Below, piece after piece: positions 1-64,000 of a stretch of 64,000 nt of DNA. The stretch comes from Candidatus Marinacidobacterales bacterium. Its GTDB lineage: Bacteria > Acidobacteriota > Vicinamibacteria > Marinacidobacterales > SMYC01. Numbering within the stretch: position 1 is the first letter of the stretch; each line of letters opens with the position of its first letter. The position numbers were made by a program, and so were the translations under genes. The DNA is taken from the NCBI GenBank assembly GCA_965237955.1, contig OZ250169.1, positions 1,152,001 to 1,216,000 of the forward strand. Reading direction: 5' to 3'. The notes beneath the pieces are model-generated. The model had not been told where the DNA came from. It saw only the letters and a program-made list of their open reading frames with translations, and ran no database searches.

Positions 1-1111
1 GACGAGCACGATATCCTTGAAGAAACAGCCAGAGCATATACGTCACCGTATATCGATGTTGTTCGTGCAAAGATCATTCTGTATGCCGCCGAAGGCCTGA
101 CGAACAAGGAGATTGGAGAGCGCCTCGACACTCCGCGACAGATCGTGAGCAAGTGGCGGAAGCGTTTTTTCGACCAACGCCTGGCAGGGCTGCAAGAGCA
201 GCCCCGCCGGGGGCGGCCCGGCCAGTTTTCCCCCCTCCGTCGTCGTCGCCGTAAAGGCTCTCGCGTGTGAGTTGCCGCACCAAACTGGACTGCCGCTCTC
301 ACGACTCAGCACCGCGGACCTCCGTCGAGCCGCGATCGACCGTGGGATCGTGGCGAACATCGGACAGACGACCATCTGGCGTTGGTTGAGTGAGGACGCC
401 ATTAAGCCCTGGACCCATCGTAGCTGGGTGTTCCCGCGCGACCCGGACTTCGAAGCCAAAGCAGCTCCCATTCTCGACCTCTACCAAGGACGTTGGCGTC
501 GTAAGCCCTTCTCTGGAAACGAGTTCGTCATCAGCGCCGATGAGAAACCCCGTATCCAGTGCCGGCTTCGCACATACCCGACGACTTCGACGGCTCCAGG
601 GCGGCCGATGCGCATCGAGCATGAGTACTCTCGTGAAGGCACGGTGAACTACCTTGCCGCATGGGATGTTCACCGCGCGAAAGTCTTCGGTCATTGCGAA
701 CCGAAGAGCACGATCGTCTCCTTCGAGCGCTTCGTCGGGCAAGTCATGCGTCGCAAGCCCTATCGCACCGCGAAGCGAGTCTTCTGGATCGTCGATAACG
801 CTTCCATTCATCGCGGCAAAGCTTCTGTCGAGCGCTTCCGGCAACAGTGGCCTAATTCCGTACTCGTTCATACCCCAACCCATGCCAGCTGGCTCAATCA
901 AGTCGAGATCTTCTTCTCTATCGTTCAAAGAAAGGTCCTCACCCCGAACGACTTCTTGGCACCCGACGACATCCCTTTCCATCTTTCCAAGTTCGAACGC
1001 TACTACGAGGACATCGCTCGACCCTTTCAATGGAAATTCACCCGCAAAGACCTCAAACAGCTGATGAAACGCCTTGCCGTATACGAACCTCGTCTTGCTT
1101 CCGCCGCTTGA
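1..1111 (+). CDS. IS630 transposase, split by a +1 frameshift at TTTTCCCCCC (226-235); 5' partial
   Basis: Frame 1 stops at 270. Removing one base at the T4C6 run gives FSPSVVVAVKALACELPH, continuous with ORF 272..1111. Confidence 0.85.
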
Positions 1112-1153
1112 CCGTTGAAAAATACGTCACCGAACTTTCGGGATAGCGTACTT
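1..1153 (+). mobile_element. IS630-family insertion sequence; left end lies outside the window, right end approximate
   Basis: HTH ORF in frame 1 (VVRAKIIL...VSKWRKRF...GRP) plus DDE ORF (SADEK, IVDNASIH, HASWLNQVEIFFS). Confidence 0.9.
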
Positions 1154-1161
1154 AGTGAAGC

Positions 1162-2859
1162 TCATTGAACTGTGGTCGTCTCTCCGGAGAGACCATTGAT
1201 GGATGGTTCGAATGTCCTCCCAAGGCGCTCCAGGACCTGTTCGGCCGCCCGGATGCCGGAAAAACAGGCTTCTTCGAACAGCGGCAGCCCGGTCGTGTCA
1301 CAAGAGGCAAAATAAACGTTCCCGAAAGGCTTCCTCCGAATGGCGCTTTCGCGGCCCCATATGATTCCCGGGCTCGGTCGGATCATGGCGTGACCCCACC
1401 GGTAAACGTCGATGCGGCTGACGTAACGCTCCAGGTCCGGATGGGCCACCAGCAGGTCCTGCATGATCACGTTGACCCAGTAAGGATGTTCTTCTTCCAG
1501 GAGCTTCTGACGAGCAAGGTCAAGCTCCTCGACGAACGGGAGATAGTAAACCAGGACAGATGGGTTGTCTTTGTAGACCTTTCGGGTTTGATGATCAGCG
1601 ACAATGTAGCCCAGGGATCGGCTACTGTAGAGTACATTGTCCCACGCGATCGAGACATCGGCGTTCGTGGGCAGCTCGCTCACATGGACACTGGCGGTCA
1701 GCCAGGGGCTGTAATCGCAGGATTCGATCGCTTCTACCTGAGGCCCGGGCAATCCATCGACCAGGAAAGGCGCGGTATGGAGCTTGGAGGCATGGATCAC
1801 GGTTCGGGCCGAAAGACTTCGATAGGTCTCACTGGGGGTGTCGAAGTAACCGACACGAGTGCCGGGATCATCGTTGTCGATCCGGAGCACCGCGCATCCC
1901 AGCCGGTATTGCGAGTTCGCCAGGTCTTGGGCCAAGCGTTGTATGAGAAACCCGTTCCCTGCGGGCCATGTCAAGGTGTCCGAAGGGTACTCGTTCTGCA
2001 GCCGCCGGTCATAGTATCGGCAGGCGAAGTAGTGAATGCCGGCCCAGGCCGACACGGTTGCCATCGTGCCCCCGTAATCGTCCCGGCAAGCGTAATTGAT
2101 CATCCAATCCAACCGCGGCGAATCCCATCCTTTGGAGCGGACGTAGGTTTCCATCGTAATGTCGTCGAGTTGACGAACCCGGGAGTCCGTGGTGCTGTAG
2201 CTCAGAGGGAGGACGAATGCGCGCCGGCCGTCGAAACCGCGGTAAAGGGTCCAGGAAAGCATGTCGTCCTCGAAGGCACGTATGGCTTCCCGTTCCTGCG
2301 TTGAGGCCCCGCTCAGCAGATCCCATTCGATCCATCTTCCGTCCATGAAGAGACGCTCCGCGGGCCATCGCAAGATATGTTGTTCGGGAATCCTCGGACG
2401 TCCGCCCTCGTCGTAGCCTTCGATTATTCCGAGGTCGGACAGGACTTCTTTGACGCAATCCGCTTCCGCGGGTGGAACATTAATATAGTGTGCCCCCCAG
2501 GGGAATTCGGTGCCCTCTGCGCGCCCGGAGGCGGCGGTGCCCCCAAGCCACGGCTGCAGTTCGAGGAGGATAAAGTCGTCCAGTCCGGCCTTTTTCAGCT
2601 TCCACGCCGCGCACAGCCCCGAAACGCCTCCCCCGACGATGGCGACGTCGTAGGTATGAGCTTCAGTCTTGGGAAACCGATCGCGGGGATGAGGTTCGCG
2701 AAGAAGATGCCCCACCTGCTGGTTTCCGCCCACGATTCGCCCCGGGACGTCGAAGGTCCTGGGAACCGAAGTGCTTGAATTCCAGCACGAAGGGACGACC
2801 GCCAAAAGGCCGCTGGTCGCGGATAGACGAAGAAAATCCCGTCGGGTGAAGGGCGACAC
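1162..2859 (-). CDS. Tat-exported FAD-dependent oxidoreductase (flavin amine/polyamine oxidase family), possibly a lipoprotein
   Basis: TRRDFL twin-arginine motif, VPSC lipobox, GGGVSG Rossmann motif, WGAHY and RWGHAM motifs; GTG start at 2859 chosen. Confidence 0.85.
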   Translation of the reverse strand: MSPFTRRDFLRLSATSGLLAVVPSCWNSSTSVPRTFDVPGRIVGGNQQVGHLLREPHPRDRFPKTEAHTYDVAIVGGGVSGLCAAWKLKKAGLDDFILLELQPWLGGTAASGRAEGTEFPWGAHYINVPPAEADCVKEVLSDLGIIEGYDEGGRPRIPEQHILRWPAERLFMDGRWIEWDLLSGASTQEREAIRAFEDDMLSWTLYRGFDGRRAFVLPLSYSTTDSRVRQLDDITMETYVRSKGWDSPRLDWMINYACRDDYGGTMATVSAWAGIHYFACRYYDRRLQNEYPSDTLTWPAGNGFLIQRLAQDLANSQYRLGCAVLRIDNDDPGTRVGYFDTPSETYRSLSARTVIHASKLHTAPFLVDGLPGPQVEAIESCDYSPWLTASVHVSELPTNADVSIAWDNVLYSSRSLGYIVADHQTRKVYKDNPSVLVYYLPFVEELDLARQKLLEEEHPYWVNVIMQDLLVAHPDLERYVSRIDVYRWGHAMIRPSPGIIWGRESAIRRKPFGNVYFASCDTTGLPLFEEACFSGIRAAEQVLERLGRTFEPSINGLSGETTTVQ

Positions 2860-2925
2860 TCCTGGATGATACCCCCACCTGCTTGAGAATCGTACCTCCT
2901 CCGCAGAATTTGTGGTCGTGTCTAC

Positions 2926-3200
2926 CCCGGAAAATTCACGAAATAGGAAAAGCAAAAGCCTCTACGTGACAGAAACTTGTGAACGAAGCGTTCACCACGA
3001 AGAAGGCTTTTTGCTGGACCGAAGATTCCGCAACACAGTGTTGGTTGTTTCCCGACCTTTCCCCAAAGAAAGTTCTCGTTCAGCTCGACGGGGATCGTAA
3101 GAGCTCAGACGGTGCCGCAGTGCTGTTGATGGCGATCGACGAGCGTCTGCAGCTGAGTCGGCGACTGCCGAAGTGTTGGCGAGATACCAGGTAATCCGGG
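2926..3200 (+). mobile_element. IS1380-family remnant (left end plus transposase N-terminal fragment)
   Basis: TQCWLFPDL..KKVLVQLDG..KSSDGAAVLL.AIDERL.LSRRL resembles an IS1380 N-terminus; begins CCCGGAAAATTCAC. Confidence 0.7.
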
Positions 3201-3268
3201 AAAGTTTTCTTCGAACAATTCCCGGAAGCACTTCACAGGGCTGCTTTCTGGGAGCAGAATACTTCGGT

Positions 3269-4378
3269 ATGCGCCCCCGCTGGATTGCATCGGCCGGTTT
3301 CGACCTCGGGCTCATCATCGGGCCGCCGGTCGCCGCCGTGCTTCTGGTCTTGGCTTTGCCGGCCATGCGGTCCGAGGAGACCCCGGTCTGGGGCTGGGTG
3401 CTCTTCGTTGTCTTCATAGACGTGGCGCATGTCTACGCATCGCTGCATCGGACCTATTTTCAGCCGGACGAATTCGCCCGCAGGAGACTCTTCTACCTGG
3501 CGACGCCTCTGGCGTGCTTTCTGGGAGGCGTCGCGCTCTACAGTCTCGGCTACCAGGTGTTCTGGAGGGTTCTTGCCTACATCGCCGTTTTTCATTTCGT
3601 CCGTCAGCAGTATGGCTTCATGATGGTTTACCGTCATCGCGCGGGTGAGCACTCCCCGCGCGAAGCGCTCCTGGACAAGTGCGCCATCTACGCGACCATG
3701 GTCTACCCCCTGGCGTTGTGGCACCGGGATCCGTCATCCCGAAACTTTCAGTGGTTCGTCGAAGGGGATTTCGTCCAACTGCCGGAATGGGTCGCAACCG
3801 GGGCCGTTGTCTTCTATACGGCATCACTGCTTTTCTTTGCGGCCCGCCAGGTACAGGTTTTCGCCCTCGCGGGAACCGTGAACTGGGGCAAGATCGGCAT
3901 CGTGGGCTCCACCGCTGCTGTCTGGTATGTCGGTATCGCTCTCCTGAATTCCGACTTTGCGTTCACCGTGACGAACGTTGTCGCGCACGGAGTCCCGTAC
4001 ATGGCCCTGGTGTGGCTCTACGGTCGCCGCCGCTGGGCAGGTGATCCTTCCTGGCGGGGAACGATTCATCGTCCCGTAGGCGTCGGTTTGTTCGTCGGCC
4101 TCTTGCTCGCTCTCGCCTACATCGAGGAGGGCCTGTGGGAGCTCTTCGTCTGGCAGGAGCACGCCGAGGTTTTCCTGGGGATGGTTTTGAATTTTGAAGT
4201 GCCTTCCATGGCCCTGACCATCCTCGTACCCCTGCTCACGGTTCCACAGGCGACACACTACATCCTTGACGCCAAGATCTGGAAGTTCGACGGTTCGAAT
4301 CCGAATCTCCATTACTATCTTTTCCTCGAGGGTGAGGTGCCCCAGGCTGGCTCGGAGTCGAAGGTCGGAGGTCGATAG
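3269..4378 (+). CDS. Polytopic membrane protein of unknown function with His motifs
   Basis: About 9-10 hydrophobic segments; DVAHVYASL, FHFVRQQYG, AHGVPY, THYILD. Confidence 0.8.
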   Translation: MRPRWIASAGFDLGLIIGPPVAAVLLVLALPAMRSEETPVWGWVLFVVFIDVAHVYASLHRTYFQPDEFARRRLFYLATPLACFLGGVALYSLGYQVFWRVLAYIAVFHFVRQQYGFMMVYRHRAGEHSPREALLDKCAIYATMVYPLALWHRDPSSRNFQWFVEGDFVQLPEWVATGAVVFYTASLLFFAARQVQVFALAGTVNWGKIGIVGSTAAVWYVGIALLNSDFAFTVTNVVAHGVPYMALVWLYGRRRWAGDPSWRGTIHRPVGVGLFVGLLLALAYIEEGLWELFVWQEHAEVFLGMVLNFEVPSMALTILVPLLTVPQATHYILDAKIWKFDGSNPNLHYYLFLEGEVPQAGSESKVGGR

Positions 4379-4512
4379 CTGAGCGAGACTCGCCGAGCGA
4401 GATTCGATGGGAGGGAACCTTCAGGGTAAGAAGGTATCGACCAGCGGATCTCGGTATCCTGACTTTGCCGGTGCTCGGAGAATCCGCTCTCCGACGGGGC
4501 ATGCCATCAAGC

Positions 4513-5214
4513 TCAAATGCCCATTTTCTTCTTGAGCTCAGCCAGCGAGTCACTGGTCTCGGCCGAGCTGGACGCTGCAAGGGTTCTGTCTATCTCCTCG
4601 TCCAGCGTTACGCTCGCGTCCGTCATTTCCCCGTAGGCCTCAGCAAGCGCCTCCTCCTCAACCACTTTGTCCTTCATCTTTTCCAGCAGCGCAATCGTAC
4701 CGGAGGAGTCGACGTTCGACATCTGCTGGTTGATTTTCCGCATCGACGTGGCGGTCTTGGCGCGTGCTCTCAAGGTCACCAGCTCGGTCTCGTAGCGGCT
4801 GGTCGTTTCCTTCAGCGTCTGCACCTTTGCCTGAAGCTGATCCCCCATACTCTTCTGCTGCTCGTGGTCCTTCTTCAAGGCACCTGCGCGTTGCAGGGCC
4901 TCGTCCTTCTTGGTCAAAGCTTCGGTTGCCAGACGTTCCGCTTCAGTTTGCTGCAGATCCCCGCTCTTCATTTTCTGGAGAAGTTGCATCGCTTTCCTCT
5001 CGTAGTCCTTCGCAAGCTTTTTCTGGTTGTCCGAGTCTTTCTTGAGACGAATCGCGATCGCTTTGACCTGCGCCAGACTCTGCATGGAATCCTGCAAGTC
5101 TTTCTTCAAGTCACGAATTCCCTGCTCGGTCAGCTTGATCGGATCCTCGAGCTTATCCACTAGAGAATGCGCCTCGGACTGCACGGTTTTGAAAATTCTT
5201 TGAAAGAAACTCAT
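4513..5214 (-). CDS. pspA: PspA/IM30 (Vipp1, bacterial ESCRT-III) family protein
   Basis: MSFFQRIFKTVQSEAHSLVDKLEDPIKLTEQGIRDL, long coiled coil, C-terminal LAELKKKMG. Confidence 0.92.
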   Translation of the reverse strand: MSFFQRIFKTVQSEAHSLVDKLEDPIKLTEQGIRDLKKDLQDSMQSLAQVKAIAIRLKKDSDNQKKLAKDYERKAMQLLQKMKSGDLQQTEAERLATEALTKKDEALQRAGALKKDHEQQKSMGDQLQAKVQTLKETTSRYETELVTLRARAKTATSMRKINQQMSNVDSSGTIALLEKMKDKVVEEEALAEAYGEMTDASVTLDEEIDRTLAASSSAETSDSLAELKKKMGI

Positions 5215-5232
5215 TTGTCAGCTCCCCTTCGA

Positions 5233-5631
5233 CTATCGGTGACTATATTCCAGCAACTCTGCGCCGTTCTCGGCCAGAGCAAGCTCCAGCGCTCGAATGG
5301 AGCCTTCCAACTCGTTACAATCCAGGTTTTCCAGCTGCAACGTATCGCGGAAGAGGACACGGCTACCTTCTTCGTCGTCGAGCACAAACGCTCCATGTAC
5401 CATCGTTCGGTTCATCTGGAGGAGGCGTTTGAAGAAATCTCCGGGAATCTCGGGGACATCCATGATGAGCTGTTCGAGGATGACGATCGGTGGTTCGCAG
5501 TCGATGATCAGGTTTCGAATTCCATTCTCCTCATCCTCCACGATGACCAACTCCTCGGCCTCATCCTCGCTGACGATGTTCATATCGATATCGAGCAGAT
5601 AGCCCTTGACCAAATCCAGGTTCTCGGACAT
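5233..5631 (-). CDS. YbjN/CesT-like chaperone-fold protein
   Basis: Acidic 132 aa; FKRLLQMNRTMVHGAFVLD..VLFRDTLQLENLD.NELEGSI; directly upstream of pspA. Confidence 0.8.
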   Translation of the reverse strand: MSENLDLVKGYLLDIDMNIVSEDEAEELVIVEDEENGIRNLIIDCEPPIVILEQLIMDVPEIPGDFFKRLLQMNRTMVHGAFVLDDEEGSRVLFRDTLQLENLDCNELEGSIRALELALAENGAELLEYSHR

Positions 5632-5633
5632 GT

Positions 5634-6010
5634 TTACTTCTCCTGTTTGTTTGTCTCGCTCTCCAGCCGCTTTTGCGGCTGTTCGTAAGCACTGTTCAAC
5701 CGTTGCGTCAGTTCATCGGCGATTTTTCGTTTCACGGGGTCCTTCGAGATCAGATCCGGATGATATTTCCGCAACAGCCGTTCGATGCTTCCTAACCGTG
5801 GCAAAGTTGAAACCATAGGACACCTCCGGGTTGGAATACAGCTCGGCCAGCTCCGGAACGACGCCCCGTGGCCGTAGTCGCGGCCTGCCGGCCACCGTGG
5901 CCCCGAGTTTAGCTCTGGCGTCCACGTGCCCGACCGACGCGATCCCGTCCGCCCGAGTCAGGACGGATCTCGGTTCGAATGAAGCGGATCACGCGGGTCA
6001 CCAGATCCAA
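5634..6010 (-). pseudogene. Decayed J-domain protein, paralog of 6674..7021
   Basis: RLLRKYHPDL...KRKIADELTQRLNSAYEQ in one frame and LAELYSNPEVSYG in another; N-terminus LDLVTRVIRFIRTEI after GAGGAA. Confidence 0.75.
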
Positions 6011-6584
6011 CGATTCAGTTCCTCAGAAACCACGTTCACGACGACGTTGCGTACCGACGATAATCATAACTCAATATTCGACAGCGATTCCATTCGCACG
6101 ATTCTCTCGACGATTGTGGCTCGTGCATTCTGCAACACGATGACCTAACCCTTCCTCTCGTAACATTTACGCAGTTTTCCCAAAACCTGGCGCACCATCC
6201 GACTCAGTAGCGAGCTCGTGAAGGACTAGGCGAACGACATCCTCATCCTGCGCGCGAAGCGGCAGGACGAGAAAGACAATGTCAGTACGGAACGCGGAGG
6301 GACGCGGCGGGTTTTGGACGCCACAAGCCTCCTTTGGCCCTTCAGGGGGGCGAGCAGGTCCATTTTGGCCAAAGATTCCGTTCCTCCCCAAAATTCGCCT
6401 CCCCTGAACTGATCCTGTCTGTCTCCCTCTCTGGAGCCTTCATCCTTTCGGCCACCTCCTCGCCCTCTAGAGTCTAATTTCTCCTATGCCAGGTGTCTCA
6501 TCATCATAGGCACAGAGGGGCGGCTGCAAGCGGTAGCGTAGCGGGCGACTGTCAAGTTGAACCTGCACTGTTTGTAGTCCGAAC

Positions 6585-6650
6585 ATCTATCGAGTACCAG
6601 GATCGGCGGCTCACAAGCAACCACAAAGTTCTTGATGCCGCTCTCCTTGC
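6585..6650 (-). pseudogene. Short remnant of a second YbjN-like gene
   Basis: ESGIKNFVVACEPPILVLD aligns to ENGIRNLIIDCEPPIVILE of 5233..5631. Confidence 0.65.
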
Positions 6651-6673
6651 CTTGCCTCTGGCGAATCACTTTT

Positions 6674-7021
6674 TCAAGCTTCTTCCAGTCTTTCTCGAAG
6701 CTGTTCATAGGCGTGGTTCAACTTCTTAACGAGTTCAGTTGCGATCTTCTGCCTCGCCGGGTCGGAACAATGGAGGTCGGGATGATACTTTCGCAGAAGC
6801 CGCTTCCAAGCTCTTCGCACGGTTGCCAGATCGGAAGCATAAGGGGCTTCGAGGTTAGCGTAGTATTCCGCGAGCAGGGGATCGACGTTGGGACTCTTTC
6901 GTGCCGTCGGTCCGTCGGATTTGTATCCGCGGTCAGCCGACCCAGACGCAAAGGGCGCTTCCTCACCGCACGGCACAGAAAGGGCACGTATGACCGTGAG
7001 CAGGCGCGACATCAAACTCAT
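6674..7021 (-). CDS. Small J-domain (DnaJ class C) protein
   Basis: YYANLEAPYASDLATVRRAWKRLLRKYHPD with intact HPD motif; RBS GCGAGG upstream. Confidence 0.88.
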   Translation of the reverse strand: MSLMSRLLTVIRALSVPCGEEAPFASGSADRGYKSDGPTARKSPNVDPLLAEYYANLEAPYASDLATVRRAWKRLLRKYHPDLHCSDPARQKIATELVKKLNHAYEQLRERLEEA

Positions 7022-7051
7022 TGTTTGCAACCTCGCCGCACGAGACTCCGC

Positions 7052-8056
7052 TTAGATCTTGCCGTCCGTGATTACGATCAGATGGTCGTTAGCCTCCACT
7101 TTGAAATCGGTCGCTGGGTTGGTCACGACCTGCTTTCCTCTCTGTACCGCAAGTACGATGCTGTTTCTAAGCCGCTTCATCTCCGAAATGACCTCGAGAA
7201 ATTCGTGACCATCCAACGCTGCGGGAAGTTGGACCTTCATGAGAGCATTGGCCGAGCGGGAGGATAGGACCTCTGAGAGGACCTTGGTAATGCCGTGATC
7301 GAGAGTGGCGCTTGCAATCAGGCAGCTGCTGAACTCGGACCCCACTATTACCTCATCGGCGCGGGCTCGCTCGCAATGTTGCACGTTCTCCTTGTTGACC
7401 AATTCTACGATTGTGTACGCCTCCGGGTTAAAAGTCTCCACGGTCAGTGTTGAAAGCACGACCTTTGCGTCCCTTGCGTTGGCCTCCAAGGCATCGTCTC
7501 CCAAGATGACCACTGTGGTCGCATCTTGTACGTTGGCACGCTTCAGATTTTCCTCGGTCACGCTCCCGGAGATGAAGTGCAGGTCGGCGTCGTCCACGGG
7601 TTTCATGTCCGTCTCTGCGAGCAGAACAATCGGTGTTCGAGCACATCGTTCGTCAGATCGAAGCTCATGGAGAATGTCCCGTGCTCGATGGTTCCACCCG
7701 CACAGAATAACGTGACATTTGAACTTGTACGTCCCCATACCGCGCTCTCTTTTGAACCGCTTCTCAATGAAGACACCAGCAACTGTCGCTGTGAAGACAC
7801 CGACAACGCCAATACCACAGAACATGAGTCCTATGCCGATGACTCGGCCCCACAAGGAGCTTGGGGTGATGTCTCCGTAGCCGACCGTTGTGAGGGTTAC
7901 GATGCTCCACCACAGCCAATCTCCGAAGGCCCTGTCAGGCTCGATGAGTTCGAGAGCGAAGGCACTGAAACTCGTCAAGAACAATAGAAGGAAGAAGATC
8001 CGGTATAACCTCTCGCGCCGAAGGAACTCCAAGACGTGCCTGAGCTGTTCTAGCAT
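7052..8056 (-). CDS. Two-TM potassium channel with RCK (TrkA-N/TrkA-C) domains
   Basis: Selectivity filter TTVGYGD, HVILCGW RCK motif, C-terminal TrkA-C VTNP. Confidence 0.93.
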   Translation of the reverse strand: MLEQLRHVLEFLRRERLYRIFFLLLFLTSFSAFALELIEPDRAFGDWLWWSIVTLTTVGYGDITPSSLWGRVIGIGLMFCGIGVVGVFTATVAGVFIEKRFKRERGMGTYKFKCHVILCGWNHRARDILHELRSDERCARTPIVLLAETDMKPVDDADLHFISGSVTEENLKRANVQDATTVVILGDDALEANARDAKVVLSTLTVETFNPEAYTIVELVNKENVQHCERARADEVIVGSEFSSCLIASATLDHGITKVLSEVLSSRSANALMKVQLPAALDGHEFLEVISEMKRLRNSIVLAVQRGKQVVTNPATDFKVEANDHLIVITDGKI

Positions 8057-8369
8057 CGACTCGCGTCCAGCGGTTGCCGTAATCCGACGCGCGTACTGTT
8101 ATGAAGGATTCCTTCTACCGGAAATCTACGTCTGTCGCAGAGCCCGAGAGCTGGGACGCGCAGCCCAGCGCGCGCAACAGGCGGGTACGAGATTTTATCC
8201 AAGCCCGAGGCTCGGTGCAAACGGGATCCGGAGGTGGCCGGCGCGGGCTCGAACGGCCGGGTGGCTCGGGGGGGAGCGATCGCTCTAGAGGTTTGGGTCC
8301 TTTTTAGCGCACGGGACCGGGCTCCTCGGAGCTCACTGGGGTTTGCGGAGGAGGTGCCGGCGGAGCGCG

Positions 8370-8760
8370 CCGTCTTCACTCGCTCGCCAGGTTTCTTCGG
8401 AATCATCGACGGCGCCACCACAACACAATCGTGACCCGTCTCTTTGACCGACGGTGAACCTCGTATCCACACGGTCCCGCCTCGTAACAAAACCCAACCG
8501 CCTCGCCGCCAGGTGAGAGTCGATGCACTAGTTTCAGAATCGATTTCTTCGTGTTTGCGATCACCCCCAGCGATTCGGGCTTAGACCGACCCGAGTACGC
8601 CACTGCTACCGCGATCGTCTCCTTGTGTACGTCCAGTCCCACGTAGCCGCTACACTCTCCCACGATCTGTCCTGCTTGATTATGGCTCTGAGCCGTCGTG
8701 CTAAATCCTCGAAAGCTTAACCCACGCTCTCAAGGTCGGGCAGGTTCAATACATTATGTC
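8370..8760 (-). mobile_element. IS110-family remnant: 5' non-coding region plus frameshifted, truncated transposase N-terminus
   Basis: YVGLDVHKETIAVA, FCYEAGPCGY, then CVVVAPSMIPKKPGERVKT in another frame. Confidence 0.85.
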
Positions 8761-8931
8761 TATCTTTACATGGACCAGGAGGAAGCGGACGCCTCGCCGG
8801 CACGGCCCTCCAGAAGAAAGAGGAGGGCGTCAACCCGGGCTACGACGCTCTCCACCGACCAGCAGACGCAGAAGAAGATGTCCGACCCAGGCGAAGGTGC
8901 AAAAGCTACAGGACCAGATCCGGCACTACGA

Positions 8932-9045
8932 TGCCTTGGTGCATAAATACAGGTAAGTCATTGATTCCATTGACTCTGCTATTTTTGCACCAAAAACGTA
9001 ACCTGCTGATTCCTTTAGAGTTGTCCAGAGTTATGCACCAAGGCA
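8932..9045. mobile_element. 114-bp AT-rich MITE with IS903-type terminal inverted repeats
   Basis: Perfect 15-bp IR TGCCTTGGTGCATAA...TTATGCACCAAGGCA, 14/15 identical to the ends of the IS5 copies in this window. Confidence 0.85.
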
Positions 9046-9540
9046 GGACTACGGTGCGGAGAAATGATGGCGCTCGAGTGGACCGACGTCGACTTCTCGA
9101 AAAGACAGCTAGTGGTGAGCCGGGCGGAGTGGAGAGGTGTGGTCACTGTGCCAAAGGGGGGGCGCTTTCGTCGAATCCCATGACGGCTCGGCTTTCCGAA
9201 GCGCTGCAATCGCATCGGCATCTTCGCGGTCCGAGGGTACTTTGCGAGTCAGACGGAAGTCCATTGACCGAGAGACGCGTTCAAGGATTCGTTGGTCGAT
9301 CCGCAAGACGCGCCAATCTCGAGAACGGAGGAGTTCATGTACTGAGGCACACCTTCTGTTCGCACCTGGCCATGCGTGGAGCACCGGCGAAGGCGATTCA
9401 AGAACTGGCGGGACACAAGGATCTGAGCACGACACAACGCTACATGCACCTGAGCCCGGCAGCGATTGACGAAGCGATTCGGTTGTTGGAGCAGCCCAAC
9501 CTGTCTCTCGTTTTGGAGACATTGTGGAGACGGCTTCGGG
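9046..9540 (+). pseudogene. Tyrosine recombinase/phage integrase, catalytic half only, frameshifted near 9178
   Basis: [46 protein letters not shown]; 5' part cut at the MITE. Confidence 0.88.
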
Positions 9541-9577
9541 AGCGAAAGGGAACTCGAAGGAGTGAAAAGGACTTAGT

Positions 9578-9605
9578 TGGTACCGGGGGTGGGAGTAGAC
9601 CCCAC
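9578..9605 (-). other. att-site scar: duplicated 3' end of a tRNA (Leu-like)
   Basis: Minus strand GTGGGGTCTACTCCCACCCCCGGTACCA resembles a tRNA T-arm, acceptor strand and CCA, with a degenerate T-loop; lies just downstream of the integrase. Confidence 0.65.
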
Positions 9606-9642
9606 CCCCAGCGTCGAACGGAAATGTGGTCGCCGCTCGCCA

Positions 9643-10503
9643 TCAGCCCGCTCGCTTCTCCCACTCCGTCTTCATGAAGGCGAGTCCGTCGCGGGCCAAC
9701 TGCTCTTCGCTCTCGAACATCGGCCGCCAGATCTTGGTCGCCGCTGCGAGGTTTGGGAGGAGCGCACCGAACGCCTCGATCGTGAGCCAGCCGTCGTAAC
9801 CGATCGCATGAAGGGCATCGAAGCTCTCGGCCCAGCGCACCTGGCCGGCTCCCGGTGTGCCGCGGTCGTTCTCGGAGATGTGCACGTGGGTGATGGAAGC
9901 TCCCACGGCGCGGATCGCCGCCGCGGGGTCCTTTTCCTCGATGTGCGCGTGGAAGGTGTCGTAGTGGGCACCCACGTTCGCTGCGCCGATGTCGCTCACA
10001 TAACGATCGGTATCCGCGGCGGTATTGAGTAGGTAAATCTCGAAGCGGTTCAGGAACTCGAAGGAGAGCGAGATGTCGGCCGTGGCTGCGTGCTCGGCGA
10101 CGGTTTGCAGGACCTCGACGCTGCGCTTCCACTCGTCGCCCGTCGGGCCGTTCCCGCTGAAGACGCCGAGGGCGGCGTAGAGAGGCCCAGCAAGTATCCG
10201 TGAGCCTGCCGCTGCCGTGCAGTCGACCGCGTTCTTCAGTGTGTCCACCGCGGCCGCGCGCACCGCGGGATCCGGCGAAATCGGATCCGCGTCGGGTGCG
10301 CAAGCCGCCATGCAGGTGCGTTCCATGCCCAACCCGGAGATCTGCTCCCCCAACTTCGCGAACGCAGCAGGATCGGGCGCGGGCCGGATGATCGGGAGCT
10401 CGAGGCCGTCGAAGCCCATGTTCCCCAGTCGCTCGTAGAGCGGAAGGTGCTCCACGGCCGTGGGGTCGTCGGTCCAGAGCATCAGGTTCATGCCGAATTT
10501 CAC
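9643..10503 (-). CDS. Sugar phosphate isomerase/epimerase (D-psicose/D-tagatose 3-epimerase family)
   Basis: [37 protein letters not shown]; RBS GAGGAG before GTG 10503. Confidence 0.9.
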
Positions 10504-10817
10504 GGATCTCTCCTCGATCGCCAGCGTACCGCGAGAGCGAGCAAGCGTGGCATGATTCGGCGATGCTCCCTCTCCTCCTCGCCCTGCGCGTCTCCGCCTA
10601 CAAACAGGAGATTCTATCCTGGGACGCAGACAAACACGAGAGGGATTCTCCCCGAGGAGGTGGACAGAGGCACATGGAGGTTCGGCTGACGACAGGGTAC
10701 TGTCAAATTGAGGGATCGCAGGCCCATCCGGCCCCAAGATGTGCTTAACAACGCCCAAGTGAGCCCATGAACCGCCCCGGCTTTTCCGGAGACTCCAACT
10801 CTTGAGAGGATGGAGTC

Positions 10818-12052
<1,235 letters not shown>

Positions 12053-12588
12053 AACAGTCTCCGGGATTCCCGGGGCGGTTCACCATGATATTGGGCCCTT
12101 TTCCGCGCTCGAGGCGCCAACTTGACGGTACCCCAGTGCGCCTTCCTCCGCGACCCTTAGCTCGATCCAAGATCTACTGGAGCTCGCGATCCTGCCGTCT
12201 CGCCGAGGCCACCTTAGGCAAGGGTCCCCCGATCCCGGCTGTTCGAGCCCGATGTGCATCGCGATTGCACCGCTTCTCGGGACCGGATACGATCCCCCTG
12301 CGCGAGGAGTCGTCAACCCGAGCGCAGCGCGCCGCCGGCCGCAGCGAGGCAGCCTTCAGCTCGCCCGCTCATTGAGAAAAGAGAGCGCCCACTAAGAATG
12401 GGCCGACGACACCCCAGGGACGCGAACGAGGAGTGAGCGGTATTGAGCGCGACGAGTGAGGTTGGCCAGGGTTGACCGCGTGAAACTTGATCTCGTTCGC
12501 AATTGTCCAGGCGTTCGACCTGTGTTTTGAATTTTCCCTAATACACACTCTCGATAGTTGAGAATTTTGGAGGTCCGGGAGGTCTGGA

Positions 12589-15441
12589 ATGGCAAGGCTG
12601 CGCGTTTTCATGCTGGTCTGGGGTGCCGTGGTCGCTGTGTCAACGCAGGGGCAGGCGCAGGGTACTCGTTTCACCACGCTCCCCGAATTCACGATTGAGC
12701 GGGTATTGCCGGCCGAAAAGACCCACTCATATATTGTCCTGACGTTCGACAGCCTCGGCCGCCCCGTGGTCTCCAGGGAACTGGACCATCCGCGCTTGCT
12801 CATCGATAACGATGGCGATGGCATCTTCGAATCCGAGAAAGTCTTCTCTGATAGGGTCAGGAATTGCCATGGCCTTTGGTTTGACGCCCGCACGCTCTAC
12901 GGCGCCTGCGCGCCTGCCGACGTGCCGGCCCAGGACTCGGATAGTGGCGCCCTCAGCCGGTCTGGCTTGTACAAGATGGAGGACACCAATGGCGATGATG
13001 CAGCCGACACATTCGAGCAGATCAGCGTCTTCCAGCGCGGTATCGGAGAGCACGGCCCGCATGCTATCCGTCGGGGACCCGACGGCGCGCCCACGATCAT
13101 AATCGGCAACTATAGTTTTGTGCCCGATGAGATGATCGACGCCTTGTCGCCCTTTCGCAACTACAAAGAGGCGCAATTTCTACCGGCGTTTCCGGACGCT
13201 TGGGGCCTCCGCGATGCCACGAAGGACGGAGCTCACGGCACCGTCGTCCGCCTCGACCGGGAACGGAAACAATACACTCTAGTTTTCGGTGGCCTCCGAA
13301 ATTCGTACGACCTCGCCTTTAATCTCGCTGGCGAAGCGTTCACTTTCGACAGCGACATGGAGTTTGACATCAACCTACCTTGGTACCGCGAGGTGCGCTC
13401 CATCCATGGCATACCCGGAGGAGACTACGGACACCGCAATGGTTCCGGAAAGCTTCCTCCTTACTATATCGACTCGCTGCCGCCGGTGCGCGACGTCGGC
13501 CGGGGCTCGCCGGTGGGGGTGGAGTTCTACCAGCATAATGTCTATCCTGCGGAATTTCACGACGCGTACTTCGAAGGCGACTGGTCGCGGGGCCGCGTGC
13601 TGTATACCGCGCTCCGGCGGGATGGGGCCAGTTACAAGGCTCGCACCGACCAGGCCGAGTTCGTCCACGGTGAGCCGCTCAACATCACCGACCTCGAAGT
13701 GGGGCCGGACGGGATGCTCTATTTCTGCACCGGGGGCCGCGGCACCGGCGGCGGGGTGTACCGCGTTCGTTACCAGTCACCGACCTCCGCGCCGAGCCGG
13801 CCCACAGGCGTGCAAGCGGTTGTGCGCCAACCGCAGCCGCTGTCGAGTTGGGGCTGGGCGGCGCTGGAAGAGACGAAAGCCTCGATGGGCGATGCCTGGG
13901 GAAGCGAGTTGGAGCAACTCGCCCGAGACCGCGCCGCGGAAGGCGAAGACCGCGCTCAAGCCATCTACATGCTGCAACGTCACGGCCCCCAGCCTCCTTG
14001 CGACCTTCTGAGCGCCCTGACCACCGACCATGATGCGCAGGTGCGAGCCGCGGTGGTCTATGTTGCGGGCCAGCAGTTTGGCGACGGGGCCAAGGCCGTC
14101 GCGGCAGCTGCGCTCAAGGATGCCGACGCACTCGTCCGCCGCCGCGCAGCCGAAGCGTTGGTCCGCATGGGGCTCTCGGCAGACCGTCCCAGCTTGGCCC
14201 CAATCGCCGACATCTACAACCTGCTGAACGACGCCGACCGTTTCGTCCGCTACGCCGGCCGGGTGGCCCTGGAGCGCACGCCGCGAGCCCAATGGACGGA
14301 CAGAGTGCTGAACGAGACCGATCCGTTAGGCGCCATCGAAGGCATGGTCGCGCTGATCAACACCGCGCGTTCTGAGGGCGATCTGGAGCCGGTGTTTGAG
14401 AGGCAACTCAGCCTGATGCAGAAGACCGATCTCTCCGTCGACGATAGGTTGCGGCTGCTACGCGCCTTCCAGCTAGCGGCCATCGAGGCTGGCGACAGCG
14501 TACGTTCGGAGCTGCGCCAGCGAGTGTACCGTCTGCTGATCGGACAGTTCCCCGCCCGGGATGAGCGGCTCAACCGCGAGCTGGCACTGACGCTGGCCTA
14601 CTCTGGACAGCCGGAGGCGATCGGCAAGATTCTGACCGAAATGCCATCGGGGGACACTAACCAGCCTCTGCAGATCCACTACGTTTATGCCCTGCGTGAG
14701 ATTAAGGAGGGTTGGACGAGGGAGCAGAAGGCGCAGTTGATGAACTGGTTCGAAAAGGCCGCCATGTGGCGCGGCGGGACCAGCTTCAGAGGCTTCATCA
14801 ACCTTTTGTTTGATGCCAGTCTGGAGTTCCTCGATGATGAGAAGCAGCTCGCCTATCAACAGATCCCGCTGTTTGCGCCGCTGACGGAAAGTGAGCTGGA
14901 GACTGCAGCGGAAAGGGCGAGCGGGGCTAGCCCGAGCCTTCCCGCGAATCAGCGCTCGCGAGGCGTCGAGGCGCTCACCCGGCAGGAAATTTATGAGTAC
15001 CAGCTCTTCAATCCGTCGAGGACGCCCGCCGACGCGGCCGCCGGCAGGGCAATCTACGAGGAGAAATGCGCCGTCTGCCATCGCTTTGGGGCAATCGGCG
15101 ATGACGTCGGCCAGGACCTGACCACTCTCAACAGCCGGTTCCAGAAGAAGGACATTCTAGAATCGATCCTGTGGCCCTCCAGAACGGTCTCCGACCAGTA
15201 CGAGAGTATGATCATCGAAACCGACAGGGGCGTCATCGACGGCCTCGTGGTGAGGGAAGATAGCGAGACGCTGGTGGTAAGGACGGCTGGGGCAGAGCGT
15301 CTACTCGAGATTCCGAAGGCTCGGGTCAAGGAGCGTCGCCTTTCGACCATCTCGCTCATGCCCGAAGGGCTGCTCGATGAGTTCAGTCAACGGGAGATCG
15401 CCGACCTGATCGCGTTCCTGCAGGCCGCTCCGCCCAGATAG
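12589..15441 (+). CDS. PVC-type heme-binding protein: beta-propeller dehydrogenase-like domain, HEAT repeats, C-terminal cytochrome c
   Basis: Signal peptide, GEHGPHAI, GLRNSYDLAFN, FDSDME, HEAT repeats, CAVCH, SLMPEGL. Confidence 0.85.
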   Translation: MARLRVFMLVWGAVVAVSTQGQAQGTRFTTLPEFTIERVLPAEKTHSYIVLTFDSLGRPVVSRELDHPRLLIDNDGDGIFESEKVFSDRVRNCHGLWFDARTLYGACAPADVPAQDSDSGALSRSGLYKMEDTNGDDAADTFEQISVFQRGIGEHGPHAIRRGPDGAPTIIIGNYSFVPDEMIDALSPFRNYKEAQFLPAFPDAWGLRDATKDGAHGTVVRLDRERKQYTLVFGGLRNSYDLAFNLAGEAFTFDSDMEFDINLPWYREVRSIHGIPGGDYGHRNGSGKLPPYYIDSLPPVRDVGRGSPVGVEFYQHNVYPAEFHDAYFEGDWSRGRVLYTALRRDGASYKARTDQAEFVHGEPLNITDLEVGPDGMLYFCTGGRGTGGGVYRVRYQSPTSAPSRPTGVQAVVRQPQPLSSWGWAALEETKASMGDAWGSELEQLARDRAAEGEDRAQAIYMLQRHGPQPPCDLLSALTTDHDAQVRAAVVYVAGQQFGDGAKAVAAAALKDADALVRRRAAEALVRMGLSADRPSLAPIADIYNLLNDADRFVRYAGRVALERTPRAQWTDRVLNETDPLGAIEGMVALINTARSEGDLEPVFERQLSLMQKTDLSVDDRLRLLRAFQLAAIEAGDSVRSELRQRVYRLLIGQFPARDERLNRELALTLAYSGQPEAIGKILTEMPSGDTNQPLQIHYVYALREIKEGWTREQKAQLMNWFEKAAMWRGGTSFRGFINLLFDASLEFLDDEKQLAYQQIPLFAPLTESELETAAERASGASPSLPANQRSRGVEALTRQEIYEYQLFNPSRTPADAAAGRAIYEEKCAVCHRFGAIGDDVGQDLTTLNSRFQKKDILESILWPSRTVSDQYESMIIETDRGVIDGLVVREDSETLVVRTAGAERLLEIPKARVKERRLSTISLMPEGLLDEFSQREIADLIAFLQAAPPR

Positions 15442-15834
15442 GTGGCCCAAACGAGCGCGCGCACCGTGGTGTTCCGAATCATCAGCGCTGTGATGACAGG
15501 GCTCTTCGCCGTCGCTCTCGCGGTGCAGTACAACGATCCCGATCCCGGCCGATGGATGCTGATCTACGGCGCGGCCGGTGTACTGTCGGCGTGGGTCGTC
15601 GTCCGCGGAAGCGCCCCTCTGCCGCCGGCGGTCATCGTGGGCCTCGTCGCGCTCTTCATGGGTCTCGCCATCGGGCGCGGCGTGCTCGGTTCGGTGGCCT
15701 TGTCAGAGATGTTCCAGTCGTGGGAGATGAAGTCGTCGGCGATCGAGGATGCGCGCGAGGCGAGCGGCCTCCTGATTGTCGCCGGCTGGATGGCCGTGCT
15801 CACGATTGAGGCCTGGCGGGTGCGGCGAAAATAA
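15442..15834 (+). CDS. Transmembrane 220 (TMEM220) family protein
   Basis: VQYNDPDP..WMLIYG and EDAREASGL motifs, four TM helices. Confidence 0.8.
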   Translation: MAQTSARTVVFRIISAVMTGLFAVALAVQYNDPDPGRWMLIYGAAGVLSAWVVVRGSAPLPPAVIVGLVALFMGLAIGRGVLGSVALSEMFQSWEMKSSAIEDAREASGLLIVAGWMAVLTIEAWRVRRK

Positions 15835-16086
15835 GGGAGGCGGGCATCTGCTTGCACATGCAAGCGACGGTTTGTTCGGATCCGCGTGGTTCGGTCCGTG
15901 GTTTTTGAGCCGCGACCAAGCAGTGTTGAGTCATCTGCTCACATCGGCTCAGTGGTGACTTTACCGGGGCCGGAAAAATGTCAGGGCAGATCGATCTCAG
16001 TTCCCTCGCCTCGGGCCCTTCCAGGCTGGTCGCCTGACACCTTCCGCCGCTCGGTCAGGGCCGGCAACCGTAATATACTGGATGGC

Positions 16087-18075
16087 ATGGGAAAGCTCAC
16101 GCTGGCCCTGTTATGCCTGAGCCCCCTCGTCGTTCCCGTCAAGGCGTCCGTTCAGGAACCGAAGCGAACGGAAGACGACCCCGAGGCGCGCGCCAGCCAA
16201 AAAGAGCGCGAACCCGAGCTGCCGACGCTCAACGTCACGATAACGGTGTCGGCGCGCTCCCCCTCCTCCACTCCGCAGGTGGTAACCGTCATCGATCGCG
16301 ACACGATCGATGACTCCGGCGCACGGACCGTAGGTGAGCTGCTCACATATGCGCCCGCCCTGTTCGTTCTCCCGAGCGGCTCTCGCGGTGGCTCGACGAC
16401 CGCGCAGATAAGGGGGGGAGACCCGAATTTTACCCTTGTGCTCCTGGACGGGGTGCCGCTCAACGACAGCACCGACCCGCTCGGTGGAGTCGTCAACCTC
16501 GAGAGCCTACCCTTAAACGGCATCGAGCGAATCGAGATTGCCCGCGGTCCGATGTCCTTCTACCATGGCTCCGCGGCTCTGGCCGGCGTGATCAATCTCG
16601 TGACGAAACGGGGTGAGCCCGACGAAGCTGAGGCTCGCGCTGAGATAGAAGTCGGGAACGCGTCTTCCTTCCGGACCGCGGGATCGTACTCAGATGGCTT
16701 CACCGGCGGCGACTATTTTGTCGCGGTGCAATGGGAAGAAGAGGCGGGCCGGGTGGCCGAGGATCGGTTCGAGCAACTGCACCTTCTGGGGAACCTGCGT
16801 CTGAAGCTGGGCGAACGCGCCGGGCTGCAGCTTGGCACGCGAGTGACGAGCTGGGAGAGCGACGATTACCCGGAAGCCTCGGGCGGTCCGCTCTTCGGCT
16901 CCGGCGAGGTGCGGCGATCGGAGCACGACGAGCTGAGTCTCCGTGCCGAGCTCCAGCTGGGCGAGCCAGCCCGCCGGCGCCATAAGCTGACCGCCAACCT
17001 CTACAAACACGACCTCGACCGCGCCAGCCCCGGCGTCGGACTTTTCGTACCTTCCTCGGTGGAAAAGACCCGGTACACGCGAACCCACGCGGAATGGGCA
17101 ACGGGACTGCTCACAACCCCCCGCTTGCACCTTAACGCCGGCATCGACCTGGATCACGAGAGCGCACGGAACGAGAGCGTGCTCAAGCTGCCTCTGTTTT
17201 TGGGCGGCGAAGTTCCCGGCGACTACGCCTCGAGCCGCACCACGCCGGGTACGTTCGCCGAGCTCATCGTGGAGCCAGGCAATCTGGTCGTCGATGCAGG
17301 CGTGCGATTCGATTTTCCCGAGACTGCCGGTGCTCAGGGGAGCCCCCGCTTGGGAATAGCGTACCGTTTCAACGACGGCTCCACCTTGCTCCGTGGCTCG
17401 CTAGCCCGAGCCTTCAAGCTGCCGAGCTTCTTTGCCCTCGCCAGTCCCGCTGCCCTGGGAGGGAATCCGGACTTGAAGCCGGAGACCGCCTGGGGTCTGG
17501 ATCTCGGTATCGAGCAAGAGCTCGCTCACGATCTCCGAGCCGGAATCAACTTCTTCTACACCCGTTATCAGGACTTGGTCGACTTCGACTTCGAGAGCTT
17601 CCAGAACATCAATCGATCGAGCGTAGGATCTCGCGGCGTAGAGCTGGCTCTCACGTGGAAGAGCACCTCGAGCGTCGATTTCCAGGCGCAGGTCACCTGG
17701 AACGAGGTCAAGGACTTGACGACATCGATGCCACTGCTTCACCGGCCTCGCTGGCTGGCGAGCGGTCGCGTGCGGTGGCGGCCGACGAGCGACCTCACGG
17801 TATGGTTCGATACCCGCGCCGTTTCCGAGACGCTCGACCGACAACTCCCAGTTCCGGGGCGCGAGCGCGTCGCCGGACACGGTGTCCTCGGCCTTGCCGG
17901 ATCCTGGCGCTTTGCCGACCGGTGGGAGATTCGCGGCCGCATCGACAACTTGACCGACCGTCAGTACGAGACACTGATCGGCTTTCCGGGTCCGGGATTC
18001 TTGGCCAGGGTCGGTTTGCGCTACACCTTTCGTCGAAGCACCGAGCGGGAGACAGCTTCGACGAACGGCAACTAG
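16087..18075 (+). CDS. TonB-dependent receptor (BtuB-like)
   Basis: Plug IRGG....TLVLLDGVPLND, IERIEIARGPMS, GNPDLKPE, IDNLTDRQY, GLRYTF. Confidence 0.9.
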   Translation: MGKLTLALLCLSPLVVPVKASVQEPKRTEDDPEARASQKEREPELPTLNVTITVSARSPSSTPQVVTVIDRDTIDDSGARTVGELLTYAPALFVLPSGSRGGSTTAQIRGGDPNFTLVLLDGVPLNDSTDPLGGVVNLESLPLNGIERIEIARGPMSFYHGSAALAGVINLVTKRGEPDEAEARAEIEVGNASSFRTAGSYSDGFTGGDYFVAVQWEEEAGRVAEDRFEQLHLLGNLRLKLGERAGLQLGTRVTSWESDDYPEASGGPLFGSGEVRRSEHDELSLRAELQLGEPARRRHKLTANLYKHDLDRASPGVGLFVPSSVEKTRYTRTHAEWATGLLTTPRLHLNAGIDLDHESARNESVLKLPLFLGGEVPGDYASSRTTPGTFAELIVEPGNLVVDAGVRFDFPETAGAQGSPRLGIAYRFNDGSTLLRGSLARAFKLPSFFALASPAALGGNPDLKPETAWGLDLGIEQELAHDLRAGINFFYTRYQDLVDFDFESFQNINRSSVGSRGVELALTWKSTSSVDFQAQVTWNEVKDLTTSMPLLHRPRWLASGRVRWRPTSDLTVWFDTRAVSETLDRQLPVPGRERVAGHGVLGLAGSWRFADRWEIRGRIDNLTDRQYETLIGFPGPGFLARVGLRYTFRRSTERETASTNGN

Positions 18076-18387
18076 TCCCGTTCCAACTTGTTCCGGCTAG
18101 TTCCCGCAGCTGGAGAAGTGGCTCCTGAAAAGGCTTCCTGGATTTCCAGAATCACGGCGGCGGGTTTTTGCCTCGCTCAACGTCCGCGTCGACCCGGCGC
18201 AACTTTGAGAGTTGGAGGAAGCGTCAGAGCTCCCGCCCCCGGGCGGCAAGATCATTCCCTTGACCGAGTCCGCGAGCGGCTGATATCCTCCCGCCAAAGG
18301 AGAGGGCATCACCATTAGCAGCATCGGCGCGAACCTTGCCGCCGTGGCCGGCGAATACGGGATTCAACGTTCTGAAAGGGGGCTTCT

Positions 18388-19074
18388 ATGCGAATGATGA
18401 TCGCCACCGTCGCCCTGTTCGCGGCCGCCACCACGGCGCCGGCGCAGGAGGACGGGTTCACGTCTATTTTCGATGGGAAGACGCTTGAAGGCTGGGACGG
18501 CGACCCCGATTTCTGGCGCGTCGAAGACGGCGCGATCACTGCCCAGACCACGAAGGAAAAGCCGCTTCAAGCCAACACCTTCATCATCTGGCGCGAGGGC
18601 GAGCTGGCCGATTTCGAGCTGAAGATCGAATACCGGATCTTCGGCGGCAACAGCGGCATCCAGTACCGCAGCTTCGAGGTCGAGGGCCAGAAGTGGGTCA
18701 TCGGCGGCTATCAGGCCGACCTGGATGCCGCCAACGAATGGTCCGGCGTCAACTACGGCGAGAAATTCCGGAATATCCTGGCCAAGTGCGGCGAAGAGGT
18801 CGTCATCGGCGAGGACGGCGAGCGAAAAGTCGTCGGCTCGGTCGGCGACAGCGAGGAGCTCCGGTCCGGGATCAAGAAGGAGGACTGGAACGAGTATCAC
18901 ATCATCGCGAAGGGGAACCACTTGGTTCAGAAGATCAACAGCGTGCTGATGAGCGAGCTGACCGACAACGACAAAATAGCACGCGCCAGCGGCCTGCTGG
19001 CGCTCCAGCTGCACACCGGGGCGCCGATGAAGATCCAGTTCCGCAACATCCGCGTCAAGCACCTCGGCAAGTAG
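18388..19074 (+). CDS. DUF1080 (3-keto-disaccharide hydrolase family) secreted protein
   Basis: [43 protein letters not shown]. Confidence 0.9.
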
Positions 19075-19076
19075 GC

Positions 19077-19169
19077 ACCTCCGAGGACCTCCTGCTCTAC
19101 GACTCTGAGGTGTGGCAGGACATCGCCCACAGTCTGTTCAATCTGATGGAGTACGTCTTCATCCGGTAG
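19077..19169 (+). pseudogene. Orphan C-terminus resembling DUF1553/PSD1 proteins
   Basis: VWQDIAHSLFNLMEYVFIR-stop with no N-terminal part. Confidence 0.5.
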
Positions 19170-19188
19170 AAGCGGCCCTCGAGTCCTC

Positions 19189-20577
19189 CTAAGAAACTAC
19201 CGCCTGAACGACGTCGCCCGTTTGAGTGTCGATGAGAGCGAAACCGAGGTCAGCGGCGCGTTGGGTCAGGCGGCGCACGGCACGGGAGCGATCTTGAGCG
19301 TTGTAGGCGGCGGCCCCGGGGTCTTGATAGACGAGCCCATCCTTGAGAGTGCGGTAGACGAGAATGGCGAGCTTTCGAGCGGTGGCGGTGATGGCTTTGG
19401 ATTTACCGACGCGATAGGCGAGACGTCGATAGTAGGCGCCGAGAGCGGTCTGTGTACGCCCGAGGCTGAGTGCGGCCATGCGGAGAATGCCAGCGGCGCG
19501 GTTTGCAGAGGGTTGTGTTTTCGAGCTGAGGAGTCGCCCGCCGGAGATTTTGTTATTGGGCGCGAGGGTAAGCCAGGAAGTGAAGTGCTTTTCAGTAGGC
19601 CATCGGTTCATATCGGTGCCGATCTCGGCGAGCAAGCGAAGCGCGAAATAGGGTCCGATGGCGTCGATCTGGGAGAGGTCGACCCCGGCGATCTGGTGGA
19701 GGAGAGGCCAGAGCTCGAACCGAGGTTCGTTCACTCGGGGCTTGCGCGATTTTCGAGGCGGTGGCAAGGAGGTGTTCGGGGTTGAGCGTTGAGCTAGAAG
19801 CTGCAGGTGCGATTCGATGGCCACGTCACAGGTTTGGATCTGGAGCTGAAAAGCATCAAAGAGTTCGAGGTTCTGCTTGAGAGCGAAGAGGTGCTCGGGG
19901 CGATAGTTGCCGGTGAGTGCAGCGGCGATCTCGGCCTCGGAGGACTGACAACGGTGGTCACGGTGCTTGGCGAGCCGATGGGGGTCGGTTTGTCCGGCAA
20001 CGATGTCTCGTAGAATCCGCATGCCAGTGACACCCGTGATATCAGTGACCACAAGGTGGAGTTGAAGATTCATTTGCACGAGAGCCTTCTGCATGCGCTG
20101 GATATGGGTTACCGCACTCTGAACGAGAGTCTCTCGGTGGCGGAGGTAGCCACGCAGGGCGGTGATGGCTGCTTCGGGTCGAAAGCTTCCGCGGAGCAAC
20201 CCCACGCTGTGCAACTCCCGGAGCCATTCGCAATCGCTGACATCGCTCTTGCGCCCCGGGACGTTTTTGACGAGGCGCGCGTTGACCAAGAGGACCTGGA
20301 AGCCACGGGCTTCGAGGATTTCATACAGGGCGATCCAGTAGACGCCGGTCGACTCCATCGCGACGCTCGTCACGCCGCAAGTCGCGAGCCAGTCGGCGAG
20401 CCGATGAAGATCGGCCGTGAAACTCCTGAAGGAACGGACCGGTTTAGGATCGCGCTCCGGTGGAACTGCGACGAAATGCTCGGCCGAGCCGCAATCGATC
20501 CCAGCGACATTCACGTTGATTTGCTTCAGGAGGGATGGAGAAGTCCGCTTCTTGGGTTGACGACGATTGTGCTTCAT
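19189..20577 (-). CDS. IS110 transposase (DEDD recombinase)
   Basis: AGIDCG, VAMESTGVYW, GRKSDVSDCEWL, ISGG, AITATARKLA; RBS AAGGAG. Confidence 0.95.
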   Translation of the reverse strand: MKHNRRQPKKRTSPSLLKQINVNVAGIDCGSAEHFVAVPPERDPKPVRSFRSFTADLHRLADWLATCGVTSVAMESTGVYWIALYEILEARGFQVLLVNARLVKNVPGRKSDVSDCEWLRELHSVGLLRGSFRPEAAITALRGYLRHRETLVQSAVTHIQRMQKALVQMNLQLHLVVTDITGVTGMRILRDIVAGQTDPHRLAKHRDHRCQSSEAEIAAALTGNYRPEHLFALKQNLELFDAFQLQIQTCDVAIESHLQLLAQRSTPNTSLPPPRKSRKPRVNEPRFELWPLLHQIAGVDLSQIDAIGPYFALRLLAEIGTDMNRWPTEKHFTSWLTLAPNNKISGGRLLSSKTQPSANRAAGILRMAALSLGRTQTALGAYYRRLAYRVGKSKAITATARKLAILVYRTLKDGLVYQDPGAAAYNAQDRSRAVRRLTQRAADLGFALIDTQTGDVVQAVVS

Positions 20578-20599
20578 CAGATGCTCCTTCATACTTCGT

Positions 20600-20757
20600 G
20601 AAGCATCCGGGAACAGGGATGGGCATTCGTTACATTCTCCTAAACGGGATCACGCTCACGCGTGTCACCACTGACAGTGCCGAAACATCCCCGGGCCATG
20701 CTTAGTTACGGGCTGGATCGCACCAGTGTTGAGTCGGCCTCGGTTCCCGGATGCTCC
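20600..20757 (-). ncRNA. Putative IS110 bridge RNA
   Basis: 13-bp closing stem (20602-20614 with 20743-20755), two TGGTG-hairpin-CCCGT modules, TACAAT -10 box at 20767-20762. Confidence 0.6.
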
Positions 20758-21013
20758 CGCTATTGTATGAAACGGACGCTCCGTGCAGCACTGGAGTTTC
20801 TACCCAGATAGATCGCGAGCCCTGCGCGTACGATGCTTAGTTGAAGATGGCATCCTGACGCCTTGCCCCTCGTCACGAATGATGTAGGGCGACCTCGGCG
20901 TCGCCCCTTGTTCGCCTCGTCATCCGTTTGACACTTCCACCAGACGGACACTAGACTCCCTCTCGTCCTCTGCCTCGAGGAATCGCCAAGCCACGCGAAC
21001 TGGAGAAGAAAAA

Positions 21014-23080
21014 ATGAATCGCCTGGGTCTTCGTGTCGTATTTTGTCTTCTGATGGTCCCCGCCATCTGGGCTTCCGGTGAGGAAGCCGAGGGCCAAAAC
21101 CGCTTCAAACCCATCGACGTCTTCGGGCTGGAGTGGGCCTCCGATCCCCAGATCTCCCCGGATGGCGGGCAAACCGTGTACGTGCGCAACTTCATGGATA
21201 TCATGACCGACCGGCGGCGCTCCAATCTCTGGATCATTAATAATGATGGTACCGACCACCGCCCCCTTACCACCGGGAACCAAAACGACACCTCGCCCCG
21301 CTGGTCTCCGCAGGGCGATCGGATCGCCTACCTGTCAAAGGAAGAGGACGACACCCAGATCTATGCGCGCTGGGTGGACACGGGTCAGACGGCCAAGCTG
21401 ACAAACCTCACACGGGAGCCGAGCGGGCTTTCCTGGTCCGCCGACGGTCGCTACATCGCTTTCTCCATGCTGGTTCCGGAGAAGAAAGAGCCCCTTGCCA
21501 AGATGCCCCCGAAGCCCGAGGGGGCCGAATGGGCCGAGCCCGTGAGGCTCATCGAGAAGATGCTCTACCGCGCCGATGGGCAAGGGTTTCTCGAGGACGG
21601 TTACCAGCAGCTCTTCGTGCTCTCCGCCGACGGCGCAACACCTCGCCAAGTGACGACCGGACACTTCCGTCATCAAGGAACCCCCCGATGGACGCCGGAT
21701 GGGAAGTTCCTCATCTTCTCTGCCAACCGGCACTCGGACTGGGAGCACGATCCCCGAAACTCGGAGATCTACGAGGTCTCGCTCGCCGACGGCACCATCA
21801 AAGCCCTCACCGACCGCCAGGGGCCGGACGGCTCGCCCGCGATCTCTCCCGATGGACGACGGATTGCCTATCTCGGCTACGACGATGTCTATCACTTCTA
21901 TCAAGTGACCCGGCTCTACGTCATGAACCGGGACGGAAGTAACCCCAAGCTCATTAGCGGCGATTTCGATCGCGACGTCCAGCAACCCGTCTGGAGCGCC
22001 GACGGTCGAGGCGTCTTCTTCCAGTACGACGATCAGGGCGTGACCCATCTGGCGCATATCAACCTGGATGGCGAGATCCAAAACCTCACCGGGGATCTGG
22101 GAGGCGTCTCCATCGGACGGCCCTACTCTGGAGGCTCTTTCTCCGTCGCCCATAACGGGAGCTTTGCCTTGACGCACTCGCGACCCGACCGCCCCTCCGA
22201 CGTGGCGGTAGGAAGCCCGAGCGCTTCGAAGGTCACGCGGTTGACGGAGCTGAACGAGGACCTTTTGGGTCACATGGAGCTCGGCGCTATCGAGGAGATC
22301 TCGTATGACTCCTCTTACGACAAGCGCCGCATTCAGGGGTGGATCGTCAAGCCGTCCCGCTTCGACGCGACGAAGAAATATCCCCTCGTCCTCGAAATCC
22401 ACGGGGGTCCGGTGACCAACTACGGTCCCCGTTTTTCGACGGAGGTCCAGCTCTATGCGGCCGCCGGTTACGTGGTCCTTTACACCAACCCGCGCGGCAG
22501 CAGCAGCTACGGAAAGGAGTTCGGAGACCTCATCCACCACAACTATCCCGGTGACGACTTCTACGACCTGATGTCCGGCGTCGACGCCGTCATCGCCAGG
22601 GGCTACGTCGACGAGCAGAACCTCTTCGTCACGGGTGGAAGCGGCGGCGGTGTGCTGACGAGCTGGCTGGTGGGCAGGACCGATCGCTTTCGGGCCGCCG
22701 TGACCGCCAAGCCCGTCATCAACTGGTATAGCTGGGCCCTCACCGCCGACATGTACAACACCGGGTACAAGTACTGGTTTCCCGGCTTCCCCTGGGACCA
22801 CACCGAGCACTACATGAAGCGCTCTCCCCTATCGCTGGTGGGGAACGTGACCACCCCGACCATGGTGCTGACGGGCGAGGTGGACTACCGAACGCCCATG
22901 TCCGAGTCCGAGCAGTACTATCAAGCTCTCCAGCTACGGAAGATCGACACGGCGCTGGTCCGGGTCCCCGGCGCCTCCCACGGCATCGCCGACCGCCCCA
23001 GCAACCTCATCGCCAAAGTCGCCAACATCCTGGCCTGGTTCGAAAGGTATCGGATCGAGAAGGAGGGACAGACCGAGTAA
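21014..23080 (+). CDS. S9 family peptidase (acylaminoacyl/dipeptidyl peptidase)
   Basis: Signal peptide, TolB-like propeller repeats, IHGGP, NPRGS, GGSGGG nucleophile elbow, GEVDYR, SHG. Confidence 0.93.
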   Translation: MNRLGLRVVFCLLMVPAIWASGEEAEGQNRFKPIDVFGLEWASDPQISPDGGQTVYVRNFMDIMTDRRRSNLWIINNDGTDHRPLTTGNQNDTSPRWSPQGDRIAYLSKEEDDTQIYARWVDTGQTAKLTNLTREPSGLSWSADGRYIAFSMLVPEKKEPLAKMPPKPEGAEWAEPVRLIEKMLYRADGQGFLEDGYQQLFVLSADGATPRQVTTGHFRHQGTPRWTPDGKFLIFSANRHSDWEHDPRNSEIYEVSLADGTIKALTDRQGPDGSPAISPDGRRIAYLGYDDVYHFYQVTRLYVMNRDGSNPKLISGDFDRDVQQPVWSADGRGVFFQYDDQGVTHLAHINLDGEIQNLTGDLGGVSIGRPYSGGSFSVAHNGSFALTHSRPDRPSDVAVGSPSASKVTRLTELNEDLLGHMELGAIEEISYDSSYDKRRIQGWIVKPSRFDATKKYPLVLEIHGGPVTNYGPRFSTEVQLYAAAGYVVLYTNPRGSSSYGKEFGDLIHHNYPGDDFYDLMSGVDAVIARGYVDEQNLFVTGGSGGGVLTSWLVGRTDRFRAAVTAKPVINWYSWALTADMYNTGYKYWFPGFPWDHTEHYMKRSPLSLVGNVTTPTMVLTGEVDYRTPMSESEQYYQALQLRKIDTALVRVPGASHGIADRPSNLIAKVANILAWFERYRIEKEGQTE

Positions 23081-23294
23081 GCTGTCGCCGCTGCAACTTC
23101 AAGCGCGCAACCACCCCTTCGGGGTGAGGCCGCCTGCTTTCCCTCTAACCAGTCGGCCGTCTCAGAATCACTGGCTCATCGACGTCGCCAACAAGCCGGC
23201 CACGAATGACGCTAACATCACCACGACGAGGCTGCCGGCGACCCACGCAATCTTCTCTCCCGTCGATTCTTGCTTTTCCGGATCGTCTTCGCCT

Positions 23295-23522
23295 CTAATC
23301 GTCCTTCACACGAAGCTCGGGCGGGAGGCCGATCCCCTCGAAGTCGAAATTCCCGCGATTCAATTCTTCCATTTCGCGTCGTCGCGCTTCTTCGAAAAGA
23401 GGATGCCTTTCTTCTTCATAGCGACAGACCTGACAAATTTGTTCTGTGTTGAAGGAGCTTCCGACGGTTGCAGCGGCCTCATATCCGCAGCGGTCACACT
23501 TCGGAGTGAATGTCATCGCCAT
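23295..23522 (-). CDS. Small CxxC-CxxC protein of phage/MGE type
   Basis: CDRC...SSFNTEQICQVC...HPLFEEARRRE...GNFDFEGIGLP. Confidence 0.6.
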   Translation of the reverse strand: MAMTFTPKCDRCGYEAAATVGSSFNTEQICQVCRYEEERHPLFEEARRREMEELNRGNFDFEGIGLPPELRVKDD

Positions 23523-23758
23523 CCCTCAGCGCTTATCAACGGGCGGAATTCTCTGCTGCTCGCCATGCAACATAAAAGTATCAACTGCGCGTGCCTCTCG
23601 TCCAGATATTCCAAGAGTGACGGCAGCGGCTTCGCTCGCCGCTCCATTCCCCGGGCGTGTGGAGGCATAGTCTCTACCCCTAAAAACAATCCAGGGGTGT
23701 GTTGCATCTCTCTCCTCTCCTCTCTCTCCTTCTCATCCCTCACACCCAAAGATCCTTT

Positions 23759-24170
23759 TCAGGGGTCGGAGCGGTCTTCGCCACGGAAACTATGGAGTTG
23801 ACATAGCGACCACGTCTGATTCGAATGCGAATCGAAATAGACCAACGGCGGAAAGCGGCGACATTTACCGCGCGTGCTCACACCCCGGCTCGAGGTCATC
23901 CGGACGAAGAAGACACATTGGCTGCAATAAGGCTGCTGGGCCGGGGGCGAGAAATCGCCGTCCGACCCCGTCCGCCCGTCCGACCCGCTCGTTCCGCGAG
24001 AAGATCGACCCGCCTGACCTTCAACGTATTCGCCAAGAGCTCCATGTTGTCGATGGCGATATTGCGCTCCCCACGCTTTTCCGCTCGAAGGTCGCAACGC
24101 GCTCGCACCCCGCACCGATCATGGGCCGGTGGACAAAAACACGACAGCCCTTTCCCGCAGCGTAGCTTTG
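23759..24170 (-). pseudogene. Degraded Xre-family HTH regulator followed by a Cys-rich phage-type ORF fragment
   Basis: GERNIAIDNMELLANTLKV..DLL (Xre C-terminus); CSQCVFF...GKCRRFPP. Confidence 0.5.
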
Positions 24171-24226
24171 GGACGATAATAGGGCCACTGACGACCGACA
24201 AATCCAACACTGCTGGAGATTCACTA

Positions 24227-24454
24227 ATGAAACTATTGACTAACGTCCTTGTTTCTCTTCGCAAAGAGCAAGCACACCTGGACCGTCTGCTCGCTCGCGT
24301 GAACCGTGCGATCGACGCCCTGACCGATGCGCCAGCGAAGAAGAAAGTTGCTACGAAGAAGCGCAAGCCGATGTCAGCTGCTGCGAGAAAGGCTGTCTCT
24401 GAGAAGCTCAAGCAGTATTGGGCTGCCAAGAAGACGGCTGGTAGAAAGAAATAA
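24227..24454 (+). CDS. Small basic coiled-coil protein, putative nucleoid-associated protein
   Basis: RBS GGAGA; N-terminal coiled coil, then KKRKPMSAAARKAVSEKLKQYWAAKK. Confidence 0.75.
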   Translation: MKLLTNVLVSLRKEQAHLDRLLARVNRAIDALTDAPAKKKVATKKRKPMSAAARKAVSEKLKQYWAAKKTAGRKK

Positions 24455-24712
24455 ACTTCGAGGGAACACGACACAGCTGGCTTTTCAAACACACGATCAG
24501 CATCTGCACGTCTCCCGCGTTGCAAATGGACGCGCTCGCAGCGCTACGGCAGGGAGAAAACGCGTGGGCGTGAAGCGAGCGCCCTGTTCCGGCACGAAGG
24601 ATTCAACTCGAGGCTCATTGAGCTCCAGGCGGATGGTCAGGTCGAGTACGTCGTGGACGCGGTGGCGATTTTTTTCCACCCCGGGCGGCGTACTCCCTCT
24701 TGGATCGACCAT

Positions 24713-24741
24713 TTGACAACACAAAGCACCGCGTCTACATT
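24713..24741 (+). promoter_or_regulatory. Sigma70-type promoter
   Basis: TTGACA-17 bp-TACATT, conserved upstream of the paralog at 48735. Confidence 0.8.
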
Positions 24742-24770
24742 GCGCAGATGATCGAATAAGGAGAGATTCC

Positions 24771-26024
24771 ATGAGCTTACTGGACCGCCGTAGCTTCCTC
24801 ACGACGACGGCTGCCGGGCTGGCGGCGCTCCCGCCCGCCCGCGGTATGACGCTTCCCGCCGAGGAGGATCCGCTCGGCGTGCGCGCCGATTTTCCCATCA
24901 CCCGGAACATGACGTTTCTCGCCACCTCCTGGATCGGCCCGATGCCGCAGGTGGTGAGAGACGTCGCCGTCGAGTACGTCGACGAAAAGATGCAGTGGGC
25001 AGATACGCGCCTTCGATTAGAGAAAAAAGAGATGACGCGTACCGCGTTTGCCGAGCTCTTCGGCGCCAAGCCCGAGGAGGTGGCGCTTCTCTTTGGGACG
25101 GGCGACGCCGAGAACATCGTCACCCGCGGCCTCGATCTGAAGGCCGGCGACAACGTCGTCATCGACGACCTGCACTTTACTTCGAGCTGGGTCCTGTACC
25201 GTCATCTCGAAAAGGACAAGGGTGTCGAGCTTCGCATCGTTCCCGAGAAGAACGGCAGCGCGCCGCCCGAGGATTTCGAAGCGCGCATCGACGAGAAAAC
25301 TCGCCTCGTTTCCGTGGCGTGGGTGTCGAACCGCAACGGCTATCGACACGACCTCCGCGCACTGGCTGAGCTCGCTCACGCGAATGGTGCCCTCGTGTTT
25401 ACCGACGCCGTCCAAGCCATCGGCACCTTTCCCGCCAACCTCAACGAGCTAGGCGTGGACTTTCTCGTTGCTGGTGCCTACAAGTGGCTGTTCGCCAACT
25501 TCGGTGTGGCGCCGTTTTTCATCCGTGAGGAGCACCTCGATCGCATTCCCCCCGACCGCTACGGCCACGGCTCGATCGCGGAGACGCTCACGAGCAAGGG
25601 CTCCGGCTTACACCGGGTGGGGTTTCCCCGCGAGCTCGGCTTCCGCCACAAGACCACCGTACAGAAGTACGAGCACTCCTCACTCGCCTTCGGCCCGGTC
25701 GCCCAGCTCAACGCCTCCCTCGGCTATCTGAAGAACGTCGGTCTTTCCAAGATCGAAAAGCACGCGGTGGGGCTCGCCCACGAGTTCCGTGAGGGCGCCG
25801 CCAAGTTGGGATACGAGGTGTGGACGCCTGAAGACAACCAGTCACCCATCGTAAGTATCATTCATGGACGAGACCCCGACCATCTGCAACGGCTTCTGAA
25901 GGAAGAATCGATCGTGGTCACCTTCAAGGGGACGAACCGCCCAGTGCTGCGAGTGGCCGTCTCCCTGTTCAACAACCGCGCCGACATCCAGCGAATCCTG
26001 AAGGTGCTCGAAAAAGTCGCTTGA
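24771..26024 (+). CDS. Tat-exported class V PLP-dependent enzyme
   Basis: DRRSFL Tat motif, VRADFP, DAVQAIG, AGAYKWL (PLP Lys), LRVAVSLFNN. Confidence 0.9.
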   Translation: MSLLDRRSFLTTTAAGLAALPPARGMTLPAEEDPLGVRADFPITRNMTFLATSWIGPMPQVVRDVAVEYVDEKMQWADTRLRLEKKEMTRTAFAELFGAKPEEVALLFGTGDAENIVTRGLDLKAGDNVVIDDLHFTSSWVLYRHLEKDKGVELRIVPEKNGSAPPEDFEARIDEKTRLVSVAWVSNRNGYRHDLRALAELAHANGALVFTDAVQAIGTFPANLNELGVDFLVAGAYKWLFANFGVAPFFIREEHLDRIPPDRYGHGSIAETLTSKGSGLHRVGFPRELGFRHKTTVQKYEHSSLAFGPVAQLNASLGYLKNVGLSKIEKHAVGLAHEFREGAAKLGYEVWTPEDNQSPIVSIIHGRDPDHLQRLLKEESIVVTFKGTNRPVLRVAVSLFNNRADIQRILKVLEKVA

Positions 26025-26134
26025 CCGTCGGCGAATCAAAGCGATCAAAGAACGGCTGCTTGTTCAACAGCGAACAGCGCAAGCACCCCAAAATGCGCGC
26101 CTAAGTAACGCCATCACGTCCTTCTGAAAGCTTC

Positions 26135-26929
26135 CTAAGGTTCGTACTGCATTCGCTCTCCGGCGCCTTTTCGTCGAAGCATGATGATTTCCGCCATGAT
26201 GCTAACAGCAATTTCTTCGGGAGACTCGGCGTTCAGCTCGAGTCCAATGGGTGACGTGATCCGAGCGATAGCGTCGTCCGACATGCCGCTGTCCCGCAGT
26301 TTCCCGACGCAGACCTCCCAGCGACGGCGAGAGCCGATCACGCCGATGTAGGCGGCCGACGTTTCCACAAGTGCTGGAAGCCCTTCGATGTCGACGGGCA
26401 TCCCGCGCGTCGTCAGTAAGATGTAGCTGTTCTGATCGACACGCGTGCGGCTCGGAAGCTCGGCGAGCGCACAGTGGATGTGCTCGTCGGCGTTCGGCAC
26501 GGCTTGGGGTGTCGCGAACTCGGGCCGGTCGTCGCTGACGACCACATGGAAGCCGAGCCAATGGGCCAGATGGGCGACGGCCTTCCCGACGTGGCCACCG
26601 CCGGCGATGATGACCTGGGGTTTTGACAGGAGTGGCTCCACGAATACCTCCACCTCACCCCCGCACACCCCGACGTCTCCCTTTTGGACGTCCCGGAATG
26701 CGTAGGACAGTTTGCGGGTCTCACCATCCTTCAGGGCGGCGAGCGCCTCCTTGATGACCCGGCTCTCCATGTCGCCGCCGCCGATGGTCCCGTCGATCCG
26801 GCCGTCGGGATAGATCAGCATCTTGCTCCCGTCGTGGCGCGGCACGGAACCTTGCGAGCGGACAACGGTCGCCAAGGCGACGCGCTCGCCTTTCCGCTCG
26901 ATCTCGGCCAGCGTCTGAAGAATGCTCAT
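26135..26929 (-). CDS. xdhC: XdhC/CoxI family molybdoenzyme accessory protein
   Basis: LATVV..QGSVPR, GTIGGG, CGG, GGGHV, YIGVIGSRRR, SPIGL, PEEIAVSI. Confidence 0.9.
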   Translation of the reverse strand: MSILQTLAEIERKGERVALATVVRSQGSVPRHDGSKMLIYPDGRIDGTIGGGDMESRVIKEALAALKDGETRKLSYAFRDVQKGDVGVCGGEVEVFVEPLLSKPQVIIAGGGHVGKAVAHLAHWLGFHVVVSDDRPEFATPQAVPNADEHIHCALAELPSRTRVDQNSYILLTTRGMPVDIEGLPALVETSAAYIGVIGSRRRWEVCVGKLRDSGMSDDAIARITSPIGLELNAESPEEIAVSIMAEIIMLRRKGAGERMQYEP

Positions 26930-26941
26930 GGTGGGCGTGGC

Positions 26942-27160
26942 TCAGTTCTCGTCTTTGATGGCGATGTTGAAGTCGATGCCGGCGTGCTCCATCTGCGTGC
27001 GCTCCCGAATGAGCTCGAAGATACCAGCGGCATCCTTCGCGGCCACGATGTCCTTGATCACCGGCGGGTAGTGCTCGCGCTGCGCGCTCTGGTTGTTGAA
27101 CGGCCAAACCATGAGGCAGATTTTACAGCCAAAGAGCTCGTAAAAGTAGGGCTCGCACGT
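26942..27160 (-). pseudogene. C-terminal fragment of a 4Fe-4S dicluster protein (QueG/reductive-dehalogenase-like)
   Basis: CEPYFYELFGCKICLMVWPFN, with W at the expected last Cys; no start. Confidence 0.6.
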
Positions 27161-27173
27161 TCCCGACTAGAGG

Positions 27174-28415
27174 TCACCGCTTCCAGGTCCACGTGAGGCG
27201 TTCGCGCTCTTCGTGTCGGAGTTTCTCGAGAGTCGCGCCAGCGCTCGTTACTGTTGCGCTCTCGCCGTCGACTTCGTACCCGAGCGCCGCACCCGAGAAA
27301 GGGTCGGTTGGATCGACATCGACCTCTTGTAGCGATGACGGATAGGCGCCCTCACGAAACGCGATGGAACGAAGCGCAAGCGCCACCCGCGCAAGCTGAC
27401 GCTGGGCGTCGAGGACGTCCCGCTGCTGGGTGTAACACGAGACCGCGGGCAAGATCGCGCGCGCGAGCGAATGGTACAACCGAAACGGCGCCTCGTGTGG
27501 CGGCGTCGCGAACCGCTCATCGCGCTCATGAAACGGGACGAGGTCGTACTCCGCGTAGGCGCTGAGCCTTTCCATGAACACTCGGAAATTCTCGCGAAAC
27601 ATCGGCCTCAGGAGCCATCGGATCGGCCATACCGTCAGCGCCGGGGGAACCGGCGCATCGCGTTGACCACCCCTCTCGAAGTCCCAGTAGATATTCACGA
27701 GCTTCATCTCGCCGATGAGACCGATGTGCCGCTCCGGTCCGCTCGAAGCCGCCGCCACCAAACCCGACCACTGCGCGAGCGTTTCCGCGCTGAGCGTTGA
27801 CGACTCGAGCATCGAAGCGAGTGTCGAGAGATGTTCCTGCTCCACCGCCAGAGCGACGAGCTGGCAGATCAAGATGGGCTCTTGGCTCAAGGAGTGATTG
27901 ATGGCCCAGCCCGCCGCGAGCACGGCGAGTGCGCCGTCCGCATCACCCTCGAGGAAGATGCGGCGCGCGCGAGCCTGGTTGAGACTCGCCAGTTGACGGA
28001 GCTCGAGAAGGGGTGGTAGCTCGGCCTCCAGCAAACGCTCGTAGGCGCGCTCCCAGTCGGTTTCGCCTCGCGTCGCAGCTTCGTCGACAAGCGCGAGCGC
28101 GTCCGCGTGTCGCTCCAGAACTGAGGCGATTTCGACATCCTGCTCCGCGTTGAACCGCCCAACGGTCTCGACCTCGTCCGCTGTCAGGCTCAAAGCATCC
28201 GTTGCGGCGCGTAGCGCATGTGCCTGATTGCGCTCTGGTGGCACTGCGCCAGGCGCGTAAGCGTTGGGGGCGAGCGAGCCCCACCGCGCCTCGATGCGCT
28301 CCAGGGTTCGCACGAGTCGGCGGCCCGTCACGAACGTCAACAGCGAATGGCCGAGAACAAAGACGACGAGGCTGAACAGAAGCCAGCGCGCCAACCGGCG
28401 GCGTCGCGGTATCAT
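27174..28415 (-). CDS. Membrane-anchored helical hypothetical protein
   Basis: N-terminal TM; C-terminal GAYPSSLQEV...DPFSG..LGY...SAG resembles pseudopilin tails; ATGA overlap with upstream gene. Confidence 0.75.
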   Translation of the reverse strand: MIPRRRRLARWLLFSLVVFVLGHSLLTFVTGRRLVRTLERIEARWGSLAPNAYAPGAVPPERNQAHALRAATDALSLTADEVETVGRFNAEQDVEIASVLERHADALALVDEAATRGETDWERAYERLLEAELPPLLELRQLASLNQARARRIFLEGDADGALAVLAAGWAINHSLSQEPILICQLVALAVEQEHLSTLASMLESSTLSAETLAQWSGLVAAASSGPERHIGLIGEMKLVNIYWDFERGGQRDAPVPPALTVWPIRWLLRPMFRENFRVFMERLSAYAEYDLVPFHERDERFATPPHEAPFRLYHSLARAILPAVSCYTQQRDVLDAQRQLARVALALRSIAFREGAYPSSLQEVDVDPTDPFSGAALGYEVDGESATVTSAGATLEKLRHEERERLTWTWKR

Positions 28416-28645
28416 CGCAGGCCTTCCGCCGCGTGCGGATTCAATACCGGGCTTTGTCGCAAGCGCTCGATCATGAGCCAATCCTCGAGCTCGCCGCCCA
28501 GAATCAACAAGAGCACGATCGCGAGGAGCGCGGGCCGGCGGTCGGGCGAAGCACTCGGTAGCTCCATGATGCGATCCCTGACTTCCGGAGACGGCGCCAG
28601 CGGGCGGGCGCTCTTCAAGCGGGCCTCGATATCATCAGTCTTCAT
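28412..28645 (-). CDS. Putative small single-TM anti-sigma factor
   Basis: IEARLKSARPLAPSPEVRDRI followed by a TM; overlaps the sigma gene. Confidence 0.65.
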   Translation of the reverse strand: MKTDDIEARLKSARPLAPSPEVRDRIMELPSASPDRRPALLAIVLLLILGGELEDWLMIERLRQSPVLNPHAAEGLR

Positions 28646-29186
28646 GCGTGGATTCTCCGTCGAGAACAGCCTTCATCTTCTCGAGCGCCAACCGGTACCG
28701 GCTGGCCGCGGTGGCAGAAGGTATCGACAGTGCGCGTCCGATCTCGCGAAACGTCATTCCCGTGATCGCGTGGAGCATCACGATTTCGCGCTGCGTGGGC
28801 TTCAGCCGCCCGAGAGCCTCCTGGACCGACAGCTGCTCGAAGGTGCCGTCGTCGCCCGACGGCGCGGCGAACAAGCGGTCGAAAGCTCCGAGGTCCGCGA
28901 CACGTGATCGCTCGCGGAGCCGGTCGTGCGCTGCGTTGTGCACCATTCGGTGCAGATAGGACCGCGGACGGTAGATCGTGAGCGCTCTGCTCCCAAGGGA
29001 AAGCAGCTTGCCGAACACGCTGTGGACGACGTCCTCGGCGTCTGCCCGCCGCCTCGTCACCGATATCGCATGATGGAACAACTGGGGCCCCATCAGCTCG
29101 TAGAGCTCTCCCACGCTTCCTCGATCTCCTCCTGCCAGACGCCGAAAGAGCCGCCGGAGGTCTCGCTCACACGGAGATTCTGGCAT
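28635..29186 (-). CDS. ECF RNA polymerase sigma-70 factor
   Basis: DAEDVVHSVF (region 2); QREIVML...GMTFREIG..LSIP.ATAASRYRLALEK (region 4). Confidence 0.92.
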   Translation of the reverse strand: MPESPCERDLRRLFRRLAGGDRGSVGELYELMGPQLFHHAISVTRRRADAEDVVHSVFGKLLSLGSRALTIYRPRSYLHRMVHNAAHDRLRERSRVADLGAFDRLFAAPSGDDGTFEQLSVQEALGRLKPTQREIVMLHAITGMTFREIGRALSIPSATAASRYRLALEKMKAVLDGESTHED

Positions 29187-29323
29187 TTAACAACCATAAG
29201 ACGCGCGGGAGAGGTATTTTTGTCAATCGCCATCGTACATTGCTTTTCGGGTGCTTCCGTCATCAAACGAACGGGCGGTTTTACGCTTGAGATCAAGGAG
29301 CGGGACAGGGCAACTCCGCCGCT

Positions 29324-29587
29324 ATGCTCCGTGTTCTCATCATCCTCGTCTCTCTCGGCGCCGGTGCGATCCGGGCGATGTGTAGGCGCCGAGCCGACCT
29401 CGTGATTGAAAACCTGGCCCTTCGGCAGCAGGTTACGGCACTCAAGAAGGAGCGGCCGCGCCCATCGATCCACGACACGGACCGAGCGTTTTGGGTTGCG
29501 CTCCCAAGCTCACGGCCGGGATGGGCGAGCCGGCTGGTCATCGTCAACGCCGACACGGTTGCCCAGTGTAACCCGCTGGTTGTGTAA
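29324..29587 (+). mobile_element. N-terminal remnant of an rve-type integrase/transposase
   Basis: RRRADLVIENLALRQQV..L.K..PRP....DRAFWV.L...W...LVIV..DTV. Confidence 0.75.
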
Positions 29588-29762
29588 TCCCGGCACCGTT
29601 TCGCGTGCGTCGACCCGTTTTCGTCCTCGTCACGGAGCCGCACGGGCCTATCGTCCCGGGCGGATTAATAATGATGATGGATAATTGTCGCGGACTCGAG
29701 ATCTTGCTGATAATATTGACAGGAATAGTCCGAATTACTAGGATGGCGGGCATGGAGCCTGC

Positions 29763-30683
29763 GTGTTGCTTTCTCGCACAACACCTTCCGTCGACCGATC
29801 CGTCTCTCTGCCGGATCTCATAGGGAACACGCCACTTCTACGTCTCGACCGCATTTCTCAACACCTTCCGAACGTCCGCCTGCTCGCTAAAGCCGAGTGG
29901 TTCAACCCCGGTGGCTCGGTGAAGGACCGACCCGCGCTCAGGATGCTCCGGCGCGGCGAAGACGAGGGTGCGCTGACGCCGGGGAAAACGATCCTCGAGG
30001 CCACGAGCGGTAATACCGGCATCTCCTTCGCGATGCTCGGGGCGGCCCTCGGGTATCCGGTGACGGTTTGCCTGCCGGCGAGCGCTAGCGCGGATCGGAA
30101 ACGAATCTTGCGCGCCTATGGCGCCGAGATCATCGAGACGAGCGCGCTCGAAGGCACGGATGGCGCTATCACCGAGGCGAGGCGTCTAAATGAAGCATCG
30201 CCGGGCCACTACTTCTATCCCGATCAGTACGGAAACGACGCGAACTGGCAGGCGCACTATCGCACCACCGCGCACGAGATTTGGGAGCAGACCGGAGGCG
30301 AGGTCACCCACTTCGTGTGCGGTCTCGGCACGAGCGGCACGTTCGTGGGCACGTCACGAAAACTGAAAGAGCTCGCACCCTCGGTGCGTTGTATTTCCGT
30401 GCAGCCGGACGGACCGCTCCATGGACTCGAAGGCTGGAAGCACATGGCGTCGAGCATCGTTCCCGGAATTTACGACCCGGAGATCGCCGATTCTGAAAAG
30501 AGCGTCGCGACCGAAGACGCTTACGCGATGATGGCTCGGCTCGCACGCGAGGAGGGTCTTCTTGTGAGCGCGTCCGCAGCGGGGGCGCTCATCGCTGCGC
30601 TCGAAGTCGCTGAGGGTGCCGAGCAAGGAGTCGTGGTCACCGTTTTTCCGGACAGCAGGGGATTTCATGATACGGCTACCTGA
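29763..30683 (+). CDS. cysM: Cysteine synthase (CysK/CysM family)
   Basis: IGNTPL, NPGGSVKDR (PLP Lys), EATSGNTG, GLGTSGT; start uncertain and C-terminus atypical. Confidence 0.88.
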   Translation: MLLSRTTPSVDRSVSLPDLIGNTPLLRLDRISQHLPNVRLLAKAEWFNPGGSVKDRPALRMLRRGEDEGALTPGKTILEATSGNTGISFAMLGAALGYPVTVCLPASASADRKRILRAYGAEIIETSALEGTDGAITEARRLNEASPGHYFYPDQYGNDANWQAHYRTTAHEIWEQTGGEVTHFVCGLGTSGTFVGTSRKLKELAPSVRCISVQPDGPLHGLEGWKHMASSIVPGIYDPEIADSEKSVATEDAYAMMARLAREEGLLVSASAAGALIAALEVAEGAEQGVVVTVFPDSRGFHDTAT

Positions 30684-31095
30684 GACGGCCATCGAGGCAA
30701 TTCACCGGCACGGTCGCGAAAGCTATCGCGACGAAGCATGCGGTGCGATGTACGGTCGTGTCATTGGCGATAGGGGCGACGTAAGAGACGTCGCGCGCGT
30801 TGCTCCGCTCGAAAACGCGCGAGAGAACGAACGTCACCGCCGGTTCGTGATCACACCGGACACCTACCGGAGGGCCGAGGCCGAGGCCGCGCGAAGCGGG
30901 CTCACGCTTCTAGGTTTCTATCATTCACATCCGGACCATCCCGCGTATCCCTCGGCCTACGACCTCGAGCATGCGTTCCCGTTCTTCTCGTACGTGATCT
31001 TGTCGGTCGAGAACGCGGAGCCCAAAACGATGCGCTCGTTCGTGCTCGCGAACGATAGAAAAGAGTTTCTCGAAGAGAAAGTGGAGAAGGAGTAG
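30667..31095 (+). CDS. mec: JAB/Mov34 (M67) metallopeptidase, Mec-like
   Basis: EACG and GFYHSHPDHPAYPSAYD JAMM motif. Confidence 0.9.
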   Translation: MIRLPETAIEAIHRHGRESYRDEACGAMYGRVIGDRGDVRDVARVAPLENARENERHRRFVITPDTYRRAEAEAARSGLTLLGFYHSHPDHPAYPSAYDLEHAFPFFSYVILSVENAEPKTMRSFVLANDRKEFLEEKVEKE

Positions 31096-31099
31096 AGTC

Positions 31100-32542
31100 A
31101 TGCCTGTGAAAGTTCTCATCCCGACGCCGCTTCGGCCCTATGCCGATCATCAGGATTGTGTCGAGTTGGAAGGCGCGAACGTCGGAGAGCTTCTCGACAA
31201 CCTGGCCAGCCGCTACGGCGAGCTGCGAAAGCATTTGTTCGACGAGTCCGGACAGCTTCGGAGCTTCGTGAACGTTTACGTCAACGAAGACGACATTCGC
31301 TCGCTCTCTCGTGTCGACACCGCCGTCGACGAAGCCGACGTCGTGAGCATCGTGCCGTCGATTGCCGGGGGCTCACAGGCAGATGAGGAAGACGTGAGCT
31401 TCAGCCACGAAGAGGTCCGGCGCTACAGCCGTCACCTCATCATGCCCGAAGTAGGGATGGAGGGTCAGACGAAGCTGAAGAAGGCGAGTGTCCTGATGGT
31501 GGGCGCGGGTGGTCTGGGCGCTCCGCTTGGAATGTATCTCACGGCTGCGGGTATCGGTCGTCTCGGCATCGTGGACTTCGACGTCGTCGATCACTCGAAT
31601 CTGCAGCGGCAGGTGACGTTCGGGACGAAAGACGTCGGGCGCAAAAAGCTCGACGCGGCAACCGAGCGTCTTTCCGATATCAACCCCCACATCACCATCG
31701 AGCCGCACGAAGCGCGGTTATCGTCGGCGAACGCGCTCGAGCTGTTTCGCGACTACGACATCATCGTCGACGGCACCGATAACTTCCCGACGCGCTACCT
31801 CGTGAACGACGCGTGCGTTCTGCTCGGAAAGCCCAACGTCTACGGGAGTATCTTTCGCTTCGAAGGCCAGGTTTCGGTGTTCGATGCCAAGAAAGGACCC
31901 TGCTACCGCTGCCTCTATCCCGAGCCGCCACCCCCAGGACTGGTTCCGAGCTGCGCCGAAGGAGGCGTTCTCGGCGTGTTGCCGGGAATCGTGGGCTCGC
32001 TCCAGGCGCTCGAGGTCATCAAGCTCGTGCTCGGGGCGGGCGATTCGATGATTGGACGGCTGCTCGTGTTCGACGCTCTCGCGATGCGCTTTCGCGAGCT
32101 GCGCCAGCGCAAAGACCCTGAGTGCCCGCTGTGCAGTGAGACGGCCACGATCAAGGGGCTCATCGACTACGAAGAATTCTGCGGCATTCCTCAGGCGCAA
32201 GAGGAAGAGAAGAGGAGCGGCCAAGTTCCAACAGTGACCGTGAAGGAGCTCAAGCGTCTTCTCGATGAGCACCAGGACGTTTTCGTGCTCGATGTCCGCG
32301 AACCGCACGAATGGGACATCGCGCATTTGGAAGGAGCGACGTTAATCCCGCTCGGCCGATTGGCTCACGAAGTCCATCGCCTCGACTCCGCGGACGATAT
32401 CGTCGTCCACTGCCGGAGCGGCGGGCGGAGCGCCGAGGCGACGAAGTTTCTCAGGGAGGCAGGCTTCGGCAAAGTGAGGAACCTCGCAGGCGGGATCCTC
32501 GCGTGGGCTGATGAGATCGACTCGTCGATCCCGAAGTATTAG
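31100..32542 (+). CDS. moeB: Fusion of ubiquitin-like sulfur carrier (MoaD/CysO), MoeB/ThiF E1 and rhodanese
   Basis: Ubl ending VPSIAGG; RYSRH, GAGGLG, SNLQRQ, CYRC and CPLC; rhodanese DVRE...HCRSGGRS. Confidence 0.92.
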   Translation: MPVKVLIPTPLRPYADHQDCVELEGANVGELLDNLASRYGELRKHLFDESGQLRSFVNVYVNEDDIRSLSRVDTAVDEADVVSIVPSIAGGSQADEEDVSFSHEEVRRYSRHLIMPEVGMEGQTKLKKASVLMVGAGGLGAPLGMYLTAAGIGRLGIVDFDVVDHSNLQRQVTFGTKDVGRKKLDAATERLSDINPHITIEPHEARLSSANALELFRDYDIIVDGTDNFPTRYLVNDACVLLGKPNVYGSIFRFEGQVSVFDAKKGPCYRCLYPEPPPPGLVPSCAEGGVLGVLPGIVGSLQALEVIKLVLGAGDSMIGRLLVFDALAMRFRELRQRKDPECPLCSETATIKGLIDYEEFCGIPQAQEEEKRSGQVPTVTVKELKRLLDEHQDVFVLDVREPHEWDIAHLEGATLIPLGRLAHEVHRLDSADDIVVHCRSGGRSAEATKFLREAGFGKVRNLAGGILAWADEIDSSIPKY

Positions 32543-32554
32543 AGGGCGGTGACG

Positions 32555-32610
32555 CCCCCCTCACCCGATGTCGCTATCGCGACATCGACCTCTCCCCCAG
32601 GGGGAGAGGG
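32555..32610. repeat. REP-like double-hairpin element between convergent genes
   Basis: CGATGTCGC/GCGACATCG and CCTCTCCCC/GGGGAGAGG stems. Confidence 0.7.
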
Positions 32611-32612
32611 TT

Positions 32613-33792
32613 TTACTGAGTCGCAACGCGGATGATGGCGGCTAGTCTTTGCTCTACGTCGTCCTCGGTGGTGGCCCAGGAGGAGACGCTGATGCGCATG
32701 GCGGCGTTCCTTTCCAGGTCGTGCCGCTGCACCAGCACGTGCCGTCCTGTTGCACCGCCGTGATGACCTCCTGGGTGCGCTCGGCACTTCCGAAAGAAAC
32801 GAGAACCTGATTGAGCACGACGTCGTTCAGAATCTCGAAACCGGCGTCCCTCAGTCCATCGGCAAAGCGTTGGGCGTAGCGGCAGTTTCGATCGACGAGG
32901 TCCGCGAGACCGGAGCGACCCATCGACGCGAGCGCCGCCCAGATCTCGACGCCGCGTGCGCGGCGCGACGATTCCGGCGTGTAGTCGCACGGTTGGCGCT
33001 CGTAGCTCTCGGGGAGATAGGCGGCGGTGATCGATAGCGTGTTCCGTGCGGCGTCGGGATCGCGATAGAGCGCGAGACCTGCGTCGTAGGGAACGTTGAG
33101 CCACTTGTGGAGATCCGTCGCGATCGAATCCACGTTGGCAATCCCATCGACGAGATGCGCGTGCGTCGGCGAAGCTTTGGCCCAGAGACCAAACGCCCCA
33201 TCGACGTGTACCCACGTGTCGTGATCGCGCGCGATCTCCGTACCGATTTTATCGATGCGATCGAAGCTCCCCGTGTTGACGTTACCTGCCTGCAGGCACA
33301 CGATGCTCGGTCTGGATAGTTTCGGAATCGCATCGGCCTTCATCCGACCTTGATCGTCGACGGGTACTTTGGTGACGCGTTCGCGACCGAAACCGGCGAG
33401 CGCCAACGCTTGGAAAAGAGTCGTGTGTGCCTCCTCTCCAACGACGACTTGCACCTCGGGCGCGCCGAAGAGTCCGTTGGCCTCGACATCCCATCCAGCT
33501 CGTTTCAACACCGCGTGTCGTCCGGCGACGAGGCCCGAGAAATTTCCCATCGTCGTGCCGGTGACGAACCCGCCTCCCCACGTATCGGGGAGGTCGAGAA
33601 TGTCGCGGATCCAAGACAAAGCGACGTTCTCCAACGCCGCACTTCCTGTGGCGGCACTGGATCTTCAGGAAGCGGCACGCTGAGCTCGCTCAGCCGGGCG
33701 ACCGCGTCGTCGCCCGGCTGAACGGGTCGAATAGAAAGTGATTCGAGGTAGCGAACCGAGCGAGCGTGGGCGTCCGCAAGCAGCTCTTTCAT
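32613..33792 (-). pseudogene. Group II PLP-dependent decarboxylase with internal deletion and frameshifts
   Basis: HVDGAFG, DLHKWLNVPYD; N-terminus (ATG 33792) and C-terminus (AAMRISVSSW) lie in different frames. Confidence 0.85.
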
Positions 33793-33872
33793 GGCGCCGC
33801 GATTGTAGACAAAAAAGGGCCACACGGCCTTCCGGAGGGAAAGCGATGGGTTGAGAGACCGCGAGCGTCCGG

Positions 33873-34010
33873 CTACCGCTTGGATGCGTCTCGCTGTTTG
33901 TCGGGTTTTCCCGCCTTGGTGCGTGCCTGCTCGATCAGCCGCTCGAAGCGGCGCCTACGCTTGGCCCAGGCACCAGGGGGGCGTTTGGAGAACACATTGC
34001 TTGCGTACAT
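33873..34010 (-). CDS. Possible 45-aa basic small protein
   Basis: ATG preceded by AGAGGAA and an A-rich leader; divergent from alkA. Confidence 0.35.
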   Translation of the reverse strand: MYASNVFSKRPPGAWAKRRRRFERLIEQARTKAGKPDKQRDASKR

Positions 34011-34121
34011 TTCGGTTCCTCTTTCCGCGTTTTCGCCTTGTTTTTTGTTTTCGTTGTTCGTTAGTAAGACGACAGGAGGCGGAAGAAAGTTCCCTCGATT
34101 TTCGTTAAGCTCTCGTAAAAT

Positions 34122-34963
34122 ATGCGCGTTAGCTATGACGTCGTGCCCCGCCGGCCATTTTCGCTCGCCCGGACCGCAGCCCGTCTCGCCCGGTTTCCGG
34201 AGCTGGTGGACCGGTTTCGCGACGGGACGTACCAGCGACTTCTGTTTGTAAAGCGCGCGCCGGTGCTGATGACCGTCAACCAGGAGGGTCCTCCCTCGAG
34301 AGCTTCGCTTCACGTCACCCTCACCGGTGAGGTGGCACGCGCGCCCGAGGCGAAGCGCGACGCCGGTAACGTCCTGGACAAGGTGCTTGGTGCGTCGACG
34401 GACGTACGCCCGTTCTACCGCTCCTTCGGAAAGGACCCGTTGCTCGGTCCACTGATTCGCAGACATTCGGGCCTGCGTGTTGCGGGGCGGGTTTCCGTTT
34501 GGGAGACCCTGCTTCAGATTGTTTTGTCCCAGCAAATCAACCTGGCGCTCGCGCACGGTATCTTGTCGGATCTCGTCGAGAGCTACAGCCGCCGCGCGCG
34601 ATTCGACGGGGAACGCTACTACGCCCCCCCGACGACGCGCCGTTTTTCGAAACTCACCGTAAACGAGCTCCGTGAGCACCGCTTGAGCGGGTCGAAGGCG
34701 CGAACGTTGTTGGGTCTCGCGAAGGCGTTCGAAGCCGGCGATATCTCGGAGGCCATGTTCGAGGCGATGGATGACGAGAGCGCCGTCGAGTTTCTAACAT
34801 CGTTCAAGGGCGTCGGCCGATGGACCGCCGAGTTCACGCTTTTGCGAGGTCTCTCGCGTTTGGACGTTTTTTCCTGCAGGCGATCTCGGAGTTATCAAGT
34901 ATCTTCCTCAGAGATTGCTCGGTCGCAACAAGCCTACGAGCGAGGACGAGATGCGACGGTTTG
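34122..34963 (+). pseudogene. alkA: AlkA-type DNA-3-methyladenine glycosylase, frameshifted and truncated by IS5 sequence
   Basis: LSQQINL, HhH FKGVGRWTAE, DVF then frameshift in a T-run near 34870 (PAGDLG in the next frame). Confidence 0.85.
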
Positions 34964-35657
34964 CGCCGCCGGCGTCGTATGCGGTGTCAGCTCTGGCCGA
35001 TGAGATGGGACTGTCGATCTGTCCGACAAGCGATGCAACCCGCGATGAATCGCGGGCTCTTTTGCTCGTCAGCTCGCCGGCGACGACTTCGCCAGTCTGC
35101 TCGTCGACACACAGATGGAGCTTGCGATAGTCCCTGCTCTTTGGTGCTCTGCGCAGCTGGCCGGCGTGGACAGCGAGACCGCTGCTGTCGATCAAGATGT
35201 GCAACGGCGTCTTCTGCTTGTCTTGGTAGAAGGGGACCTTACCCAGCTTCGCCTTGCGCCTCGAGATCGTGGTGTGATCGGGCACATCATTGTCTAGCTT
35301 CATCAGAGCGAACAACGATCGCAGCAATCCCTCGCTCTGCCTAGATGACAGATGAAACACCATGCCCAGGGTGACAGCCGTCTCGATGGCGTGGTTCGAG
35401 TACTTGCGTTGACGGCCCGGTTTCCTCCTCCTCGGCCGGGGCGCGTCCCAGTTCACAAGCTTGCCGGCGGTGAGCGAGATCCAGACGGTCAGGCTCCCGC
35501 GGTTGCGTAGACCCGCCTCATATTCACGCCAATTCCTCACGCGATAGGCCTTCTTCACATACTTCCGCTGAGTGCGTTTGAAAATGCTCATGGGGAACCT
35601 CGAATCCGTGAGTAAAGGACAATTGTGGACCGAGATCGCGAGTTGTGCACCAAGGCA
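34964..35657 (-). mobile_element. IS5 family (IS903 group) partial copy A: left end plus 694 bp
   Basis: Near-identical to 47175..48261; IR at 35640-35657. Confidence 0.95.
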
Positions 35658-35979
35658 ACGAGAAGGCGCGTATCCGTGCGTGGTACGCTGTTTCTTCCTC
35701 GCCTTGGAGACTTTTTATCTCACCGTGCTCGTAGAGAAGCTCCGCGACGACGATACATTTGCCGGCATCGAGGCTGCCGCCGGGGCTGAAGAGGGTGAGG
35801 ATCTGATCGACAGGAATGGCAAGCAACGTTTCGACGTCGAGGCCTACGATGTTTTTGGCCGCCTCGGCGATGGCGAGCTCGGCTTCGTCGTACCGTTTGG
35901 CTTTCTTGAACGTGAGGACCGCGCCCAGGGTCTTGGCGAGCTGCTCGACGAGCCGGAGGATGTAGTCGCGCTGGAACAC
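35658..35979 (-). pseudogene. DUF6483-like protein, 3' truncated by IS
   Basis: FQRDYILRLVEQLAKTL N-terminal motif. Confidence 0.65.
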
Positions 35980-35984
35980 GCCGT

Positions 35985-36124
35985 CTAGTGGGTCAACGCA
36001 TAAATAATGTAGTTGACGCCGAGTTTGTAGCCTTCGTTGGAGAGCTCGATGGGGTAGTACCCGTGTTCGGACCACTCCCAGTACTCGCCGATATCGTTGT
36101 TGAAGTTGGCGACCACTTGGACGC
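35985..36124 (-). pseudogene. C-terminal fragment of a DUF4159-like protein
   Basis: Manual translation VVANFNNDIGEYWEWSEHGYYPIELSNEGYKLGVNYIIYALTH-stop. Confidence 0.7.
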
Positions 36125-36686
36125 CGAGCCGCCGGCCGAGCTGGAGGTTGAGCTAGAACGAGCACTTCGCGAGCACGACACTGTGTTTCGAGACGAGCTC
36201 GCTCCGGACGCGCCCGAGCTCGCAATCGACGCGGCCCATTGGGGCGCCAAAAAGCTGTATCAATCGTGCCAGCTGCTGACGATGCGGGATGCGCCGCCGG
36301 CCGTCGCCCACGACACGCTCTTGGACCCGTACGATGGGCCTCGTGGGCCCGAAACGGAATACTCCGTCGATCTCACCCTCGCGTACTTGCCGAGTTTGTT
36401 CCACCTCGCTGAGCGGGTGGCGCCGGACGACCCCGTCCTCGACGCGGTGCGACAGCTCGCGTCGGAGTGGCCGCTTTCGTCCGTGGGGATTTCCGGCATC
36501 GATTGCCCGACTCGGTTGTTGTTTTGGGAGAATCACAGCCTGCGGACGCTCTACGTCGACCGCTTGCTCGAGACCCGCGACCTGACCCGTCTAGAGGATC
36601 CGCTCGTTGCGCGCACCACTCAAGCGGCGCTCGGTGCGTATCCCGAGCTCGAGCCCAAGATCATGGAGTTCCTGAACGCCTCATGA
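36125..36686 (+). pseudogene. MoxR ternary system component (bpX4-like), 5' truncated
   Basis: AAHWGAKKLY, YSVDLTLAYLP, DDPVL, WPLSSVG, LRTLYVDR, ALGAYPEL; ATGA overlap with MoxR. Confidence 0.65.
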
Positions 36687-37825
36687 CCGAATCCCTCGCT
36701 TACGGCAAGCGCTTGCGTGACGAAGTCCTCGAGCCGATGAAGATCGCTTTCGTAGCCAAGGACGAGATCATCGATCTGCTCGGCATTTGTCTCGTCGGCG
36801 GTCAGAACTTGTTCTTGCTCGGCCCTCCGGGGACGGCGAAGAGCCTGCTCGTGCACGATTTGAGCGCGAGGCTTCGGGGCCAAACGTTCGACTATCTGCT
36901 CACGCGGTTCACCGAGCCGAACGAGCTCTTCGGACCGTTCGACATTCGCAAGCTCAGGGAAGGCGAGCTCATCATCAACACCGAAGGCATGTTGCCGGAG
37001 GCGTCGCTCGTGTTCCTCGATGAGCTCTTGAACGCCAACAGCGCCATTCTCAACAGCCTGTTGATGGCACTCAACGAGCGTATCTTTCGGCGGGGCCGGG
37101 AGACGCGCGCGTTGAAAGCTCTCATGTTCGTGGGCGCGAGCAACCACACGCCCGAAGACGACGCGTTGAAAGCGCTCTACGATCGGTTCTTGATGCGAGT
37201 GCATTGCGACAACGTCGCCGAGGAACGGCTTCCCGAAGTGTTGCACGCAGGATGGAAGCTCGAGGCCGGCCGTCCGGCGGAAGCGGCGTTCGGGTTCGAC
37301 GAAGTCGAAGCGCTCCAGCGCTTGCTCCCGCTGGTCGATCTCGCACCGATTCAAAAACGCTACGTCGAGCTCGTGCACCGCATCCGTCAGGCCGGAATTC
37401 CCGTGTAGGACCGCCGTGCGGTGAAGCTCCAAAACGCGATTGCCGCGAGCGCGATCCTGTGCGGCCGGCTCGACGCGCGGATGACCGACCTGTGGGTATT
37501 GCGGTTCACATGGGAAACGGAAGAGCAGCAAGAAGTCCTCCGCGAGCTGGTCGAGCAAACTCTCAGAGATCTCGCGATGGACGAGGCCGACCACCCGCGG
37601 GCGCGTGCCGGAGACGAGCCCGACGCGGAAGAGCTCGCGCGCGAGCTCGCGGGGATCGCGCAGCAAATCGATCAGAATCAAAACTCCAGTGAAGACCGGC
37701 TCTATCTTCGAGACCGCCTCTCCATCCTCGACGGTCGTTGCCAGTGGGTGAGCGACACCGACAAACGGGAGCTTCTCACCGGGCAAGTTTCGGAGCTTTG
37801 GAAGAAACTCCCGGAGCTCGCCTAG
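36683..37825 (+). pseudogene. MoxR/RavA-type AAA+ ATPase with in-frame TAG at 37406-37408
   Basis: GPPGTAKS, YLLTRFTEPNELFGP, FLDE, NSAILNSLL, GASN, ALYDRF; frame continues GIPV*DRRAVKLQ. Confidence 0.88.
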
Positions 37826-37876
37826 CAGCATGCGTCTGCGAAAAGCGAAGAAAGAATCCACGCCGAAGGCGTTTCA

Positions 37877-37900
37877 CTTTGCGCCTTTGCGCCTTTGCGT
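37877..37900 (+). repeat. Three tandem CTTTGCGY octamers
   Basis: CTTTGCGC CTTTGCGC CTTTGCGT, with degenerate copies to about 37929. Confidence 0.75.
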
Positions 37901-37935
37901 TGTTTTTTGCCTTTGCTCTCTGCGGTGAATAAGAA

Positions 37936-38675
37936 GTGCCGAGCTGGGCTTTGTCGTTGCGCCGGTCGCAGGCGAAGGCTCTTGCCAGACTCCACAACGT
38001 CGCCGACGTGCGTATCGGTGATTTGGGGGAGCTCGTGTGGGCGCGCGGCATCGGAACCGAGAGTGAAGTCGAGCACATCCTGACTCGGGTGCCGTCGAGT
38101 CGTTTCTTCGAAGTTGTGCATCACGACCGTTTGCGACCGAGAGGTCGACTGTTGCCGACCGCAAGGCTCCCGGACGTTCGCTGGGTACCGCTTCCAGAGT
38201 GGCTTTCCATCCGTATCCCAACTCCGGCGCTTCCGGGGGAGCTATCAGGTTCCGCCGAGCTTCGGCTCGTGGTCGACCACGCGGGCCCTACAGCGGATTC
38301 CGGCGAAGAGGTCTTCCTTTGCAAAGTCCAAGCGTTCCGAGAGTTTTTGCTGAGAAATCCTCTACACCGTCTCCGGCCGCTCCGTTTCGTCGTCAACGAC
38401 GCTCGTTCCGAAGTGCTCGTGCGCGGGAAACCGCTTCCCTCGTTCCGGGAGAGCGCTTCGTTCTCCAGGGCGGGATCGCTACTCCGGTGGGGCGAGCGTG
38501 GTCCCCACCGGTCGGCGCTAGCGTCATACGGGCTTGGCTTGGTTTGAGAGACGGCACGATGGCGCTTTGGCGAGCGGACGGCGCCGGTGGCGGCGGTGGC
38601 GGTGGCGGTATCAGTGAGATCGACGAGGATGCATTCGTTGCCGCGTCGCGGCGTGCTGGGCGGAAGCTTTGCTAG
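37936..38675 (+). pseudogene. MoxR ternary system component (bpX2-like), frameshift near 38445
   Basis: RLRPRGRLLPTARLP..RW.PL.EWL, RL.PLRF, GKPLPS then PGERF in the next frame. Confidence 0.65.
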
Positions 38676-41374
38676 AGAGCCCGGATCCTAGAGAGCGGCT
38701 CTCGTACTTCGTGCCGTCTCCTTCGTCCCCATGGCAGTGGACCAGAGACGGGAGCGTCGTCGTCTGGTACGACGGCTCCACGGTAGCCTTTCGTGAGGAA
38801 GTCGAGTCGATCCTGCACGAGCTCGCCGCCGACGGTCTTCCTCCATTCGGCGGCATCGTGTTGATCCTGGCGGCGCTGAAAGGGAAAACGCTGGACGGAT
38901 CGTGGATGCTGGGACCCGCGGTCCTCGAAGAGGTCACGTCGCTCGAGGATGTCGGCGGTCTGAGGCGTCAGATGAGCGTCCGCATCGAAAAAGCACTCGA
39001 CGAGCTCGTGGATGTCGTCGCCACGTTGTCGCTCCAGAACATCCCGGCGCTACGCGAGCCCAAGGGCAAGGCTGCGCTCGCGGAGACTCTTCTCTCGGGT
39101 GAGCGTCGTATCTGCTCTCCCGATCAGGCGCGAAGTCTCATCGACGACTTGGAGTCTGGAGCGCTCGAAGGCACGGGGTGGATGCGGCCGTCGTGGCGCT
39201 CGGCGTCGCGACTTCTGAACGACGTCGAGGCTCTCGGGCGCGGATGGAAGCGCTTCGACGCCCGCTCGTTCATGTTGCGACTTCACTCGGGCCTGGACGA
39301 GCTTCCGCAAGAGCCCAAAACAGACGCGATCGCCGCGTCGGTGAAAGCACGGCGGCTCCTGGCCGAGCTCGAGAACGACGAAGGGTTTTCCGGTCTGGCG
39401 AAGCTGACGCGCAACCTGATGGCGGCGATCTACTTGCCTCATCGGGTGCTGCCCCGAGACGAAGCTCCGAGCGGGGGATTCGCAGATATCTCTAACCGTG
39501 GCTCGCTCGACCGGCTGCTTCTGAGTGAGTTGGCGCACGACGATTTGACCCTCGCGGTACGTGTGGCGTTGAACGAGGCGCTCTGCGTCAAGCGCGAGCC
39601 GCCGGGAGAAAAGCCCGAAGGTAGGTTCTCGGTGCTCTTGGACACCGGGCTACGGTTGTGGGGCGTGCCGCGCGTGTACGCCACCGCGGTGGCGCTCGCG
39701 CTCGTGGCGGTTCAATCGCGCAAACGAGAAGTCGCGATCTTTCGCGCGCGAGGTGCTCACGTCGAGGAAGTCGATTTGTTGACCCGCGAAGGGTTGACGG
39801 AGCATTGGGGGATCCTGGGAACGGAGCTCCATCCGGGACGCGCGCTCGCCGATTTCGTGTCACGGCAGAAGCGCGACGGTGGCGACGAAAGTGTCGTCGT
39901 CACCGAGGCCGACGCGGCCGACGATCCCGAGTTCCGTTGGTGCTTGCGCACGCAAGATCTCGAGAAGCTCTATCTCGCGACCGTTGCACGCTCGGGTCGT
40001 TTCCGCCTGCTCGAGTACCCTGGGCTCGATAGGAAACCGCTGTCGGATGCGACGCTCGACCTCGACGAGATCCTGCCGTCCGAACGTACTACGACCAGCC
40101 CCGTTCTCGATCCCAATTACGACCCCGACCTCCCGGTGATTCTGGCAGTGCGGCCTTTTCCGTTTCTGTTTCCAGTGCGCGGCCGGGTGCAGCACGTCGT
40201 CAACGACGCGAGCGGCGACGGAGTCTGCGCCATGCGCGACGGGCGCTTGCTCGTTTGGTCGGGACGAAAACACGGAGCCTGCCAGCTCACCGCGGAGCTT
40301 CCGCGAGGCAAGACCGTCCTCATCGAGAGAACCGAGAACGAGGTCATCCTCGTCAAGTTCCTCCACCAGAGTGTCCGCATCGTCACTGTGGGGGCGGGCG
40401 GTGATGTGGCAACGGTCGAAAGAGCGCTGACGTCTGACTTGCTGGGCGCGCGCTACGAGTCGGGCGCGGTGATCTTGATTTTTGCCGACGGCGTCGAGGC
40501 GCTCGATCCGCTGACGGGCGCGCTTATCTCCGAGGTCGATACCGGCGACAAGCTTTGGGCGCGCGGGCGGTATTTCGCCGGCAACGGCTGGCACGCGTTG
40601 ACGTGGGACGGATTGGCGCTCGCGCTCGTGCCGGTTCGCATCGAGCCGTTTGAGGGTTTTCAGCCGGAAGACGTCATTCAAGTCTTCGACAGCCTGGCGC
40701 ACGAGGGTCCGCTCGTCCTCGTGCGTGGACATGGCGTCAGGAGCGCGACCGGCGAGCTCTTGCTCGGAGGTGACGTCGCCTACGTTGAAGGTATCTCTGC
40801 CGACGGCAGTCGCGTGTTGGCGAACGCGGCCGACGGTTCGTATCTCTGTTTCGATCTCGAGAAGCGCAAATTGAGAAAACTGGCGGTGTCTCCTGGTCGT
40901 TGGCTCGACGCGCGCGCGGCTTACGTCCCCACGCGGAGTTTGAGGCGTCGTTTTACCCACGTGACCGCGACCATCGACGGACGGTTCGAGCTTCGCTCGC
41001 CCAAAGGCCAGTGGCTCGGGATGCATGTGCCCGGGCGCGGTGTGATCCATCTGACTCCGCGACAACACGGCGCGACAGGACCGACGGTCGGATTCGTTCC
41101 ACGACGGACGTCCAAGCGATTCGGCTGCGAGCTCGCCACGGCGACGTGGAACGACGGAACGCGCGCGTATTGGGATAGCCGCGGGCTGTTACATCTGAAG
41201 TCGAGCGATCCCGACATCGAGGAGGTGAGCCTGGTCGTAGGCGAGTGGGAGGTCGCCGCGTGGTGCTCGGACGGAACGATTTGCGGCCCGAAGTTTTTCA
41301 CCGGACGCGAAGATACGGAAACCGCCGAGAGCATGCTCGAAAAGATCGCGCGCATCGTGAGGCGGATCTCATGA
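38669..41374 (+). CDS. MoxR partner with degenerate vWA domain and beta-rich C-terminus (bpX0/bpX1-like)
   Basis: GLPPFGGIVL, GGFADISNRGSLDRLLLSELA, VLLDTGLRLWGVPR, DSRGLLHLKS. Confidence 0.78.
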   Translation: MLESPDPRERLSYFVPSPSSPWQWTRDGSVVVWYDGSTVAFREEVESILHELAADGLPPFGGIVLILAALKGKTLDGSWMLGPAVLEEVTSLEDVGGLRRQMSVRIEKALDELVDVVATLSLQNIPALREPKGKAALAETLLSGERRICSPDQARSLIDDLESGALEGTGWMRPSWRSASRLLNDVEALGRGWKRFDARSFMLRLHSGLDELPQEPKTDAIAASVKARRLLAELENDEGFSGLAKLTRNLMAAIYLPHRVLPRDEAPSGGFADISNRGSLDRLLLSELAHDDLTLAVRVALNEALCVKREPPGEKPEGRFSVLLDTGLRLWGVPRVYATAVALALVAVQSRKREVAIFRARGAHVEEVDLLTREGLTEHWGILGTELHPGRALADFVSRQKRDGGDESVVVTEADAADDPEFRWCLRTQDLEKLYLATVARSGRFRLLEYPGLDRKPLSDATLDLDEILPSERTTTSPVLDPNYDPDLPVILAVRPFPFLFPVRGRVQHVVNDASGDGVCAMRDGRLLVWSGRKHGACQLTAELPRGKTVLIERTENEVILVKFLHQSVRIVTVGAGGDVATVERALTSDLLGARYESGAVILIFADGVEALDPLTGALISEVDTGDKLWARGRYFAGNGWHALTWDGLALALVPVRIEPFEGFQPEDVIQVFDSLAHEGPLVLVRGHGVRSATGELLLGGDVAYVEGISADGSRVLANAADGSYLCFDLEKRKLRKLAVSPGRWLDARAAYVPTRSLRRRFTHVTATIDGRFELRSPKGQWLGMHVPGRGVIHLTPRQHGATGPTVGFVPRRTSKRFGCELATATWNDGTRAYWDSRGLLHLKSSDPDIEEVSLVVGEWEVAAWCSDGTICGPKFFTGREDTETAESMLEKIARIVRRIS

Positions 41375-41384
41375 GGTCTCTCCA

Positions 41385-44171
41385 GTGATAGTGACACGAG
41401 CCGATCTCACCCTCCGGCGTTTCGAGACGCCGCTCCGGCCCGCGACCGCGTGGCTTCTCGGTGGAGCGGACCCGGCGTCGTGGCTCGAGGAGATTGCCCG
41501 GTGGCGCGTGCCCGATTCGAAGCAGGAGGCGTTGACGCTCTACGTGATGCCTGGGGTCGTTGGCGCGCTCGTGGCCGTCCCGCCGGAAACGCTCGTGAAA
41601 ATGAAGCCGTCGGGAGCTGCGTATGCTCGGCTCGGGGAGCGTTTGTTTCTGCCGGTCGATGCCGCCCTCGAGCCGCAGCTGTCGTTGCATGATCTCGAGC
41701 CGTTGCTGCGGCACGACGTGTCTGTGTTGCACCCAGGACTCGGTTGGGTGGGCTTCAGCGCCGAGCAAGGTCTCCATCCGTCCAACTTGATCGGGTTTCC
41801 GACGCTGGCGCCGGGTCGATGGCGTGAGCCTTCGGTGGGGCTTCGGTGGAATGCCCGTATTGTTTCGGTGTCGCTCGCGGCGCCGGTGTCGTTCGAGGAG
41901 TTCTTCGAAGAGCAGCAAGACGACATCGGCTCGTTCTCCATCGACGAGATTCCGCCCGCACCGAACGAGCCGGGCGAGGGTTTTGTCCAAGATCTGAAAC
42001 GAAAGGCCCTGGGACCCGTCGCGCGCGGGGCACGAGCGCTGAGCTCTCGCATGCCGAGTGGAGCGGATGCTCCGACGTGGGTCGATCGTCTCGAGGACTG
42101 GGCCAACCAAAAACTGCGTCACGTGTCGGAAGAGCTCGAGCGTCTGCGCAACAAAGAGATTCACCGTCTTCTCGAGTTGCTCGAATCGGATGCCGAGAAA
42201 GGTCTACAACACGCGTTGCCCCTCGGGGGCGGTACCCACCGCGGCCTCGCACCGCCGGTTGGACGTTTGACGGCGCGGCGCGTCGATTTCCAGCTAGGTG
42301 CGCTCGGAGGCGGCCGAGCACTCGATCCGTGGGATGTGCCGTACGATCTGAAGCAGAAGCTTCTGGCGAAATATCGCGATCTCGCGAACCGCGAGAAGCG
42401 CCTTAAGCGGTATCGACGAGCGGCGTACGTCTATGCAGAGCTCATCGGCGACCTCGAAACCGCGGCCGCAGTGCTCGAGGAGGGGAAGCACTTTCGCGAA
42501 GCCGCCGAAATCTACCGAAAACATTTGCACAAGCCTCTGCTTGCGGCGCGCACGTACGAGAGCGGGGGCCTCTTTCGCGAGGCCGTCGAAATCTACGAAG
42601 AGCTCGAGCTTTGGGAAGAAGCCGGCGACGTCTATTGCAAGATGGAGCAGTCGGCGAAAGCCCGGGCCGCGTTCGAGAGAGCACGCGACCACAAGCTTTC
42701 CTCTCGCGACCGCATCGGTGCATCCCGTATCGTGGAGACCAAGCTCGACGACGTCGAGGGCGCGCTCGAGATCGTTGAAGAGGGTTGGCCCGACTCCCGG
42801 CAGGCAAGTGATTGCCTGAAGCGGCAGCTCGGTATCCAGGCGTGCGAAGGGCTGCACGAGAGGACCGAGACGCTTTTGAAACGGCTCGCGTCGGAGACGA
42901 TTCCGCCTCATTTGATCACGAGCCTGGTGGCGTGCCTTTCGACGACGGCAACGTCTTATCCCAACGCGCGCGTTCGTCACCAAGCGGCGGATCTCACCCG
43001 GCGGAAGATATCCGGACGATTGGGAAAAGTGTCGCGCGACGAGGCGGCTCGGCTACTCGAAAGCCTGTACCGGCTCGCTCCCGAAGACCGCCTGCTCGCC
43101 CGCGATGGCGGTCGCTATCTCACCACGAAAGAGCGTCGCCAACCGAGGCCGCGCCGGCGGCGCGGCTCGAGCCCGGAGCCGGAGCTCGTCCGCTCGATCG
43201 AGCTCCCGAGCTCCGTCCGCTGGCTAGATATCCAATCGACGGGAAGCCTCTTCTTCGCGCTCGCGTACGCGCGGGACGAGATTCAGCTCTACCGTGGGAA
43301 TTGGAGCGGTGGGTTCGAGCACCTCGTCTGGCCGTTCGGAAACTCGGCGCAGGAGGTGCCGGTTCGAGGAACCATGCCGGTGCAGATGGAGCTCGACGCA
43401 ACCGGGCACCGGAACGTCATTCTGCGGCACATGATGGGACGAGAGCTTCCGCTGAAGGTGTTTCCCGTCTCACGGGACGTCATCGAAGCCGAAACCGTCG
43501 CCGGCGATCCGGGATGGCTTCCACGCGGAACGCTCGCGCTTTCGAACCTGTCACAGACTTGGGTCGCGCTGCGCCACCACGCCGAGCGTCTCATCATCAG
43601 TACTTACAACTACGAGGGTTCGCACCTCGCGGACATCGCTGACTGGGAGCGGCCAGAAGAGGGGCTCCACATGACGTTGGCGTGCCAGAACCACTACATC
43701 GTCGTGGGGCAGACTCATGAGCGGGAGTCCGCGGAGCTTCTGGTGTTCAACGTCGAGCGAAGCCAGCAGCTCGCGGATCCCGACACGTTTCTATCGCCGC
43801 AAAAATTCGTGATGGAGCCTGCGATTGTCAGCCTGCGCGTCGCTCAGCCGTTCACACGCAGCCGTGTCGCGATGACCATGCTCGAGGGCGTAGCGCTTCA
43901 CTGGCTCGATAGCGGCCAGGCGTACATCATCTCTTCCGATCTCGAGAAGCCGAGAGTGAACATTCTCAGAAATGGGTCGCTCGTCGTCGTTTCCGGAAAA
44001 ACCGTGCGCGTCTATCGAACCGACGACAGAGAGCCGACGTTGACGTCCGAGATGGAGCTTCCCGCGCAACACGGACAAGTCCTCGACGTCGTTCCCGGCT
44101 ACGCTCCGAACCAGTTCGCAATCTTCACGACGGACGGTCGGATGCTGGTGTTTGCTCTTCCGTCCGGGTGA
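41385..44171 (+). CDS. MoxR ternary system protein: N-terminal bpX3-like domain, TPR-like repeats, beta-propeller-like tail
   Basis: LFLPVDA.LEP, LHPGLG, ELERLRNKEI.RLL, YRRAAYVYAELIGD, A..YE.GG...EA...YEEL repeats. Confidence 0.78.
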   Translation: MIVTRADLTLRRFETPLRPATAWLLGGADPASWLEEIARWRVPDSKQEALTLYVMPGVVGALVAVPPETLVKMKPSGAAYARLGERLFLPVDAALEPQLSLHDLEPLLRHDVSVLHPGLGWVGFSAEQGLHPSNLIGFPTLAPGRWREPSVGLRWNARIVSVSLAAPVSFEEFFEEQQDDIGSFSIDEIPPAPNEPGEGFVQDLKRKALGPVARGARALSSRMPSGADAPTWVDRLEDWANQKLRHVSEELERLRNKEIHRLLELLESDAEKGLQHALPLGGGTHRGLAPPVGRLTARRVDFQLGALGGGRALDPWDVPYDLKQKLLAKYRDLANREKRLKRYRRAAYVYAELIGDLETAAAVLEEGKHFREAAEIYRKHLHKPLLAARTYESGGLFREAVEIYEELELWEEAGDVYCKMEQSAKARAAFERARDHKLSSRDRIGASRIVETKLDDVEGALEIVEEGWPDSRQASDCLKRQLGIQACEGLHERTETLLKRLASETIPPHLITSLVACLSTTATSYPNARVRHQAADLTRRKISGRLGKVSRDEAARLLESLYRLAPEDRLLARDGGRYLTTKERRQPRPRRRRGSSPEPELVRSIELPSSVRWLDIQSTGSLFFALAYARDEIQLYRGNWSGGFEHLVWPFGNSAQEVPVRGTMPVQMELDATGHRNVILRHMMGRELPLKVFPVSRDVIEAETVAGDPGWLPRGTLALSNLSQTWVALRHHAERLIISTYNYEGSHLADIADWERPEEGLHMTLACQNHYIVVGQTHERESAELLVFNVERSQQLADPDTFLSPQKFVMEPAIVSLRVAQPFTRSRVAMTMLEGVALHWLDSGQAYIISSDLEKPRVNILRNGSLVVVSGKTVRVYRTDDREPTLTSEMELPAQHGQVLDVVPGYAPNQFAIFTTDGRMLVFALPSG

Positions 44172-44178
44172 GCAACTC

Positions 44179-44556
44179 TTAGTGGTCTTCGCTCGCCATT
44201 TCTTCGAAAACGGCCAGAGCCGCCGACTGTCCGCTGGCGCCGGCTGCCCATCCCGCGTAGTGAGCGGTGTGGATCATGAGCTCCAGGATCTCTTCTTCGG
44301 TGAGCTTGTCCTCGCCGAGGCGGGCTCCGCGAAGGTGCGACTTCAGTTGATCCTGGCGCCCCTGAGTGGCGAGAAGCGCAATCGTGATGAGGCGCCGATC
44401 GCGGATGGAGAGGCCTTCGCGGGTCCAAACCTTCGCGAACAGGTGATTGATGGAGGGCTCACGAATGCCGGTGAGGGGCCGGTCCGCCGGCTCGGGCTGG
44501 CCGAGCACTTTTTCGTACATCTCGACCCCGACGGGGTCTTTTGGGATATCCGTCAT
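44179..44556 (-). CDS. Carboxymuconolactone decarboxylase family protein
   Basis: VWTREGLSIRDRRLITIA, HLRGA, EEILE..IH.AHYAGW. Confidence 0.88.
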   Translation of the reverse strand: MTDIPKDPVGVEMYEKVLGQPEPADRPLTGIREPSINHLFAKVWTREGLSIRDRRLITIALLATQGRQDQLKSHLRGARLGEDKLTEEEILELMIHTAHYAGWAAGASGQSAALAVFEEMASEDH

Positions 44557-44586
44557 GACTTGCTCCGTTCCTGTAGATGAGTTGCA

Positions 44587-44800
44587 TTAAGCCTTCGAAT
44601 ACACGGTATTGCCGCCGAGGACCGTGCGAACGATCTCGATTTCTTTGATCCCATCGGGGTCGGCGTCGTGGGGATCTTTTCCGGGTCGTCGGGTTCATGA
44701 ACTCCCAGCGCCGTTTGGCCTCTTGCGCGTCCGCCGTGCCGGATAGGGACGCGATGAAAGCGAGACAGTAGAACGCGGGCCAACGAGTGACCTTCATCAT
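44587..44800 (-). pseudogene. Chimeric relic: signal-peptide N-terminus fused to an amidohydrolase-like C-terminus
   Basis: MKVTRW...ADAQEAKRRWE joined to DPHDADPDGIKEIEIVRTVLGGNTVYSKA-stop. Confidence 0.5.
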
Positions 44801-44889
44801 GAGCTCCTCACAAACCCGAGGATTATATCGCGGCCACTCGGATACAATTGCGGCGGCTGGAAAACAAAGCGCGTTACAAGGAGGTTGCG

Positions 44890-46078
44890 ATGTCAGGTCG
44901 GTTGCGATTCAAGGTAGTGATAGCGGTCGTTGCGGCGAGCGCGGTGTTGATCGGCACGCTCTACGCTCAGGAGGGCACGGAGCCGACGCCGGTCCGGCAG
45001 AATCCAAACATCGACCGCCCGATCACGAACGAGAATTTCGACAGCGCCGTGGTCAATCTGCTCCAGCAGCTCGTGGCCGCGTACGGTCCGATCGCCAATG
45101 GCAACGACCGGCCCAATCCGTACACGCGCATCGAGCCGTGGGGAGAGCCGCCACCAGGAAACAACGGTGAGTGGGCGGCGGTGATCGGCGCGGAAGGCGG
45201 ACCCGACGGAAACCTCTACGTGCTTCACCGATGCCACTCGAACACCTGCGTCGATCGGCCGGAGCCACCGCTCGTCAAGTTGGACCCGCGAACGGGCGAG
45301 CGCCTCGATACCTGGGGCGAAGGATTGATGGCCTTCCCCGCACGGATTCCATGTCGACTACGAGGGGAACGTGTGGACCACGGACACGGGACGCGGGGAT
45401 GCAGCCGGTGGGCATCTCGTAAGAAAGTTCAGCTCCGAAGGTGAGCTTCTGATGACGATCGGACGCTCAGGGGTCGCCGGTGACACTCCGGGGCTCCTCC
45501 GCGAACCAACCGATGTCGTGGTCTCACCCGAGGGCACAATCTTCGTGACCGAGGGTCACCTGAAAAACGGTCCCCATGCGCGCCTCTCGAAGTTCGCGCC
45601 AGACGGATCGTTCATCGAGCGTTTCGGCAGCACAGGGCAGGGCCACCTCCAGTTCAGCGCGCCCCACGCCATCGCGTTGGATACCCAGGGGCGTCTTTTC
45701 ATCGCCGACCGCAACAACAATCGGATCATGATCTGGGACCAGGAAGGGAACTACATCGATCAGTGGACTCAGTTCGGTCGGCCGAGCGGCGTGTACATCG
45801 ACCACACCGACACGATCTACGTCGCCGACTCGGAATCCTGGGGGCCTGAGAACCCAGCCTGGGAAAAAGGGATTCGGATCGGAAGCGCCAAGACCGGGCA
45901 GGTCCACTACTTCCTCGAGGATATCGAATCGCGCGACTTCGCCCACAGCGGGGCGGAAGGCATCGGCGTCGATTCTCTTGGCAATGTGTACGGGGGAGTC
46001 GTTCGCAGGCAGATGCTGGAGCGACATGAACCCCAAGCGGTGCAGCCGACCCTCGGCGCGACGTGGCCAGTTCGGTAA
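44890..46078 (+). pseudogene. Secreted NHL-repeat protein (PAL-like beta-propeller), one frameshift near 45338
   Basis: PTDVVVSPEG.IFVTEG, PHAIALD.QGRLFIADRNN, FGRPSG; FPHGFHVD split at a C-run. Confidence 0.85.
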
Positions 46079-46191
46079 CCTCAGTGAGCTTCTCGCGAAA
46101 CTGCGAGTCGGGACTTAGCATCCAACTCCGCACCCAGTGCGGTCGAATCTCAGCTTGGGCAGGACGCGCTGCACATATCAAATAAAGTCAA

Positions 46192-47043
46192 TGTGCAACC
46201 GCCTACATCGGTAACGAAACAGACCGGGCACATAGGTAACACTTTGCGGTGTCGTGGATTCTCTTCGAGATCATTTCGGGCCTCGTCTTTTGTATGGCCT
46301 TTTGCTTCGTCGTTCGGGAGAAACTAGAAGCTCAAAGGCGCGATATCCGCGGTCCCTGGCGTTTCGAACATCGAGAATCCCGAGAGGGATGGGACCGAAG
46401 TGAACCTTCCAACGGTCGTCATCGACTTGCTCGAGACCGACGCGCTCTGACTTTAGACAGCTCCTTATGTACCACTGCTTGGACTCAAAAGAGAGCATTC
46501 CGTTGGGATAGGTCTGGGCGACGTAGAAGTGCTCCGGGCATTCGAGTTGCGGGAGCTGACGAGGGTAGGGGCGGCGCGACGGCTGATAGCGAGATGCAGG
46601 AACCTCCTGACCAAGTGCCTCATGCGGACGGATTTCGTTGTATTCCTCCCGGAACCGATCGAATGCCCGTTGCTGTGCTCGAAAGCGCTCACGGTCAAGG
46701 GGTGGCAACGCTCCCCTGCAACCGGAAAATGTCCCTTGAAGTCGGCACACCACACCGCATTGGGGCTCCCGTAGTCGCCCAGACGATCGCCATACGGAGA
46801 GCTTCGGCGTATCCGCCGCCGCTTCTGGATGAGCCCATTCTTACGCAGAACCTCTCCGATCGTGCTCGTCGCCGGCAGCGCGAGCTGCGGATAGTGCCGT
46901 TGCAGGATGACACGCAACTTGCGCGGTCCCCAACGCGGGTGTTTCTTCCGGGCTCTCAGAATCTTTTCCACCACGTCGTCCGCGACAGCGTGAGGATGCG
47001 ACAAAGGGGCGCGAGAACGCTCTTCCAGACCTGCGACCCCATC
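46192..47043 (-). mobile_element. IS481-family remnant with right end
   Basis: HPRWGPRKL, WCADFKG, CHPLT, YNEIRPHEALG; end TGT with repeated ACATMGGTAAC. Confidence 0.85.
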
Positions 47044-47174
47044 TGTTAGCGGCGGGCGTAAATTGCACACTCGGCCATCCGTAAAAGGAGGCCGTTGTCG
47101 TGTGTCTGGAGTGCCAGACATGACGGCGCGCCTTCAATCAGAATGGCGTTTCCGGAGTGGAGGCGCCGATGTAC
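47044..47174 (+). mobile_element. Possible IS21-like terminal fragment
   Basis: TGTTAGCGGCGGGCGTAAATTGCACAC sits where the IS481 transposase is cut. Confidence 0.35.
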
Positions 47175-48261
47175 TGCCTTGGTGCACAACTCCGATAGAG
47201 GCCGATAGCTCGCTTGGCCCCGACTCCCATCATCCGATCATCTCGCTATCAGGCATCCCGAGCGCCGTCATCGTGTTGAGAATCTTGCACCCGATCCTTG
47301 CCTCGACTCTCTGTGCCGCCAACCCTCTCGCTCGCATCGCTGAGCCCACGATAGCCTTGTAGCGATGGAACGTTGTCTCGACTTTGCTCCGTTTGCTGTA
47401 GCCCGATTCTGTGTGCCACTTTCGTTTGCCGAGCCGAGCTTGTGCTGCAATGTTGCGATTGCGCTGTCGGCTGCTCGCCGGCCCCGATGCGAGCTGGGCG
47501 CCCTTGCGCGGCGGTATCAGCACCCTCGGCGAGCAATGAGCGCTGTGATTCTCGATTGCCTCATAGACGCCGCCGGCGTCGTATGCGGTGTCAGCTCTGG
47601 CCGATGAGATGGGACTGTCGATCTGTCCGACAAGCGATGCAACCCGCGATGAATCGCGGGCTCTTTTGCTCGTCAGCTCGCCGGCGACGACTTCGCCACT
47701 CTGCTCGTCGACACACAGATGGAGCTTGCGATAGTCCCTGCTCTTTGGTGCTCTGCGCAGCTGGCCGGCGTGGACAGCGAGACCGCTGCTGTCGATCAAG
47801 ATGTGCAACGGCGTCTTCTGCTTGTCTTGGTAGAAGGGGACCTTACCCAGCTTCGCCTTGCGCCTCGAGATCGTGGTGTGATCGGGCACATCATTGTCTA
47901 GCTTCATCAGAGCGAACAACGATCGCAGCAATCCCTCGCTCTGCCTAGATGACAGATGAAACACCATGCCCAGGGTGACAGCCGTCTCGATGGCGTGGTT
48001 CGAGTACTTGCGTTGACGGCCCGGGTTCCTCCTCCTCGGCCGGGGCGCGTCCCAGTTCACAAGCTTGCCGGCGGTGAGCGAGATCCAGACGGTCAGGCTC
48101 CCACGGTTGCGTAGACCCGCCTCATATTCACGCCAATTCCTCACGCGATAGGCCTTCTTCACATACTTCCGCTGAGTGCGTTTGAAAATGCTCATGGGGA
48201 ACCTCGAATCCGTGAGTAAAGGACAATTGTGGACCGAGATCGCGAGTTGTGCACCAAGGCA
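47175..48261 (-). mobile_element. IS5 family (IS903 group) full copy B, 1087 bp
   Basis: 18-bp perfect IR TGCCTTGGTGCACAACTC; no target duplication. Confidence 0.95.
47230..48195 (-). CDS. IS5/IS903 transposase
   Basis: YRVRNWREYEAGLRNRGSLTVW, VPDHTTISRR, IDSSG, RKLHL, ADTAYD, GYSKRSKVET. Confidence 0.95.
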   Translation of the reverse strand: MSIFKRTQRKYVKKAYRVRNWREYEAGLRNRGSLTVWISLTAGKLVNWDAPRPRRRNPGRQRKYSNHAIETAVTLGMVFHLSSRQSEGLLRSLFALMKLDNDVPDHTTISRRKAKLGKVPFYQDKQKTPLHILIDSSGLAVHAGQLRRAPKSRDYRKLHLCVDEQSGEVVAGELTSKRARDSSRVASLVGQIDSPISSARADTAYDAGGVYEAIENHSAHCSPRVLIPPRKGAQLASGPASSRQRNRNIAAQARLGKRKWHTESGYSKRSKVETTFHRYKAIVGSAMRARGLAAQRVEARIGCKILNTMTALGMPDSEMIG

Positions 48262-48679
48262 TCAAGTTGTCCGGTTTCAGATCCCGGTGGATGATGCCCT
48301 TCTGGTGCGCCGCACTCACCGCATCGGCGAGCGGAATCGCCAGCTCGAAGAACTGGTTCAGCGCCAGGCCCTTCTTCGGGATCAGCTCCGTGAGCGTCTT
48401 CCCCTTCACCAACTGCATTGTGTAGAAGGAGACGCCGTCGGCTTCTTCGACCGAATAGATGGTGACGATGTTGGGATGGTCGAGGGACGCGACCGCCTTC
48501 GCCTCCCGTTCGAAGCGCATGCGACGCTCGCCAGTGGCCATCTCGGGCGGGAGGACCTTGATGGCTATCTCGCGCTCGAGCTTGGGGTCCTTCGCTCGAT
48601 ACACCTCGCCCATCCCGCCAGAGCCGAGAGACGAGAGGATTTCGTAGGAACCAAGGCGAGTACCGGAAGCGAAGACCAT
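48262..48679 (-). pseudogene. Ser/Thr protein kinase N-terminus, truncated by IS
   Basis: LGSGGMGEVY, IAIKVL, HPNIV, HRDLKPDNL, then IS end. Confidence 0.92.
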
Positions 48680-48734
48680 TGGCCACCTCTAACGTGGAGC
48701 TAATCTATCGGCTATCTCGTATCAATTCAACTGA

Positions 48735-48763
48735 TTGACAACACAGAGCGTGGCGCCTACACT
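48735..48763 (+). promoter_or_regulatory. Sigma70-type promoter
   Basis: TTGACA-17 bp-TACACT. Confidence 0.8.
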
Positions 48764-48792
48764 GCGGCGCTGATCGAAAAGGAGAGATTCCC

Positions 48793-50070
48793 ATGAGCTT
48801 ACTGGACCGCCGTGGCTTCCTCACGACAACCGCTGCCGGGCTGGCATCGCTCGCGACCGCCCGCGGCATGGCCGAGCCCGCCGACGAGGATCCGCTCAGG
48901 GTGCGCGCCGATTTTCCCATCACCCGGAACCAGACGTTTCTCAACACCGCCTGGATCGGCCCGATTCCGCAGGTGGCGAGAGACGCCGCCGTCGAGTACG
49001 CCGACGAAACGTTGATGTGGGCGGATATCCGCAGTCGATTGATGCAGAAAGAAATGGCGCGCGCCGCGTTTGCTGAGCTCTTCGGCGCCAAGCCGGACGA
49101 GGTGGCTCTTCTCTTCACGACGGCCGACGGAGAGGCAGTCATCACCCACGGCCTCGATCTCAAACCCGGCGACAACATCGTTGTGGACGCGCTCCACTAT
49201 ATCGGGACCTTCCTCCTCTACAAGCAGCTCCAAGAGGAAAAGGGCATCGAGCTCCGTATCGTTCCCGAGACGGAGGGCCGTGTGCGGATCGAAGATTTCG
49301 ATGCGCGCATCGACGAAAGAACCCGGCTCGTGTCCGTGGCCTGGGTGTCGAACCGCAACGGCTATCGACACGACCTCCGCGCTCTGACCGAACTCGCTCA
49401 CGCCAAAGGTACTCTCATGTACGCGGACGCCGTCCAGGCCCTCGGCACCTGTCCCACCAACCTCACCGAGCTGGGCGTGGACTTTGCCTGCTGCGCTGCC
49501 CACAAGTGGCTTTTCGCGGGCTTCGGCGTGGCGCCGTTCTTTATCCGCGAGGAGCACCTCGATCGCATTCGGCCCGATCGCTACGGCCACGGCACGGTCG
49601 CGGAGACGCTCACGCCCGCCGGCTCGACCCGGACATCGAGCGCGACCGGTCAGGTTGGTGGCCAGGGGCGTTTCCCCGAGCTCGATTTCCAACTCCGCAC
49701 TACTGCGCGGAAGTACGAGTACTCCTGCGTCTCCTACAGCACGGTCGCCCAACTCGTCGCCACGCTCGGCTTATTCAAGAAGGTCGGTCTTTCGAGAATC
49801 GAAGAGCACACGATGCCGCTTGCCCAAGAGCTCCGGGACGGCGTCGCCGAGTTGGGATTCGAGACTTGGACGCCCAAAGGCAACGGGTCACCCATCGTGA
49901 GCTTCGTTCATGGGCAAGACATCGAGCATCTGAAACGCCTTCTGAAGGAAGAAGCCATCTCGGTCAGCTTCCGGGAGAAGAACCACACCCTGATGCGCGT
50001 GAGTGTCTCCATGTTCAACAACCGCGCCGACGTCCAGCGATTGCTGAAGCTGCTCAAAAAGGTCGCTTGA
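48793..50070 (+). CDS. Tat-exported class V PLP-dependent enzyme, paralog of 24771..26024
   Basis: DRRGFL, DAVQALG, CAAHKWL, MRVSVSMFNN. Confidence 0.9.
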   Translation: MSLLDRRGFLTTTAAGLASLATARGMAEPADEDPLRVRADFPITRNQTFLNTAWIGPIPQVARDAAVEYADETLMWADIRSRLMQKEMARAAFAELFGAKPDEVALLFTTADGEAVITHGLDLKPGDNIVVDALHYIGTFLLYKQLQEEKGIELRIVPETEGRVRIEDFDARIDERTRLVSVAWVSNRNGYRHDLRALTELAHAKGTLMYADAVQALGTCPTNLTELGVDFACCAAHKWLFAGFGVAPFFIREEHLDRIRPDRYGHGTVAETLTPAGSTRTSSATGQVGGQGRFPELDFQLRTTARKYEYSCVSYSTVAQLVATLGLFKKVGLSRIEEHTMPLAQELRDGVAELGFETWTPKGNGSPIVSFVHGQDIEHLKRLLKEEAISVSFREKNHTLMRVSVSMFNNRADVQRLLKLLKKVA

Positions 50071-50109
50071 CTCGGTCCCAGATGGCCAACACGGGGCCGC
50101 GCACAACGG

Positions 50110-50180
50110 ATGGGCGAGGAACTCGACCACCTGCGGGCTTTTGATCGCGTCGGGATACAGCGCGAAGTAGAAGTTCCACC
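50110..50180 (-). mobile_element. Tiny IS630-like transposase remnant
   Basis: WNFYFALYPDAIKSPQVVEFLAH. Confidence 0.45.
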
Positions 50181-50253
50181 GGTACTGTCAAGTTGAAGCA
50201 TTCAGCGCCGATCCGACCCCAAGATGTCGGCAACACGGTGCGCTCGAGCCCCA
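50181..50253 (+). mobile_element. Second copy of the left end of the 10695 MITE family
   Basis: GGTACTGTCAAGTTG, ATCCGaCCCCAAGATGT and GAGCCC at the same offsets (0, 30, 65) as in 10696-10766. Confidence 0.65.
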
Positions 50254-50399
50254 TCCAGTGTCGTCTCGACGCCCGTTCTTGAAGGGCTCCATCACGAATA
50301 CCAACTCACGTCCGCCGCCTGAGCACCAAAGCCTCGAGCCTCGGCAGTGAAATCTCGGTCCCGGTGTACCATAGGCTCGTTCAGACAAGGAGAGAATCG

Positions 50400-51254
50400 G
50401 TGGGACAAGAGTTGAAGGGATTGAGCGGGCTTCGGGTCGTCAGTTTCGAGAGCCGCCGTTCGGAGGACATGGCGAATCTCATCCGGAACCACGGAGGCGA
50501 GCCCATCCAGGCCCCGTCGATGCAAGAGATACCTCTAACCGAGCAGCGCGAAGCGCTCGAGTTCGGAGAGGTGTTGATGGGTGGCGCCTGTGACGTGTTG
50601 ATTCTTCTGACCGGTGTCGGCACCCGGATGTTGGTGGATACGCTCGCCACACGGCGGCCGCGTGAGGAGGTCCTCGAAGCATTCGGGAAACCTGCACTGG
50701 TCTGTCGCGGACCGAAACCGATTAGGGCACTCAAGAAAATGGGACTCCGCCCCACGCTTACCGTCGGTGAGCCCAACACCTGGCGTGATCTGTTACAGGC
50801 ACTCGATGACGAGCTGCCCGTTTCGGGGAAGCGAGTCGCCGTTCAAGAGTACGGAGCTCGCAATCAGGAGCTCCTCGATGGGCTCCGGGAAAGAAATGCC
50901 GTCGTCACTCCCGTCCCGGTCTACGGGTGGGAACTCCCCGACGACACCACGCCTCTGAAAAACGCCATCGCGCGCGGAGTGGCCGGCGAGATAGACGTTG
51001 CTGTGTTCACTAGCGCCCCCCAGGTGGACCATCTTTTTCAAGTGGCGGAACAGCAAGCGCGAGCAGATGAGCTTCGAGAAGCTTTTCGCAGCCGAATCTT
51101 GGTCGCTTCGATCGGCCCGATGACGAACGAAGCCCTCATGCGTTTGGGCGTCGAGGCGGATATCGTTCCCGAGCATCCCAAGATGGGACACCTGGTAAGC
51201 GCTTTGGCGGAAGGGGCTGCGCGGGGGCTCGAACGCAAGCGCAGCCGGGACTAG
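50400..51254 (+). CDS. hemD: Uroporphyrinogen-III synthase
   Basis: ESRR, LLTGVG, RGPKP, VAVQEYG, PVYGW.LP, FTSAPQ, ASIGP, HPKMG.LV. Confidence 0.88.
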   Translation: MGQELKGLSGLRVVSFESRRSEDMANLIRNHGGEPIQAPSMQEIPLTEQREALEFGEVLMGGACDVLILLTGVGTRMLVDTLATRRPREEVLEAFGKPALVCRGPKPIRALKKMGLRPTLTVGEPNTWRDLLQALDDELPVSGKRVAVQEYGARNQELLDGLRERNAVVTPVPVYGWELPDDTTPLKNAIARGVAGEIDVAVFTSAPQVDHLFQVAEQQARADELREAFRSRILVASIGPMTNEALMRLGVEADIVPEHPKMGHLVSALAEGAARGLERKRSRD

Positions 51255-51529
51255 CGCTCTAGTCGGGAGACGCGCTCGCCGATATCTGGGGGCGAGGAGA
51301 CCTCGATGCATGGCCCCTGGATGTGCAACCGCTAGGCCTTCGGGCGCAGGGGGGCAGAGCGTTGAGGAGGGTCTCGGCTATTGCGGTTTTCGAGGTGGTC
51401 CAAGTTCTAACTCGACATAGCCGTGAGTGGACTGCACGAAAGGTGCAAGGGGATGAGTCGCGTTCATGCTTGGTCTCCTTTTGTTAGGATGTTTTGACGG
51501 AAGTTGTCGAGGAAGCGCTGGTTCGCCTC

Positions 51530-51616
51530 TTCGAGCATTCCGGCTCGGGAGAGGTCATCGTGTCCGTGCTTACAGGACACGGCTTAAAAGCAACTGAAAA
51601 AATAGTGAGGATGTGA
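51530..51616 (+). pseudogene. Orphan threonine-synthase-like C-terminus
   Basis: GEVIVSVLTGHGLKATEKIVRM-stop. Confidence 0.55.
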
Positions 51617-51718
51617 AACTCCTTTCATCGGGAGGGAAGGTTTTGCCGAGGGCGGATTGGGAGATTCCACTCGCTCGCTGAACAACGACATTGTTCGCAA
51701 TAAATTAGGAGGAACAGG

Positions 51719-53273
51719 ATGCCAGGCACAGTGAGAGTTCTCCTTGTGGGGATCGTATTGGGGCTATGTGCCGCGGTCTACGTCTATAGCCCGTCCACGG
51801 CGGCTAGCGGTTCGTTTCACAACGCCGTGGCGAACAGCCCTGCCGCGGGCACGATCTTCTTGTATCCGGAGCGTATTCAATTGGAAGCTGGCTATTTTTT
51901 CAACGCGGAATGAGGGATGATGTTTGTTCCGGCAAACCGCTCCGATCCGGCGAGCGCGGTCATCGCCGTCGAGGTGTACCGCTTCAAGGCATCGTCTAAA
52001 GCCACGCCGGGGACTCCCCCCATTTTCTTCTTGCACGGGGGACCCAGTTTCGGCGGTTTGGAGAGCTCTCTTGCAGAATTGGGCACTTTTGAAGAGAGAT
52101 GGCAACCATTTCTGGATGTTTCCGATCTCGTTGTCGTGAGCCAGCGCGGAATCGGGCCATCCAAGCCGACGACGACCATTGACACCACCACGCCACCTGC
52201 GCCTGTGGATCAACCGTACGATGATAAAAAGGCGGTTGCAGAATTACAGAAGGTTCTGAAACGGGCAAAGGACTTTTGGATAGGGCAGGGCCTTGACTTG
52301 AAGGGCTTCACGGTCGTTGAAGCGGCGGCGGACGTCGATGACGTTCGGAAGGCTTTTGGGTATAAGAAAATAATCATTTGGGGCGGCAGCTTTGGGGCCC
52401 ATTGGGGCATGACCCACATGCGCGCGAAGCCGGAGATTGTGGAGCGCGCGATTCTCTTCGGCATGGAAGGTCCCGATCATACCTACGATCACCCGGGCCA
52501 CTTGTGGAAGGTCTACGAGCGAGTGGCTGCGGAAGCTGAAAAAGCACCCGAGTTGAAGAGCTATATCCCCGAAGGGGGGCTGATCCAAGCCCTGGAGAAG
52601 GTGATCGCGAAAGCCGAAAAGGAACCGTTCACCGTCAAGGCGGGCTCCCAGGAAGTCTTGTTTGACGGTGACTCCGTCAAACGTCTTGCCACAGGTTTCT
52701 CGCGTGGTTTACCCGCGTGGCCAGCAGACGTGATCCAGCTTTCTAAGGGGGATTTTAGCGTCGCGGCGGAAAGGGTTGCCCGTGGGGCGGCGAGTAACAG
52801 AAGATCAACCACGACAGCGAGTTACTACATGCTTGATTGCGGCTCCGGCATTACGGCAAAGCGCCTAGCGGAATATGATTCGGATCCTGCCCTAAAGTTC
52901 CTAGGCCAAATGAACTGGGACTACACGGCGGGTTGCCCGGTCTGGGACAGTGACCTGGGAGATGAGTTTCGGCAGAATTTCGAAACCGAAATCCCGACGG
53001 TCATTGTTCACGGCACTTGGGACACGTCCACTCCGTTCGAGAACGCTACCGAACTGGTGCCCTATTTCAAGAACGGCAAGTTTATCCCCGTGAGCCGGGG
53101 GCCTCACGGGGCCATCAGAGCGGCGATGAGGGTGTCCGAGCCATTCCGTAAAGGCATCATGAAGTTTGCGGCAACCGGGGATATGTCCGAATTGCCCGAC
53201 TCGGTAGACATGCCCCCCAGTTGAGTGGGTTATTCCTGGGCAACCGAGACAACCGAGGAGAGGCGGCAGCTGA
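51719..53273 (+). pseudogene. Secreted alpha/beta hydrolase (TAP-like) with in-frame TGA at 51911-51913 and probable 3' frameshift
   Basis: AE*GMMFVP continuity, LHGGP, SQRGIG, GGSFG, GTWDTSTP, GPH. Confidence 0.8.
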
Positions 53274-53309
53274 TTGCTTCGTTCTCTCGGGAAGTCAGTT
53301 TGAGCTGCG

Positions 53310-53442
53310 CTAGTCTCCTGGATCTTTGATTACTATACAAAGTTAGGCTTTTCGCCAGCCCATAATAGTCATAAGATTCATGCACTTAGAAGTGTTTCGG
53401 CAAGCTATGCTTTATCTAGTTTGTTCTGATACAGGGGACTAG
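53310..53442. mobile_element. AT-rich 133-bp MITE-like element bounded by CTAG
   Basis: CTAGTCTCCTGGATC and GATACAGGGGACTAG form a 13/15 IR. Confidence 0.6.
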
Positions 53443-53503
53443 AGGGCGGCACGTCGCGCCGGGGCTGGCGAGAGGAGTTCAGTGTGTGGGAATGGAGGCC
53501 TCA

Positions 53504-56500
53504 ATGAGGTTCATACTATTACTAACAAAACGGATTGGATCCGCCGCGATCCTTCTCCTAGCAGCCTGCCCGCTCTGGGCGGAAAGCGGCGACGCCTCTG
53601 CGGATATTTATGTGCCGGGCACTATCGACAGTTTATCGTGGCGCAACATCGGACCTAATCGCGGCGGACGTTCTATTGCCGTTTCCGGCAACCCGAACCG
53701 ACCTTTCGAGTACTACTTCGGAGCTACCGGAGGAGGCCTGTGGAAGACGTCGGACGGCGGCAACACCTGGCGGCCGGTCACGGATGGCCAGATACGAAGC
53801 TCGTCGGTCGGCGCGGTCGCCGTCGCCCCTTCCAACCCGGACGTCGTCTACATGGGGATGGGAGAGGTGCAGCTCCGCGGCAACGTCATGCAGGGCGATG
53901 GTGTTCATAAGTCCGTTGATGGAGGTAGGACGTGGACGCATAGCGGGCTCCCGAATTCTCTCGCCATTGGTCGCATCCGGATTCATCCTAAGAATCCAGA
54001 CCTCGCCTACGCCGCGGTGCTGGGAGACCCCACGGGTCCCAACGAGGATCGCGGAGTCTATCGAACACGAGACGGTGGGCGCACCTGGGACAAAGTGCTG
54101 TACAAGAGTGCCAAGACGGGTGCCGTCGACCTGGCTCTCGATCCGAACAATCCCGACGTCTTGTACGCGTCCCTGTGGCAAGTGTATCGGAACGCTTATC
54201 AGCTCTGGAGCGGGGGGCCGGAGTCGGGGCTTTGGAAGTCGTCAGACGGCGGTGAGACTTGGACCGAGCTCACCCGGAACCCCGGGCTGCCCGAGGGAAC
54301 GATCGGCAAAATCGGCGTCGCCGTTTCAGGAGCGGACTCTAAACGTCTCTACGCGATCATCGAGGCCGACGCCGGAGGCCTCTATCGTTCGGATGATGCG
54401 GGTGCCACGTGGACCCTCGTCGATAACTCACGGGATCTCTGGCAACGCGCCTTTTATTTCAATCGCGTCACGGCACATCCAAAGGAAGTGGACACCGTCT
54501 ACGTTCTGAACGCTCAGTTTCTCGAATCGAACGACGGAGGAAAGACGTGGGATTCGATCCGCACTCCCCATGGCGATTATCACGATCTGTGGATCAACCC
54601 CGAGAATCCGGAACTGATGGTTTGTGCGAACGACGGCGGAGGCACGGTGACCACCAATCGTGGCAAGAGCTGGACACCGCAAAACTTTCCGACCGCTCAG
54701 ATGTACCATGTCAATACGACACGGGATTTTCCCTACCACGTCGTGGGCGCCCAACAGGACAACTCAACCGCCGCGGTTTCCAGTCAGCCGGGAGCCTGGT
54801 GGGCAAGACCGAAGGGTCCGGCTCAGGGCTCTTTCTACGCCGTGGGCGGAGGCGAGAACGCCTACGTCGCCACCCATCCGGAGAACCCGAACATTTTCTT
54901 CGCCGGTGCGACGAACACGTTGACCCGCTTCGACCGGGCTACGGGCGAGGAACGGGATGTCCAGCCCTTTCCCCGGATGTTCATGGGCGAGTCGTCGGAC
55001 GAGGTGCCGGAGCGGTGGAACTGGGTCTACCCAATCATGATGACACGCAACAAGCATCTCTATGCCGCCTCTCAGCAACTTTGGAGGTCGCTCGATGAAG
55101 GGAAGACTTGGGACAAGATCAGCCCGGATCTGACGCGCGCCGATCAGGAGACGATGGGCCCTTCGGGCGGACCTATTGTTCTGGACCAGGACGGCCCGGA
55201 AATCTACGCGACCATTTTCGCCGTCGCTCCGTCGGAGGTGGACGCGGATACGATCTGGGTCGGCTCAGACGATGGTCTCGTTCACGTCACCCGCAACGGC
55301 GGGGCCGATTGGATCAACGTCACGCCACCTGACATGGCTGCCAACACGCGGGTCAGCCTGATCGAAGCCTCGCCGCACGACGCTGCAACCGCCTTTGTCG
55401 CGGCCAAGCGCAACCAGATGGGAGATCGGGCTCCTCACATCTGGAAGACGCGCGACTCCGGGAAGACCTGGAAGCGGATCGTCAATGGAATCCGAGCGGA
55501 CGATTTTGTTCACGCCATTCGGGAAGACCCTCAACGAGCCGGACTGCTCTACGCCGGGACCGAACATGGCGTGTACGTTTCCTTCGACGAAGGGGATCAC
55601 TGGAAGTCGCTTTCCCTAAACTTGCCCGATGTTCAAGTACCGGATCTCGTCGTGGAGGGCCGTGATCTCGTCATCGCAACGCATGGGCGTTCTTTTTACG
55701 TGTTGGATGACCTCTCACCGCTCAGGCAAATGGCCCCTGGCCAATCCACTCCTGCCGTTCACCTCTTCAAGCCGTCCGACGCCGTCCGCCGTGTCTACAC
55801 CGCTAACATCGATTTCTATCTGGAATCCGTGACGGACCCCATTCGTCTGGAGGTTCTCGACGGCAAAGGAGCTTTGGTGCGTGAGCTCCGTGTCAGAGGA
55901 GCCGGCTCCAGAAATCAACCCTCGGCGAGACAGGGCCGTGGGAGACAACGTGGCGGAGGCTCGGGAGTGAAGGCCGGGCTCAATCGGTTACGTTGGGATC
56001 TCCGTTGTCCCGGCGCCACGGTCTTCGAAGGCATGATTCTCGAAAGCTCAAACCCAAGCAACGGTCCATGGGCCCCGCCGGGACAGTACGCGGTCAAGCT
56101 CACGGTGGGCGATCAAAGCTGGACCCAACCGCTCACCGTTCTCAAAGACCCGCGCCTTGGTCAGGTTACGCAGCAAGATCTGGAGGAGCAGTTCACTTTG
56201 GCAATGAAACTTCGAGACCGAGTCAGCGCCGCTAACGAGGCCGTTATCTTGATTCGCAAGTTGAAGACTCAGATGGATGACGACCGAATTACCGGTGAGC
56301 CGGAGCTCCAGAAGCCGCTCGCCGAGCTAAAGAACCGTTTGAGCCTTGTGGAAGCCCAGCTCTACCAGGTGAAGAATCAGAGTTCGAAGGACAAAATTGC
56401 CTTCCCGATCCAGCTCAACGACCGGCTTGCCGGGCTGTTTGCGCTCGTGCAGGAGGCGGACGGTGCTCCGAACCGGGCTCACTACGAGGTCTTTGAGCAA

Positions 56501-56614
56501 CTTTCATCGGAGCTCGATGGACACTTGGCCGAGTTGGACCAGCTCCTTGAAAACGACCTCGCGGCAGTCAACAAGCGGCTGTCTAAAAAACGTCTTCGTC
56601 TGATCACAAAATAG
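53504..56614 (+). CDS. Secreted BNR/Asp-box repeat (VPS10/sortilin-like) glycosyl hydrolase-like protein
   Basis: WRNIGPNRGGR, repeated SxDGGxTW, HGDYH, QDN, ATHGRS. Confidence 0.92.
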   Translation: MRFILLLTKRIGSAAILLLAACPLWAESGDASADIYVPGTIDSLSWRNIGPNRGGRSIAVSGNPNRPFEYYFGATGGGLWKTSDGGNTWRPVTDGQIRSSSVGAVAVAPSNPDVVYMGMGEVQLRGNVMQGDGVHKSVDGGRTWTHSGLPNSLAIGRIRIHPKNPDLAYAAVLGDPTGPNEDRGVYRTRDGGRTWDKVLYKSAKTGAVDLALDPNNPDVLYASLWQVYRNAYQLWSGGPESGLWKSSDGGETWTELTRNPGLPEGTIGKIGVAVSGADSKRLYAIIEADAGGLYRSDDAGATWTLVDNSRDLWQRAFYFNRVTAHPKEVDTVYVLNAQFLESNDGGKTWDSIRTPHGDYHDLWINPENPELMVCANDGGGTVTTNRGKSWTPQNFPTAQMYHVNTTRDFPYHVVGAQQDNSTAAVSSQPGAWWARPKGPAQGSFYAVGGGENAYVATHPENPNIFFAGATNTLTRFDRATGEERDVQPFPRMFMGESSDEVPERWNWVYPIMMTRNKHLYAASQQLWRSLDEGKTWDKISPDLTRADQETMGPSGGPIVLDQDGPEIYATIFAVAPSEVDADTIWVGSDDGLVHVTRNGGADWINVTPPDMAANTRVSLIEASPHDAATAFVAAKRNQMGDRAPHIWKTRDSGKTWKRIVNGIRADDFVHAIREDPQRAGLLYAGTEHGVYVSFDEGDHWKSLSLNLPDVQVPDLVVEGRDLVIATHGRSFYVLDDLSPLRQMAPGQSTPAVHLFKPSDAVRRVYTANIDFYLESVTDPIRLEVLDGKGALVRELRVRGAGSRNQPSARQGRGRQRGGGSGVKAGLNRLRWDLRCPGATVFEGMILESSNPSNGPWAPPGQYAVKLTVGDQSWTQPLTVLKDPRLGQVTQQDLEEQFTLAMKLRDRVSAANEAVILIRKLKTQMDDDRITGEPELQKPLAELKNRLSLVEAQLYQVKNQSSKDKIAFPIQLNDRLAGLFALVQEADGAPNRAHYEVFEQLSSELDGHLAELDQLLENDLAAVNKRLSKKRLRLITK

Positions 56615-56644
56615 GTTGCGTTACGAAAATCTGATGTACGCGTT

Positions 56645-56676
56645 CCTCGAGGGGGGCTGAGAGTTCCCCCTCGAGG
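56645..56676 (+). terminator. Stem-loop, possible terminator
   Basis: CCTCGAGGGGG / CCCCCTCGAGG 11-bp stem after the stop; no clear U tract. Confidence 0.5.
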
Positions 56677-56922
56677 TGGACCGTTAAGCGAGTAAACGAA
56701 AGCCTAGCCATGAAGATTTCGAATTGGAGGATCAAGCCCGGTAAGTTTTTTGGTCCTCCTGACCTTTCTGTGGATCCCGATTAGTGGCGCAGGCCATCGC
56801 GCCTCCAGCAGACCACGGTGCTCACCGGCGTCAAAGCTGCCCTCGCTTCGCTCGACCGCTGCGCCGGCCTTATTCTCCCCTTGCGATTATGCGGACCTTG
56901 TACGTAGAGAGCGCCGCTCGGT

Positions 56923-57066
56923 ATGTGCACAACCTGCCATGGAGACGAGGTCGCGATTTAGCCCGAGCTGGAAGAGCTCATCGCCGAGTCCCACCCGGAC
57001 GACGAGGCGACCGGTTTCGAAGTCGGCGACCTCCGAGGCTGGATGTGGGCCGAAGTGCCTCGCGAG
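56923..57066 (+). pseudogene. DUF3365 (Tll0287-like) c-type cytochrome C-terminal fragment
   Basis: MCTTCHGDEVAI*PELEELIAESHPDDEATGFEVGDLRGWMWAEVP. Confidence 0.65.
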
Positions 57067-57766
57067 TGCCTTGGTGCACAACTCGCGATCTCGGTCCACA
57101 ATTGTCCTTTACTCACGGATTCGAGGTTCCCCATGAGCATTTTCAAACGCACTCAGCGGAAGTATGTGAAGAAGGCCTATCGCGTGAGGAATTGGCGTGA
57201 ATATGAGGCGGGTCTACGCAACCGTGGGAGCCTGACCGTCTGGATCTCGCTCACCGCCGGCAAGCTTGTGAACTGGGACGCGCCCCGGCCGAGGAGGAGG
57301 AAACCGGGCCGTCAACGCAAGTACTCGAACCACGCCATCGAGACGGCTGTCACCCTGGGCATGGTGTTTCATCTGTCATCTAGGCAGAGCGAGGGATTGC
57401 TGCGATCGTTGTTCGCTCTGATGAAGCTAGACAATGATGTGCCCGATCACACCACGATCTCGAGGCGCAAGGCGAAGCTGGGTAAGGTCCCCTTCTACCA
57501 AGACAAGCAGAAGACGCCGTTGCACATCTTGATCGACAGCAGCGGTCTCGCTGTCCACGCCGGCCAGCTGCGCAGAGCACCAAAGAGCAGGGACTATCGC
57601 AAGCTCCATCTGTGTGTCGACGAGCAGAGTGGCGAAGTCGTCGCCGGCGAGCTGACGAGCAAAAGAGCCCGCGATTCATCGCGGGTTGCATCGCTTGTCG
57701 GACAGATCGACAGTCCCATCTCATCTGCCAGAGCTGACACCGCATACGACGCCGGCGGCGTCTATG
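57067..57766 (+). mobile_element. IS5/IS903 partial copy C (700 bp), cut by copy D
   Basis: Left IR at 57067; identity ends at the left IR of the next copy. Confidence 0.95.
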
Positions 57767-58853
57767 TGCCTTGGTGCACAACTCGCGATCTCGGTCCACA
57801 ATTGTCCTTTACTCACGGATTCGAGGTTCCCCATGAGCATTTTCAAACGCACTCAGCGGAAGTATGTGAAGAAGGCCTATCGCGTGAGGAATTGGCGTGA
57901 ATATGAGGCGGGTCTACGCAACGGCGGGAGCCTGACCGCCTGGATCTCGCTCACCGCCGGCAAGCTTGTGAACTGGGACGCGCCCCGGCCGAGGAGGAGG
58001 AAACCGGGCCGTCAACGCAAGTACTCGAACCACGCCATCGAGACGGCTGTCACCCTGGGCATGGTGTTTCATCTGTCATCTAGGCAGAGCGAGGGATTGC
58101 TGCGGTCGTTGTTCGCTCTGATGAAGCTAGACAATGATGTGCCCGATCACACCACGATCTCGAGGCGCAAGGCGAAGCTGGGTAAGGTCCCCTTCTACCA
58201 AGACAAGCAGAAGACGCCGTTGCACATCTTGATCGACAGCAGCGGTCTCGCTGTCCACGCCGGCCAGCTGCGCAGAGCACCAAAGAGCAGGGACTATCGC
58301 AAGCTCCATCTGTGTGTCGACGAGCAGAGTGGCGAAGTCGTCGCCGGCGAGCTGACGAGCAAAAGAGCCCGCGATTCATCGCGGGTTGCATCGCTTGTCG
58401 GACAGATCGACAGTCCCATCTCATCGGCCAGAGCTGACACCGCATACGACGCCGGCGGTGTCTATGAGGCAATCGAGAATCACAGCGCTCATCGCTCGCC
58501 GAGGGTGTTGATACCGCCGCGCAAGGGCGCCCAGCTCGCATCGGGGCCGGCGAGCAGCCGACAGCGCAATCGCAACATTGCAGCACAAGCTCGGCTCGGC
58601 AAACGAAAGTGGCACACAGAATCGGGCTACAGCAAACGGAGCAAAGTCGAGACAACGTTCCATCGCTACAAGGCTATCGTGGGCTCAGCGATGCGAGCGA
58701 GAGGGTTGGCGGCACAGAGAGTCGAGGCAAGGATCGGGTGCAAGATTCTCAACACGATGACGGCGCTCGGGATGCCTGATAGCGAGATGATCGGATGATG
58801 GGAGTCGGGGCCAAGCGAGCTCTCGGCCTCTATCGGAGTTGTGCACCAAGGCA
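57767..58853 (+). mobile_element. IS5/IS903 full copy D, 1087 bp
   Basis: 18-bp IRs at both ends. Confidence 0.95.
57833..58798 (+). CDS. IS5/IS903 transposase
   Basis: 321 aa, a few substitutions relative to copy B. Confidence 0.93.
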   Translation: MSIFKRTQRKYVKKAYRVRNWREYEAGLRNGGSLTAWISLTAGKLVNWDAPRPRRRKPGRQRKYSNHAIETAVTLGMVFHLSSRQSEGLLRSLFALMKLDNDVPDHTTISRRKAKLGKVPFYQDKQKTPLHILIDSSGLAVHAGQLRRAPKSRDYRKLHLCVDEQSGEVVAGELTSKRARDSSRVASLVGQIDSPISSARADTAYDAGGVYEAIENHSAHRSPRVLIPPRKGAQLASGPASSRQRNRNIAAQARLGKRKWHTESGYSKRSKVETTFHRYKAIVGSAMRARGLAAQRVEARIGCKILNTMTALGMPDSEMIG

Positions 58854-59763
58854 GCGCATCGTTGCCGAAGACAACGCCCTCAATCCGGCTCTCGTAGAAA
58901 AAGACTGCTGGGTCACGCATGCGTTGTGGGCTCTCGAGCACACGGGACTCGAGATCTGGTTCAAAGGAGGGACCTCTCTGTCCAAAGGCTTCGAGCTCAT
59001 CCAGCGGTTCTCGGAAGACTTGGACCTCAAAGTGGAGGGTGGATCGAGCGGTGCGCCCGCCGTCAAGAACTGGTCGAGCCTGAACAAGGGACCGGTGGCC
59101 TCTCGACGAACTTTCTTCGAGACCCTCGAGGAACTGATCGTCATCCCTGGGGCCTCGGTGAAGCTCGACCGAGCCCGGATCGACAAGTACGCTCGCTCGG
59201 CCGACTATCGAGTCCTCTATAGTGCAGCGTTCGCAAATGGACTTCCGGCGGTAATGAGCCCCTTCGTGAAACTGGAAATCGGTAGCGCCCGCGTTACACC
59301 TTTTCTCGAGCGGAGCATAAGTTCCTTCGTTCACGATTGGCTGCATGCGAGAGGGCAGTTGACAGACTACACGGACAATCGATCGGCCGCCCTGCGATGT
59401 GTTCACCCCCTGGTCTCGTTGGTCGAGAAGATCGATGCCATCGTGCGTCGATCTGCGCGCGGGTCCAGCCCCGCGACATTCGTCCGTCACTACGAGGATG
59501 CCGCCAATATCATTTTCGCAGAACAGGAGCTGCCACCGCTCGAACGGGAGCTTGCCGACCTGATCGAAGACATGCTTGCCGAGCGAAGCATTGCGTCCTT
59601 TCCCAGTGCCGATGATCTCGCTTTTTCGTTGGACGCTCCGAACCGGCGCGATGAGCTCGAGAAGGCCTACGAGGCAACAGCGCCCACGTATTGGGGCCGC
59701 CGAATATCACTGCAGGATTCGTGCGAGCTCATCCGCGAATGGCTCGCGCAGCGTTCACGGTAG
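58795..59763 (+). CDS. AbiEii/AbiGii-family nucleotidyltransferase toxin; native N-terminus replaced by IS sequence
   Basis: LVEKDCWV, FKGGTSLSK, IQRFSEDLD, EK, VRHYED. Confidence 0.85.
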   Translation: MMGVGAKRALGLYRSCAPRQRIVAEDNALNPALVEKDCWVTHALWALEHTGLEIWFKGGTSLSKGFELIQRFSEDLDLKVEGGSSGAPAVKNWSSLNKGPVASRRTFFETLEELIVIPGASVKLDRARIDKYARSADYRVLYSAAFANGLPAVMSPFVKLEIGSARVTPFLERSISSFVHDWLHARGQLTDYTDNRSAALRCVHPLVSLVEKIDAIVRRSARGSSPATFVRHYEDAANIIFAEQELPPLERELADLIEDMLAERSIASFPSADDLAFSLDAPNRRDELEKAYEATAPTYWGRRISLQDSCELIREWLAQRSR

Positions 59764-59764
59764 T

Positions 59765-59880
59765 CTATTCCGTGGGCACGCGCGCTTCGAGCTCTTCGAA
59801 CCAGTTCAAGACCACGCGAATCTCCCGGCGCTCCGGTCTCGCACTGAAAACCTGCGCGAATTGCTACCATCGGGCGAGAC
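59765..59880 (-). pseudogene. C-terminal tail of a kinase-TolB-repeat protein
   Basis: EIRVVLNWFEELEARVPTE-stop. Confidence 0.6.
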
Positions 59881-59905
59881 ATCGTAGTATCGAGTCCAAC
59901 CGCGA

Positions 59906-61427
59906 GTGACAGCCCCGCGGTGTCCAACGAGTTGGTGGGGCTTTCCGACGGCGGGCGCCTCGAACGACGTTGTGGCATTCTCCGACCGTCTCCGGCGTCG
60001 TCAGCGCGACGGGCTCGCCGCCCGCGGCGGGAACCCGCATGAGTCACACCACGCCCGACTCGGCGAGCTTCAGAACTTGAAGCTGTCCAAGAAAATCGTC
60101 ATGCGCGTATGGAGCGAACGTCCACAGCGGCTACGAAGTCGCGTCCTGGTGCGCTTCGACAAGACCACATGGCATCGGGATCCGGCCACGATGCAGGAGC
60201 TCGCACCCACGACGGGGGAGGCCGACGTCGATCAGGCGGCTCGCGAGTTTCTGGACACGCTTCCCGGGTCGGACTTCGTGCTACCACCCGAGCGTTTGGA
60301 GTCGCAACGGCTCATCCACACGAAGGTTATTCGTGTCGACGGCGGCGGCCTCACGACGCCGGGAGGCACCCTCTTAATCCATGCGCCTGTCGATGAGCTG
60401 CGGCTCGACACCGCCGCTGTGGTACTACCGCCGCCGCGAACGCCGGTGCGCGTTTACGGCGTTCTGCACGAAGTGAACCATCAGCGTGCACAGGAAGGAC
60501 CATCGCCTGCGTCCATGCTCGAGGCGTCTTTGCAGGTCCCCGAGAATCTGGACCCGCGTTTTCAAGCTCTCGCGAACGAGCTGGCGCGTGACACGGTCGA
60601 CGACGAGGGCAGAGCCCGTCGCGTCGTCGCTCACCTTAGGGAGACCTACGAATACTCGCTCGACGTCGGAGACATCGACCGCAGCGACCCCCTCGCTGAT
60701 TTCCTTTTCGAGAAAAAAGAAGGTTGGTGCGAGTACTTCGCGGGCTCGGCAGCCATTCTGTTGCGACTTCAGGGTATTCCCACGCGTTACCTGCGTGGCT
60801 TCAACGTCATCGGCTCTCAGAAAAAAGGCGATCACTACGTGGTGCGCGAGTGGGACCGTCACGCGTGGATCGAAGCCTACATCGACGGCAAAGGCTGGCT
60901 CGAGTACGATCCGACACCGGCCGCCGAGTACGAGAACCTGCATGCTGGTTTGAACGACAACATCGTGACCGATGCGCTCGAGTGGCTGCGCGCGAGCGTC
61001 GCAAGTCTTTACGTAGAGCTGCTTGCGCGCTACGCTACTTCGAAACGTCGCGTCTTGCGCGGCCACTGGTCGGGGACTACTCCTCGTCATCGCGTGGACC
61101 CTGAATCGACTAGTTCGCTTTGTGCGCACCCTGCCGGGAAGCCAGAGCTCGGCAAAGAGGGCCACACCTTCCGCGCTCGAGCAGCTCGTTCACGAGCTCG
61201 ACGTCGAGCTCGATCGCCTCGGATGCGCCCGTCCGACGAATCGAGCGCCCCTCGAGCATTGGTCGAGCCTGCCGTCCGACACCGTGCCGCGAACCCTTCG
61301 TGACACAGGGTTGAGCATCATCCTCACGTATTACCGGAACCGGTTCGGGGGTGAGGCTCTTGCCGACGGAGATCTAGAGCGACTTCGAAGAGAGCTTGCT
61401 CACTCGGTCACGAGGTCTTCGGACTGA
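59906..61427 (+). pseudogene. Transglutaminase-domain (TgpA-like) protein, 5' truncated and frameshifted near 61040
   Basis: FLFEKKEGWCEYFA, GIPTRY..GF, HAWIEAY..GKGW..YDPTP; C-terminal YYRNRFGG in another frame. Confidence 0.85.
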
Positions 61428-61494
61428 ACGAGGGCTAACACCGCGCGCGTGGACTCGTAGCGCTCGGCCGGCTCTTTGGACAGACACTGCATCA

Positions 61495-61765
61495 CTAGAG
61501 CTTCGAGGTAAGCCGGTAGCCCAGACCGCTCGTTGGCGATGGGTGCGGTGATTCGAGATGGTGTTCGACGAGGTTTCCGGTCGTGAACGGTGCGCGTCCT
61601 GTCAGGAGCTCGTACAGCGTTGCGCCGAGCGAATAAATATCGGTCCGCGCGTCAGTCGGCTCTCCGCAGGCCTGCTCCAGTGCGATGTAGTTGAGCGTGC
61701 CGCCGACGCACCCGCCGCCGTCGTCGCCGCTCCGTGCGAGACCGAAGTCCACGATCTTCACCCAT
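61495..61765 (-). pseudogene. Ser/Thr kinase C-lobe fragment
   Basis: VKIVDFGLA, GTLNYIALEQ, DIYSLGATLYELLTG. Confidence 0.85.
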
Positions 61766-62481
61766 CCTGTCAGGCCAAGCGCTCTTGGTTGTTTGCCGAA
61801 AAGCTCAGAGAAGAGATCCTGGCACCGGTGCTCAGCCTTCTCTCCCAGACAGCCTTCGAAGCCATCAACAAGAGTTTCCAGAAACTTCTCGATCGCAAAG
61901 ACGTCCGACCCGGCTCGGTGTCTTCGATTCAAACCTTTGGTTCCTTCAGCGCGAATTGGCACCCCCACATCCATTGTCTGGTCATGGAGGGGGTTTTCGC
62001 CCCGCAGGGGGAGTTTCTGCCCTTGCCCAAGCCGGCCAACTCTATCCTCAAAGATATCGAAGAGCGCTTCCGACCCCTTTTGCTCGAGCGACTACACCGC
62101 GCGGAGCGTCTCTCCGAGGAGTTCATGAACCGGTTGCTGCAATGGAATCCTTCGGGGTTTTCGGTCTATGCGGAGCAGCTCGTCTGGGACGACGAGCCGC
62201 AGCGGCTGGAAAAACTCGCCCGCTACGTCACCCGCGCTCCCGTTCGAGTTGACGGGGTGAGCCAAACCCAGGATAGCCGCGTCTTGCTCACCACACCCCC
62301 TGATCCGCTTACCGGAGAAACGCTCCTCTTTCTCGACTCTCTTGATTGGGTTCATGCCATCTGCCAGCAGATCCCTGACCGCGACCAACACTTGACCAGG
62401 TTCTACGGTGCCTATGCGAACCGAATCCGAAAAGCGCTCTTCGAAGACGCGTCACCAGACGCTCCCGGGCGCCGAAGTTAA
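61760..62481 (+). mobile_element. IS91-family (HUH/Y2) transposase remnant with internal deletion
   Basis: PSCQAKR, QTFG...NWHPHIHCLV, SGFSV, LARYVTR, RFYGAYAN. Confidence 0.85.
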
Positions 62482-62877
62482 AACAAACGGATGCCTGAAC
62501 TCATCGAGCGCTGGAGCAACGCAGCCTGAGCTGCTAGAGTCATGAGTAACGAACCCGTCCGGAGGGAGTAATTGTCAAGAGTTGTGGATCAGAACTTGGC
62601 GTCTCCCGCCCCGAACGGCGTCACGCTGTCGCCTTCCTCCCGGTGAAGGAGGCCGTGGGATCAGGATCTCAGGCCGCTCGAGATCTCGGCGTGGCACGTT
62701 TTCTGGTGGAAGGTGTCATGATCGCCGCTAGCCATCGAGGGGGTAGTGGACCCCTTGAGAAAACCGCGAATCTCTGGCAGTATTCTCGTATCCTGGTGCT
62801 GAAGAGGGTCACTCGCGTCACGAGGTGGCGGTTATCTGGGAAATCCCGGTCAATAACTTCCCGAAGGAGGCACGGCC

Positions 62878-62919
62878 ATGAAGACGACACGGATCCTCGT
62901 CACGGGCGCGGCCGGGTGA
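62878..62919 (+). pseudogene. Stub of an NAD(P)-binding (NmrA/SDR) gene
   Basis: RBS AAGGAGG, then MKTTRILVTGAAG-stop. Confidence 0.5.
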
Positions 62920-63070
62920 CGGCGATCCCCGGGGCGGTCAACAAGGTGCTCGCCTTCCTCGGCGAACTGCCGCCCCGGCGAATCGCGCAGGCGGTGTTCG
63001 GCGCGCTTTCACGAAGCGCACCGCCCGCGAGCGGGGATGGGAACGGGCAAACCGCTGGGCGGACCCAACG

Positions 63071-63844
63071 ATGAACATTTTCCCAACGTACACGGTCGGC
63101 GCCATTTATGCGGTTGGAATCGTGCAGCCTATGCTTATCTGGCTGGCGCTCTCACCCGCTGTATCCAGGTTGGGTTCGACACCCGTGTTCAAGAACCTCA
63201 CGCGCATCGGGCTTGCGTTGTTCTTTGCGGCCTGGTTCGGCCTCATCTACCTGCTCTGCCAGAGCGACACGTTGGCGCTGACAGAAGCGGGGGGTCGTGA
63301 ACGAGCGCTGGTCGCGCTCTTCACTCCTGCAGTCGTCGGCCTACTTCTGCTCGGCTCAGCCACCATCCGCAATATTCTAGACCAGATACCTCAGCATCAG
63401 CTCATCGCGATCCAAGGGCTGCGGTTGCTCGGCTTCGTCTTCTTGGTGTTCACCGATATGGGCTTCGTGTCACCCACGTTTGGCGTCACCGCCGGAATTG
63501 GCGATGTGCTCGTCGGAATATTTGCACTCTACGCCGCCTACTCGCTGTTGCGTGGCAGGCGGAGCGGACGATCAATCGCGATCGCTGCAAACGTCTTCGG
63601 CCTGCTGGACGCTTCGACGGCGCTCACGTTAGGCTTTTTTGTCGTGCCGGCCGACTCGGTCGCGCCTCATATTGCAAGGCACTTCATGTTCGTCCCGGCA
63701 TATCTTGTATCCATGTTCTTGGTCGCCCACATCTATTCGCTCCGGGGTCTCGTTCTCGGCGTCGGGGAAGCGCAACCCGCACGGATGCCAGGCGCCGCTG
63801 CGCACACGCCACAAGAGAGTCCCGAATCGAAGCAGAGCCCTTAG
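63071..63844 (+). CDS. Hypothetical polytopic membrane protein
   Basis: Seven hydrophobic segments; LIAIQGLRLLGFVFL, AGIGDVLVG, NVFGLLD, VPAYLV...H. Confidence 0.8.
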   Translation: MNIFPTYTVGAIYAVGIVQPMLIWLALSPAVSRLGSTPVFKNLTRIGLALFFAAWFGLIYLLCQSDTLALTEAGGRERALVALFTPAVVGLLLLGSATIRNILDQIPQHQLIAIQGLRLLGFVFLVFTDMGFVSPTFGVTAGIGDVLVGIFALYAAYSLLRGRRSGRSIAIAANVFGLLDASTALTLGFFVVPADSVAPHIARHFMFVPAYLVSMFLVAHIYSLRGLVLGVGEAQPARMPGAAAHTPQESPESKQSP

Positions 63845-64000
63845 GAAACGGGCACCTCCGGCGGTCGAGGGTTTTTCGAATGGTGATTTCGCCAGCTGAA
63901 GGCTCGTCCTAACTGAGCACGACGCGAATGTCGCAACTCAAGGACAAATATGAATCGCTTCGACCCCTGATCGTATGGCTGGGACTAACGGAGCTAGTGT

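Follow-up and report, generated by a model that had tools for sequence, protein, structure and literature searches.

A J-domain protein with a PspA-type N-terminal helix is linked to CesT-pspA operons and is a candidate DnaK co-chaperone for bacterial ESCRT-III

The window, a 64,000-nucleotide stretch of contig OZ250169.1 from a Candidatus Marinacidobacterales bacterium, carries a group of minus-strand genes around a pspA gene and two genes for J-domain proteins, J1 and J2. The features of this locus are as follows.

7052..8056, minus strand: K+ channel with RCK/TrkA domains, adjoining J1 on its upstream side
6674..7021, minus strand: J1, intact 115-aa protein, class C J-domain protein by sequence, with a PspA-type helix 0, a linker and a C-terminal J-domain
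6977..7021, minus strand: N-terminal helix of J1, residues 1-15, its pattern homologous to helix 0 of PspA/Vipp1
6680..6880, minus strand: J-domain of J1, residues 48-114, with the HPD motif at 6784-6776
6586..6654, minus strand: remnant of a CesT-like gene 3' of J1, 23 codons matching CesT residues 32-54
5634..6010, minus strand: J2, broken J paralog with a TTG start, a stop at codon 34 and indels
5233..5631, minus strand: CesT/Tir-like chaperone-fold protein, 132 aa, PF22550
4513..5214, minus strand: PspA/IM30 (bacterial ESCRT-III), 233 aa, helix 0 at about 5214-5152

The order on the minus strand is K+ channel, J1, CesT remnant, J2, CesT_Tir_1 gene and pspA. The PspA protein of the window starts MSFFQRIFKTVQSE and matches PF04012 at 144 bits. 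The gene beside pspA matches PF22550 (CesT_Tir_1) at 163 bits and YbjN at only 24 bits. The CesT/Tir-like gene (5631-5233) lies directly before pspA (5214), and the two form a CesT/Tir-PspA dyad. A PDB search with the CesT alignment returned no match. The source genome contains three PF04012 genes and three full Hsp70 genes, the latter all located outside the window. A promoter scan found 4 weak sites against 1.3 expected. Contigs assembled from RNA libraries (three runs from two studies, with DNA carry-over possible) cover J1 and pspA.

J1 starts MSLMSRLLTVIRA. The J-domain family PF00226 occupies residues 52-110 with 34.3 bits against a cut-off of 27.8, the HPD motif being residues 80-82. 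No other Pfam family was found in the protein, and none of the NCBIfam J-protein models reaches its own cut-off on it. There is no PF04012 match in J1, and the likeness to PspA is confined to the first 15-21 residues; judged by its sequence, J1 is not a whole PspA/IM30 protein, which has a helix 1-5 hairpin and a polymer-forming core. The AlphaFold2 model, built on a 65-row alignment, shows a helix at residues 3-14 with low confidence, then a disordered linker, and with high confidence a J-domain, whose helices are predicted at residues 48-56, 65-78 and 88-114. The preliminary description had likewise placed a low-complexity linker and an HPD J-domain behind the helix. The G/F region, zinc finger and beta-sandwich domains of class A and B proteins are absent from J1, which is 115 aa long and has its J-domain at the C-terminus. 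A PDB sequence search with the J family returned 54 sequences with DnaJ-type J-domains on top and no match spanning the N-terminal helix; an Atlas look-up with J residues 1-24, minus DnaJ clusters, gave no usable match. At the position of the helix III Phe of DnaJ, the J family consensus has Val. By sequence, J1 is a class C J-domain protein, for which stimulation of the Hsp70 ATPase is predicted.

J2 runs from a TTG start at 6010 (xDLVTRVIRFIRTE) to 5634 and is interrupted by a stop at codon 34 (5911-5909). Compared with its intact relatives, it has also lost 12 nt and carries three single-base indels. Intact orthologues of J2 occur in related Terriglobia-titled records, and the J2-CesT-pspA block shows 86-88% DNA identity to intact operons in four Terriglobia- or Acidobacteriota-titled records. 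The breaks are real, because an independent, gap-free contig spans 4831-6517 and two other genomes, from another genus, contain the locus at 99.7-99.9% identity with the same broken C-terminal frame of J2; the earlier view of J2 as a decayed paralog is confirmed, and sequencing error as the source of the breaks is ruled out. A recent tandem duplication of the J gene is ruled out as well, since the common match of J1 and J2 amounts to only 39 nt and their closest relatives differ. The K+ channel and J1 match, at 65-70%, records other than those matched by the J2 block, which points to a second, divergent copy of the operon front end and a broken native J gene. As judged from these matches, J1 and the channel derive from a second operon copy lying upstream of the native one, and J1 likely took over from J2. 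This origin and the CesT remnant (6654-6586) were absent from the preliminary description.

A profile made from 11 close homologues retrieved, at E<=1e-12, a family of 1,976 proteins of similar length. The common architecture comprises a conserved N-terminal helix, a variable linker of 21-84 aa (median 37) and a C-terminal HPD J-domain. The HPD motif is invariant in 120 of 120 aligned members and in all 65 members of a second set, and a DnaJ match at E<=1 was obtained for 120/120. The N-terminal consensus is S-[LIV]-[FLV]-[ST]-R-[LVI]-x-R-[ILV]-[LI]-R-A-[NRQ]-[LI]. The preliminary description had staked its proposal on conservation of the helix in homologues and on co-occurrence with pspA. The former holds: among 102 distinct N-terminal windows, Arg6 is found in 99%, Arg12 in 82% and Ala13 in 86%. 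Position 9 is Arg or Lys in 68% of the family and Thr in J1. The mean frequency of the top residue (65 rows) is 0.53 in the helix, 0.16 in the linker and 0.71 in the J-domain. Databases label the proteins of this family merely as J-domain proteins.

The resemblance between the J helix and helix 0 of PspA was assessed with matrices and profiles. Of 198,374 N-termini considered as candidates in the genome, the PspA start of the window is the 7th best under a matrix made from J N-termini only; under the same matrix 48/48 distinct operon-PspA helices exceed the genome 99.9th percentile, and canonical PspA starts reach scores of up to 31, above the operon-type starts. When the matrix was made from PspA starts only, J1 reached 4.3, the 99.9th percentile of the genome being 1.4. 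This second matrix places 74 of 124 representatives selected by their J-domain beyond the 99.9th percentile, a level exceeded by 0.4% of shuffles; these 124 are what remained of 144 new representatives, most of them matched through the J-domain, after 20 had been removed because the HPD motif or the family motif was missing, the N-terminus was too short or the length did not fit. A narrower operon-PspA matrix is less favourable, J1 ranking only 750th. In hhalign, J N-terminal profiles align to PspA residues 2-22 with a probability of 92-96 (pair E 6e-9 to 8e-7), whereas 12 control helices, including reversed PspA starts, stay at or below 11.

Taken alone, the amphipathicity of J1 is modest (moment 0.50, 93rd percentile); it is the motif that carries the signal. 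The mean moment and charge (n = 65 each) are 0.57 and +2.0 for J helices and 0.52 and +1.3 for PspA helices. With a mean hydrophobicity of -0.04, the J helix is short, cationic and amphipathic. The helix 0 motif takes the form of an N-terminal position, Arg6, hydrophobic residues at 3/4/7/10/11 and a small residue at 13, and the J helix shares its register with the Vipp1 chains in the PDB. Distant members match across the whole helix, as a comparison of the start encoded at locus L128, MSLGKRILDLARANLNALLEKA, with that of Vipp1 in PDB 8qfv, MGLFDRLGRVVRANLNDLVSKAEDP, illustrates. The pattern match asserted in the preliminary description, where the N-termini were quoted exactly, is thus upheld, and by these sequence comparisons the likeness of the J N-terminal helix to helix 0 of PspA greatly exceeds what chance would give. 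J helices do not co-vary with those of their cognate PspA proteins, the likeness within true pairs being no higher than that of shuffled pairs (p = 0.13, n = 64). A preprint reports that the PspA helix, taken by itself, becomes folded on E. coli lipids and binds to them, with R6 and R9 being required (bioRxiv 10.1101/2025.06.13.659447); comparison of these residues with the J family assumes a common register, which holds for Vipp1 chains. By analogy with this peptide, the J helix is predicted to bind membranes.

The genomic surroundings were studied in the 80 closest of 196 confirmed genome matches, fetched as loci that include non-independent kin. Their titles name Acidobacteriota, Calditrichota, KSB1, Latescibacterota, Bacteroidota/Chlorobiales and others. 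The order J-CesT-PspA occurs in 74 of the 80, three loci end at a contig edge and three J genes stand alone; the expected co-occurrence with pspA is therefore present as well. Samples with less bias gave a like picture. In the phylum that holds the Latescibacterota-titled records, 55 of all 153 genomes contain the J gene, 54 of them together with CesT, and in the one genome with no CesT match the J gene lies at a contig end. Among the loci fetched phylum-wide, 34/36 have the order J-CesT-PspA and the other two reach the contig end after CesT. A sample of 350 Acidobacteriota gave five matches, four of which belong to the J family, all four linked to CesT-pspA. Absences in the phylum and Acidobacteriota searches are soft, because only 27 and 12 candidates per genome, respectively, were scored. 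In several phyla J retains its slot directly before CesT-pspA, and the other operon genes vary; DUF4178, DUF350, spermine synthase and the K+ channel are found in related loci, with the K+ channel present in 49 of 86 loci.

A gene for a 1,600-aa DUF3686/AAA+ ATPase is located about 3 kb after pspA in six of seven J-less Bacteroidota operons. When this ATPase was searched for in all collected loci, only these six operons matched; they are related to each other and are of another operon type, which bounds the contrast. None of the J-linked loci contains it, 63 of the 74 spanning at least 3.5 kb downstream. In the source genome, the ATPase gene is found beside another of the three pspA genes. Eleven of 17 J-less CesT-pspA pairs with wide flanks are also devoid of the ATPase, which implies that the polymers can turn over lacking both J and ATPase. 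These data lend modest support to the suggestion that the J-protein stands in for a Vps4-like ATPase, in that J and the operon AAA+ ATPase never occur in one locus.

The helix homology, the gene order, the absence of the ATPase from J-linked loci, the precedent of HSP70B with CDJ2 and the presence of three Hsp70 genes lead us to read the J-protein as a predicted membrane-targeted DnaK co-chaperone serving PspA, to which we assign a probability of roughly 0.5. The J helix would take the protein to the stressed, anionic patches of membrane that PspA itself reaches, and the flexible linker of about 37 residues would let the J-domain reach DnaK. The HPD J-domain would then hand PspA subunits to DnaK, and DnaK loaded onto PspA may shift it between monomer and polymer, in assembly as well as disassembly. 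The preliminary description had proposed such docking and DnaK-driven recycling of PspA filaments by a dedicated adaptor, a proposal that is supported in part.

The J gene is an optional member of the operon. It was found in 21 of 33 sampled strong CesT-pspA pairs, centre genomes left out (8/15 in Bacteroidota, 12/14 in Calditrichota and 1/4 in Acidobacteriota), and 60 of 114 CesT genomes of the Latescibacterota-holding phylum have no J match, a soft absence at 27 candidates per genome. No diverged J gene lies upstream of the J-less CesT-pspA pairs in 18/18 cases checked, three J-less genomes contain no family member elsewhere, and weaker CesT-like loci have no J gene (0/16). In the J-domain tree (midpoint rooted), a sister clade with a support of 0.94 retains an even more PspA-like helix. 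Its best 80 of 459 metagenome loci have no pspA or CesT neighbour (0/80), 35 of them with at least 1.2 kb downstream. The neighbours there are RNase E/G, PilZ, RsfS and SPOUT methyltransferase genes, and DUF4178, a known member of CesT-pspA operons, occurs in five loci. Atlas clusters nearest to the sister clade come from Myxococcota, Nitrospinota and Spirochaetota. With such a sister clade and many J-less CesT-pspA pairs, the word dedicated is too strong for the J family as a whole.

The sister clade, the three lone close loci and the optional J gene argue against a PspA co-chaperone, as do the absent co-variation of the helices, Thr9 of J1, the Val in helix III and the fact that helices 1-3 of PspA and Vipp1 also bind membranes, as the available text of a review states (PMC13051332). 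The helix could instead be an address for stressed membranes only, with DnaK refolding or removing other clients, such as the K+ channel, a spermidine-synthase-like transporter or misfolded membrane proteins, in a DjlA-like manner, and with the pspA neighbourhood arising from shared regulation. The stand-alone clade, which has the helix but not pspA, the optional presence of J, the lack of helix co-variation and the frequency of the K+ channel would all fit such a role. We nevertheless consider it rather unlikely, given the constancy of the J slot before CesT-pspA in several phyla, with other operon genes varying, and given that a generic amphipathic helix has no need for a PspA-specific motif.

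It is also conceivable, but in our estimate unlikely, that the helix binds the CesT-like dimer and that CesT bridges DnaK to soluble PspA; helix 0 of PspA would occupy one groove and its J mimic the other, or both would compete. The position of J directly upstream of CesT in linked loci and the 54 of 55 J genomes with CesT in one phylum are compatible with this arrangement. The CesT-like protein BacA is described as a dimer with a chaperone fold that, according to an unpublished report, binds its operon partner BacB (PMC10948618), and AtcJ provides an example of a J-protein that binds its operon partner, AtcC, by a short C-terminal extension (PMC6715715, available part). In two genomes (L091 and L092), J and CesT even share one 274-aa frame; a functional fusion was rejected here, as the J-domain end is lost and the frames look like frameshift decay. 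Moreover, the stand-alone clade has no CesT neighbour, and the likeness of the J helix to canonical PspA starts is no lower than that to cognate ones.

A regulator acting through its helix, as a cap or poison of PspA polymers or as a competitor for membrane sites, with a J-domain of little relevance to PspA turnover, would agree with the species-dependent effect of helix deletion on PspA/IM30 oligomers (PMC6882379, relevant passage) and with the non-conserved Phe of helix III, but is highly improbable in view of the J-domain being the best conserved part (0.71) and the HPD motif being invariant.

An extension of the preferred reading, in which the J-protein is a DnaK co-chaperone serving PspA, is offered tentatively. 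The J-protein might be a Vps4 substitute, namely the membrane helix of bacterial ESCRT-III grafted onto a J-domain, which would slot among the helix-0 anchors of PspA while DnaK strips the polymer. It would then be an alternative to the operon AAA+ ATPase, and the two would represent interchangeable ATP-driven recycling routes.

The control of PspA polymer turnover is a gap that several sources mention. In the parts available, Ravi et al. 2024, who described the CesT/Tir-PspA dyad and its operon types, call assembly control by PspA without an AAA ATPase unknown (PMC11237479); a 2025 review reports a Vps4-like ATPase as apparently absent from bacteria (PMC7619361); and a 2026 review describes the control of polymer disassembly as unclear, with chaperones apparently involved (PMC13051332). 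The terms DnaJ, J-domain and Hsp70 have 0 occurrences in the available article text, preprint and one supplement of Ravi et al. (PMC11237479), DnaK has none in the text and supplement, and chaperone, DnaK and Hsp70 do not occur in the available text of the 2025 review (PMC7619361). The J family is a concrete candidate for this turnover, whose control the reviews call unclear (PMC7619361, PMC13051332). It makes the question directly testable, with an action of J on PspA inferred here, and offers two separable handles, the 15-residue helix and the HPD motif, and a three-gene module open to reconstitution with DnaK/GrpE/ATP.

The dyad operons of Ravi et al. share their CesT-pspA core with the J loci. 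A literature search, covering few subscription journals, found no paper in which a J-protein has a PspA-type helix or is encoded in a pspA operon; the architecture may be listed in the survey of Barriot et al. 2020. A class C J-protein with a PspA helix 0 as an optional partner in CesT-pspA operons is apparently undescribed.

The nearest bacterial J-proteins in spirit are DjlA and AtcJ, yet J1 belongs to neither family, scoring 25.9 on the NCBIfam DjlA model (cut-off 162) and 21.7 on the AtcJ model (cut-off 150). DjlA, like J1, combines an N-terminal membrane address with a C-terminal J-domain. Unlike J1, with its short amphipathic helix and disordered linker, it has a transmembrane anchor and a folded middle domain. 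DjlA is a class C J-protein of E. coli. Its partnership with DnaK is described in PMC8215388. AtcJ of Shewanella oneidensis resembles J1 as a short J-protein of a small operon with a short extra segment; according to the accessible text, it is encoded by the first gene of its operon and is dedicated via that segment (PMC6715715). It differs in that its 21-aa extension is C-terminal and its gene belongs to the atc operon, whereas in J1 the J-domain itself is C-terminal and the neighbours are others. Vps4 of eukaryotic and archaeal ESCRT-III resembles the proposed role of J in ATP-driven polymer turnover, but there is no homology between them; Vps4 is targeted by its MIT domain, and J would be targeted by a copy of helix 0, with the energy coming from DnaK.

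The closest functional parallel is the chloroplast one. In the passage available, HSP70B, CDJ2 and CGE1 assemble and disassemble IM30 in an ATP-dependent manner, and E. coli DnaK can replace HSP70B and works with CDJ2 on IM30 (PMC6882379). The preliminary description knew of no characterised bacterial example; this is matched by the same passage in so far as it names no dedicated bacterial J-protein, but cyanobacterial DnaK2/3 do bind IM30 (PMC6882379). CDJ2/HSP70B/CGE1 on VIPP1 and the J family have in common a J-protein tied to an ESCRT-III-family polymer (PMC6882379, PMC13051332, parts available) and a shared proposed job, Hsp70-driven polymer assembly and disassembly. CDJ2 is eukaryotic and its biochemical effect is shown, whereas the J family is connected to PspA by its operon and its PspA-type helix. 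If the co-chaperone reading is true, the J family would be an instance of a co-chaperone whose targeting element is a copied part of its presumed client, and would represent a bacterial counterpart of the chloroplast CDJ2/HSP70B route.

The locus spanning window positions 127-9045 recurs with 99.7-99.9% identity over 6-8 kb in two genomes placed in another genus (loci L088 and L089). It is flanked by ORFs whose translations look transposase-like (272-1111 and 10818-12052) and integrase-like (8931-9677). Near-identity across genera, with these flanks, suggests recent transfer or shared binning.

Compared with P0004, the representative of its cluster, the intact J-domain protein J1 is shorter by one codon (window 6981), and the longer form is present on an RNA-library contig. 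From the sequence, the broken paralog J2 (window 6010-5909) could still give rise to a peptide of 33 residues, most of which would be the PspA-type helix; this stretch, from the start of J2 to its stop, is covered by RNA-library contigs, in which DNA carry-over is possible. At two other loci (L091:6118-6939 and L092:6234-7055), a single open frame of 274 aa spans J and CesT. The helix and the HPD motif are retained in both, but the last part of the J-domain has given way to other sequence, as a frameshift would cause.

In the sister clade keeping the J helix with neither pspA nor CesT as neighbour, a DUF4178 gene follows the J gene at five loci (L129, L131, L133, L161 and L186), possibly as a relic of a PSP-type operon. 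In several CesT-pspA operons lacking J (L315-L318, L325), the place of the J gene is occupied by an ORF whose translation resembles a receiver domain.

Further pspA genes of the genome and companions of the operon are as follows.

G000:C1:5622474-5631676, outside the window: second pspA, after a large DUF3686/AAA-type ATPase
G000:C1:6756431-6756940, outside the window: third pspA, short (170 aa)
1162-2862, minus strand: gene of the flavin amine oxidase family (PF01593) with a weak TAT signal
3173-4378, plus strand: 401-aa membrane protein without Pfam match

The DUF3686/AAA-type ATPase is read in two frames, of 1,091 and 601 aa, and two genes upstream are similar in size to those in the Bacteroidota operons. 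The third pspA adjoins an ORF assumed to be transposase-like. The amine oxidase-family gene accompanies the operon in 44 of 86 loci and the membrane protein in 15 of 86, in keeping with the connection to polyamines that has been reported for these operons.

Follow-up and report, generated by a model that had tools for sequence, protein, structure and literature searches.

What is encoded between positions 36,125 and 44,171 of the window (the whole 64,000-nucleotide stretch of Candidatus Marinacidobacterales DNA analysed here), and what could it do? The locus is a five-gene MoxR-vWA-beta-propeller (bpX) cassette, present as a disrupted copy (Table 1). On balance we favour the reading that this copy is probably inactive and that its intact form likely remodels, via a RavA-like ATPase, a protein scaffold whose predicted ligand is an invader or threat signal.

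Table 1. Features of the bpX cassette and of its left flank (window coordinates)
Feature	Position	Strand	Evidence or remark
Truncated IS5-type transposase copy	34964-35657	-	Pfam DDE_Tnp_1_5; outside cassette
DUF6483-like gene remnants and presumed DUF4159-like 3′ end	up to 36124	-	Right side cut by deletion; outside cassette
Deletion junction	36117..36124	.	2,326 bp of a sister strain missing
bpX4 (predicted helical accessory protein)	36125..36686	+	Pfam PF19920, 134 bits, profile 26-197 of 202
RavA-like MoxR AAA+ ATPase	36683..37825	+	Pfam bpMoxR, 316 bits (cut-off 27)
Spacer	37826..37935	.	110 bp; contains short dispersed repeat
bpX2	37936..38675	+	Pfam PF19918 in two pieces, profile 2-167 and 161-226
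901-aa vWA component	38669..41374	+	Pfam bpX0, 71 bits; bpX1, 67 bits; open
928-aa third component	41385..44171	+	Pfam bpX3, 122 bits; open

Identity and gene order of the cassette

A Pfam scan of the locus returned, in gene order, bpX4, bpMoxR, bpX2, bpX0 and bpX1 on either side of the vWA, and bpX3. Scores of 67-316 bits against cut-offs of 24-27 exclude chance matches. The preliminary description had read five co-oriented, mostly overlapping genes of the bpX family. All five do lie on the plus strand where it placed them; overlaps are found at two of the four junctions (36683-36686 and 38669-38675), whereas gaps of 110 bp and 10 bp separate the genes at the remaining two. The family assignment is upheld by the bpX0-4 and bpMoxR matches of the HMM scan, the GPPGTAKS P-loop, the vWA followed by a propeller, and the TPR-like and propeller regions of the third component. 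Identical gene order and strand recur in 46 of the 52 related loci with room for all five genes; undisrupted copies occur, among others, in Chitinophaga pinensis (L085), Anatilimnocola NA78 (L063) and Verrucomicrobium BvORR034 (L072). The spacer repeat has 54 further blastn-short matches in the genome, and sequencing runs X6 and X8 carry one additional 21-base unit here.

The family is ‘vWA-MoxR subsystem 4’ in the computational catalogue of Kaur, Burroughs, Iyer and Aravind (2020), where an anti-invader role is considered likely (PMC7159879). By sequence the cassette is a member of this catalogued family. The link of Kaur et al. to multicellular hosts is modest in this subsystem (44/118, p 0.0094). 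According to these authors, the vWA component carries an N-terminal helical and a C-terminal beta domain in 62% of members, and some third components have a membrane segment in their N-terminal region (PMC7159879). The present locus shares with subsystem 4 a MoxR with the GxxxTAKS loop, a vWA component with helical N-terminus, divergent vWA, propeller and beta C-terminus, a third component with variable N-terminus, TPR and propeller, linked helical and alpha+beta accessory genes (bpX4 and bpX2 by Pfam) and the lack of a conventional effector. In contrast, three genes of the present copy are disrupted, its third component is devoid of a membrane segment (as in most relatives sampled), and the propeller on the vWA side is modelled with about six blades instead of about four. 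Furthermore, Acidobacteriota, the probable host phylum, is missing from the section 22 listing of Kaur et al.

Besides the ATPase, no enzymatic Pfam domain was found in the five genes, and no client or effector gene recurs among the 91 flanking genes scanned at related loci. These are mostly ordinary genes, of which few are conflict-related (e.g. KptA twice, Hen1 once); a tie to metabolic enzyme maturation finds no echo in them either, as the neighbours of related loci include no recurrent gene for a metabolic client. A conventional effector module is thus absent, as expected of the family, and the five genes constitute the whole unit, without a lost effector. The FtsH ternary system (subsystem 3 of Kaur et al. 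2020) has the same P-loop variant and also a divergent vWA, and the locus gives a weak ivWA match (E 0.0083, below cut-off); no FtsH ATPase gene occurs in the locus or in the 91 flanking genes scanned.

Architecture of the components

The MoxR ATPase has Walker A GPPGTAKS and Walker B FLDE motifs, and the solved structure nearest to its orthologue in the intact relative L090 is RavA (E 5e-39). As in the E. coli RavA-ViaA system, a RavA-like ATPase with an SDRR lid motif is paired with a vWA protein, whose pre-vWA segment is weakly similar to that of ViaA. However, the RavA match is confined to residues 28-282 of the orthologue from L090. ViaA, for its part, retains DxSxS but lacks a propeller, bpX partners are missing, and a two-gene operon stands against a five-gene unit.

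The 901-aa gene is open, full length and 79% identical to that of L090. Its product comprises the bpX0 helical region (residues 36-200), a conserved pre-vWA segment, the vWA, a propeller and the bpX1 beta domain (824-886), both Pfam domains scoring over cut-off. In the model (pLDDT 86), the vWA fold at about 314-465 matches vWA domains (Z 9.3-9.7, rmsd 3.3-3.6, 134-157 residues aligned), with MDN1-MIDAS and CMG2 at Z 9.7, and the propeller of about six blades at 499-756 matches propellers at up to Z 10.5 (rmsd 5.2, 237 aligned). By sequence, the protein has no Pfam VWA match, and a profile search against solved structures yielded no relative (best E 0.97). The degenerate MIDAS seen earlier is real: DTGLR stands at residue 325, DxGxR replacing DxSxS, and aligns to DTSGS of ViaA. 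D325 is conserved in 59/59 homologues, G327 and R329 in 55/59 each; the motif is normal for the family. Cys306 is a Tyr or Phe in 58 of the 59 homologues. Conservation peaks at residues 250-345, a region which weakly aligns to the pre-vWA and vWA of ViaA (27% over 135 columns, E 0.033).

The 928-aa gene is likewise open and full length (70% identical to L090). It encodes the bpX3 domain, a conserved helical middle, TPR-like repeats at about 320-585 and a WD40-like propeller at 600-924; the helical repeats and propeller of the model (pLDDT 85) bear out the TPR/propeller protein first proposed. The TPR_21 match (E 2e-4) is below its cut-off, Foldseek returned WD40 matches for the propeller (target TM 0.60-0.66), and the propellers of the two large proteins align weakly with each other (probability 25%). 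No membrane segment is present in the 928-aa protein (hydropathy maximum 1.69). Across aligned third components the maximum is at least 2.3 in 6/53 and below 1.8 in 41/53; a membrane segment is therefore variable among those sampled and is not taken as defining.

For bpX2, an ESM Atlas search gave no usable match. Paralogy with the bpX3 domain is not claimed given the weak profile alignments (hhalign E 0.013 with full profiles; probability 18%, E 0.0013 with cut profiles).

Predicted working of the intact cassette

In the intact cassette, the MoxR hexamer would grip the 901-aa protein at its conserved pre-vWA and vWA region, much as RavA binds ViaA in a nucleotide-dependent manner (PMC9489729). 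The degenerate MIDAS points to a vWA which may bind peptide independently of metal. The 901-aa and 928-aa proteins, bpX2 and bpX4 could form a complex whose propellers and TPRs would bind a ligand. Since the cassette has no enzyme domain, it might act by sequestration or polymerisation, or by passing a signal to a partner whose gene lies elsewhere. This reading is supported by the Pfam matches, gene order, folds, pre-vWA/vWA conservation, RavA-ViaA binding, patchy distribution, purifying selection, lesion-free sister strains and the threat sensing of the different Esr pathway (below).

The distribution is accessory and patchy: bpX4 occurs in 2/300 other genomes of the class, bpX2 in 0/400 genomes of the phylum, and a second loss of the cassette is seen in genome G014. 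The cassette is a rare acquisition of this lineage, where it decayed at least twice. Relatives were found on plasmids in two cases, both partial, and none in viral contigs; a quick MoxR tree on best-hit sampling identifies no donor. Within the cassette, dN/dS values of 0.07-0.31 indicate purifying selection before decay, the N-terminal 250 residues of the 928-aa protein being highest of the four parts (0.22-0.25). The variable beta-rich tails of the preliminary description do show the lowest conservation in the sets of 59 and 53 homologues, but when they are compared with the closest full-length relative, dN/dS reaches only 0.10-0.17, with no sign of diversifying selection.

The anti-invader role is a prediction, and literature searches found no experimental study of bpX systems. 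Esr, another MoxR/vWA/propeller pathway, has been shown experimentally to sense epibionts (10.64898/2026.09.08.750141). Esr of Actinomycetota likewise pairs MoxR and vWA with a variable propeller and responds experimentally to an antagonist. It differs by its secreted filamentous sensor, kinase/phosphatase pair, FHA output and Esx secretion; Pfam detected no secreted propeller sensor, Ser/Thr kinase or FHA output among the five genes or immediate neighbours. Against defence speak the missing effector domain, the lack of a PADLOC match (0/6 proteins at E 0.001, PADLOC-DB 2.0.0, 2023 library), the mostly ordinary flanks, the absence of diversifying selection in the tails, the modest tie of the subsystem to multicellular hosts and the lack of the sensor, kinase and FHA output of Esr, while patchiness and loss fit any dispensable function.

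A possible though less likely alternative is that the undamaged cassette serves as a chaperone for general stress or assembly, which acts in the RavA-ViaA manner on a host complex or membrane encoded elsewhere and has no anti-invader role. The nearest solved ATPase is RavA, and RavA-ViaA is tied to respiratory complexes and membrane lipids (PMC9489729); yet three accessory components have no counterpart in ravA-viaA, and the MIDAS is degenerate family-wide. The lack of an effector and of a PADLOC match, the few defence neighbours and the ordinary purifying selection would suit such a chaperone, whereas no client gene recurs in the flanks and the cassette is rare and repeatedly lost in this lineage. 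Whatever its role, the bpX family is a conserved machine of ATPase and scaffold, about which the present copy, being broken, tells little.

Lesions, sister strains and the upstream region

The preliminary description gave too little weight to the probable non-function of this copy. Three lesions indicate that the cassette is probably dead: the bpX4 start is deleted, MoxR contains a stop, and bpX2 is frameshifted. Alignment to the 204-aa protein of L090 shows that bpX4 has lost its first 18 codons together with the upstream region. In MoxR, an in-frame TAG at 37406-37408 (codon 242 of 380) takes the place of the Ser in the SDRR motif of the lid; the AAA_lid_8 match resumes at profile position 24, past the TAG, and position 37407 is C in 4/4 sister runs. 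Stop-codon recoding was rejected, as the same gene ends in TAG and relatives have a sense codon. In bpX2, one base is missing near 38442, which leads to a premature stop at 38547. The 245-aa protein once read here does not exist as an ORF: a 203-aa ORF is followed by a 78-codon tail in another frame, and the orthologues in L090, L092 and L095 are open with 240-241 aa. The extra base is present at the entire depth of X6 and X8, at 6/25.9 in X1 and at 6/9 in X2.

The break between 36124 and 36125 is real. One contig of run X12 joins both sides with 2,326 extra bases (window 36030-36124 corresponds to 614-708 of X12 record 1, and 36122-36793 to 3032-3703), and record 2 of X1 reads through the joined form, showing 0 differences. 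Three bp (36122-36124) fit both sides, inside an imperfect 8-bp microhomology; loci L092 and L093 align from 36117. The genome is IS-rich (about 100 IS matches), and a literature search on IS expansion in acidobacterial symbionts gave no match. Deletion by an IS was rejected, since about 470 bp lie between the junction and the nearest IS end and the junction has microhomology. The segment 35655-36124 has a second copy (99%) at C1:7938469-7938938, and the DUF6483 match on the left (E 0.0056) is below cut-off. A sigma-70 scan of 35500-38800 found 0 promoter-like sites against 0.4 expected. In this strain, the deletion would have taken the start of bpX4, probably together with the promoter, the stop would truncate the ATPase lid, and the frameshift would remove the bpX2 C-terminus; the remaining two genes are therefore likely silent relics.

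Sister strains in other sequencing runs are free of all three lesions, which argues for strain-level decay and not assembly error. It is very unlikely that this strain has an active cassette because the lesions stem from faulty assembly or because read-through or an internal start overcomes them. A 190-codon bpX4 could begin at an in-frame TTG at 36117, and both large genes are open; however, three different lesion types occur together, the adjoining genes also carry private indels (33565, 34867), and the TAG is a substitution, no homopolymer slip, and the normal stop of this MoxR gene. At a depth of about 20, X1 contigs show 0 differences at both the junction and the TAG, beside a minor frameshift-free allele. 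Since the window may itself derive from X1, this agreement is no independent evidence, but X2, from a second study, also has the frameshift allele (3/9, a low depth).

Near-identical strains with and without the lesions thus exist. More doubtful is the broader proposal that broken and unbroken cassette alleles segregate in a single uncultured species, probably associated with a host, both within one sample, and that a second genus of the family lost the cassette independently. If the cassette is defensive, such natural knockouts would let metagenomes tie it to a specific phage or epibiont and provide the first functional readout for bpX systems.

The idea that upstream effectors were lost at the break finds no support: the cassette begins at bpX4, and there is no conserved upstream effector, as flanking genes vary and the probably deleted gene is a membrane gene found family-wide. 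It is hardly credible that this 274-aa membrane protein was a genuine sixth component, serving as sensor or effector, whose gene went with the deletion. In its favour, the gene lies on the same strand upstream of bpX4 in 5/6 near-relative loci (L090-L094) and is missing from G000, the C-terminal part of the protein contains two hydrophobic segments, and some third components have a membrane segment according to Kaur et al.; but the gene is present in 0/80 distant loci and in 13/18 genomes of the family, 11 of them without a bpX4 match, its product has no Pfam family, and a hydrolase-like gene separates it from bpX4 in L090. In the ESM Atlas, the 274-aa protein retrieved unnamed clusters and a CBM_4_9 lead at 0.83.

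Composition and extent of the cassette

The locus at 36125-44171 is a new, broken member of a known predicted family. As the preliminary description proposed, five co-oriented genes on the + strand together fill this interval, and the bpX assignment is borne out by a Pfam scan in which bpX0-bpX4 and bpMoxR all score above their cut-offs. The same description called the genes mostly overlapping; overlap is found at two of the four junctions, whereas gaps of 110 and 10 bp separate the genes at the others. The numbering used here is that of Pfam, the term 'bpX' being absent from the eLife text of Kaur et al. The cassette is single-copy in the host genome (G000, 8.13 Mb in a single contig), which holds one bpX3 profile match and six bpMoxR matches outside the cassette, each of at most 60 bits. 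The 901-aa and 928-aa genes are open, with 79% and 70% identity, respectively, to the closest intact relative (L090, genome G006).

Cassette genes and altered neighbouring features (window coordinates)
Feature	Position	Strand	Observation
bpX4 gene	from 36125	+	Pfam bpX4, 134 bits
MoxR ATPase gene	TAG at 37406-37408	+	Pfam bpMoxR, 316 bits
bpX2 gene	one base missing near 38442	+	Pfam bpX2 in two frames, 95 + 29 bits
901-aa vWA protein gene		+	Pfam bpX0, 71 bits; bpX1, 67 bits
928-aa third component gene	41385-44171	+	Pfam bpX3, 122 bits
Presumed PLP-dependent decarboxylase-like gene	32654-33825		frameshifted; one-base difference in sister strains at 33565
AlkA-like glycosylase gene	34122-35003		frameshifted; one-base difference in sister strains at 34867
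470-bp segment	35655-36124		duplicated (99% identity) at G000:C1:7938469-7938938
Short dispersed repeat, MoxR-bpX2 spacer	37826-37935		54 further matches in genome; length varies between strains
NHL-repeat gene	44848-46078		broken over two frames

Related loci were taken as the best 80 of 509 from a MoxR search, mostly from Planctomycetota and Verrucomicrobiota. All five genes occur in the same order in 46 of the 52 loci with room for the whole cassette (the exceptions are L024, L057, L062, L073, L082 and L089). As read from sequence, these five genes make up the unit.

Three lesions in an apparently decaying genome

The bpX4 gene lacks 18 N-terminal codons relative to its 204-aa orthologue in G006. 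In MoxR, codon 242 is TAG and replaces the serine of the SDRR motif, which is common to the MoxR of the cassette and RavA and which we take to carry the sensor-II arginine. The sampled words of the window are found to 62-98% in 18 runs from eight studies with eight coded organism labels; strains were compared on contigs from seven of these runs (X1, X2, X6, X8, X12, X16 and X17). In X1, which may be the source sample, the deletion junction and the TAG are both present with 0 differences at a depth of ~20. The unbroken bpX2 allele is present there at 6 of 25.9 depth, in X2 at 6 of 9, and exclusively in X6 and X8. A sense codon occupies 37406-37408 in X6, X12, X16 and X17, with zero indels across 36030-37520. 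A single X12 contig joins 36124 to 36122 through additional sequence, so the window strain has lost 2,326 bp at this point. The X6 and X8 contigs, unbroken at the bpX2 site, show 24 gap positions across 37877-45000. Judged from these contigs, the three lesions are genuine and strain-specific.

Decay of the cassette is in keeping with the rest of the genome. Roughly 14% of the 31-mers of G000 are present at least five times (22% at least twice), and the IS5-type element adjoining the locus has ~100 matches. Among 223 G006 genes tested against G000, 118 are intact, 83 lack an orthologue, 16 are flagged broken and 6 are partial. On visual inspection, 5-6 of the flagged genes are ORFs on the wrong strand, and their removal leaves ~8% of sampled orthologues broken. 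Private indels also lie in genes near the cassette (33565 and 34867). With its strong IS expansion, its share of broken orthologues and a marker completeness of 98%, G000 looks like a genome in early decay. Its species is present in runs of several coded organisms. The duplicated 470-bp segment contains a DUF6483-like gene and the end of a DUF4159-like gene; its second copy is located close to an IS5-type transposase gene and adjoins an IS6-type one, and retains part of the DNA deleted at the cassette.

Flanking genes, distribution and origin

Possible effectors had been supposed lost upstream of the locus, a proposal that the related loci do not uphold. No upstream family recurs in more than four of the 55 loci with >3 kb upstream, and no Pfam type occurs more than three times among 91 adjacent genes (first 450 residues of each; seven internal fragments left out). 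The flanks thus give no indication of a lost effector or of a metabolic client. Such a client would count against the defence reading and for a housekeeping chaperone role; none recurs in the flanks scanned, and we regard that role as the less likely of the two.

A 274-aa membrane-protein gene lies upstream in five of six near-relative loci (among them L093:1471-2295 and L090:15441-16268) and was not found in G000, where size and synteny indicate that it probably once lay within the deleted DNA. Of the 18 family genomes 13 carry it, 11 of them with no bpX4 match, which makes a resident neighbour the likeliest reading. Its product has a probable signal peptide, two C-terminal hydrophobic segments and a weak CBM_4_9-like lead; no Pfam family matched. 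RNA-repair genes also adjoin some bpX cassettes, with KptA immediately upstream in L012 (8769-9320) and L038 (172-726) and Hen1 immediately downstream in L080 (from 17752). A common cluster of about four genes, presumably STM4011-4014-like, flanks the cassette in L018, L022 and L036 at differing positions.

With the caveat that incomplete genomes may hide genes, bpX4 is found in 2 of 300 sampled other genomes of the class, both of the same family, and bpX2 in none of 400 of the phylum. In G014, from another genus of the family, a frameshifted bpX4 is followed without a break by the final ~32 codons of bpX3 (L118:1436-2053, C484); the intervening part of the cassette has been deleted, a second, independent loss. 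An acidobacterial VWFA model gives six over-cut-off matches, versus none in 14 controls, which suggests a host in Acidobacteriota. In a quick MoxR tree (65 rows; 16 full-length rows left out), the window clade (support 100) is nested in a Verrucomicrobiota-dominated group (support 94); this would fit import of the cassette and indicates no particular donor.

Predicted structures and possible function

AlphaFold2 models of the 901-aa and 928-aa proteins have mean pLDDT of 86 and 85; domain packing is uncertain in both, given pTM of 0.60 and 0.45. The former contains a vWA fold (~314-465) matching MDN1-MIDAS and CMG2 at Z 9.7 and a propeller (499-756) at Z up to 10.5, moderate values at which several rows tie; the latter combines helical repeats with a WD40-like propeller. 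DTGLR is the family norm and aligns to ViaA DTSGS. Purifying selection acted on the cassette before it decayed (crude dN/dS of 0.07-0.31; dS against L090 near saturation). The best-conserved stretches are residues 250-345 in the vWA protein and 250-400 in the third component. Conservation is lowest in the propellers, as the earlier idea of variable sensor tails expects, but no diversifying selection is seen in the tails.

In describing the MoxR-vWA beta-propeller subsystem, Kaur et al. (PMC7159879) term it enigmatic and without a conventional effector, and infer its conflict role from variability of the third component. Direct, nucleotide-dependent binding is described for RavA-ViaA (PMC9489729), and epibiont sensing in Actinomycetota for a different MoxR-vWA-propeller pathway (10.64898/2026.09.08.750141). 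On these three grounds we lean towards a model in which the intact cassette would form a scaffold remodelled with ATP, a threat ligand being bound by propellers and TPRs. The defence role itself is a prediction: PADLOC gives no match to the cassette, the flanks hold mostly ordinary genes, and the tails carry no sign of diversifying selection.

The third components of L047, L054, L056, L077, L080 and L081 carry a strongly hydrophobic N-terminal segment, a membrane-anchored subtype, and L054 and L056 have an extra VWA gene immediately downstream. Finally, the C-terminal half of bpX2 shows weak profile similarity to the bpX3 domain (window 41385-41804; probability 18%), and the two are possibly paralogous.
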